Below, in pieces: positions 1-37,591 of a stretch of DNA of 37,591 bases. The notes beneath the pieces were generated by a model. The model was not told the DNA's origin. It ran no database searches and was given only the letters and a program-made list of their open reading frames with translations. Where the stretch lies: positions 1-37,591 of the forward strand of contig JBHLSH010000034.1 in the NCBI GenBank assembly GCA_048881705.1, given 5' to 3'. A program made the position numbers and the translations under genes. This stretch comes from Candidatus Heimdallarchaeota archaeon (GTDB lineage: Archaea; Asgardarchaeota; Heimdallarchaeia; Hodarchaeales; Hodarchaeaceae). Numbering within the stretch: position 1 is the first letter of the stretch; each line of letters starts with the position of its first letter.

Positions 1-50
1 TAGAGGATGAAAAGGTAAGAAGTGGCATTAAAGTTCGATTATTACAATGA
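1..50 (+). CDS. Possible 3' end of an upstream CDS (…EDEKVRSGIKVRLLQ*), product unknown
   Basis: Frame starting at base 3 is open to TGA at 48-50 and converges on the next gene; too short to identify. Confidence 0.35.
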   Translation, partial: EDEKVRSGIKVRLLQ

Positions 51-140
51 ACTGGACAATTTTCAAATTTTTAAATCTTTTCTTTAGAAAATAATCCCCC
101 AATTTCCCTGGTATCTCCTTATTCCACTCTCAATTCAAAA

Positions 141-881
141 TTATCTGCCGTTATAGAGCCTTTGACAAAGATAATCGTCCAAATCCACTTTTGCTAATGA
201 ATTACATGTGTTTTCGATGGAATAATCCACTCGCTTAAGTTGAGCTTTAATATCGGTGTCTGTTATATCCACAATTGCATAGCTTGCTCTAGGATCTCCA
301 TCTCTAGGCTGACCAACCGATCCAGGGTTTATTACGTATCGTCCGCGAAACTTGTATGAGAATGCGATATGAGTATGACCAAATATTACCATGTCCCATT
401 TTTTTAGCCAGCCTCGCATTCTAGTTTTCTGTTCAGCTATCAGTCCTCCAGGCCCCTGATAAACTATGAAATATTCCCATTTTTCCTCAGGTGTTCCGTG
501 AACTAGTAAAATCTTCTTTGATTCCGCTGTTATCTCCTTTTGGATGGGAAGTGCCCTTAGATACTGCATCTGCTCAGTATCCAGGAGTTCGTTTCTTGTC
601 CATACCAAGGCCTTACGGGCAATATGGTTAAACCACTCAATTTCGTTCTCAAACTCTTCCTGTCCATTAACCCTCACCACCTCATCATGATTTCCTACGA
701 TAACTCCTTTTCCGCAGGTTTCTCGCACCAAACTGATCGACTCTCGTGGGTGCGCATAATACCCAACCAGATCCCCATTACAGCAAAATAGATCAGCTCC
801 ACCGTGATCATCAATATCCCGTAAAACCGTTTTTAGCGCTTCCAAATTGCCGTGAATGTCAGAAATGAAGGCAATTCGCAA
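141..881 (-). CDS. Metallophosphoesterase, YfcE/MJ0936-like (calcineurin-like fold)
   Basis: Motifs ISDIHGN, GDLVGY, GNHD, VHGTP, GHTH and NPGSVGQPRDGDPRASY. TTG start at the conserved MRIAFISD N-terminus. Confidence 0.93.
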   Translation of the reverse strand: MRIAFISDIHGNLEALKTVLRDIDDHGGADLFCCNGDLVGYYAHPRESISLVRETCGKGVIVGNHDEVVRVNGQEEFENEIEWFNHIARKALVWTRNELLDTEQMQYLRALPIQKEITAESKKILLVHGTPEEKWEYFIVYQGPGGLIAEQKTRMRGWLKKWDMVIFGHTHIAFSYKFRGRYVINPGSVGQPRDGDPRASYAIVDITDTDIKAQLKRVDYSIENTCNSLAKVDLDDYLCQRLYNGR

Positions 882-920
882 TGATCTAGCTCCAAGTTTG
901 TCAAGAGATGAAGACCATCA

Positions 921-1322
921 TTATTCCGATCTCCGACGAAGATTTTCCATTAGCTCCTTATTCTGAGTTTCGAGAATTTTGATTCGCTCTTCTTTCGCGT
1001 TAATTTGGGCTGTTTTAGATTTCAGGTCATCCCTCGTAAGTTCTAGCTCGCGCTGTACTGAAACGATCTTGTTTTCGCTAGTATTTAGCTTTTGGTCGAA
1101 TTCAGTTTTCAGGGCGGAAAAATCCGCTTCCAACTTGATAACCTGCTGATTCAATTCTTCATTCTTCCTGCTTAACTCTTCCCCTTCCTTTTTAAGGTTT
1201 ATATTGGCTTGATGGAGCTGATTCAGTCTGTCTGGCATTTTTTCAGCAATTTCCGATGCCCGAGTTAAGTTTTGTTTAACTTTGGTCGTTTGGGTAGCAA
1301 TTTTCTCAAGAGAATTCGACAA
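921..1322 (-). CDS. Coiled-coil protein of unknown function (133 aa)
   Basis: Heptad-rich E/K/Q/L composition along the whole length; AGGTGA RBS 6 nt before the TTG start. Confidence 0.75.
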   Translation of the reverse strand: MSNSLEKIATQTTKVKQNLTRASEIAEKMPDRLNQLHQANINLKKEGEELSRKNEELNQQVIKLEADFSALKTEFDQKLNTSENKIVSVQRELELTRDDLKSKTAQINAKEERIKILETQNKELMENLRRRSE

Positions 1323-1328
1323 GATACT

Positions 1329-1334
1329 TCACCT
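1329..1334 (-). promoter_or_regulatory. Shine-Dalgarno site AGGTGA for the coiled-coil gene
   Basis: tcacct on the + strand, 6 nt upstream of the TTG at 1322. Confidence 0.6.
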
Positions 1335-1703
1335 AACCGAGGTTATATTGAGCTTAGGTTTTTTAAGGATTTTTTTTATAGTTCGAAATCTTGTTTCAAG
1401 ATAGTGCAAGGATCAGTCGAAAACCATTCTTAATTTATCGTTAAGTGAATAATATGCGTTATGGCCTTGCGAGATTATCTAGTTTCTATTTTATGCTAGC
1501 AGGAGAGCCCATTTTCAAAATTAAACTGATTTTAGGAGGGATTTAGGATAGGAATATGCATCTCTAATGTTGAAAGGAACGGTTTTATATGAGAAACTTA
1601 ATACATTTATTCACCACGCGTCGGACTCAAATCGCATTCTCTCTTTCCTTTGCGGATCACATAAGAAGTAATAAAACCAATTAACTTTAAACGTAAATTC
1701 GAG

Positions 1704-1711
1704 TTTTTATG
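1704..1711 (+). promoter_or_regulatory. Candidate TATA box for a leaderless RHH gene (alternative: ttttatat at 1583-1590)
   Basis: TTTTTATG about 25 nt upstream of ATG 1735; ambiguous. Confidence 0.3.
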
Positions 1712-1734
1712 TATCTCATTTAAGTGTTGATAAC

Positions 1735-1902
1735 ATGAAACTAATCAGTTTTAAAGCACCGAATACATATCTGGAAGGACTCGATGAGTTAGTGCGGAAT
1801 GGAGTCTATAGTTCTCGATCTGAAGCCATTCGGACTGCAATCCGAGATTTGTTAAGGCGTGAACTGGAATGGGGAACCACATCCCCTCCGACATCAAGAT
1901 AA
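1735..1902 (+). CDS. Ribbon-helix-helix (CopG/MetJ/Arc) regulator, CdrS-like, 55 aa; absent from the ORF track
   Basis: Manual translation MKLISFKAPNTYLEGLDELVRNGVYSSRSEAIRTAIRDLLRRELEWGTTSPPTSR* fits the archaeal RHH pattern (beta-strand, LDELV, G-x-Y-x-SRSEAIR-x-AIRDLL). Confidence 0.88.
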   Translation: MKLISFKAPNTYLEGLDELVRNGVYSSRSEAIRTAIRDLLRRELEWGTTSPPTSR

Positions 1903-2021
1903 ACCCGAATGAAATTTGTAATCGCAGTTACGAAGGAGATATTCCTGATAGCACTCTCCTCCGCTCTTTCGAACTTCAATTTAAAGTTTTTCATTTGTCT
2001 ACTATGTTCTGGTGACAAAAA

Positions 2022-3266
2022 ATGACCCAGGAAGTAACGGAAGATCGACCCCCTCAAATAGTAAAAAAGCGAACCCTTTCTGACAATATAAGAGCCTTCA
2101 AATATATTCTTACAACCGTGCGAGCCAATACTAAATTCTTAATTCGAATTGCGCTTCGAGAACTCAAATATTTTATTCCGTTGCGCGATTTGATTATTTT
2201 GTATATCTGGGTCCTTATGGGGATGATAGTTTTTGTTGTTTTTCTTGTATTGATTCTACCCTTTGTACTGAGTCTAATTCCAGGTGATCCATTTTTCGCC
2301 GTAGGACTCCAATCTACTTTGATCAGTGTTATTTTCACGGCGCCCATGTTAGGATGGGCTTCTGGAATTATCGGTGTAACTACAATTGTAGCAAGATTAA
2401 TGATTAAGTCGCCTATCTCGAAATATACCGATAAAAATAGCACGAAAAAAGATGTAACGTATGTCTTTGGAACTTCAAGACCTGCAGAACGATTTTTATT
2501 CGAAATGGTATACCAGTATGCCTATGAAGAAAAAGTATCATTAATTGCTGACGCGGACCTTCTCTGGGTTCGTACTCTGAAGGGTCGAATCGATACATAC
2601 GTAGTGGAAGATTTCAAAGAATTTGAGAAAGAAAATCTGTATGAAATCATTGGATTTCAGAATGCAATTCGCATCATGGTTTTAACAGAAAGCATAGAGC
2701 TGAATCAAAATATTCTGACCAATATCCGCAAAATTCGCCCTAATATCGACATTATCCTCCTCTCTCAACATACGCCAGCATGGGTGTTTAGTGAACTTGT
2801 TCAAGATCCCCACCTTTCAATCTTGGAAGATTTGGAGGTAACTGTTGAAGCTTTAGTTACATCACTGTCTTTAGATTTCGATTATCCCTCAACAGTTGAA
2901 ATTGATGTTCCACGAACTTATATTGGGTCGACCGGAGACGATTTTAGCGCGGATATACCGAGATTGACGATTCTCCTGATTCGTAGAGGTGATATACTCC
3001 TACCTCCTCATGAACGACTTCAACAGGGAGATAGGGTTGTGATTCATTATATCGCAGATCCTTTAGGTAATTACAACATGATGCTCGCAAACCGGGTCGT
3101 CACAGAACTACCATCACAGTCAAAACAACCCAAAAAGAAGAACACCAAAGACAAAACTAAAGCCCAGGATCATCGGTCGAATAACAAACCGACTGCAACC
3201 ATTCCTCCTCAAGATGAGGAAACGAAACAGTTTAAGTTAACTTCTTCTGGAGAAGAGAACACTTAG
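2022..3266 (+). CDS. Membrane protein with 2-3 N-terminal TM helices, degenerate RCK-N (TrkA-N-like) and RCK-C (TrkA-C-like) domains
   Basis: Hydrophobic N-terminal segments; Rossmann-like YVFGTSRPAERFL; TrkA-C-like EIDVPRTYIG…ILLIRRGDILLPPHERLQQGDRVVI; low-complexity K/T/D tail. Confidence 0.7.
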   Translation: MTQEVTEDRPPQIVKKRTLSDNIRAFKYILTTVRANTKFLIRIALRELKYFIPLRDLIILYIWVLMGMIVFVVFLVLILPFVLSLIPGDPFFAVGLQSTLISVIFTAPMLGWASGIIGVTTIVARLMIKSPISKYTDKNSTKKDVTYVFGTSRPAERFLFEMVYQYAYEEKVSLIADADLLWVRTLKGRIDTYVVEDFKEFEKENLYEIIGFQNAIRIMVLTESIELNQNILTNIRKIRPNIDIILLSQHTPAWVFSELVQDPHLSILEDLEVTVEALVTSLSLDFDYPSTVEIDVPRTYIGSTGDDFSADIPRLTILLIRRGDILLPPHERLQQGDRVVIHYIADPLGNYNMMLANRVVTELPSQSKQPKKKNTKDKTKAQDHRSNNKPTATIPPQDEETKQFKLTSSGEENT

Positions 3267-3275
3267 GTGCCTGAA

Positions 3276-3989
3276 ATGAGCTTCCTTTTTAAAAAGCGAC
3301 AAATCAGAAAATTTGCCGAGAAGGCCGTAGAAAGGCAGAACAGTATTTTTGTATTTGGTAGTAACATTTTTGCTGAAGCATTTTTGGAAAGACTTATAGA
3401 AATTGGTGCGCAGTCAAAAGTAGCACTAATCGCGGACCGGAAGTTTGACTGGATAGAAGAGATCCGAGAACAGGATGTACTCGTCCTAGTGGAAGAAAGA
3501 AAGGATGAGTATGGTAAGCGTAATCTTTATGAAAATATCGGCTTCCAACATGCAGAAAAAGTCATTATCTTACACGAGGATCCAGTAATAATTCAAAATA
3601 TCATGTCATTCATCGCAAATACCGAATTAAAAGTAATTCTCTTAGCCCAATTTGCTCCACCCTTTGTACATTATTTGGGAGGACAGAAGTCGGAACAGAT
3701 AATCATTGTTGATAATTTGTTTCAAATCGTAAGAGAACTATATAACCAAATGGATCTACAATTAAGTAAACCTCCCGTAGTTTCGATTCCAATACCAAAG
3801 AGCCGTATAAATAGATCTCTTGAAGATTTGAAGATTCCTTCTGTTAGGGTACTTAGTATATACCGTGAAGAAGATGAACGCAAAATCCTTCCACTTACTG
3901 AACTTGCTCGATCGACCGATAGGTTGATGCTTTACTTGGAAAAACCAGACTCGCTCTCCACGTTGGTAGACTTTCTCGACAAGCTCTGA
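3276..3989 (+). CDS. Soluble RCK-like paralog of the preceding gene (no TM region)
   Basis: FVFGSNIFAEAFLERL and LYENIGFQHAEKVIIL mirror YVFGTSRPAERFL and LYEIIGFQNAIRIMVL upstream. ATG 3276 follows AGGTG at 3265-3269; the track uses GTG 3267. Confidence 0.7.
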   Translation: MSFLFKKRQIRKFAEKAVERQNSIFVFGSNIFAEAFLERLIEIGAQSKVALIADRKFDWIEEIREQDVLVLVEERKDEYGKRNLYENIGFQHAEKVIILHEDPVIIQNIMSFIANTELKVILLAQFAPPFVHYLGGQKSEQIIIVDNLFQIVRELYNQMDLQLSKPPVVSIPIPKSRINRSLEDLKIPSVRVLSIYREEDERKILPLTELARSTDRLMLYLEKPDSLSTLVDFLDKL

Positions 3990-4002
3990 GTTTCATAAAG
4001 CC

Positions 4003-4641
4003 TTAAAGGGTAACCTCGTAGCAAATCAATTCTTCATCCACGGCTGTTCGGCTGGCTATTCTTTTTAATTGAAACTGATTCTCAAATAGGGTCTCTATCT
4101 CCTCATTTTTGTTTAGATTTGAGGTAAGAAAGAAAGCCCGTTCAAAGGTAAATGGAGATAAACCAGCGAGAAATTGTTGGATAACAGTGATCCCTCCTGG
4201 GCCGGCTGCCCAACTCCGAATTAATGGATCTTTCCTCTGAAATTCTGTAAGCGAGGTCAGCAAGTATGGTGGATTGAAAAATATGATATCTGGACTGAAT
4301 TTCTCAAAAACGAAAGGATCCAAGATATTGGTACAGATAATCTCAAAATTCTTACGGGGAAGAAAACGCTTCAGATTTTCCTGTGCGAACTGAGCCGCTT
4401 CAAAAACGATATCAACACCTATGATCCGTGTATTGGGGAACTGTTGGGCTAGATTCAATGATATATAACCCGTTCCAATACCCAGCTCACATAAAACCAC
4501 TTCCTTTCTCTTTTTGTATTCGGGATATGTGAGAACTTCTGTTAATACATCTAATAAGAACCAGGAGTCTTCTTGAGGAGGATAAACCTTGCTGCTAGTT
4601 TTAATGGTGAAATGCACATCCAGAGATAATTTAAATCTCAA
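4003..4641 (-). CDS. hemK: HemK2/N6AMT1-like SAM-dependent methyltransferase (release-factor glutamine methyltransferase type)
   Basis: VYPPQEDSWFL, ELGIGTGYI (motif I), FNPPY (motif IV) and WAAGPGG are typical of archaeal HemK2. Confidence 0.88.
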   Translation of the reverse strand: MRFKLSLDVHFTIKTSSKVYPPQEDSWFLLDVLTEVLTYPEYKKRKEVVLCELGIGTGYISLNLAQQFPNTRIIGVDIVFEAAQFAQENLKRFLPRKNFEIICTNILDPFVFEKFSPDIIFFNPPYLLTSLTEFQRKDPLIRSWAAGPGGITVIQQFLAGLSPFTFERAFFLTSNLNKNEEIETLFENQFQLKRIASRTAVDEELICYEVTL

Positions 4642-4670
4642 CCCGTTCTGAAAAGCAACAATAAATTGAA

Positions 4671-7580
4671 TTAGCCCGAAGTTAGGCTTCTTTCAACCTG
4701 GATCAGAGTTTCCTCAACACCTTTCTTTACACGATCGGAATAAATCGCTGCGGAATAACGAATGATATTCATATAAAACTTATTTTCTTCTAAAAGAGAA
4801 TGCCAATTTACTAGTAGCATGGCTTTGTTTAGAGTAATCTCTTTTCCATGATGGTGTCTTTCCCAAACCAGATCCGAATAATTACATCCGAAATTAGGTA
4901 TTGCTGCGAGAATACGATGAATACTATGGTCTGCTTCATGCTGAGATTCAATTCCGACTCGTTCACCCAATAAATTAGTAAGAGATTTCATGGCCCGCTC
5001 CGAAACAACTCCCAAATCGATTGCGGGGACTAAAATCTTGTTTCCACGTTCAAAAAACGTTATAGCAGGATCTGAACTAAAATATTCCTTTCTGATCGCG
5101 GCGCCAATATCCTGTAGTAATTGTGTTAAGATTTCATTGGTTTGTTGACCTATGACTTCTGCGTACGACTGGAAGATATCATTATGGATTTCAAGATTAA
5201 GATTCGAAGTAGCTTCTTTTAAGAAAGGGAATGCCTCTTTATTCACTAGGGCATTTGTTAACGCAATCTGAAGCGACCGAGGAAGGGAACGGCTATTGGC
5301 AAAAAATTCGTATGCTCCCAAGTTATCAAACGTAATAATAGACTCTTTCTTCATACGTTTTTCGATAGTAGACTCTATATTCGCTACAATTGAAGAGTGA
5401 GACTTGAAGATGTCCATATTACCACGGGAAAAAGACTTCCGATCGAATCGGAGATACGCTGCGGGCTGCCCTGCTTGAGAATAGGCTTTCTGCAGACTTT
5501 TTCTAAGGCCCTGAACACGTTTATCTGCAGAAGAAGCCAGAGAAGAATATCTCTTGTCAATATTTCCCCGCTGTTTTTGGATTATCTTCTGGAGCCCGTC
5601 ACGTGCTTGATTTATAAAGCCAAAATCTGATATTTCATCTTGAAATTTTTTCTCTGAAATTTTCTCTGCCAAAAATTCCTTTGCCGTTGAAGCCGCTTTA
5701 TCCAATGAAGATTCCATTTTTTGGATGACCTTGTGGTAATCAGCCTTGATATCCTGAAAGACAGATTCGATTGATGATGCGACAGGATTGTTTTTGTCAA
5801 AAAGAACATTTACTTCCTCTATTTCGGTGCTAGAGTAACCGTTAGAAATAACCTTTGGAGATTTTCCCAAAAACCTTTCAATACCTTTTGCGCGTTTTTC
5901 AAACCCTTTTCCTAGCTCTTCCAAGCGTTTTTCGATGAGGTCTTTTTCCTCGTCGATATACTCAACACTCGCCTTACCAATAGCTGAAACAAGTGTATCG
6001 ACATCCAAATTCGTCAGGTCAAAATTTCCGTCAAAATTTTTTATATCGGGATAGGCCAAGGTAAAGTCAAACTTAGATCGTTCCGCTTCCAATAACGTGT
6101 ACGCAGAGACCAAAAATCCTAGTTTAAGTAGATCATAGAGGAAATTGTCGTAGTTCTTTAGGGTTCGAACCATGTAATTGTCCGTGGTGTTTCGTCCCAA
6201 AGTAGTTTCAGCTATTAGGGCGTTTACTGCAAAACCCAATCCTGCGAATAAACCCCGATAAAATGGAAGAACGTCGCTAGCCTTCTTAACAGTGAAGGAA
6301 ATGGGCGCTGCCTTAGTGAGCTTGTACCGTGTAACCTGTTTAGTTACCTCAGCATAATGAGACTCTGGAATCTCGTCTTTAATCAGGGGTAGCACACTTT
6401 CTAATTCAACTCTTGTTTCCATGGAGATTAATTTGAAGATAAATTGAACATATTTCCAGGCCGAGGAAGTTAAACCTGTTGTAAACTGCTCACCAAAATA
6501 CCTTATGTAGGGTATTACCATTTCCTGTTCTTTTTCCCCCGTGTTGTTAAAAAGAAGGTTCACAATACGTGTCAGAGTTCCTCCCAGATCAAACTCCTCA
6601 CTAATTCTGTTGTTCAGATCTTCAATAAGCGAGGCAAAATTCGCAATACTCGGATCCGCGAGGTAAAGAAGGGGAAATTCTCGTAAGAACTTCGATAAAA
6701 CCTCCTCTTCCAATCTTGCTGCCAAGTTTGCCTTAGAAACTTCTTGCAAACTGAATTCTTCAAGGATATCCCGCAATTCATTTTTTTCAAACTCTTGAAG
6801 AGTCTCTTCCAAGCCCGCTTGTACGTTCAGCTGTTCGATTGTTTCATGAACATACTTGGAGAGTTCCTTTCGAATTTTTTTAGTGCTGATTTTGGGATAC
6901 TGAACCAAAGCATGTGGCCGCTCGCTAGTAAGAAGCTCAAGTAGGTCGGTCGTGAAATCTTCAGTTAAAGATGATTGTTTGCTTCTGATTTCGTCTTTAA
7001 GAGCATGATAAGTTCCCTTAAGCTCTGAAATGCTTACCAAAGTTGTACTATACTCATAATCGTTGATCGATTTATTCAACATCTCTTGTACTGCGTTTTT
7101 AAAAGGTTCTTCACTTGTTGGAATAGAGACCTGTTTGCGTGCTTCATTTATTACCTTGAAGAATGTTTCCAGAATTTCATCTACCCCTAGGGTAACGTAG
7201 AAATCCTGGGTTTTTTTGAATTCCTCTGTCTTCAGCGTTTCTCGTGCAAAGCGACTCACTAATTCTTCGTAATACTGAACCAGTTCGGGTGCCACTGTTT
7301 GACGAGATTCAGAAATTAGTAAGAATTGCCCAACCAATTCCAAATTCTCACTCTTGACCAAAAATCGGCCTGTTTTATTGTAATGACTTCCTCCTACAAA
7401 TCTTCCAGTATCACCCCCGACCTCCCCTCCAATCATGGCTTGAACCGCAGTAAGTCCGCCTGTATATACCTGTTCGTCCAGATCGGAGCGAAGGCCTGGT
7501 TGTCCCAAGCTAATAAGGGACATTCCCGATGCGGTTGCGAGCGATACCCAAACCACTGGATTATAATCATATTCAGGCAT
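4671..7580 (-). CDS. Large unknown protein (969 aa): N-terminal longin/roadblock-like domain followed by long helical regions
   Basis: Long uninterrupted ORF. N-terminus VWVSLATASGMSLIS…DEQVYTGGLTAVQAMIGGEV follows the beta-beta-alpha start of longin-like domains; the rest is E/K/L-rich and helical. Confidence 0.6.
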   Translation of the reverse strand: MPEYDYNPVVWVSLATASGMSLISLGQPGLRSDLDEQVYTGGLTAVQAMIGGEVGGDTGRFVGGSHYNKTGRFLVKSENLELVGQFLLISESRQTVAPELVQYYEELVSRFARETLKTEEFKKTQDFYVTLGVDEILETFFKVINEARKQVSIPTSEEPFKNAVQEMLNKSINDYEYSTTLVSISELKGTYHALKDEIRSKQSSLTEDFTTDLLELLTSERPHALVQYPKISTKKIRKELSKYVHETIEQLNVQAGLEETLQEFEKNELRDILEEFSLQEVSKANLAARLEEEVLSKFLREFPLLYLADPSIANFASLIEDLNNRISEEFDLGGTLTRIVNLLFNNTGEKEQEMVIPYIRYFGEQFTTGLTSSAWKYVQFIFKLISMETRVELESVLPLIKDEIPESHYAEVTKQVTRYKLTKAAPISFTVKKASDVLPFYRGLFAGLGFAVNALIAETTLGRNTTDNYMVRTLKNYDNFLYDLLKLGFLVSAYTLLEAERSKFDFTLAYPDIKNFDGNFDLTNLDVDTLVSAIGKASVEYIDEEKDLIEKRLEELGKGFEKRAKGIERFLGKSPKVISNGYSSTEIEEVNVLFDKNNPVASSIESVFQDIKADYHKVIQKMESSLDKAASTAKEFLAEKISEKKFQDEISDFGFINQARDGLQKIIQKQRGNIDKRYSSLASSADKRVQGLRKSLQKAYSQAGQPAAYLRFDRKSFSRGNMDIFKSHSSIVANIESTIEKRMKKESIITFDNLGAYEFFANSRSLPRSLQIALTNALVNKEAFPFLKEATSNLNLEIHNDIFQSYAEVIGQQTNEILTQLLQDIGAAIRKEYFSSDPAITFFERGNKILVPAIDLGVVSERAMKSLTNLLGERVGIESQHEADHSIHRILAAIPNFGCNYSDLVWERHHHGKEITLNKAMLLVNWHSLLEENKFYMNIIRYSAAIYSDRVKKGVEETLIQVERSLTSG

Positions 7581-7772
7581 TCTTAGAACCCTTTACACGT
7601 TTTTACGCCTATAGAAATATTTTTTTGGAGATAAGATACCAGACATCTTGATCCTTCATTAATGGTCAGGATATCAGGAACGTAAACTTATCGGATTCTA
7701 TATGTTTTTAGTCCTTCCCTATCTGGTCCTCCTTCGCGAAAGTGTAAACAATAGCTTAAATACTACTCTTAG

Positions 7773-7793
7773 CACACCTCCCATGTAGGTGTG
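7773..7793. repeat. Inverted repeat CACACCT-N7-AGGTGTG overlapping the start of the 139-aa gene
   Basis: Perfect 7-bp arms read directly; covers the GTG at 7789-7791. Confidence 0.55.
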
Positions 7794-8208
7794 GAAGATT
7801 TTCAGGAAAAATCTGCGAGACATGCTCAACCAGATGGGCATGCCCGACGTTGACGATGAGATCTTAGACTCATTACAGCGCCAGTTGTTCAGTTTCCTCG
7901 AGTTCGAGAACAGCCTTATTGCTGGGGGAATTACTTTTAAAACGGGATGCATGCTTTCCACCCTTCAAGTTCAAAATTATCAGGAAATTCGGGATCAATT
8001 ACACCAAAATTATCAGGGTGGACTCCCTTCGGAAAAAATGAACCTTCGACTTATCATGACAAGCTTATGTCTGTACTTAAAGGAAGATCACTGCTGTCAG
8101 GTGACGGGGGAAAATTGTGAATTCCAAAACGGCACGAGATGGCATGAATGCGAAATCGTGCAGGCATCATGTGAAGAATTAACCACTGATAAATTTTCGT
8201 GGAAGTAA
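7789..8208 (+). CDS. Hypothetical protein with Cys-rich C-terminus (139 aa)
   Basis: Only long ORF filling the gap; C-terminal SLC…HCC…NC…WHEC…SC cluster. Start uncertain (GTG 7789 or ATG 7822). Confidence 0.6.
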   Translation: MWKIFRKNLRDMLNQMGMPDVDDEILDSLQRQLFSFLEFENSLIAGGITFKTGCMLSTLQVQNYQEIRDQLHQNYQGGLPSEKMNLRLIMTSLCLYLKEDHCCQVTGENCEFQNGTRWHECEIVQASCEELTTDKFSWK

Positions 8209-8220
8209 TTTAACGTTAAC

Positions 8221-8763
8221 CTACTCATTCCGGTTTATTGGAATTCCGCAGGCTTTGACTATCATATTCAACAAAAGAGAGGCCCCCAATCCATGTTTGG
8301 CGGACATAGGGAGAATACGTAGATTTCGAGCCCGAGCCCAATTTTCCATCCGCTTTGGAACCTCTTTTTTTGTTTCCTCTGCTTTATTCCCGACTATTAG
8401 GATTGGGACACTTTCAGCCAGTTCCCTTACCTTTTCATATAATTCCATTACTTCTTCCTGGGATTTTTTGTTCTGGTGATCGAATACTAATACCATGCAT
8501 CCTGTATTCTTTACGAGTGATGGTAATAGATCATGGTAAATCTCATTCCCAGAAACATCCCAAAACTGCAGATAGTAATGGTTCTCATTGATATGGGCCT
8601 CTAGATTGTGGATCCTAACCCCAATTGTCGGAAGGTATTTGTCACTTGGAGGAAGGTTTAGAAGACGGCGAAGGAGCGAGGTTTTTCCAACTTTTCGGCT
8701 CCCCCAAAGTACTACTTTCGCATAGGAGGATAAGAGTTCACTTGATACCAAGAATCCTGTCAC
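8221..8763 (-). CDS. Rab-like small GTPase (Ras superfamily) with non-canonical G3/G4
   Basis: G1 GSRKVGKTS, G2 YLPTIG, G3 FWDVSGN, G4 GNKAE, G5 SAK; no C-terminal CaaX/CC motif. Confidence 0.9.
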   Translation of the reverse strand: MTGFLVSSELLSSYAKVVLWGSRKVGKTSLLRRLLNLPPSDKYLPTIGVRIHNLEAHINENHYYLQFWDVSGNEIYHDLLPSLVKNTGCMVLVFDHQNKKSQEEVMELYEKVRELAESVPILIVGNKAEETKKEVPKRMENWARARNLRILPMSAKHGLGASLLLNMIVKACGIPINRNE

Positions 8764-8779
8764 ATCCGAGGTTGTGCGC

Positions 8780-9778
8780 CTATAAACGTATTTTCTCGAA
8801 TGCTATTTCAGGGCGACGGGAATCAGGAGCTACTACTTCTTTCCAGAGTGTAAATGGGATTAATCTCTGTTTACCAAAATCCGTAACTACAATCCCCGGA
8901 TATTTCTGAAGAACCTGGAGCGCAGTCCAGGAAAACCCTTTTTGTGATACTAAAAAGATTTCGGAAACGCCATTAAACTTGGATTGATCATCAGGGTTGA
9001 GTAATGGCCGAATTACTTTCTCCAGGTCTATAACCTCCGCAACACCTGGGAAACAATATATCCAGATTCGCATACCATTTGGATCATATGCCAACATGTC
9101 AGCAGGCCCTGATTGAACCAAAGCCCCCGAGGGAGAAATGAAAAGAATACTGGCAATGTTCGCTGCGTAGACAGAAAACCGGAGAGCAAGACCACCTTCA
9201 ATGGTTGGATCCCGACCGACCAAGACTGCATGAAGAATTTCAATAAAATTCGGTGATACACTTCCAAGAGTGACGAGGATTGAATCCGGGTCACCATTGA
9301 GGTTTGAAAGAACTGTTTCACTGATTCCGAAATCTCTTGCAAAATTGGTTATGATCTGGGGTGTAAGCCCTGATAAATGAGTTAATTCGGTAATAAGGGA
9401 CTGGTGAAAAGCACTAATAGATTTAAGATCATAAAGCAATGATAATGAAGATTTAATCTTGATTCTTGGAAGTAAAGATGGCCTAAACTTCCCGCTCCGG
9501 CTAAGTAATTTGTTATCCATTAGAAATCTAGCTTTTTCTAATGCTATCTCATCAAAAGGTTTGGGGATCAGCTCATTTCCGCATTCTACGCAAAATAGCT
9601 CAGATTCTTCAGATCCGGGTTTTAAAAACCGTTCAGCTACTCCAACTTCACAAAAATACGCGGACCGACAGGTTGCACAGTAATGAGCTGTACTGTCATC
9701 ATCAATGTTTCGGCTCCTACCTCTAGGTTCAATGCAGGTCGTGCAACGCGCATCACAGTGTATTTTCATTTCCGCCAA
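8780..9778 (-). CDS. Cys-rich cross-brace-type zinc finger + helical linker + degenerate Mrr/PD-(D/E)xK-like C-terminal domain
   Basis: Cys at residues 8, 12, 15, 34, 37, 43, 63, 66. C-terminal PADMLAYD…IWIYCF…EIFLVSQKGFSWTA resembles the Mrr catalytic fold without the (E/Q)xK residues. Start TTG 9778 or ATG 9769. Confidence 0.55.
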   Translation of the reverse strand: MAEMKIHCDARCTTCIEPRGRSRNIDDDSTAHYCATCRSAYFCEVGVAERFLKPGSEESELFCVECGNELIPKPFDEIALEKARFLMDNKLLSRSGKFRPSLLPRIKIKSSLSLLYDLKSISAFHQSLITELTHLSGLTPQIITNFARDFGISETVLSNLNGDPDSILVTLGSVSPNFIEILHAVLVGRDPTIEGGLALRFSVYAANIASILFISPSGALVQSGPADMLAYDPNGMRIWIYCFPGVAEVIDLEKVIRPLLNPDDQSKFNGVSEIFLVSQKGFSWTALQVLQKYPGIVVTDFGKQRLIPFTLWKEVVAPDSRRPEIAFEKIRL

Positions 9779-9862
9779 AACCAGATTCCTTAGGGTCAGT
9801 AAACACCCTCAACACCATCGTATTTAAATTTTGTCCATCGCTCCTCTGAATGAGAAGAGGAA

Positions 9863-10219
9863 CTATCGTATTCTCTGTAGAACCGATAGTACTCGTTTTT
9901 TGTTTCGTGATAGCCAACTAGGGTTTACATCAAGAGCTTTTGCTATAGTTGCTATTGACAAGTGCTCGTTATTTCTCTGGCAAACCATATAACTGAGTAT
10001 CCCCACAAGTGTACGTGCATGTAGCCTTGATTCGGGGTTCTCCTCATAGTAATAATAAATTCCAGCCTTAATATTGGAAATGGTTCTTTTGCTGAGGGAT
10101 AAATCGTACTTCAATATATCAAGAACTTCAAGTGCTTCTTCGCGAGCGGGACTTGAACTTTTATATGAGAAACGAAGGTTGTCATCTTGATTGGAATTAT
10201 TCAAGGTGTGAGCACTCAA
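9863..10219 (-). CDS. Stand-alone TFIIB/TFB-type cyclin-fold repeat (118 aa)
   Basis: ARTLVGILSYMVCQRNNEHLSIATIAKALDVNPSWLSRNKKRV matches the TFB repeat pattern (Y-x-A/V-C-R/Q…T/S-x-x-E/T-IA…V…HTH); no zinc ribbon and no second repeat. Confidence 0.72.
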   Translation of the reverse strand: MSAHTLNNSNQDDNLRFSYKSSSPAREEALEVLDILKYDLSLSKRTISNIKAGIYYYYEENPESRLHARTLVGILSYMVCQRNNEHLSIATIAKALDVNPSWLSRNKKRVLSVLQRIR

Positions 10220-10368
10220 TTGAATTTTCGGGATGTTATTAGTTAATAATATTCCGTTAAAGATGTAGAGAGAGGAGTGAAAATGACGAGATATGGAACG
10301 TTCTCAAGTTTGAGGCCCTTTAGGCCTTAGGGCAAAAAACCATTAACCTCAAACTTGCTGGTGGTCTT

Positions 10369-10797
10369 ATGAGGCACCAACATCAAAATATCGTAAAGAA
10401 TTACCTCCTTCGTTTATACCGGGGAGATGACATCTTCAATGAGATCGAAGAATTTTGTGAACGTTATAAGATAGAAGGAGGGATAATTCATGGAATGGGA
10501 GCTGTTTCAAAGGCCAATATCGGTTTTTTTGACGGGCAGAAGTATCTCGAAATGGTATTTGATGAGAATCTAGAAATTCTTGCTCTTTCTGGTAATATAG
10601 CAAAAGGGAAACAGCCCATTATACATCTTCATGGAGTATTCGGAAAAAGAGATGGTTCAAGTATCGGAGGCCACATCTTTCCCGGATGTGTCGTATCTGT
10701 AACTTGTGAAGTTAATATTCTTCAGACGAATCCGCCACCGACACGGACGCCTGATCCCAAAACTGGATTGAATCTGCTTGATCTGCCCGATAGCTAA
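10369..10797 (+). CDS. PPC/DUF296 domain protein (COG1661-like)
   Basis: LRLYRGDD, GMGAVSKANIG, LEILALSGNI, HLHGVFG and IGGH motifs. Confidence 0.9.
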   Translation: MRHQHQNIVKNYLLRLYRGDDIFNEIEEFCERYKIEGGIIHGMGAVSKANIGFFDGQKYLEMVFDENLEILALSGNIAKGKQPIIHLHGVFGKRDGSSIGGHIFPGCVVSVTCEVNILQTNPPPTRTPDPKTGLNLLDLPDS

Positions 10798-10843
10798 CGA
10801 AGCCAGCATTAATCACTCCAAATGTATTTATCATAGCACTAGA

Positions 10844-10850
10844 AAGGTGA
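10844..10850 (+). promoter_or_regulatory. Shine-Dalgarno site AAGGTGA for ridA
   Basis: 8 nt upstream of ATG 10859. Confidence 0.65.
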
Positions 10851-10858
10851 CAGACGCT

Positions 10859-11218
10859 ATGAAACAAGTAATTTCGGTCGGAACTACTTTGGGATCTTAT
10901 TCTCCTGCGATTCTTGCCACTGGCAGCAAACAGGTTTTCGTATCGGGACAAATTGCGGTTGACTTAGAATCTGATATTCGAACTCAGACCAGGCAAGCGA
11001 TCAAAAAAATCGAGGCCGTTCTCGAATCTGTAAGCTTCTATCTTAGTGACATCGTCAAAACAACGCTCTATCTGACTGATATCTCTCTATTTGATACAGT
11101 AAATAGGGAATATGCATTGTTTTTTCCCAGTGAGCCCCCCGCTCGCGTAACGGTTCAGGTGGCTGCTTTACCAAAAAACGCCCTTATCATGATTGACGCG
11201 ATTGCAGTAAGAGACTAA
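10859..11218 (+). CDS. ridA: RidA/YjgF/YER057c family enamine-imine deaminase
   Basis: YSPAI, VFVSGQI, DIVKTTLYLTD, N-x-x-Y-x-x-FF and PPARVTVQVAALP with the catalytic Arg. Start moved to ATG 10859 on RBS evidence (track starts at 10778). Confidence 0.92.
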   Translation: MKQVISVGTTLGSYSPAILATGSKQVFVSGQIAVDLESDIRTQTRQAIKKIEAVLESVSFYLSDIVKTTLYLTDISLFDTVNREYALFFPSEPPARVTVQVAALPKNALIMIDAIAVRD

Positions 11219-11248
11219 AGATTCCTATCACAGAAAAAGCGACATTGA

Positions 11249-13078
11249 CTACAGATATTCCACTTCTAGTTGGCCTGAGCTGTCCTCAATGCTTTTTGCT
11301 GCTGTAACCAGAATATAGGGCACCTCACGTTGGACAAGGTAATCGAGAATCATTGAAAATCGACTGGGATCGTAATCCAGCGTAACTTTGTCCAAGCAGA
11401 AAATTGGATAATCCTTCACGTATTCCTCACGTCCTGCAAGCATGCAGATTAAAGCAATCGTTATCCGCTCGGAATCACTCAATGATTCGATAGGCTGATC
11501 AATGGTAGCGCCTCTCCTTTTTCGCTTCACAATAAGGCGAAACTCGTTATCGATTTTGATTTCTTCGAAATCTTGAAACTTTAGTCGAGAATAAACGAAC
11601 TTGATCTGAGCGTTGAAGTTTTCAAGAACTAGCATTTTAACAATTTTTTCCCTAGATTCAAGATGTTCTTGAAATATCTCGTAAAATTCATGCTCGGCCT
11701 GAACCAGATCCGCCTGGTCCATTCGATCAGATTTTTCACCAATCTGCTTTTCTACGTGTTCAATTTTTCCCGAAATCCGTTGGATTTTTGCGTCAAGGTC
11801 AGTAATCAATTCGATTTTAGTTTTTAAATCGTCGTCGATCGATTTTTCTAGAATTTTCAATTCTGATGATTTTATCTCCAAGGTTTTTTCACTGGAATCT
11901 ATCTCCTCCTCCTTTTCCTGCATCTCACGGTTAAGACGACGGATTTCTTTTTGAGCTTTGTTTATCCTAAGTTGATTGTCATTTTTTATTCGGTGAACTT
12001 GTAATTCAAGATCTTCCTTTCTACGCTCCAAATCATCAATCTGAAATTCATATTCCCTCATTCGCTTGGATTGGTGCGAATCTTCGACCAGTAGTTTGTC
12101 TTCTCGATTTTTCGCATTTTTTTCGCTATAGGGGCGTCCGCAAATTATACATTTAGACAAATCCATTGAACGACTTAGAGAAATCCAGTTCCTCACCTCT
12201 TTAATTGCCTTCTCTGTTTCTCGTTTCTCTTGTTTGACTTCTTGAAGGAACTTCCGTGTTTCTTTTGTTCGGGTTATCAGATGGCTTATTTCCTGCTCCA
12301 CCCGAGGATGATCATTCATGAAATTCTTGATTTCCTCCTCCATCCGATCTGAGAGCTTTTGTTGATCGCGTATTCTCGCCTTGTCTAGTTTAATTATATC
12401 TTGAGCCGCCTCGATTTTGTTTTTTAGGTTGGCAACTTCTTTCGTGAGCTCTTGGAAACGTGCCTCCGAATCCTTAAGGGATTGAATTTCCTCAAGGTTA
12501 ATTTTTGGGAGGGATCTTCTCTCTTTTTCCGTATTACTAAGCTCTCGCTCCAGATTCGATCGTTCTTTTCTTAAATTCTCAACGTCCGACTCATAAACTA
12601 AATAAATTCGGAGATCTTTCTTTAAACTTGAAAGACGATTCTTTATGACTGATATGAGATAAGAATAATACTTTACATCTGAGTATTGGGTAAGAAGTTC
12701 TTCTAAATTTCTTCCTGTGGTAATGGAAGTTATAAGTTTGTTGTCTGGAGTTGCCAAGCTAAAAAGATTCACTTTCTGGTTCTCGGGATGGAAGGTACCT
12801 CCAACCACCGTGATCTTTTTACCGTCAATATTAAAATGTCTCTCTGTTTTCCCATAACCTTCCATATCTAGTTTGACTGAACTTGATTTTGTGAATAGAT
12901 TGAAATAGTATCTTCTCTTTGATATTTTACTATCAGGCATATTAAGAAGTTCGATTCCACGAACAAATGATGATTTCCCAATCGCGTTAGGTGCTGTAAT
13001 CAAGTTCTTGCCCTGTCGGAAGTTAAGAGTAAGTTCATCTATGCCCCCAATATTTTGTAATGTTATAGTAAGTGTCAT
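11249..13078 (-). CDS. Archaea-specific SMC-related ATPase (Sph-like) with central CxxC zinc hook (609 aa)
   Basis: N-head TLQNIGGI…APNAIGKSS; two coiled-coil arms around CIICG (Cys310/313); C-head SLSDSERITIALICMLAG…PIFCLDKV…DPSR, resembling the haloarchaeal Sph pattern LSESE…LAG…PFxLLDS as I recall it. Confidence 0.85.
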   Translation of the reverse strand: MTLTITLQNIGGIDELTLNFRQGKNLITAPNAIGKSSFVRGIELLNMPDSKISKRRYYFNLFTKSSSVKLDMEGYGKTERHFNIDGKKITVVGGTFHPENQKVNLFSLATPDNKLITSITTGRNLEELLTQYSDVKYYSYLISVIKNRLSSLKKDLRIYLVYESDVENLRKERSNLERELSNTEKERRSLPKINLEEIQSLKDSEARFQELTKEVANLKNKIEAAQDIIKLDKARIRDQQKLSDRMEEEIKNFMNDHPRVEQEISHLITRTKETRKFLQEVKQEKRETEKAIKEVRNWISLSRSMDLSKCIICGRPYSEKNAKNREDKLLVEDSHQSKRMREYEFQIDDLERRKEDLELQVHRIKNDNQLRINKAQKEIRRLNREMQEKEEEIDSSEKTLEIKSSELKILEKSIDDDLKTKIELITDLDAKIQRISGKIEHVEKQIGEKSDRMDQADLVQAEHEFYEIFQEHLESREKIVKMLVLENFNAQIKFVYSRLKFQDFEEIKIDNEFRLIVKRKRRGATIDQPIESLSDSERITIALICMLAGREEYVKDYPIFCLDKVTLDYDPSRFSMILDYLVQREVPYILVTAAKSIEDSSGQLEVEYL

Positions 13079-13266
13079 TATGTCTCATCGCGCCATTTTA
13101 AAGCATAGGATTGAAGCTTTTTAAAGAGGGGATCAGAAGTTTTTAAGGAAGTTGCGGGCAGCGAACCCAGTTCTTTCAAATGAAGAACTAGTTGTTCCTC
13201 TACGTGGCTGAGAAGCTTTTTCTTTTTCTCTGACAACCTTTCGACCTCTTCCTTTCTTTTCGGCAT
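13078..13266 (-). CDS. Small basic helical protein (62 aa), translationally coupled to the SMC-like gene
   Basis: Its TAA overlaps the SMC ATG (TAATG at 13076-13080 on the minus strand); lies 12 nt after the upstream gene. Confidence 0.65.
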   Translation of the reverse strand: MPKRKEEVERLSEKKKKLLSHVEEQLVLHLKELGSLPATSLKTSDPLFKKLQSYALKWRDET

Positions 13267-13278
13267 GTTTGTGCCTCT

Positions 13279-13635
13279 TTAACGCAGGCTTAATAGGACC
13301 GAGAATCGTTTTTTCTCTAACTGGTCAAGTGTGGTGAAAAACTCTGGATCATCAATCGCGCTATCCATTGCATCAAGACCTTCCCTTTCGACATGGAATG
13401 CCACTTTTGTCAAGTCTGAATCGTTCTCCAAGTCATCCAGGCGTACAGGTTCTAATACGGAGATTTCAATGTTGCCCCTTTCCTTTCGCCACTCAGTCAA
13501 TATCAATGCTAAGGTTTTTCCACAATTACGCATTGTAAATACGCCCTCACTAATCTTTTCAACAAAAAGCTCAGGATATTGCGTATAAAATCGACTCCAC
13601 TTTCTACGTAATTGGGTTGTACGCGTGTACACCAA
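13279..13635 (-). CDS. Hypothetical protein (118 aa), first gene of the SMC-like operon
   Basis: Same strand, 12-nt gap to the next gene, plausible alpha/beta composition; TTG/GTG start. Confidence 0.65.
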   Translation of the reverse strand: MVYTRTTQLRRKWSRFYTQYPELFVEKISEGVFTMRNCGKTLALILTEWRKERGNIEISVLEPVRLDDLENDSDLTKVAFHVEREGLDAMDSAIDDPEFFTTLDQLEKKRFSVLLSLR

Positions 13636-14113
13636 GATAAATGCTATAAACTACACCTCCAATTGCCACTATCCGACGTTCAGACCGATTTTGGAAGGAT
13701 GCGGTACGTTCCACCTTATAGGTTAATATTTTTGCCCACTTGGGAAGGAAACAGTTTGTCGACACCGAGAAATCAGATTTATCTTTCCAGATCTATGAAG
13801 AGGAACTTGGCAATCGTAAGGTTAAGAGAAATATGGATTAAAATGTCGGTTCATGACACTGTATAAGGAAATCTCATCCCAATTTTAAACGTATACTGTT
13901 TTCATCCTGGGAAAAGGGAGTGATTTCCATAAGGTTGCTTCCAACTTTAAATGCCATTCTTTTTTTTTCTGCACATTAAGGACATTTGCTATTGCTTTTC
14001 AATGGCATAAACCATAAAAGATATTTATTTGATTTTGCGTGGACTTCATTCAGCTAAGGATTTTTTAATGCCATAATCGCGGTTTTAGGGCGTTTTACGG
14101 GAATAGTTGCCAT

Positions 14114-14908
14114 ATGAATAAGGAAAGCGAAAAATACATCGATATCCACTGCCATCTTCCCGTGAACTACTTTTATCGAAAAATCGACACATTGATGGAA
14201 CAGTATAAACTCAAGGGAATCCAAAAAATAGTCTCGATGAGCCAGGATCATAAGGAAGCAAGAAGGTCCTTAGAACTCGCACACAAGTTTCCTTCTTGTA
14301 TAATTCCGACTCTCGGAATTCACCCTTGGAAAGCTCACAAGAAACTCAACGAACTTGAGATTTGTGATGAAATACTGGGACAAAACCCAAATATTCGTGT
14401 CTTGGGAGAAGTTGGGCTAGATTACCACTTTATAACTCAGCCAGCACGGTATACAAGTCAAAAGGAAGTGTTTAATCACTTTCTCAAATTAGCTGAACGT
14501 AGGCGACTTCCAATGATGCTCCATGTGAAAGGAGCAGAGAGCGAAGTTGCAGATTATATCGAAACCAGTAGTTTACCTGGAAACTTTTTTTGTATTCACT
14601 GGTTTTCGGGGCCAAGCCCTATCCTAGATCGCCTAGCCGATCTTGATTGTTATTTCTCCTGTGGTCCAGCTTTAGATTATTCTCCAAAACATCAGATGGT
14701 TGCAAAAGTTGTCCACCTCGATCGAATCCTAACCGAATCTGACGGAAATGTCAAATACCGAGGTAAAGTTGGACACCCTGGGCTTATGCCAAAGGTAATC
14801 GAGGCCATTTCCTCCCTCAAAAAACGCGATAGAGATGAGGTTCAGGATTCAGTTCTCAAAAATAGTTACAGATATCTCAAGATAACTATTCCCGAATTTT
14901 TGGAATGA
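14114..14908 (+). CDS. tatD: TatD family metal-dependent DNase/hydrolase
   Basis: DIHCHL, GIHPW, GEVGLDY, LHVKG, IHWFSG and LTESD motifs. Confidence 0.93.
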   Translation: MNKESEKYIDIHCHLPVNYFYRKIDTLMEQYKLKGIQKIVSMSQDHKEARRSLELAHKFPSCIIPTLGIHPWKAHKKLNELEICDEILGQNPNIRVLGEVGLDYHFITQPARYTSQKEVFNHFLKLAERRRLPMMLHVKGAESEVADYIETSSLPGNFFCIHWFSGPSPILDRLADLDCYFSCGPALDYSPKHQMVAKVVHLDRILTESDGNVKYRGKVGHPGLMPKVIEAISSLKKRDRDEVQDSVLKNSYRYLKITIPEFLE

Positions 14909-14914
14909 TATTCC

Positions 14915-14921
14915 TTTTTTT
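14915..14921 (+). terminator. Candidate archaeal oligo-T terminator after tatD
   Basis: T7 run starting 7 nt after the TGA, in a convergent gap. Confidence 0.45.
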
Positions 14922-14935
14922 ATGCGCAGATTATA

Positions 14936-15232
14936 TCATCCGTTTTTAACTCCGCTATTCACAATAGAGCAGGTTGAACTGTGCCTTGGCTTTTTGTAGC
15001 CGCATAATGAACAGAAATCAGGCCTGGTGTATACAGGAATTCCTTCTTTACGGATCTGTGAAACACGATGCAGTGGAATGGAATCTTCACGCTGTCTTGT
15101 TAGGAATTCGTGAAACGATAGTTCAATGAAATCATTAAAATCACGGAAAACAATAGAGTATCGGCCTTGATCTTCATTACCATATAGGATACGGGAAAAC
15201 CATTCCTCTAGTTGACCTTTTTTTCTAGGCAT
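14936..15232 (-). CDS. DUF504/MJ1316-type putative RNA-end recognition domain with C-terminal Cys/His tail
   Basis: Y-x-I-x-FRD…IPLHRVSQIRKEGIPVY is the DUF504 signature; tail CSLCG…HSSTC. Confidence 0.75.
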   Translation of the reverse strand: MPRKKGQLEEWFSRILYGNEDQGRYSIVFRDFNDFIELSFHEFLTRQREDSIPLHRVSQIRKEGIPVYTRPDFCSLCGYKKPRHSSTCSIVNSGVKNG

Positions 15233-15355
15233 TCACTTTGTCTTTCCTATTTTGGAAATTACATGGAGAATAATTCATACCCCCTTGGTTGTTTCGAATA
15301 CCAATTTCCCATACCAGACAGCCCCTGAATTAAAACCAAATAGTCTAAATGATTA

Positions 15356-16321
15356 TCATTGAATCAGATTTTGAGCGAATTCTTGCTTGAGAAACTTCAC
15401 GATAAAATCCTTGGGGAACAGCGATTTTCCCTCCTCCTTCAACATAACTAAATCTTTTGAAAAAGATGATTCAATATAGTTCAGAAAGGATTCCGCAATT
15501 ACTCTGGAAGTTACTGGGTCGGATTTTTTATCTGTTACTATTGCACACATGACACCTTCACGCTTTACCATGAGAATACGCCCGCTTTCAGTAGTAACAG
15601 AGTTAAGTCCCTCGCTTGGACCAATCACACCACTTGCAAATTGATCTAGGGCGTATAAAAACCCTGGAACAACATCCTCGCTTAGCTCACCACCATTGTT
15701 GCTGGTAAATCGGTGGGATGCAATTGGAATACCCGTAGGAAGATATAGATATATTCCAACCAGTTTTATTTTCTTCTGTGAAACATCTTGAATGATCTTT
15801 TGAGAAAACCAATCGAAAGCATCGGTTAAGTTTTTACCGCTTTTGTTAGAAACTTCGAAAAGACGAAAAGATCTGGCAGAATTTTGCTTAGGAAGATTTG
15901 CAAGCCCGATACGGTCTATCAGTTCATCTAACTCGATGTGGGGTAAATCCGATTTGTTCGCAAGGATAAGTAAAGGAACTCTAGTATTCCACTCAAGGCA
16001 TTTCCAGAACCAATTTGTGGCTTCAGCAAGCTTGTTCTGATCGTTCACATCGATGACGAATATTATACCTTGAGACAACTGTACATAAGTCTTCCAAAAT
16101 AACTCACGAAACTTGAGATGACCTCCCAGATCAAAAAGTTGAAAGAGCTGACCACGAATATCAGCTGTTTCTACATCTAGTCCCCTAGTAACTGTATAAG
16201 CTGGTTCGAAACGTCCCGTTTGGAGTCGGTTCGTCAGAGTGGTCTTTCCCGCGTTTTCGAGTCCCACAATGGCTATGGGGATTCGCTTCTCTGAATTTTC
16301 TTGCAATTTCAACCTATCCAC
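15356..16321 (-). CDS. Arf/Sar1-family small GTPase fused to a C-terminal longin-like domain
   Basis: G1 GLENAGKTT, G3 FDLGGH, G4 NKSD, G5 VSNK. C-terminal GIYLYLPTGIPIASHRF…VVPGFLYALDQFASGV…ILMVKREGVMCAIVT is longin-like. GTG start is directly preceded by an in-frame TAA. Confidence 0.88.
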   Translation of the reverse strand: MDRLKLQENSEKRIPIAIVGLENAGKTTLTNRLQTGRFEPAYTVTRGLDVETADIRGQLFQLFDLGGHLKFRELFWKTYVQLSQGIIFVIDVNDQNKLAEATNWFWKCLEWNTRVPLLILANKSDLPHIELDELIDRIGLANLPKQNSARSFRLFEVSNKSGKNLTDAFDWFSQKIIQDVSQKKIKLVGIYLYLPTGIPIASHRFTSNNGGELSEDVVPGFLYALDQFASGVIGPSEGLNSVTTESGRILMVKREGVMCAIVTDKKSDPVTSRVIAESFLNYIESSFSKDLVMLKEEGKSLFPKDFIVKFLKQEFAQNLIQ

Positions 16322-16639
16322 TTATACAGGCCGATTCTTACGGAACCTACTAATTTTGTCCTTTATTACCACTCGCCTTTCTTGATTCAGACCTGGTTTT
16401 AAAACTGATCTAAAGAATTCATACTAATGATTTATCAGATCGGAGTTTACGTTTGTAATATCAGCTCCCGGATGAATTTGAACTATTTATAACCAGAAAC
16501 TTCAATAGGACAAGATAGGAAATTCGATGGTACACTAGCGAATTTTGACCCCGCAAACGGATGGCTTTATCCAGAGGTTTTTATCATCGTCACGATCGAA
16601 ATTGAAGGCTATCAGGATTTCATTGAATCCTCAAGCAAA

Positions 16640-18481
16640 TTGCTAACGCTATTAGATCTCCTAAAGGGAAAAACAGGTAAAAAAAGATTTCTCTCCTTGT
16701 GTGGCGGAACTGGAAGATGCGGAAGGTGTAGAGTTAAAATCATCACAGAAGATCGGTCAGATGTAATGAAACCTAATTTGACAGAAAAACAGCTCCTTGG
16801 TGCAACGGTCGATGAGGGTATTCGTCTAGCGTGTCAGTTCGTACCCACAAAGAACTTGAAGGTGATTCCCATTGATTTTCAAGAACTTCAGGTAAGTGAT
16901 TTCAAGATTCAAGATTCATATCAAAACTTTAGACTTATATATCCCTATAATCCCCGTTTCGAAACGATAACCATCAATTTGACCCCTGCTACGCTTGAAA
17001 CACCCTTAGATGATTTCACACGTTTAAAAAGAGCTCTACTGAACCGATTTCCTAAAATAACGAGACTGAATATTAAGAAATCAACCTTAAACGGACTTTA
17101 TGATAAAACTCGAAGAACACAGAACGCAATCAGGGTCATCCTAGATAAGGAGAATCAAACAATAGCAAGGATTAAGCCCCTTGACACATCCATTAATGAG
17201 CGATTGCTTGGTGTCGTTGTTGACATTGGTACCACATCAATCGTGACAACGTTGATCGATCTAGAGTCAGGCCGTATAATTGGCGCGAAGTCTGTTCTCA
17301 ATCCCCAGATTGAGCACGGTCGTGATGTCATGTCACGCTTATCTTATGCTCTTGGCTCTTCCTCCAACAGGCGAGAATTACAACAAGCAATACTTCACGA
17401 AATACGGAATCTGATCGACGGTATGCTTCGTGACTCCACCTTGAGGAACCAGACCGTATCTTCCATCGTCGAATTGGTCGTTGTAGGCAATTCAGTTATG
17501 CATCACCTATTCTTATGTTTGCCCATCGATGGATTGGCGCGTGCCCCGTATATCCCTGTTATTACTCAAGGCCTATCTTACACTGTTGGTGAGATCGATG
17601 AAGGTAACATTATGGGATTACCCAACACTTCAGCCATATCATTACCCCCACTTATTGGAGGATTTATTGGTTCCGATGCGGTTGTGGACATATTATATTC
17701 AGATCTTCCAAAACGTATGGGAACTCATTTGCTGATCGACTTTGGCACTAATTCCGAGATAATTTTAGCAAAAAATGGTGTCATCTACGCGGCTTCTGTT
17801 GCTGCTGGCGGTGCTTTTGAAGGACAACATATTTCCTGTGGGATGCGGGGGATTATCGGGGCCATCGAGTCATTTTGGATAACAAACGACACCTTTCATT
17901 ATCTTACGATTGGTTCTGCGCCCCCAAGAGGAATTTGTGGATCAGGCATTATTGATATCCTGGCCTCATTACGAATTCATGGTTTTCTTGATCGACGAGG
18001 GCGCCTTTTTTCACGAAAGGGTTCGGTCGAAAAGGATCTAATCATTGTACCCGAAAGATCCGTAAACAATCCTGAGCACAAAGCCATCATCCTTACGCGA
18101 GAAGATATTGTTGAGGTTCAGAAGGCAAAAGCGGCTACTTTTGCAGCGATCCGGGCTTTAACAAACGAGATTGACATAACTATTTCGGAAATTGACACTG
18201 TTTCTATCGCTGGTGTATTTGGATCCAAATTAAATATAGAGAATGCCAGAATCATTGGACTTCTGCCAAATCTTCCGCCAACACGGTTCAAAGCGTACGG
18301 AAATGCCGCCGAACGAGGGGGAAGAACATTTTTAATTTCTCTTGAAGCACGAGAGGCCTCAGAGATAATATCAAGAAAGGTACAAAGAATGGAACTTTCT
18401 ACAGTTACCAATTTTCAAGAATTCTTTACAGAAGAATTATTTTTCCCACCTTTAAAAGAAAATGATCTTAAGACTGATTAA
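16640..18481 (+). CDS. ASKHA-domain ATPase with N-terminal 2Fe-2S ferredoxin (RACo/DUF4445, reductive activator of corrinoid proteins)
   Basis: CGGTGRCGRC…RLACQ, VDIGTT, G-x-DVMSR, IDFGTNSEI, AAGGAFEG, GICGSG and GNAA motifs. The true start is probably upstream of the TTG at 16640. Confidence 0.9.
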   Translation: MLTLLDLLKGKTGKKRFLSLCGGTGRCGRCRVKIITEDRSDVMKPNLTEKQLLGATVDEGIRLACQFVPTKNLKVIPIDFQELQVSDFKIQDSYQNFRLIYPYNPRFETITINLTPATLETPLDDFTRLKRALLNRFPKITRLNIKKSTLNGLYDKTRRTQNAIRVILDKENQTIARIKPLDTSINERLLGVVVDIGTTSIVTTLIDLESGRIIGAKSVLNPQIEHGRDVMSRLSYALGSSSNRRELQQAILHEIRNLIDGMLRDSTLRNQTVSSIVELVVVGNSVMHHLFLCLPIDGLARAPYIPVITQGLSYTVGEIDEGNIMGLPNTSAISLPPLIGGFIGSDAVVDILYSDLPKRMGTHLLIDFGTNSEIILAKNGVIYAASVAAGGAFEGQHISCGMRGIIGAIESFWITNDTFHYLTIGSAPPRGICGSGIIDILASLRIHGFLDRRGRLFSRKGSVEKDLIIVPERSVNNPEHKAIILTREDIVEVQKAKAATFAAIRALTNEIDITISEIDTVSIAGVFGSKLNIENARIIGLLPNLPPTRFKAYGNAAERGGRTFLISLEAREASEIISRKVQRMELSTVTNFQEFFTEELFFPPLKENDLKTD

Positions 18482-19141
18482 ATGATGAATTTCATACTGA
18501 AAAAGCTTTTAGGTGTCCCGTTCTTAATTATATTCATGGATCTGGGATTTCTTCTATTTGAAAGAGAAATTTTTTTGGAAATGACGACTCTAGTTCCGAT
18601 CCTTCTTATAGATATGTTTATTGGCATTGATATCGTGATAAGACCATTATCCACCAAAAAAGATCAATTTAATCGCTCGATTTTAATCTTTTCATTCCTA
18701 GCTTTCCCTGTTATCTTATTATTGCCTCATTTGGAATCAAAAATTTCCCCACTGGAATCTATTCTATCCGATTTATATAATTTCCACGTATCTATTGGAA
18801 TCGGCTTGTTGATTATAGGTGGTATTATTTTGATAATCAGTAGAATCCAACTTGGTGAATTAGGCGGATCTAAGATAGTTATCGAAGATAATCATAGGTT
18901 AATGACTGATGGCATGTACAAGTATGTTCGCCATCCTATCTATCTTGGATTTTTGCTCATATTTTCTGGATATAGCTTCGCGATGGGGAGTATAATTATG
19001 AAAATATTGATTTTGATCGCGCTTTTCCTGATATTCAGAAGAAGGATGGAGATTGAAGAAAATCTATTGGCCACAACGTTTGGGGACGAATTTTTTGAAT
19101 ACAAGAAGAAGACCGCAAGACTAGTTCCCTTTTTTTACTAA
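18482..19141 (+). CDS. Isoprenylcysteine carboxyl methyltransferase (ICMT/PEMT) family membrane methyltransferase
   Basis: Several TM helices; HRLMTDGMYKYVRHPIYLG and EE-x-x-L-x-x-x-FG-x-EF-x-EYKKKT-x-RLVPF. ATG directly follows the RACo TAA. Confidence 0.9.
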   Translation: MMNFILKKLLGVPFLIIFMDLGFLLFEREIFLEMTTLVPILLIDMFIGIDIVIRPLSTKKDQFNRSILIFSFLAFPVILLLPHLESKISPLESILSDLYNFHVSIGIGLLIIGGIILIISRIQLGELGGSKIVIEDNHRLMTDGMYKYVRHPIYLGFLLIFSGYSFAMGSIIMKILILIALFLIFRRRMEIEENLLATTFGDEFFEYKKKTARLVPFFY

Positions 19142-19192
19142 TAATTCTTGTGACTGTATGTTCCGCTATTATCACAGCATAATAGCCAGGAA

Positions 19193-19699
19193 ATGACCAT
19201 TAGACTGTTTCATATGTCTTTTTCTATAACATCTCGAAGAGACGAAGTATTTGGGAGTCTTATCCAAAAAAAGAGACATATCAACATGATCAATGGCACC
19301 CAAATGCCTGGATCGAGGGTTTTGAAGATCCCGGATTATTATAATTCTCTAGAAACCAGGTTCTTACAATTGAGTGTAAGCCTAGTATTAAGGTATCAGC
19401 TCTTTTTGAGATACACAGGTCAATGGTATAAATGTGGTGAGCTTAAATTGCAAACATTGGAAGAAATGGAAAATTTAGTCCTCAAACACAGCGGACGCTG
19501 CTGGTGGTGCGGCCAAGAATTAAAGAAAGGTTCTATATGGAGCGATGATAATCCTCATGGCATTAATCTCCAAGGATATCAGGAAAAACAAATCATTTTT
19601 TTTTGCTGTAACTCTTGTGGCAGGAACACATCTGTTCAAAGCGCTCTCCCAAACCTTCAATACATTCGTAGCGAGAAAAACCTTGGTTTAACGGCTTAG
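19193..19699 (+). CDS. Hypothetical protein with C-terminal TRASH/MYM-like Cys motif
   Basis: CWWCGQEL…IIFFCCNSCG; start uncertain. Confidence 0.55.
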   Translation: MTIRLFHMSFSITSRRDEVFGSLIQKKRHINMINGTQMPGSRVLKIPDYYNSLETRFLQLSVSLVLRYQLFLRYTGQWYKCGELKLQTLEEMENLVLKHSGRCWWCGQELKKGSIWSDDNPHGINLQGYQEKQIIFFCCNSCGRNTSVQSALPNLQYIRSEKNLGLTA

Positions 19700-19728
19700 G
19701 TCGTTAAACCCGATCTATCTCCCCTAGA

Positions 19729-19893
19729 TTATTTATGGCCTTCTAACCATACCGCTTTGTCCTTAGAATGCAAAAACTCCTTTAAGCAATCGGACTCGCA
19801 AAAAAAGTATTCTTTTCCTTCATATGTCCAAATTACTGATTCCGAATTTGGATCGTCCTTATCTACCTCTGAACCACATACTGTTAAAACCAT
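19729..19893 (-). CDS. YHS/TRASH domain metal-binding protein (54 aa); absent from the ORF track
   Basis: Manual translation MVLTVCGSEVDKDDPNSESVIWTYEGKEYFFCESDCLKEFLHSKDKAVWLEGHK* matches the YHS pattern VCG-x-x-V…YEGKxYxFC-x3-C-x3-F. Confidence 0.82.
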   Translation of the reverse strand: MVLTVCGSEVDKDDPNSESVIWTYEGKEYFFCESDCLKEFLHSKDKAVWLEGHK

Positions 19894-20165
19894 TTCTTCT
19901 CATCGGTCCATTAGAAGAGAACTAAAGCCCAACACAGCTTCTATTCGATCATCTTAAAATACTCTTTCTTCCACAACAGATATTCTTTAGTTTTGATCGA
20001 AATGCCTGAAGCCGTGGACACTGATCAAGTATTGTTCCCATCCTACCACGGTTTTTTCATTCCCTATGCGGGCAAAATCATAGCTATCTCTCGTTTCATA
20101 TAACGAATTTTTTTAACTAACACAAAATGCCTACCATATATGGAAATATCGAGAAGAGATGTTTT

Positions 20166-20900
20166 ATGAGCACAACAGGAAAAGTTGCTATTATTACAGG
20201 CGCATCAAAAGGTATTGGCAGAGCAATAGCGCTAAAATACGCCGCTAATGGAATGAAGGTAGTGTTAGCTGCTCGTGATGTCACCTTGCTAAACCAAGTA
20301 AAAACTAAAATCGATCAAAGTGGATTAGGTGAAGCATTTGTTATCCAAACAGATGTTACTGATGAAGAGCAAGTCAAAAATTTGGTAAGTTCCACGATGG
20401 ATCGATTCGGAGTTATTGATATCCTAGTGAATAATGCAGGTGTTGGGAGATTCAAACGGGCTGATCAGTTCACGCTAGATGATTTTAATTGGATTTTCGA
20501 TGTTAACGTTAAGGGAGTTTTTCTAGTGACTAAATATGTAGCTCCTCACATGATTTCGAGGGAATCAGGCCTGATCATCAACATTGCAAGCGTTGCAGGA
20601 AAGAATGGTTTTAAATCAGGAACGCTATACTCAGCTAGCAAACATGCAGTCGTCGGATTCACTTGGTCACTCAGGGAGGATCTTAAGGAACACAAAATTG
20701 CGGTTTCGGTGGTTTGTCCAGGTAGTGTAGTCACAAGATTCGGAGGTAGTGTAAAAGAAAAGGTAGAATGGGCCATGGAAGCTGATGATGTGGCGAATGC
20801 TTGTTTCTTTTTGGCTTCTGAGTCAAATACAGTCAACACGGCGGAAATTATAATTAAACCGCGCTATAACCCACGAATAATCCAGTCTAGTGATATCTAA
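20166..20900 (+). CDS. Classical short-chain dehydrogenase/reductase
   Basis: TGASKGIG, DILVNNAG, NIAS and YSASK. Likely start ATG 20166 (track 20127). Confidence 0.93.
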   Translation: MSTTGKVAIITGASKGIGRAIALKYAANGMKVVLAARDVTLLNQVKTKIDQSGLGEAFVIQTDVTDEEQVKNLVSSTMDRFGVIDILVNNAGVGRFKRADQFTLDDFNWIFDVNVKGVFLVTKYVAPHMISRESGLIINIASVAGKNGFKSGTLYSASKHAVVGFTWSLREDLKEHKIAVSVVCPGSVVTRFGGSVKEKVEWAMEADDVANACFFLASESNTVNTAEIIIKPRYNPRIIQSSDI

Positions 20901-21010
20901 AATAGAGTGTTAAGCTGAAATCTGTTGTTACAGAGATTTACACTCCTTTTACGTATCCCTACTGTGGAGTTGCTAGGGCTAAATCCAAAACTCCTACTTG
21001 ATGAAAAGGT

Positions 21011-22756
21011 TTAGAATCGCTTTGGCAGCGGGAACATTCGCCTTAGCAGAAATTCAGCAAAAATAAGAAAGCTCAAATACCCCAATAGTGCACCAGTTAT
21101 CGAAAACGCGAATATAGTTCGTTCTAAAACAGCTGAAACAAACCCTCCCCATAACAGCCCGAAGAGAATAATTCCATTCGTAAGAATCACCAAAAGGAAA
21201 TTTTTTAGTACTGTATGAGTCGTACTAACTGTAAATACTGTGAACTGTTTATTCATTCTTCCAAAGAGTAGACTATGACAGTATAAAAATCCCGTGGTCG
21301 CTATAATGTTGACAAATATGACTGAAAGTCCACTAGAAAGAAATAAGGACGCCCCTGCCAAACTCTGAAAAATCCATATTACTGGGATTGATGTGTTCAA
21401 TATCATGGAAAGAAGAATCTGACGCGCCCGAAAAATCTCTCGCTGCGAAATTGGAAGGGATGAAAGGAGGCCTCCTAAACTTTCTTCGGTTGCAAAAATA
21501 CCATTCTTCATTATCAGAGGTAGAAAACCCGAATATATCAATATCACCGAAAATGGATCCAAAGTTCTAGAGAAACTAGAAAAAGAAAACCCTGTTGCGA
21601 GTATTAACAAGGCAAAGACAATGGGGGAGAGAAGTGCAAAAAGACCGGCATAATTACGGGTTGCAAGAACCAGACTTACTCGCATGTAACCCACGACTGG
21701 GTGATTGGACTTAATCTGAACACTAGCGATTTCGCGGTCACCATGGGAACCCATTGAATAGTCGAAACGACCCAATTTTTGAAGAACCTGGTTCCCCTTT
21801 CGAGTAACCAGAGAAGTTGCGACAACTAACCCCAGAAATCCAATTAAAGTAGAAAAAACGATACCTAATTCATAATTGAAGAATATGGATAGAAAAAATG
21901 TCACTGTTATAAGAAATCCGCCAGAAAAGGGGAATACCATCAGACTAAGTATGATATTCACGAGTGCACCAAGTACAGGATCAAAAAATAACTCTGTTCC
22001 ATATAAATCAACAAGAAACGAAGGGATCGCTGCAAAAAGACCAGAAATGTTAAATATAATCAGCATATAGAATAATACAAAGAGAATTCGAGTAATTGTC
22101 CGAATCTTTGAAGTAACTTCCGATCTAAAGATTCTACCTCCAACAAAGTGAGCAACAAGAACCAAAGTATAAAACATGAAAACGACATTTATCGAATTAA
22201 CTATCAAGATTACGGGAAAAAGATGATTGTCTGTAATCATCAGACTAGCGAGTGGAAAAGCAAGCAGGAGCACTATAAACTGACCCCAATACAATCGCAT
22301 ATATACAAATATTCCCAATCGACTTAAATCTGATCGAGTTAAGGGCAAAGTCGCTGTCAACGCAAAATTATCTCCATGAACTAATTCGATGAGCTGAAAT
22401 AATCCGAACACAAGTAGAATGATGAAACAGGAGATATAGTAGGATGCAACTCCAAACGATAGAATAAAAGCAACATTATAGATATTCTCCGAATCAACCA
22501 TCACTTTGCTGGCTGTCCCTAAAGCACTCAAGGGAATTATTGTTAAACTAAGGAGAAAAAAAGACACAATAATCATGTTCAGAAGAGCAACTCTCTTCAT
22601 GGATCCCTGACCTTTCTCGAATCTTTCTAGAATTCGTGCCCGCTGACCTCCAGCAGCCGTTAATTGGGCCTGGAAGTAGGTTTCGTCAAGGATTATGCCC
22701 GAAACATGCCATAATTCTCTATTTTGCATTTGTATTATTACCCTGATTATTTTCAA
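21011..22756 (-). CDS. Multi-pass membrane protein, ABC transporter permease
   Basis: About 12-14 hydrophobic segments with internal duplication (LPLT/LPIS repeats); overlaps the ABC ATPase gene. Start may be ATG 22729. Confidence 0.8.
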   Translation of the reverse strand: MKIIRVIIQMQNRELWHVSGIILDETYFQAQLTAAGGQRARILERFEKGQGSMKRVALLNMIIVSFFLLSLTIIPLSALGTASKVMVDSENIYNVAFILSFGVASYYISCFIILLVFGLFQLIELVHGDNFALTATLPLTRSDLSRLGIFVYMRLYWGQFIVLLLAFPLASLMITDNHLFPVILIVNSINVVFMFYTLVLVAHFVGGRIFRSEVTSKIRTITRILFVLFYMLIIFNISGLFAAIPSFLVDLYGTELFFDPVLGALVNIILSLMVFPFSGGFLITVTFFLSIFFNYELGIVFSTLIGFLGLVVATSLVTRKGNQVLQKLGRFDYSMGSHGDREIASVQIKSNHPVVGYMRVSLVLATRNYAGLFALLSPIVFALLILATGFSFSSFSRTLDPFSVILIYSGFLPLIMKNGIFATEESLGGLLSSLPISQREIFRARQILLSMILNTSIPVIWIFQSLAGASLFLSSGLSVIFVNIIATTGFLYCHSLLFGRMNKQFTVFTVSTTHTVLKNFLLVILTNGIILFGLLWGGFVSAVLERTIFAFSITGALLGYLSFLIFAEFLLRRMFPLPKRF

Positions 22757-23582
22757 ATCGCTGTAGATGTGCTATTTTCTCTTGTAAGTTGGATATTATT
22801 GCATTCACAGTGCTATCCTGTTCAGTCAACCGAAGGAATATTTCTTCCAAATCCGCACCAACAGATTCAGCTTGGAGCTGAAGATCGCTGAATTTTCCCT
22901 CAGCCACCAGTTTACCGTGATTAATGATGCCAATTCGGGTACACAGGTTTTGTGCCTGTTCCAAAACGTGTGTAGTGAAAAGGATGGCACCTCCAGTTTG
23001 AATGTGGAGCTGTAGTATGTTTTTTACCACTGCCGCAGAGCGAGCGTCCAAACCTGAAAGCGGCTCGTCTAGAATTAGTAGTGACGGTTCATGAAGTAGC
23101 GCTGCGATAATTTGAATCTTTTGCTTGTTGCCATGAGACAAAGTTCCTATTACTTTGTTATAGTACTTTAATGCATCCAAGGAATCAAGGTATTCTTGCG
23201 CAAGGTATCCCGTTCGGGCTGGATCTAACTTTCTAACCGAAGCAATAAAATTAAAAAGCTCTCGAACAAGGAGACTTTCGTAAAGAAGGGGTTCCTCAGC
23301 CACATAGCCGCACACCTCTTTCACTTTCTCAGGTGCGACTAGTGGATCATATCCTAGGCACTGGATGTTTCCTTCTTGGATATCTATAAGACCAAGAATC
23401 GCTTTGATGGTGGTGGTTTTCCCCGCTCCATTAGGTCCTAACAGGCCATAAATCTCTCCTTGCCTCACACTAAACGATAGCCCATTTACTGCCATGATAT
23501 CTCCGTAAGATTTCTTTAAGTTTGTAACACCAAGAATAGAGCTTTTTGATCCATCTAATGATTCCAAAGTTATACTAGTCAA
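22719..23582 (-). CDS. ABC-2/CcmA-type ATP-binding protein
   Basis: GPNGAGKTT, LSHGNKQK, LILDEP and TTH; GGAGG RBS upstream. Confidence 0.93.
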   Translation of the reverse strand: MTSITLESLDGSKSSILGVTNLKKSYGDIMAVNGLSFSVRQGEIYGLLGPNGAGKTTTIKAILGLIDIQEGNIQCLGYDPLVAPEKVKEVCGYVAEEPLLYESLLVRELFNFIASVRKLDPARTGYLAQEYLDSLDALKYYNKVIGTLSHGNKQKIQIIAALLHEPSLLILDEPLSGLDARSAAVVKNILQLHIQTGGAILFTTHVLEQAQNLCTRIGIINHGKLVAEGKFSDLQLQAESVGADLEEIFLRLTEQDSTVNAIISNLQEKIAHLQRFENNQGNNTNAK

Positions 23583-23593
23583 AAGGACTTACT

Positions 23594-23598
23594 CCTCC
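23594..23598 (-). promoter_or_regulatory. Shine-Dalgarno site GGAGG for the ABC ATPase
   Basis: cctcc on the + strand, 11 nt upstream of TTG 23582. Confidence 0.5.
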
Positions 23599-23721
23599 AT
23601 ACATATCTGAGAAGGATTTGCCAATTTAAGAATCGTATTGGCCTTGAAATGAATCAATTATTTATGAACTCATTTCCGAATGTCATATATCAGATCTGCA
23701 AATAGATAAATCAAATTTGGA

Positions 23722-25608
23722 GTGATGACTAACACATCTATATCTATAACCAATTGGAATCTGCAGATCTTGGAAACAGCTCGTACATCACAGAAGATGG
23801 AATTTGCTCTTGCAACCGGAGATCCCTTTATACACGCACGACAAAGAGGAACCCGTACTTGGATATTATCTCACTTACTTCATGGAAGTAACAAGCTGAT
23901 AGTGCTCATTGTTTTTCTTGGCACACTGTTTACAGCAATTTTGTCTGCGAGTTTGATGGTTATAATCGGGAATGCTATTGATGAGTTTCGATTAGGATAT
24001 TCAGACCGCTTATGGTCCAACATCATTATCATAGGCCTTATCAGTATTGGTAGTCCCCTTTTGAATCTTGTTTTTAGTCTGATAAGGGAAACACTTGCAC
24101 AACGTATGGAACGTGAAACACGAGAGGAATTCTATACGAATCTTCTTGGTAAGAGCCAGTCGTTTCATGATCAGCAAAGGATTGGTGATATCATGGCGCG
24201 AACTGCCAATGACGTACGTATGTTGAACTTCCTCGTCTCGCCTGCGTTGTCTTTGATTTTTCAATCTGGTTTAAACATAGTGATTCCCTTAGTATTCATA
24301 TTCATGTTTTATCCCACTGAACTTCTGATCGTTCCGCTTATCTATACTATCCTGTTCATAATCACATTAAGAAGCTATTCACGGGAATTGAATCCCGTAA
24401 CAGCTAAGATGAGGGGGGAATTCGGAAAAATGAACGCTATCCTGAATGAAACGTTATCGGGAATTGAAGTTGTAAAAGCAAGTTCCTCAGAAGAATTTGA
24501 AATTAAGAAATACTACGATAATGCAAAGAAATATCGTGATGCCTCAGTAAAACAAGGTCTTATAATGGCTCGTTACGTTCCATTGCTATTGGTTGCGATT
24601 GCAATCACTCTTGGGCTTGCCCACGCCCTTATCCTGAATATTCAGGGCGGATTTGAAGTTGGGCAGATAATAGCGTACATGGGGTTACTTTGGAGTCTTA
24701 GATTTCCCACTTTCATCAGCATCTGGGTATTTGCTTTAGTTAGGCTGGCCATTTCTGGATCTGAACGCCTAATCGAAGTAATGAACAAAGAATCCGATAT
24801 CGATGAAAACCCGTCAGGCCTTCAAAAAGATATCAAAGGTGAGGTGAGTTTTGAAAATGTTGATTTTTCTTACCCAGGTTCGCCCCAACTCGCACTTAAG
24901 GATATAAATTTTGTAATAAAGCCAGGACAAACCATCGCGATTGTAGGCACTACCGGTTCAGGAAAAACGACTCTAACGAAATTGATCAGCAGGTTATATG
25001 ACGTTAAGAACGGTTCTATTAAAATCGATGGAGTCGACATTAAGGCGTATAATTTGGAATCATTAAGATCCCAGATTTCTTATATTGAACAAGATGTTTT
25101 TCTCTTCTCGTCATCTGTTCACGAAAATATTTCGTTTGGGAGGACTAGCTCTCTGAAAGACGTTATGACCGTAGCTCAGGAAGCCCAGGCCCATGATTTT
25201 ATTTCACAACTGCCAGAAGGTTATGATACAGAGGTCGGTGAAAGAGGAGTTCAACTGAGTGGGGGAGAACGGCAAAGAGTCGCAATCGCGCGTGCATTCC
25301 TAGCTGATCCCAAGATCCTGGTATTAGATGACAGTACAAGCGCCATAGATTCAGAAACAGAGGATAGGATACAACATGCTATAACCAACATCCTCAAGGG
25401 ACGAACTACATTCCTTATCACACATAGACTGTCTCAAATCCGATGGGCAGATTCAATTCTGGTTATGAAACGTGGACGACTGATTGCCATTGGATCTCAT
25501 GAGGAGTTAATTCATACAAGTGAGGAGTATAGAAATATATTTGTGAAACGGTTTGATCTCAAGGACGATCAAATACTAAAGGTAACCCGACAACAGGTGG
25601 CTGGTTAA
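23722..25608 (+). CDS. Type IV ABC exporter half-transporter (TMD+NBD) with degenerate Walker B
   Basis: Six TM helices, GTTGSGKT, LSGGERQR, VLDDS (Asp instead of Glu), THRL. Confidence 0.93.
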   Translation: MMTNTSISITNWNLQILETARTSQKMEFALATGDPFIHARQRGTRTWILSHLLHGSNKLIVLIVFLGTLFTAILSASLMVIIGNAIDEFRLGYSDRLWSNIIIIGLISIGSPLLNLVFSLIRETLAQRMERETREEFYTNLLGKSQSFHDQQRIGDIMARTANDVRMLNFLVSPALSLIFQSGLNIVIPLVFIFMFYPTELLIVPLIYTILFIITLRSYSRELNPVTAKMRGEFGKMNAILNETLSGIEVVKASSSEEFEIKKYYDNAKKYRDASVKQGLIMARYVPLLLVAIAITLGLAHALILNIQGGFEVGQIIAYMGLLWSLRFPTFISIWVFALVRLAISGSERLIEVMNKESDIDENPSGLQKDIKGEVSFENVDFSYPGSPQLALKDINFVIKPGQTIAIVGTTGSGKTTLTKLISRLYDVKNGSIKIDGVDIKAYNLESLRSQISYIEQDVFLFSSSVHENISFGRTSSLKDVMTVAQEAQAHDFISQLPEGYDTEVGERGVQLSGGERQRVAIARAFLADPKILVLDDSTSAIDSETEDRIQHAITNILKGRTTFLITHRLSQIRWADSILVMKRGRLIAIGSHEELIHTSEEYRNIFVKRFDLKDDQILKVTRQQVAG

Positions 25609-25611
25609 ATT

Positions 25612-27492
25612 ATGGGATTCTCTCTCGGTTTGGGATCAGAAGAATATGACAGGAAGTACAGGGATCGAGATCTAGTCAAAAGAATTCTCAACTATTTTTC
25701 TCCGTATAAGGCTATGATGGTCATCGTGATCTTTTTCTTAACGTGTACCTCCCTAGCAAATGCGGCTGTCCCGTTGATCACAAGAGAAGCAATAAACCAA
25801 CTTGATTCGTCCCGAAACGTTGATTATTTGGTGATATTGATTTTTGTCACCTTCATTTTAAATGCCTTGGGTTGGGTTTTCAATTATTTTCGCCAACGTT
25901 ATTCGGCGCAAGTTATCGGGGATGTCGTTTTGACATTACGACAGGATGTAAATCGAGCTGTTTTGAATCATGATCTATCATTCTTTGATAGGTATCCAAC
26001 AGGAAAGATTGTCTCACGTATAAATACGGATAGTAATGACTTTGGACAGACTGCCAGCATCTCCATGCAGGTATTATCCTCGGTTTTAGTGGTAGTGATT
26101 GTCATGACGGCAATGGCCACAATATCGTTTCCTTTATCTCTTGCTGTGATCGGAATGGTACCATTTATTTTCATTGTCGCGTTGTCATTTCGCAAAGTGG
26201 CGCGAAGGAGAACCCTTGAAGGTCAGAGGGCGCTTGCCACAGTTAATGCGTTTGTACAGGAAACGGTGGCTGGAATTCAGATCGCAAAGACATTCCGACA
26301 AGAGCAAAAACTCCATGAAAAATTTCTGGCCATTAATGATCAATCCTACCGAGCCAATCTGCGAAGGGCTTACGTTTTCAATTTCCTCTTTCCTACGTTA
26401 TCTTTTGTTCAAGGAGTGGCGATAGCGGTTATAGTTTGGATGGGGGGCGAGGGTACACTTAGTGGATGGTTGAGTGCTGGAGATTTCTACCTGTTCATCA
26501 ATAGCCTCTCCTTGTTTTTCTTCCCGCTTTTCTCTATTGCAAGTTTCTGGCCGAACTTCCAAGCTGGGCTTGCCGCATCAGAAAGGATCTTCGCGTTGAT
26601 TGACACTCCTCCACGGGTCTCCCAAATCGACAGCATTAGGCCAAGAAAATTGTTTGGGGAAATTCGATTTAGTGACCTGGAATTTTCGTACGTTGAAGGA
26701 GGAGAAGTTTTAGATCGGAAAACAGAAGCTGGATCACTATCGACCCTCAGAACAAAGGTTTTTGATAAATTTTCCCTCACGATTCGGCCTGGGGAATCGC
26801 TTGCTATTGTGGGTCACACGGGGGCTGGAAAATCAAGCCTAGCCAAACTCTTGGCAAGATTTTACGAGTATCAGGAGGGAGAAATCACTATCGATGGGAT
26901 CGATATCCGAAAATTCGATTTAAGGGCGTATAGAAGTCACATCGGGCTCATTCCACAAACCCCGTTCCTCTGGGCGGATACATTAGAGAATAATATCAAA
27001 TACGGTAATACTCATGCGTCTCGTGAGGAAGTACTTTGGGCCCTTGAGCAAGCGGGAGGTGCAGACTGGGTAGAAGATCTTCCCGAAGGATTGGAAACTA
27101 ATATTCGTGAAAGAGGATCGCTTTTGAGTATGGGTCAGAGACAGTTAGTTGTCTTTGCGAGAACATTGCTTGAAGATCCCGCTATTCTCATCCTTGATGA
27201 AGCTACGGCCTCTGTTGATCCTTTCACAGAAACTCGAATTCAGGAAGCTATTGAAAAGACCATAGCAGGACGGACTTCAATCATCATAGCTCATCGTCTC
27301 TGGACAGTTAGGCACTGCGACCGTATAATTGTTTTAGATCACGGGAAAACTGTAGAGGAAGGGGATCATGAAACGTTGATGGCAGGAGGGGGACACTACG
27401 CAGATCTGTATAATACCTACTTCCGCCATCAATCACTGGATTATTTTGATAAAACGAAGGGATTCATCCAATCCGTTAAAGATATAGGTTAA
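25612..27492 (+). CDS. Type IV ABC exporter half-transporter (TMD+NBD), partner subunit
   Basis: GHTGAGKS, signature LSMGQRQ, ILDEAT, AHRL; 3 nt after the previous gene. Confidence 0.93.
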   Translation: MGFSLGLGSEEYDRKYRDRDLVKRILNYFSPYKAMMVIVIFFLTCTSLANAAVPLITREAINQLDSSRNVDYLVILIFVTFILNALGWVFNYFRQRYSAQVIGDVVLTLRQDVNRAVLNHDLSFFDRYPTGKIVSRINTDSNDFGQTASISMQVLSSVLVVVIVMTAMATISFPLSLAVIGMVPFIFIVALSFRKVARRRTLEGQRALATVNAFVQETVAGIQIAKTFRQEQKLHEKFLAINDQSYRANLRRAYVFNFLFPTLSFVQGVAIAVIVWMGGEGTLSGWLSAGDFYLFINSLSLFFFPLFSIASFWPNFQAGLAASERIFALIDTPPRVSQIDSIRPRKLFGEIRFSDLEFSYVEGGEVLDRKTEAGSLSTLRTKVFDKFSLTIRPGESLAIVGHTGAGKSSLAKLLARFYEYQEGEITIDGIDIRKFDLRAYRSHIGLIPQTPFLWADTLENNIKYGNTHASREEVLWALEQAGGADWVEDLPEGLETNIRERGSLLSMGQRQLVVFARTLLEDPAILILDEATASVDPFTETRIQEAIEKTIAGRTSIIIAHRLWTVRHCDRIIVLDHGKTVEEGDHETLMAGGGHYADLYNTYFRHQSLDYFDKTKGFIQSVKDIG

Positions 27493-27495
27493 TAC

Positions 27496-27502
27496 AAAAA
27501 AA
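27496..27502 (-). terminator. Candidate oligo-T terminator for the 7TM-DHp gene
   Basis: A7 on + (T7 on -) starting 5 nt after the TAA at 27507-27509, in a 14-nt convergent gap. Confidence 0.45.
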
Positions 27503-27506
27503 CTGG

Positions 27507-28355
27507 TTAAATCTGCCGGATATTCTGAATAAGGTTACCCGCTTGGACACAATGATCCTCCAATTCGTTTAAATAGTCAAGAATCTGGTTTGATGGGACT
27601 TTATCCAATTGAGACTTAACCAATTCGACCACACTCAGTAGATATTGAATTTGGTTTCCAAGATCATGGGAATAGGTGTCTTTTAGAACAAACTTGCCAT
27701 GACTCTGTATAGCTACTTCGATATAGATGAAAAATATTACCATCAGTACGGACAGACTGATGGAAAAAGCATAACTTACAAAAACGTATTCTGCAAGTGG
27801 TACAAACAAAAAAAACAGAATAGATAAAACCGCCAAACCGACAATAGTTAGGAACCAGTAATATGTTGAATGACTATGAACGATCGCTAGAAAGCGATTA
27901 CGATAGTATATGCCAAGGAAATAGCTTCCAAACAATAAAAAGAGCTGAAATAGATTTGCAACAAGGGCGACGGTCTCTAAGGAAATCACCAACGAAGTAA
28001 ATTCAATAACCAATATTGTAAGGGTTCCAACAGCAGAGATTTGCCGAAATGAGAAGTTTACGAAATATGAAATTGCACCTAATACAATCAAAAAAGTTCC
28101 AATAGAAGTACTTATCCGAGACAAGAAATAGAACGTGTTTAAAAGAGGATCTGCTCCGATGTCGCTAGATATAATGTTGAAAAGGGCCGAAAAGGCTGCT
28201 ACACCCCATCCAAAGGTAAAGATCATAAATCGGTCCTTTTTGGTTCCGTCGTTTTCTTTCTGATAGGAATCTACGAATACAGCTGTCGCTGCGAGGCGGA
28301 TTAAAGTAAGTGTTAAGAAATAGAATGTTTGTACGCTCGGATCCATCATGTACAC
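27507..28355 (-). CDS. Seven-TM membrane protein ending in a histidine-kinase DHp (H-box) helix pair, with no ATPase domain
   Basis: Seven hydrophobic segments, then KDTYSHDLGNQIQYLL and a second amphipathic helix, then stop. Confidence 0.72.
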   Translation of the reverse strand: MYMMDPSVQTFYFLTLTLIRLAATAVFVDSYQKENDGTKKDRFMIFTFGWGVAAFSALFNIISSDIGADPLLNTFYFLSRISTSIGTFLIVLGAISYFVNFSFRQISAVGTLTILVIEFTSLVISLETVALVANLFQLFLLFGSYFLGIYYRNRFLAIVHSHSTYYWFLTIVGLAVLSILFFLFVPLAEYVFVSYAFSISLSVLMVIFFIYIEVAIQSHGKFVLKDTYSHDLGNQIQYLLSVVELVKSQLDKVPSNQILDYLNELEDHCVQAGNLIQNIRQI

Positions 28356-28496
28356 CTTTAAAAGCGTAGTTAATTGAGGTTATATGAATCCAGATATATT
28401 GATTGGAAATAGATATTCCCAATGAAAGTTTCTTCCGTAGATCTTGTCCAGTCTACTGGGATAGAAAAGAGAAAACAAGTCCAAGGGGGAGATATT

Positions 28497-29522
28497 TCAA
28501 TTATGCAGAACGGGAGGTATCAAACCTTCATTTAAATACCAGCCAACCGTAGGAATAATCCCGTTTTCAAACCCTGGGGTTAAATACTGGAATCCCAGCC
28601 GTTTTAACTTTGTATTATCATATATATGATCAGAGAAGAGGAGGGATAGTGCTGTTTTTTCATAAAGACTGGATTTGTTAAGTAATCTATTCAAAAATCG
28701 ATCCAGAAATCCATAGGCAAGAACTACCAAACGGGGGAAATGAATTTTAGGTACGTCGTAACCGTAAAGCGATTTAACTATATCAAACGACTCTTCAATA
28801 GAGATCGGGTGTTCGTCTGCCACATTATAGCTTTGACCGGTTGTTTTGGCCTCTTTGGCAATGAAAATAGCCGCCCGAACCACATCTTCCACGAAAACGT
28901 GATGCTGAATGGTTTTTCCAGATCCTGGAATCCCCAAAACCTTCCTGTTGGCAAGTGCTACCAGGAGCCGACCCGTACCATAGAACGATCTAGGACCATA
29001 AATCGCCGTGGGCCTTATGGAAGTAATATTGATTCCATTTTCATTGTAGTATTTCATGCCTACCTGTTCCTGAGCCCATTTTGACTCAGAATAAGGATCC
29101 TCAGGACAAATCGGGTGCGTTTCTTTAGCAGGAGTATACTGCAGCTTGCCATAAATCATAGCAGAACTCCAATTCACCACATGTGAGATGTCTTCGCCAA
29201 GTAATGCAGAAAATAGGTTTTCAGTGCCTTCGACATTAACTCGATCCAAGATTCTGGGTGAAACATCAAATCGGAAAATCCCAGCGGTATGGAATACGAT
29301 TTTTACTCCCTGTACTAGAGAACGAATTTGCGATGTATCCGTAATATCGGCAGGGACGAATTCTATATTGGCAGATCTATCTGAAGGAAGATAACGACAA
29401 AGTGACGGTGCAAGATCGGTAGCACGAACCTTGAAACCGTTAGACACCAAAGCCTCAATCAGGTGAGAGCCCACGAATCCACAAGCCCCAGTAACCAGAC
29501 ATAACTCCGAGTTTAACTTCAT
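28497..29522 (-). CDS. Extended SDR, NAD-dependent epimerase/dehydratase (3-beta-HSD-like)
   Basis: LVTGACGFVGSHL, VFHTAG, NVEGT, SSAMIYG, YSESK and IRPTAIYGP. Confidence 0.9.
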   Translation of the reverse strand: MKLNSELCLVTGACGFVGSHLIEALVSNGFKVRATDLAPSLCRYLPSDRSANIEFVPADITDTSQIRSLVQGVKIVFHTAGIFRFDVSPRILDRVNVEGTENLFSALLGEDISHVVNWSSAMIYGKLQYTPAKETHPICPEDPYSESKWAQEQVGMKYYNENGINITSIRPTAIYGPRSFYGTGRLLVALANRKVLGIPGSGKTIQHHVFVEDVVRAAIFIAKEAKTTGQSYNVADEHPISIEESFDIVKSLYGYDVPKIHFPRLVVLAYGFLDRFLNRLLNKSSLYEKTALSLLFSDHIYDNTKLKRLGFQYLTPGFENGIIPTVGWYLNEGLIPPVLHN

Positions 29523-29542
29523 GTTACCTTCCCGAAGGAGAA

Positions 29543-30268
29543 TTAGTTCTCCAAGGTGAAATAAAGCCGTCGATTATTCTTGCCTTTGTTAACCATTTTC
29601 TTCAGTCTAATTGTTCCAATTTCTTTCAGGGAATTGATATGACACCCTCCATCTGGTTGACGGTCAAATCCTTTAATGTCCACTATCCTGATTCTCTTGA
29701 GTCCCTTGGGAAGACCCATAGATAACTTAACAAGGTCAGGTTCCTTCTCTACGTCGTCTCGACTTATATAGTAGGCTTCGACGGGGTGATCATTTTGAAT
29801 GATTTCATTACTTTTCTCAACGTGCGCCTCAATTAGCGATCTATCAAAATTATCCAAATTAAAGTCGATTCTACCTTGGTCTGGACTTGAAATTTCATTT
29901 CCCGTGATTTTTGCACCTAGAAACTTATAAAACACACCGCTTAACACATGGGCGGCTGTGTGGTAACGCATGAGGGTGTATCGACGTTCCCAATCAAGTT
30001 TCCCTGTTACTTCATCCCCAACAGCCAACCCCTCTCGATCAACTTCATGCGAAGTTTCCCCTGAGAATTTTCCCACGTAAACTACCATAAATACTCCGTT
30101 ATCCTCCTTTCGGGTTAATGATCCTAAATCGTTGGCAATACCACCCGACTTAGGATAAAACGCGGTTTGATCCAGAACGACATATTTTTCGTTGGTGACA
30201 GAAACTACCTTTGCTTCGAAGTTTTTCATAAACATATCTTGGAGATATAACAATTTGGCCATTATCAA
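29543..30268 (-). CDS. alaXM: AlaX-M free-standing alanyl-tRNA editing protein
   Basis: VLDQTAFYPKSGG…DLG, MRYHTAAHVL (HxxxH), RIDF and QPDGGCHINSLKEIG. Confidence 0.9.
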   Translation of the reverse strand: MIMAKLLYLQDMFMKNFEAKVVSVTNEKYVVLDQTAFYPKSGGIANDLGSLTRKEDNGVFMVVYVGKFSGETSHEVDREGLAVGDEVTGKLDWERRYTLMRYHTAAHVLSGVFYKFLGAKITGNEISSPDQGRIDFNLDNFDRSLIEAHVEKSNEIIQNDHPVEAYYISRDDVEKEPDLVKLSMGLPKGLKRIRIVDIKGFDRQPDGGCHINSLKEIGTIRLKKMVNKGKNNRRLYFTLEN

Positions 30269-30329
30269 AACCTTTGATAGTAATGATTTCAGTTTTCCTT
30301 TCTCATTTGATAATGTTTACCAGCTGATG

Positions 30330-30341
30330 CTCCAATTGGAG
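30330..30341. repeat. 12-bp perfect palindrome CTCCAATTGGAG upstream of alaXM
   Basis: Read directly; about 60 nt upstream of the alaXM start. Confidence 0.5.
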
Positions 30342-30445
30342 ATGCCGTCAAAACGATGTTGAACACCAAAACGGAATGCTTGCTAGGGGATGAGCACCTA
30401 TGTTCTAATCAAGTAAAATCTAGCCAACCTGGGATCAGTTTTAAT

Positions 30446-31537
30446 CTAGATCATCGATCTTGCAAAATAGAACAGCTTACCTTCCATTTGAGGAGCATAT
30501 TTCTTTACCATTGAAATAACGATATTCAGTTCGTCAGCTTTGAGTGTGGAACGGAAGATACTGATCTCAGATCTATCTATTTGGTCTTTTTCGCACAATC
30601 CCATAAGGTCTGCTGTTTTTGCCAGTAATTCATCGATATACGCGCGGATTATGGCCTCTTGAGTATCTTTCGGGGCGAGTTTCAATGTATTAATCAGATT
30701 GCTGATAGATGGTACCCCCTTGATTCTAGAAGCAATCTTACGATTAAGAAGATCGACAGTAGTTAGCCCCTTGTATTTCTTCAGAAAACTAACGCGCGAT
30801 GAGCAGACCAATATGTCCCTGTTTTCAGGATCAATATACGTCGACACATATTGCTTCTTGAGAACTCTGTGAGGGAGGAGTATTTCTATGGAGGCAACGA
30901 TTTTACTTACAATATCTTTTATATCTCCAACCAATAAAATCGGTTCTTCCATCAATAGCGAGTAAATAACCTTATCCAAATCTCTAGGAAAATACTCGAG
31001 TAAAAAGGAAAGATCTGCCTCCTTAAAATCTTCTAAGGTATCCAGTGAAACTGTAGCTTTGCCGGGCATAGCAATAGTAGGCTTTTCAACCGCCCCTTCC
31101 TTATCAGCGTGCCTTAAAGAAGTGAGACTGTTTATTAGGTCGGGACTTAGCTTAGATTGATCGATTCCCAGGTATTTGAAATTCCGTTGGAAGACGGACA
31201 CGATATCTGACAATAGTTTTTGTGAGTTAGGGAGTGATTTGTAAAATTCTATGCTGTTTTCGGTATCCCCAATGAATCCTAGAGCGGCCCATTGAGTTTT
31301 CCCATCATTTGTGGGAACGGGGAACATCGTGTAAAAAGCCAAACGTCCTAATCCAGGAAATGGAACAACCGCCTGTCTACCCTGTAAATCTTGATCTTGC
31401 TCCATAGCTCCAATTGCAATGAAGGCCTTTACAGCTATTCGCTGCGAATCCTCATTAGAGGGCAGGGATGAATAGAGAGTGACGGGCCCTTTCACATCAT
31501 CCATTATGGCGAAAATGACATCATACACCTTGCTCAA
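30446..31537 (-). CDS. DENN-like protein (longin/uDENN + core cDENN + helical dDENN)
   Basis: N-terminal IFAIMDDVKGP (cf. FD-x-x-x-GP of uDENN/longin domains); core DLDKVIYSLLMEEPILLVG…IVSKIVASIEILLP, later TTVDLLNRKI; helical C-terminus. Confidence 0.7.
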   Translation of the reverse strand: MSKVYDVIFAIMDDVKGPVTLYSSLPSNEDSQRIAVKAFIAIGAMEQDQDLQGRQAVVPFPGLGRLAFYTMFPVPTNDGKTQWAALGFIGDTENSIEFYKSLPNSQKLLSDIVSVFQRNFKYLGIDQSKLSPDLINSLTSLRHADKEGAVEKPTIAMPGKATVSLDTLEDFKEADLSFLLEYFPRDLDKVIYSLLMEEPILLVGDIKDIVSKIVASIEILLPHRVLKKQYVSTYIDPENRDILVCSSRVSFLKKYKGLTTVDLLNRKIASRIKGVPSISNLINTLKLAPKDTQEAIIRAYIDELLAKTADLMGLCEKDQIDRSEISIFRSTLKADELNIVISMVKKYAPQMEGKLFYFARSMI

Positions 31538-31788
31538 ACCTTCCTAAAGCGCGTGAAATCTGTCCATTCGTCTGTTTTTCTAAATTAGCGAATCATATCG
31601 TTCATTGTTACAAATATGATTATCCGAATTATCACTCAAGGTGGTAATTACATCTCACTTTTAAAACATTCACGAAATAATCAAAAACCTAGAGGGCTTA
31701 ATTGTTCTTAAGTATTTACCAATGCTCACTAATAAAGAGTCGAAAACTGATAAATTTTTTTATTCTGAACATTTCGCAGCTGATATAG

Positions 31789-33597
31789 GTGAAAAACGTA
31801 TCTACTCGGTATTCCTCAAATGACAAATATATCAAGGTCAGGGAGCTGTTCGAGAGACTGTATAAAGAGAAAAACGCTGCGGATGACTGGATAATACTAA
31901 ACCTAATGCAATATTTAAGACACTTTGACTTGAAACATTACGATTTCGACATTTTGGGAGAGTTGTATAATCATATCCAGTCCCGTAAAGCTCGAAATGC
32001 GAACGGCCGATTTTACACCCCGCCAGAGATCATTCGTTACGTAATGTCAAAGCTACCTCTAAACGACTTTGTTAGGGAAATGGAGAAAGGGAGTTCACCG
32101 AAAATACTGGACCCTTCCTGTGGAACTGGTGGATTTTTATTAGCTTTCCAGGATGAAATGCAGGATATAATGCTGATGCGTAACTGGAGCCAGAGAGATA
32201 TAAACAGAGCTTTGCAAAAATCAATCTATGGGATCGATATTGATGAATTTGCGATTCAATTAAGTAAACTAAATATGGCGATGAAAGAGAATATTTCAAA
32301 CGTAAACCAGATATCATCAAACTTTTACACGGAAGATGCAGTTAAAACCCCGATCTGCGGCAATGAAGGGAATTTATCTGCTGTTTTCGGTCATAGATTC
32401 ATGTTTGTTGTTGGAAATCCCCCGTATTATGAAATGAAACGTTTTCCCCGTTTTGTCTCCGAATATCCTATGCTGGCTTCTAGTCCCATACCAAATATTT
32501 CTTCGCTCTTTTTTGTTCGCTATACTCAATTGCTTTCAGACGGCGGAATATTAGTTTTTCTTCTCCCTGCGAGCCTACTGTTTTCTGATAGATTCATTGA
32601 TGTCCGAAAATATCTATTGGACCGGTATTCAATCATAGAGGTTGTCCATTTGGGAAAAGCGTTCTCAGAAGTTGGACTTGAGCAGGTCATAGTCTTTCTT
32701 CAGAATAAACCTCCCGAATTCGGGCATACGGTACGCGTTGTCTTTGATATAGAAAATTTGGAAAAGCACATCTATAAGGAAACGATCACGTTTCAGAAAT
32801 ATTTCCTAAAAGATCGTAAGTATAGATTTAGGATATTCATGGATAAGACGGTATCTGCTATTGTTCAGAGAATCGAATCCAGGTCGGAATTTCTTATTAA
32901 TCACGCTTATCGATACATTGATCGAGGTGGAAGGAAGATCGCGATATTTCGTGGAATGGGATGGGAACGGGATTTAACGAGTTCTAGAGATTCTGAAAAT
33001 ACTTTTCCAGCTATTAAAGGAACGAACATCATGCGTTATGGAATTAAGGACTACTATTACCTTCCAAACGCGAGAAAATCCACTACTTCACATAAATTCC
33101 GGCTAATTACGACTCGTCCAAAGATAGTTCTGCAAAGGTTAGTTTCTTCAAAAACTCGTCTTGTTGCAACCAGTGATAATAACGGCATTCTCACTATAAG
33201 TACCATAGAGAATCTCATGCTAAACGATGATGCGCCATGGGATCAAGACTTCATTGTCGGGATATTGAATTCTGATCTAATCTCCCTTTATGTTATTGAC
33301 CAGATTTTTATGCGATCTAGGTTAACAACCTCACTTGATCAAGAATATCTTGGGTATCTGCCAGTCCCCGTAATAGACAAAGCTGAACAAGCCAGGCTTA
33401 TTGAAAAAGTCCATCGATTAAAAAGTCTGGTAGAGAAAGGAATCGAATTTAAAAAGCCTGTCAAGGAGATCGAGGTTTCTGAGGAATATATAGCAATTAA
33501 TAGAGAATTGAATCGGCTTGTGTACAAGTATTACGATTTGACCGAACATGAAATAGGTATTGTAGAAACAAGACTTAATGAATTTTATAATAAGTAA
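31789..33597 (+). CDS. N6-adenine DNA methyltransferase, gamma class (TaqI/Eco57I-like), with C-terminal target-recognition domain
   Basis: Motif X GRFYTP, motif I LDPSCGTGGFL, YGIDID, motif IV VGNPPY; TaqI_C-like KIVLQRLV…GILNS; no N-terminal nuclease domain. Confidence 0.9.
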   Translation: MKNVSTRYSSNDKYIKVRELFERLYKEKNAADDWIILNLMQYLRHFDLKHYDFDILGELYNHIQSRKARNANGRFYTPPEIIRYVMSKLPLNDFVREMEKGSSPKILDPSCGTGGFLLAFQDEMQDIMLMRNWSQRDINRALQKSIYGIDIDEFAIQLSKLNMAMKENISNVNQISSNFYTEDAVKTPICGNEGNLSAVFGHRFMFVVGNPPYYEMKRFPRFVSEYPMLASSPIPNISSLFFVRYTQLLSDGGILVFLLPASLLFSDRFIDVRKYLLDRYSIIEVVHLGKAFSEVGLEQVIVFLQNKPPEFGHTVRVVFDIENLEKHIYKETITFQKYFLKDRKYRFRIFMDKTVSAIVQRIESRSEFLINHAYRYIDRGGRKIAIFRGMGWERDLTSSRDSENTFPAIKGTNIMRYGIKDYYYLPNARKSTTSHKFRLITTRPKIVLQRLVSSKTRLVATSDNNGILTISTIENLMLNDDAPWDQDFIVGILNSDLISLYVIDQIFMRSRLTTSLDQEYLGYLPVPVIDKAEQARLIEKVHRLKSLVEKGIEFKKPVKEIEVSEEYIAINRELNRLVYKYYDLTEHEIGIVETRLNEFYNK

Positions 33598-33688
33598 TAT
33601 AGACTCCAATTTTTGGAATAATGAAAAGAATATAATATTAAAATAATCCCTATAAGTTTAAGAACGATCAAAACTGGTGTGTGTTGAG

Positions 33689-34192
33689 ATGTCACTTCTT
33701 GAAAATGCAAAAGGGTCACTTAATTATGCTATTAACATGGCGATGAATCCTTTGGATAGGGCAATTTCAATTATTCCCGATGATAAGTTAGATTGGAAAC
33801 CGATGGAAAAAACGATGACAGCTTCAGAGCTAGCCATACATGTATATCAATGCGCTTTAATATATGTAATGGGAACTTTTAACGGTAAATTCTCCGATTC
33901 TGACGACTCAATGATTCCCTTTGATCCAAAAGAAGTGAGATCTCACAAGGACATTCTCGAGTACGGGAAACGTGTTAAGAACGCAATTAAGGAGATTTTA
34001 CCGAAACTGACAGACGAAGACATGGAAAAGAGCGTTGTCTATGAATGCTGGGGGGGTATAAAGATACGGGGATTTGAATCACTAAGCACCATCTTGGAAG
34101 AGGTTATTCACCATCGAGGTCAGTTATGTCTATATCTACGGATGCTTGGTATTCAACCACCTTTTATATACGACCATACCAAACTAGACTAA
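33689..34192 (+). CDS. DinB/YfiT-like four-helix protein
   Basis: LDWKP…TASELAIH and EEVIHHRGQLCLYLRMLG. Likely start ATG 33689 (track 33677). Confidence 0.88.
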   Translation: MSLLENAKGSLNYAINMAMNPLDRAISIIPDDKLDWKPMEKTMTASELAIHVYQCALIYVMGTFNGKFSDSDDSMIPFDPKEVRSHKDILEYGKRVKNAIKEILPKLTDEDMEKSVVYECWGGIKIRGFESLSTILEEVIHHRGQLCLYLRMLGIQPPFIYDHTKLD

Positions 34193-34561
34193 TTGAATTT
34201 TCCTACGGGCTTCCCAAATTCCATGTAGATTGCAGCGGGCTCTTACGATAAGCTCGGAGTCGGCCCAGCCAGGCAATTGGATTGTAACTCTTATGGAGGG
34301 TATATTTATGGTTACTGCGGGCATCTCATATCTGGAAACGAGTGCTTCACCTGAAAAGAGCTCAATGTACTGTATAAAATGATCTGGATCGTGGGGATGA
34401 GGGTCATCATGGCCGATAGCTAGCTCCACATCAAAGGAGACGTTGGAATTAACTTTTTCCGGAACTTCTAGTGAGATTTTGTGCTGTTTTTCTAGATTTG
34501 TCATGTTATCTGGATTCATGACGCGATTAACCCCTTTAAACAAGTCTATCTTATCTGACAT
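34184..34561 (-). CDS. sor: Superoxide reductase (neelaredoxin-type, single-iron domain)
   Basis: EKQH, HPHDPDHFIQYIEL and CNLHGIW iron-ligand motifs. Confidence 0.88.
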   Translation of the reverse strand: MSDKIDLFKGVNRVMNPDNMTNLEKQHKISLEVPEKVNSNVSFDVELAIGHDDPHPHDPDHFIQYIELFSGEALVSRYEMPAVTINIPSIRVTIQLPGWADSELIVRARCNLHGIWEARRKIQLV

Positions 34562-34717
34562 CTAATTAATCTCCTTTTTTTTAGACATAAGACTGAAAGG
34601 CTTTCATTGTAAATAGATAAATAACTATTTCATCCCCAGAAACGAAATTAAGATTAAATCTATGATGAAGCTCTAACACTTGGGTGAATATAACTGGAAA
34701 CCAGGAAATTAAATTCT

Positions 34718-35866
34718 TTGCAAATCTTAGACTCTTCTTCAAAAAAGGTTCAGGGGCATTTGGCATATCGCCGTAACCCAATCGAATTTGAATCTCCCGA
34801 AGAGTTTGGTTATGAGAGGATACGCTATAATCTTGCAGAAAGTTCTGTTCCAGATTTTGTATTGGGAAGGTTGGGACTAGATTTGGATAAGCTGGTACTA
34901 AGATATATAGATCATATGGGTAATCCTCGACTCAGAAATCTGATTGCGGAAGATTCTATTTCCTTTGATCAGGTAATGATAACCACAGGAGCTGCTGGAG
35001 CATTATTTATTGTCGCAACTTCTCTTCTTAGACCAGACGATCACGTGGTTCTCCTACATCCGAATTATGCGGCCAATCTCGAAACTCCGCGGGCAATAGG
35101 CTGTCAAATAGGTTATTTAAAACTATCAATGGAAAATCAATTCAGGCTAGAAGTGGCTGAGCTGGAACAGTTGATTAAGCCCAACACCCGCCTTATAAGT
35201 CTCACCTACCCGCAGAATCCGACCGGAACTTTGCTAACTGAGACTGAATTGGAAGAGATAGTTGACCTCGTTGAATCTCAGAGTTGTTATTTACTTTTGG
35301 ATGAAACATATAGGGAAATGACACCAGGTAAACCTCTTCCAGTTGCAGCATCTTTGAGCAAAAACGTTATCAGTGTTTCATCATTTTCCAAGGCGTATGG
35401 TCTCCCAGGAATTCGACTCGGGTGGTTGATAAGTCAAAACGAAATCTTAATGCATAATTTCCTCGCCGCAAAGGAACTCATTTACATCTGTAATTCAATT
35501 GTAGATGAAGAGATCGCGGCACACTTCCTCAGCAGAAAAGAAGAATTTCTATCGGGAATTCAATCACATGTAAAGAAGAACTTTGGGATCCTAAGCAACT
35601 GGATGGCCAAGAATCGGTATATGGAGTGGATAAAACCAGCAGGTGGGGTCATTGCTCTGCCCCGAGTCAAACCTCAGATCAATTTGGATCTTGAACAGTT
35701 TTATGAAACTTTGAAGATGAAATATCATACTTTCGTGGCTCCAGGATATTGGTTTGAATTGGACAAGCGCTTTATGCGAATTGGATACGGATATCCAGAT
35801 AGTGAACAACTTGCCGGAGGTTTAAACTGCATTACTCAGGCCATTGAAGATTCTTTGCTGGCATAA
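34718..35866 (+). CDS. PLP-dependent aminotransferase class I/II
   Basis: TTGAAGAL, PQNPTG, LDETY and SFSKAYGLPGIRLGW (PLP lysine). The true start may be TTG 34760. Confidence 0.92.
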   Translation: MQILDSSSKKVQGHLAYRRNPIEFESPEEFGYERIRYNLAESSVPDFVLGRLGLDLDKLVLRYIDHMGNPRLRNLIAEDSISFDQVMITTGAAGALFIVATSLLRPDDHVVLLHPNYAANLETPRAIGCQIGYLKLSMENQFRLEVAELEQLIKPNTRLISLTYPQNPTGTLLTETELEEIVDLVESQSCYLLLDETYREMTPGKPLPVAASLSKNVISVSSFSKAYGLPGIRLGWLISQNEILMHNFLAAKELIYICNSIVDEEIAAHFLSRKEEFLSGIQSHVKKNFGILSNWMAKNRYMEWIKPAGGVIALPRVKPQINLDLEQFYETLKMKYHTFVAPGYWFELDKRFMRIGYGYPDSEQLAGGLNCITQAIEDSLLA

Positions 35867-35941
35867 ATATTGAATCCTAATGATAGGTTTTTCACTCAAT
35901 TTCCAATTCTTATTGTCTCATGTAGGAGATGAAAGTAATCA

Positions 35942-36916
35942 TTGACCAATATAATCGAAACCAGAGCCCTCACTAAGATTTTTCCTCCCAATATAGTAGC
36001 AGTTAACCAACTCTCTTTTACAATTAAAGAAGGAACGATTTTTAGTTTTCTCGGTCCGAATGGAGCAGGAAAAACCACTACAGTCAGGTTACTAGCCACG
36101 CTGTTGATTCCTACTAGTGGCTATGCTAGTGTCTTAGGGAAAGACATCACAGATAAGGTTAACTCCCTAGAATTAAGAAAAAACATCGGGATTCTTACTG
36201 ATCGTCCGAATCTTTATTTACGGTTAACCGCAAGAAGAAATCTCTTTTTTTTCGCAAAAATGTATGGATTAGCGCATGAAGAAGCCAGAAGGCGCATTGA
36301 AGAACTGGCTAGACAGTTCAATTTAATTGAAAGGCTAGATTCGCCTACGGGAACCTATAGCAAGGGGATGAAGCAGAAATTAGGGATTTTAAGAGCGATG
36401 ATTCATTCTCCACCATTATTATTCTTGGATGAGCCAACAGCAGGCTTAGATCCTATTGCCCAAACAAATGTAAGAGAAACGATTGAAATGGCAGCCGTGG
36501 AATTTGACACAACGGTTTTCATGACAACTCACAATTTGCCAGAAGCGGAAAGACTGGCAGATAGCATCGGCATAATCACGAATGGCAAGCTCATAACTAC
36601 TGGTAGTACCAAAGACCTTCAGTCACAAGTGTCAAAATCCAACCAGATCATGATCAGAACCACTAAAGAATTGCTGCAGTTATCTCCCAGCATTAAGAAA
36701 ATCGATGGCGTGCTATCATTCGAATTTCAGGAAGATAACACAACACTAAATGCAACAGTCTCTGATATGAAGGAGATTACTCCCATTATCGTAAAAACCC
36801 TCGTAGATAATGGAATTTCCATTCTAGAAGTTCGACCAATAACCAAATCCTTGGAGGACATTTATCGGCAAATAATGGATTTTAGCGGACCGGGATTGAA
36901 AGAAAATGCAGCCTGA
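35942..36916 (+). CDS. ABC-2 type ATP-binding protein (DrrA-like with C-terminal extension)
   Basis: GPNGAGKTT, YSKGMKQK, FLDEPTAGLDP and TTHNL. Confidence 0.93.
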   Translation: MTNIIETRALTKIFPPNIVAVNQLSFTIKEGTIFSFLGPNGAGKTTTVRLLATLLIPTSGYASVLGKDITDKVNSLELRKNIGILTDRPNLYLRLTARRNLFFFAKMYGLAHEEARRRIEELARQFNLIERLDSPTGTYSKGMKQKLGILRAMIHSPPLLFLDEPTAGLDPIAQTNVRETIEMAAVEFDTTVFMTTHNLPEAERLADSIGIITNGKLITTGSTKDLQSQVSKSNQIMIRTTKELLQLSPSIKKIDGVLSFEFQEDNTTLNATVSDMKEITPIIVKTLVDNGISILEVRPITKSLEDIYRQIMDFSGPGLKENAA

Positions 36917-37591
36917 ACGAATCTGGGAACTAATGAAGAAGGATTGGTCAGAAGCCTTTCGATCGAAGCAGATTTTACTGTCTATGACGGTATTACCTAC
37001 ATTCATGGCCCTAGGAGTCCCCATTATATTACTATTGTCCATCAGCTTTGCTACCAGCGGGAATACCGATCCTGAACTTGCACTATTATTGAACTTCCTC
37101 CCTCCTTTAACGCAGGATTGGGAATTTCTTACAGAACGAGCTAAATCATATGTACTGATGTCTGTTTTCGGTCTTATCTTCCTCCTTTTGGTTCCTGTCA
37201 TGATAACTAGCTTTGTCGGAACGGATGCTATTGTAGGTGAAAAGGAGCGTGATACAATAGAAGGCTTATTGGCATTACCTCTAACGGAGTCAGAAATCTT
37301 GGCTGCGAAAATTGGATCCAGTCTTATACCAGTATTAGTATTAACGTGGCTATTAAGTGGATTATATGCAATAATCGTTGATATTATCACGTTTCAGGAA
37401 TTGAATCGTCTATTACTTCCGGATCTCCGCTTTATTCTGGTCATCCTCCTTTTTACTCCTCTTCTTTCATTGGCAACTACTGAATTCATCGTTATGATTA
37501 GCTCTAGAGTTTCTTCGACCCGGGATGCTCAACAACTTACTGGGTTGTTCGTTTTACCAGTTATGTTATTGGTTGTTAGCCAACTATTTGT
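36906..37591 (+). CDS. ABC-2 type permease, 3'-truncated by the window edge; absent from the ORF track
   Basis: ATG 36906 overlaps the ATPase end. Translation MQPERIWELMKKDWSEAFRS…DAIVGEKERDTIEGLLALPLTESEILAAK… has the ABC-2 permease motif; frame open to the end. Confidence 0.9.
   Translation, partial: MQPERIWELMKKDWSEAFRSKQILLSMTVLPTFMALGVPIILLLSISFATSGNTDPELALLLNFLPPLTQDWEFLTERAKSYVLMSVFGLIFLLLVPVMITSFVGTDAIVGEKERDTIEGLLALPLTESEILAAKIGSSLIPVLVLTWLLSGLYAIIVDIITFQELNRLLLPDLRFILVILLFTPLLSLATTEFIVMISSRVSSTRDAQQLTGLFVLPVMLLVVSQLF

Follow-up and report, generated by a model that had tools for sequence, protein, structure and literature searches.

No branch of the SMC superfamily is less well understood than the ASRPs (coalescin, Sph), and to our knowledge no accessory subunit has been described for any of them except in the haloarchaeal pairing with RdfA. 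The family (archaea-specific SMC-related protein, NF045487; Yoshinaga, Nakayama and Inagaki 2022) takes in Sulfolobus ClsN/coalescin as well as Halobacterium Sph1/Sph2; the zinc hook is a known trait of its members, and the family paper reported no consensus among their flanking genes (PMC9389158). In Haloferax, both Sph3 and RdfA are needed for the formation of rods, and about 80% of the time the two genes lie side by side (PMC10869688; Schiller et al. 2024).

Here we analyzed a 37,591-nt stretch of DNA (the window) from an Asgard archaeon of the Hodarchaeales, in which an ASRP gene is preceded by two small genes, here called p118 and p62. The Hodarchaeales are the archaea now placed nearest to the eukaryotes, and a complex encoded by these carriers would therefore bear on the chromosome- or cell-organizing machinery near the eukaryote root. 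In the literature searched, these two small partner genes of an ASRP were not described. What goes beyond that literature is that the small genes are real, that they are not RdfA and that a lysine is fixed in the Walker B motif; the gain is moderate, since the large protein already bears a name and the function proposed for it is predicted from sequence. p118 and p62 are nonetheless concrete candidates for the missing ASRP subunits.

Layout and setting of the operon

The ORF listing gave three minus-strand ORFs in the order p118-p62-ASRP, spaced as the original prediction had described: the TAA stop of p118 is followed by 12 nt and then the ATG of p62, and the p62 stop overlaps the ASRP start in the sequence TAATG. 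We infer that the trio forms one translationally coupled operon, with the following features:

13279..13635, minus strand: p118, a 118-aa ASRP-associated small protein (ORF)
13078..13266, minus strand: p62, a 62-aa microprotein (ORF, junction sequence)
11249..13078, minus strand: ASRP, a 609-aa zinc-hook, short-armed SMC-like ABC ATPase (ORF, NF045487)
12968..12994, minus strand: Walker A (P-loop) APNAIGKSS, residues 29-37, kept in 34/34 readable homologues
12140..12151, minus strand: mid-chain CxxC zinc hook CIIC, residues 310-313; C310 and C313 invariant across 15 diverse ASRPs
11468..11482, minus strand: ABC signature LSDSE, residues 533-537; S534 and E537 invariant in the 15-ASRP alignment
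11387..11404, minus strand: Walker B IFCLDK, residues 559-564, with Lys at the expected position of the catalytic Glu
11234..11238, minus strand: T5 run 11 nt past the ASRP stop, a putative archaeal oligo-T terminator at the operon end

The start codon of p118 is a TTG straight after an in-frame TAG (13651-13653); its homologues have an N terminus that is 9-10 residues longer if the longest ORF is taken, but in most of them an ATG is likewise present at the corresponding position. When the upstream DNA was aligned across the genus, no conserved element was found except a GGTGG-like motif near the start. Genes for RidA, PCC, TatD, an MJ1316-domain protein and Ras/Arf GTPases surround the trio, and, in agreement with the original prediction, no gene for Mre11/SbcD or ScpA adjoins it. 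No defense genes were found within about 10 kb.

An ASRP with a lysine fixed in Walker B

The 609-aa protein belongs over its full length to the ASRP family, scoring 335.2 bits against NF045487 (cut-off 300; E 7.8e-100) over profile positions 1-591 of 593. It shares with that family a length of about 600 aa, an N-terminal Walker A, a C-terminal signature and Walker B, two coiled-coil arms of about 160 aa, a mid-chain CxxC and an archaeal host whose genome also holds SMC and Rad50. All the motifs that had been read from the sequence (APNAIGKSS, LSDSE, LDK and a mid-chain CxxC, here CIIC) were present, and the arms, from head to hook, are about 155-165 aa each. The large protein itself is not new, and its earlier description as uncharacterized does not apply at the level of the family, which NCBI has already named ASRP and for which the hook is an established trait (PMC9389158). 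What distinguishes this locus, besides the Walker B change described below, is the presence of two dedicated small genes in front of the ASRP gene, whereas the family paper saw no flanking consensus (PMC9389158).

The protein had also been typed as Sph-like, which is correct in so far as it is of the Sph/ClsN kind, but it probably lies outside the haloarchaeal Sph clade. Its identity to Sphs is 22-25%, and in a careful tree, from which ClsN, SMC and LmuB were left out, the Hodarchaeales clade (100/100) and two haloarchaeal Sphs (100/100) stood apart on an ASRP backbone that was itself unresolved. A search of solved structures returned none of an ASRP, the best matches being SMC and Rad50 heads. 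With a broad ASRP alignment as the query, a word-based protein search returned no TACK ASRPs, and our survey of ASRP loci is accordingly one without Sulfolobus ClsN loci.

We also examined the Walker B motif, which had been predicted to lack the catalytic glutamate. Lysine took its place in 31/31 members of the clade, with Walker A, LSDSE and CxxC intact, and the same D-K pair was found at 11/11 named Hodarchaeota-type loci; the Glu-to-Lys change is fixed across the Hodarchaeales clade. The glutamate was also absent from the two haloarchaeal Sphs examined (D-G and D-Q). General knowledge of ABC, SMC and Rad50 ATPases suggests that the change would cost the protein its ATP hydrolysis, though another residue might substitute for the glutamate. 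A replacement of this kind, kept throughout a lineage, is a natural experiment on whether ASRPs need ATP turnover.

Two small genes conserved upstream of the ASRP gene

The association of the small ORFs with the ASRP gene, on which the original prediction hinged, was borne out by synteny. The order p118-p62-ASRP was kept at 14/14 loci of the genus and at 12/12 named Hodarchaeota-type loci with upstream DNA present, and p118 was found in none of the four genus genomes without an ASRP match. At every locus whose surroundings were read, namely the four metagenome places and each named locus that matched the p118 family, a p118-family gene lay directly upstream of an ASRP gene. The downstream neighbors were identical at 13/13 Hodarchaeota loci, which marks a fixed chromosomal place, and the locus is near-universal in the genus (17/20 genomes). 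Viral contigs in IMG/VR encoded no relatives. Fourteen other genomes of the genus encode all three proteins in conserved form, the small ones at 35-46% identity with their reading frames preserved, and comparison with the nearest relative indicated purifying selection (dN/dS of 0.07 for p118, 0.21 for p62 and 0.035 for ASRP). p118 and p62 are real genes and, judging from this pattern, probably encode accessory subunits of the ASRP.

Homologues of p118 were found at 42-46% identity in 14/21 genus genomes, each time upstream of an ASRP gene. The AF2 model (pLDDT 72 overall, >80 at residues 1-60) predicts a ferredoxin-like beta-alpha-beta-beta-alpha-beta domain at residues 1-60, followed by C-terminal helices. 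Scans against Pfam, NCBIfam and PADLOC gave no match to p118 at E up to 1, Foldseek of the model against the PDB gave none with E < 1, and a search of solved structures with the p118 profile gave nothing with E < 0.28. VIA-align wide returned generic ferredoxin-like folds only (Z up to 6.5), and a shape search of the ESM Atlas returned DUF7855 at TM 0.5 across 62 residues, a match too weak for use; scores in the ESM Atlas feature search were at noise level (<= 0.80).

p62, kept at 14/14 genus loci, consists of a basic N terminus and a helix-loop-helix, which AF2 modeled as helices 3-35 and 46-61 (pLDDT 76). Nine residues were invariant in the alignment: E23, L30, K31, L33, S35, P37, L51, W58 and R59. 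As with p118, Pfam, NCBIfam and PADLOC scans gave no match at E up to 1 and the ESM Atlas feature search stayed at noise level (<= 0.80); Foldseek of the p62 model returned no rows. In Rad50, the base of the coiled coil is gripped by small helical partner elements, e.g., the helix-loop-helix of Mre11, and p62 might be compared with that element by way of analogy only. The suggestion that the small subunits are kleisins found no backing in the models, in which p118 has a ferredoxin-like domain and p62 two helices: kleisin and KITE subunits (ScpA/ScpB, MukF/MukE) are marked by winged-helix domains, which kleisins have at the C terminus together with an N-terminal helical domain; p118 and p62 had no Pfam match, and no winged helix appeared in the monomer models of either protein, which are of moderate confidence.

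A wider cassette with an AAA+ ATPase

Genes resembling the small pair also occur in a larger cassette, in the order X protein (250-300 aa), AAA+ ATPase (240 aa), p118-like protein, small protein and ASRP, which was found in MAGs of Heimdall, Promethearchaeota, Thermoplasmata, Nitrosotalea and Archaeoglobales as well as in some bacterial ones. Like the Hodarchaeales operon, the cassette has overlapping junctions, the same gene order and an ASRP; its p118-like protein is homologous to p118 (HMM E values from 1e-7 to 4e-5), and its small protein is probably homologous to p62 (against the small proteins in other Asgard ASRP cassettes, hhalign gave a probability of 62% with E 7.7e-5). A paralogous ASRP subfamily is likewise preceded by a remote p118 homologue (hhalign probability 92%, E 5.6e-7) and a small protein. 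In contrast to the cassette, which is scattered patchily over distant lineages, the Hodarchaeales operon has a fixed chromosomal place; with these queries, the AAA+ and X genes were absent both beside it and elsewhere in the genome. The two also differ in Walker B, which is D-K in the operon and mostly D-E in the cassette (D-E in 7, D-A in 2), and the D-K clade is the sole ASRP clade without an AAA+ gene. A quick tree placed the Hodarchaeales clade inside the AAA+ cassette group. Since the backbone of the careful tree lacks resolution, we claim no direction of evolution, whether one in which the AAA+ and X genes were lost or one in which they were gained.

A putative static complex and the alternatives

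Since the small ORFs are conserved and tied by synteny to an SMC-like gene, the locus is best read as encoding a multi-subunit SMC-like complex. We estimate at roughly 60% the probability that the trio forms a single three-subunit complex with very slow or no ATP hydrolysis and a housekeeping role. Such a complex would consist of a homodimeric zinc-hook ASRP together with p118 and p62 as dedicated small subunits. Because lysine replaces the catalytic glutamate while the elements for ATP binding (Walker A, the signature Ser and the Walker B Asp) are retained, as is the CxxC hook, ATP would close the two ASRP heads, with hydrolysis very slow or absent. Rather than working as a cycling motor, the complex may hold DNA or some other filamentous partner as an ATP-gated static clamp or bridge, or serve as a scaffold, and its operon would be a chromosomally fixed, vertically inherited and reduced relative of the X/AAA+/p118-like/small protein/ASRP cassette. 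By analogy with coalescin and Sph3, it could serve chromosome organization or cell architecture, respectively, with a housekeeping task most likely. We also entertain, tentatively and with more doubt than belief, a more specific history, in which a mobile SMC-like cassette was domesticated in Hodarchaeales into a fixed three-subunit complex, with a hydrolysis-dead zinc-hook ATPase and two ASRP-only microproteins replacing a kleisin/KITE or Mre11-type partner. If true, this would be a new architecture for an SMC-like complex, i.e., an ATP-locked static scaffold of the chromosome or cell.

Two accounts of the locus can be set against a dedicated complex. That the 609-aa protein is the genome's own Rad50, with mre11 elsewhere, draws on the CxxC hook and on Rad50 profile matches, and Rad50 and LmuB do share with ASRP an ABC-type head, an antiparallel coiled coil and dimerization through a CxxC hook. 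However, the best Rad50 match is weak (33 bits, E 1.5e-8, against a cut-off of 1000), whereas the ASRP profile passes its own cut-off; in the careful tree, a split with 99/98 support divides the 25 ASRP rows from the 4 of Asgard Rad50; and the genome has an adjoining Mre11/SbcD and Rad50/SbcC pair on contig C112. A canonical SMC was also considered and rejected, as such proteins have a hinge and about 1200 aa, while the ASRP has 609 aa and a CxxC hook in place of the hinge; SMC profiles scored 15-19 bits (cut-offs 567-729), and a 1216-aa SMC is encoded on contig C23. With the Mre11/Rad50 operon and the SMC both encoded elsewhere, the 609-aa protein is a different one from the Rad50 of this genome; the Rad50 reading, which the original prediction had named as its own possible undoing, is exceedingly improbable. 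Just as improbable is the proposal that p118 and p62 are chance ORFs in a long ASRP 5' leader. They are short and belong to no Pfam, NCBIfam or PADLOC family, but their frames are kept across the genus and they are under purifying selection, which speaks against chance, their profile homologues in other phyla adjoin ASRP genes, and their AF2 models are moderately confident.

Two further accounts accept the trio as a functional unit and assign it another role. According to one, it is a reduced antivirus or antiplasmid SMC-sensor system akin to Lamassu or Wadjet, in which the ASRP dimer would detect the ends or the shape of foreign DNA, with the small proteins passing on or holding back the signal. 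A kinship with Lamassu had been raised from the sequence, and PADLOC LmuB profiles, which carry no PADLOC cut-offs, do match the ASRP, one over the coiled-coil part with E 5e-12 and one over positions 8-508 of 611 with E 1e-10, and those for PbeC and JetC match weakly. Related ASRP cassettes, patchy in archaea and present even in bacterial MAGs, have GmrSD as a neighbor or include a gene for MazE/AbrB or for an IteA-like AAA+ protein. In an arrangement reminiscent of Dnd systems, a paralogous ASRP locus in the same genus lies beside genes for a methyltransferase and a PAPS-reductase-like protein; because of these defense-like or DNA-modification-like neighbors, a defense ancestry, or even a present defense role, is possible. 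The LmuB scores are nevertheless tiny next to that for ASRP, the operon lacks the nuclease or effector partner of Rad50-Mre11 and Lamassu (no LmuA/LmuC or other effector-like gene, such as a protease or toxin, with the small proteins compared with PADLOC at E up to 1), and its fixed place, near-universal presence in the genus, strong purifying selection, and lack of defense neighbors and viral relatives all argue against defense, which we consider unlikely. The other account, which we hold to be quite unlikely, takes the trio for an Asgard equivalent of the module of Sph3 and RdfA that gives haloarchaea their rod shape, with a cytoskeletal element of SMC-like type and a partner that determines cell shape. 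In both systems a small partner gene comes immediately before the gene for an ASRP-family protein: on two haloarchaeal plasmids, RdfA immediately precedes the ASRP gene, in the position of p118/p62, overlapping the ASRP start in one case and 75 nt apart in the other, and the two haloarchaeal Sphs examined likewise lack the Walker B glutamate. RdfA, however, is a single protein, 210-250 aa long and bearing Cys/His motifs, while the operon encodes proteins of 118 and 62 aa without detectable similarity to it. PF21811 (RdfA) gave no match to either at E up to 1, and hhalign against the RdfA alignment gave probabilities of 0.1% for p118 and 0.15% for p62, so the earlier proposal of RdfA-like partners is rejected at the sequence level. 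The Hodarchaeales and haloarchaeal proteins formed separate subclades, whose grouping received no support, and the shape function has been shown in Haloferax only. Compared with these accounts, the static three-subunit complex remains our preferred reading.

Members of the p118 family

The p118 profile retrieved only 35 cluster representatives out of 1.84 billion proteins. No natural fusion of p118 and p62 was present among these 35, and one family member, of 223 aa, is a tandem duplication of p118.

A three-gene operon around an archaea-specific SMC-related protein

The original prediction had described two small ORFs coupled to a gene for a short zinc-hook SMC-like protein, and reading of the ORFs and their junctions returned exactly this arrangement: the p118 stop is followed after 12 nt by the ATG of p62 (named, like p118, for product length), and TAATG is common to the p62 stop and the start of the 609-aa gene. 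The claimed Walker A, LSDSE signature, LDK Walker B without Glu, and mid-chain CxxC were all read in the 609-aa protein (ASRP, for archaea-specific SMC-related protein), whose head-to-hook stretches measure ~155–165 aa each. A T5 run lies 11 nt past the ASRP stop.

Features from ORF reading
13279–13635, minus strand: p118 ORF, 118 aa
13078–13266, minus strand: p62 ORF, 62 aa
11249–13078, minus strand: ASRP ORF, 609 aa
ASRP residues 29–37: Walker A, APNAIGKSS
ASRP residues 310–313: hook motif, CIIC
ASRP residues 533–537: signature, LSDSE
ASRP, ending at Lys564: Walker B, IFCLD, then Lys

The 609-aa protein is a known, already annotated member of the ASRP family. It matches NCBIfam NF045487 across the whole profile (335 bits, E 7.8e-100; cut-off 300 bits), and NCBI records give this name to close homologues from Hodarchaeales, Hodarchaeota, and Heimdallarchaeota MAGs, which places the organism in that Asgard group. 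Profiles for Rad50, SMC, RecF, and RecN gave 12–33 bits, their cut-offs lying between several hundred and a thousand; Pfam gave only sub-threshold AAA_15 and AAA_23, and PADLOC weak LmuB, PbeC, and JetC matches. Yoshinaga et al. 2022 defined the family, which takes in Sulfolobus ClsN/coalescin and Halobacterium Sph1/2; a zinc hook is present in nearly all of its members, and their look at flanking genes gave no consensus (PMC9389158). In our maximum-likelihood tree, a branch with 99/98 support divides 25 ASRPs from the four Asgard Rad50s included; the Hodarchaeales clade received 100/100, with the branching order among ASRP subclades not settled. The window's genome has one ASRP only, a 1216-aa SMC on a different contig, and Mre11/SbcD and Rad50/SbcC side by side on contig C112. 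Because of this separate SMC and Mre11/SbcD–Rad50/SbcC pair, the case that the original prediction had set against itself, a plain Rad50 ortholog with mre11 elsewhere, is out; with Rad50 profiles at no more than 33 bits, we give it next to no weight.

The small genes are conserved and tied to ASRPs

A p118 search covered 60 relatives, including 21 other genomes of the genus. The gene was present in 14 of these 21 (42–46% identity; 95% in the nearest), and none was found in other genera among the 60. A p62 homologue comes after p118 in 14/14 genus loci, and ASRP is next in all 13 whose contig continues (in genome G019, ASRP is on another contig), while p118 is absent from all four genus genomes that gave no ASRP match. 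Comparison with the nearest relative put dN/dS at 0.07 for p118, 0.21 for p62, and 0.035 for ASRP. In three other Asgard families, the genus p118 profile matched the ORF immediately upstream of ASRP (E 1e-7 to 4e-5). Run against 1.84 billion representatives, the profile found 35 proteins only, nearly all ~120 aa. Three of these were traced to four metagenome places, all directly upstream of an ASRP gene; each p118-family match obtained by scanning 185,579 species genomes with an ASRP motif had this position too. Together, this synteny, purifying dN/dS, and upstream placement uphold the predicted conservation of the small ORFs beside the SMC-like gene. Both p118 and p62 are genuine genes linked to ASRPs, and spurious ORFs would be a most improbable explanation.

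Some genomes of the same genus carry a paralogous ASRP subfamily with a 111–118-aa gene and a 53-aa gene ahead of it, the former encoding a remote p118 homologue (hhalign probability 92%, E 5.6e-7). Alignment of p62 to the small proteins encoded in other Asgard cassettes gave corresponding values of 62% and 7.7e-5. In two of the paralogous loci (L064:4841–8912 and L065:5457–11885), the ~630-aa ASRP behind a 111-aa p118 homologue and 53-aa gene is followed by one PAPS-reductase plus 4Fe-4S protein (573–622 aa), with a 732-aa methyltransferase also in L065, a combination that recalls DndC/DndD-type DNA-modification systems.

Small variations were seen at the 5' side. An in-frame TAG lies at 13651–13653 (minus strand), six codons 5' of the p118 TTG start. 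Since in the nearest relative (95% identical p118) a sense codon stands in place of this TAG and an ATG lies three codons upstream of it, the window's p118 may be 9–10 residues shorter at its N-terminus. In three genus relatives (L014:949–1197, L022:1740–1988, and L011:1382–1624), an 80–82-aa reading of the p62 homologue is possible, its basic N-terminal part overlapping the p118 3' end by ~130 nt in another frame. Other members (e.g., L012:1740–1907) have at the same place a separate 55-aa ORF similar to the p62 start, as if a piece of p62 had been duplicated.

The catalytic Walker B glutamate is replaced by lysine across the clade

Lys follows the Walker B Asp (D-K) in 31/31 readable clade proteins (61–97% identity), with Walker A, LSDSE, and CxxC retained, and in all 11 named loci of the Hodarchaeota type, i.e., the three-gene form of the window's clade; it is not specific to the window's genome. 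Glu occupies this position in most Asgard, Thermoplasmata, Nitrosotalea, Archaeoglobales, and Methanomethylovorans ASRPs read, Ala in one Heimdall family, and Gly and Gln in two haloarchaeal Sphs. The H-loop His is absent from every ASRP in the alignment. In ABC, SMC, and Rad50 ATPases, this Glu is the catalytic base, and its replacement leaves ATP bound and heads engaged, with hydrolysis nearly nil. By analogy, the Hodarchaeales D-K ASRP would bind ATP and engage its heads, yet hardly hydrolyze.

Three-gene and larger forms of the module

Loci outside the Hodarchaeota-type clade have the gene order X (a 250–300-aa protein, sometimes duplicated), a single-domain AAA+ ATPase (~240 aa, PF00004), p118-like, a small protein (47–66 aa), and ASRP, at times with a histone doublet or zinc-finger gene ahead (a histone-fold doublet gene heads the cassette at L061:4574–5041, Promethearchaeota) and a MazE/AbrB gene after. 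Carriers are Heimdall, Promethearchaeota, Thermoplasmata, Nitrosotalea, and Archaeoglobales MAGs, and also Dehalococcoidia and Deferrimicrobium MAGs. In the latter (L083, L084; L086), the full X/AAA+/p118-like/ASRP cassette stands on bacteria-assigned contigs, one a 3.3-Mb chromosome record, reflecting either archaea-to-bacteria transfer or binning error.

AAA+ and X genes were absent beside the operon in 12/12 Hodarchaeota-type loci, and the queries used found no cassette-type short AAA+ or X homologue in the window's genome; the D-K state is associated with absence of the AAA+ gene. Loss from the larger cassette is a plausible origin of the three-gene form. The same genes (RidA, PCC, 330-aa zinc-finger, Ras-like GTPase, 140-aa, and large helical-protein) lie 3' of ASRP in 13/13 loci, no defence-like genes were seen within ~10 kb of the window operon, and IMG/VR viral contigs yielded no relatives. 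The three-gene D-K form is thus a variant passed on vertically and stably placed in the chromosome. Upstream, a divergent TatD-family DNase gene (14114–14908, plus strand) probably does not belong to the unit: TatD homologues precede p118 in most Hodarchaeota-type loci, directly adjoining in only four (window, G001, G021, and L072), and a CYTH-like or radical-SAM-like gene intervenes in the others.

Candidate partner proteins and a possible role

The AlphaFold2 model of p118 (19-sequence alignment, mean pLDDT 72) has an N-terminal beta-alpha-beta-beta-alpha-beta domain (residues 1–60, pLDDT >80) and less confident C-terminal helices. Fold searches gave generic ferredoxin-like matches only (Z ≤6.5; Atlas TM 0.5), and Foldseek nothing below E 1. 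The p62 model (pLDDT 76) consists of a long helix (3–35), a conserved SLP-containing loop, and a second helix (46–61) closing on an invariant Trp-Arg; no fold matches were found. Because neither model has a winged helix, the suggestion that the small proteins are kleisins, or a KITE label, finds no support. The Mre11 C-terminal helix-loop-helix grips the Rad50 coiled-coil base, and it is an attractive analogy that p62 might grip the ASRP coiled-coil base likewise.

We favor, at a probability of about 0.6, a model in which p118, p62, and a zinc-hook ASRP dimer would form one three-subunit complex. The dimer would bind ATP, its heads would close and remain closed, and it would serve as a static clamp or bridge in a housekeeping role, either in chromosome organization, as coalescin, or in cell architecture, as Sph3. 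A reduced defence sensor is suggested by the neighbours of related cassettes, such as a GmrSD-type restriction gene ~2 kb from a larger Heimdall cassette (L060:2333–4066); given the stable chromosomal setting of the three-gene form, we consider it unlikely. Slightly less probable still is a strict counterpart of the Sph3/RdfA shape module. Haloferax rods require both Sph3 and RdfA, families adjacent in ~80% of cases (PMC10869688). In the haloarchaeal plasmid loci, the partner (210–251 aa) lies directly upstream of ASRP, whereas the window has two proteins of 118 and 62 aa; neither shows detectable similarity to RdfA, which rules them out as RdfA relatives at the sequence level. It thus appears that ASRPs have two or more unrelated sets of partners: RdfA on the branch of Sph and Methanosarcinales, p118 with p62 on the Asgard-type one. 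The two-partner set and clade-wide Glu-to-Lys change are absent from the literature searched.

In haloarchaeal plasmid loci, RdfA (PF21811) directly precedes the ASRP gene, overlapping its start by 4 nt in one locus and separated by 75 nt in the other. An RdfA-like gene, whose PF21811 match (E 6.5e-6) falls just short of the cut-off, lies downstream of ASRP in Methanomethylovorans hollandica plasmid pMETHO01 (L054:5904–6994), followed by a winged-helix gene, and in Methanosalsum natronophilum (L097:6979–7713). RdfA–ASRP pairing thus seems to reach beyond haloarchaea, in a different gene order.
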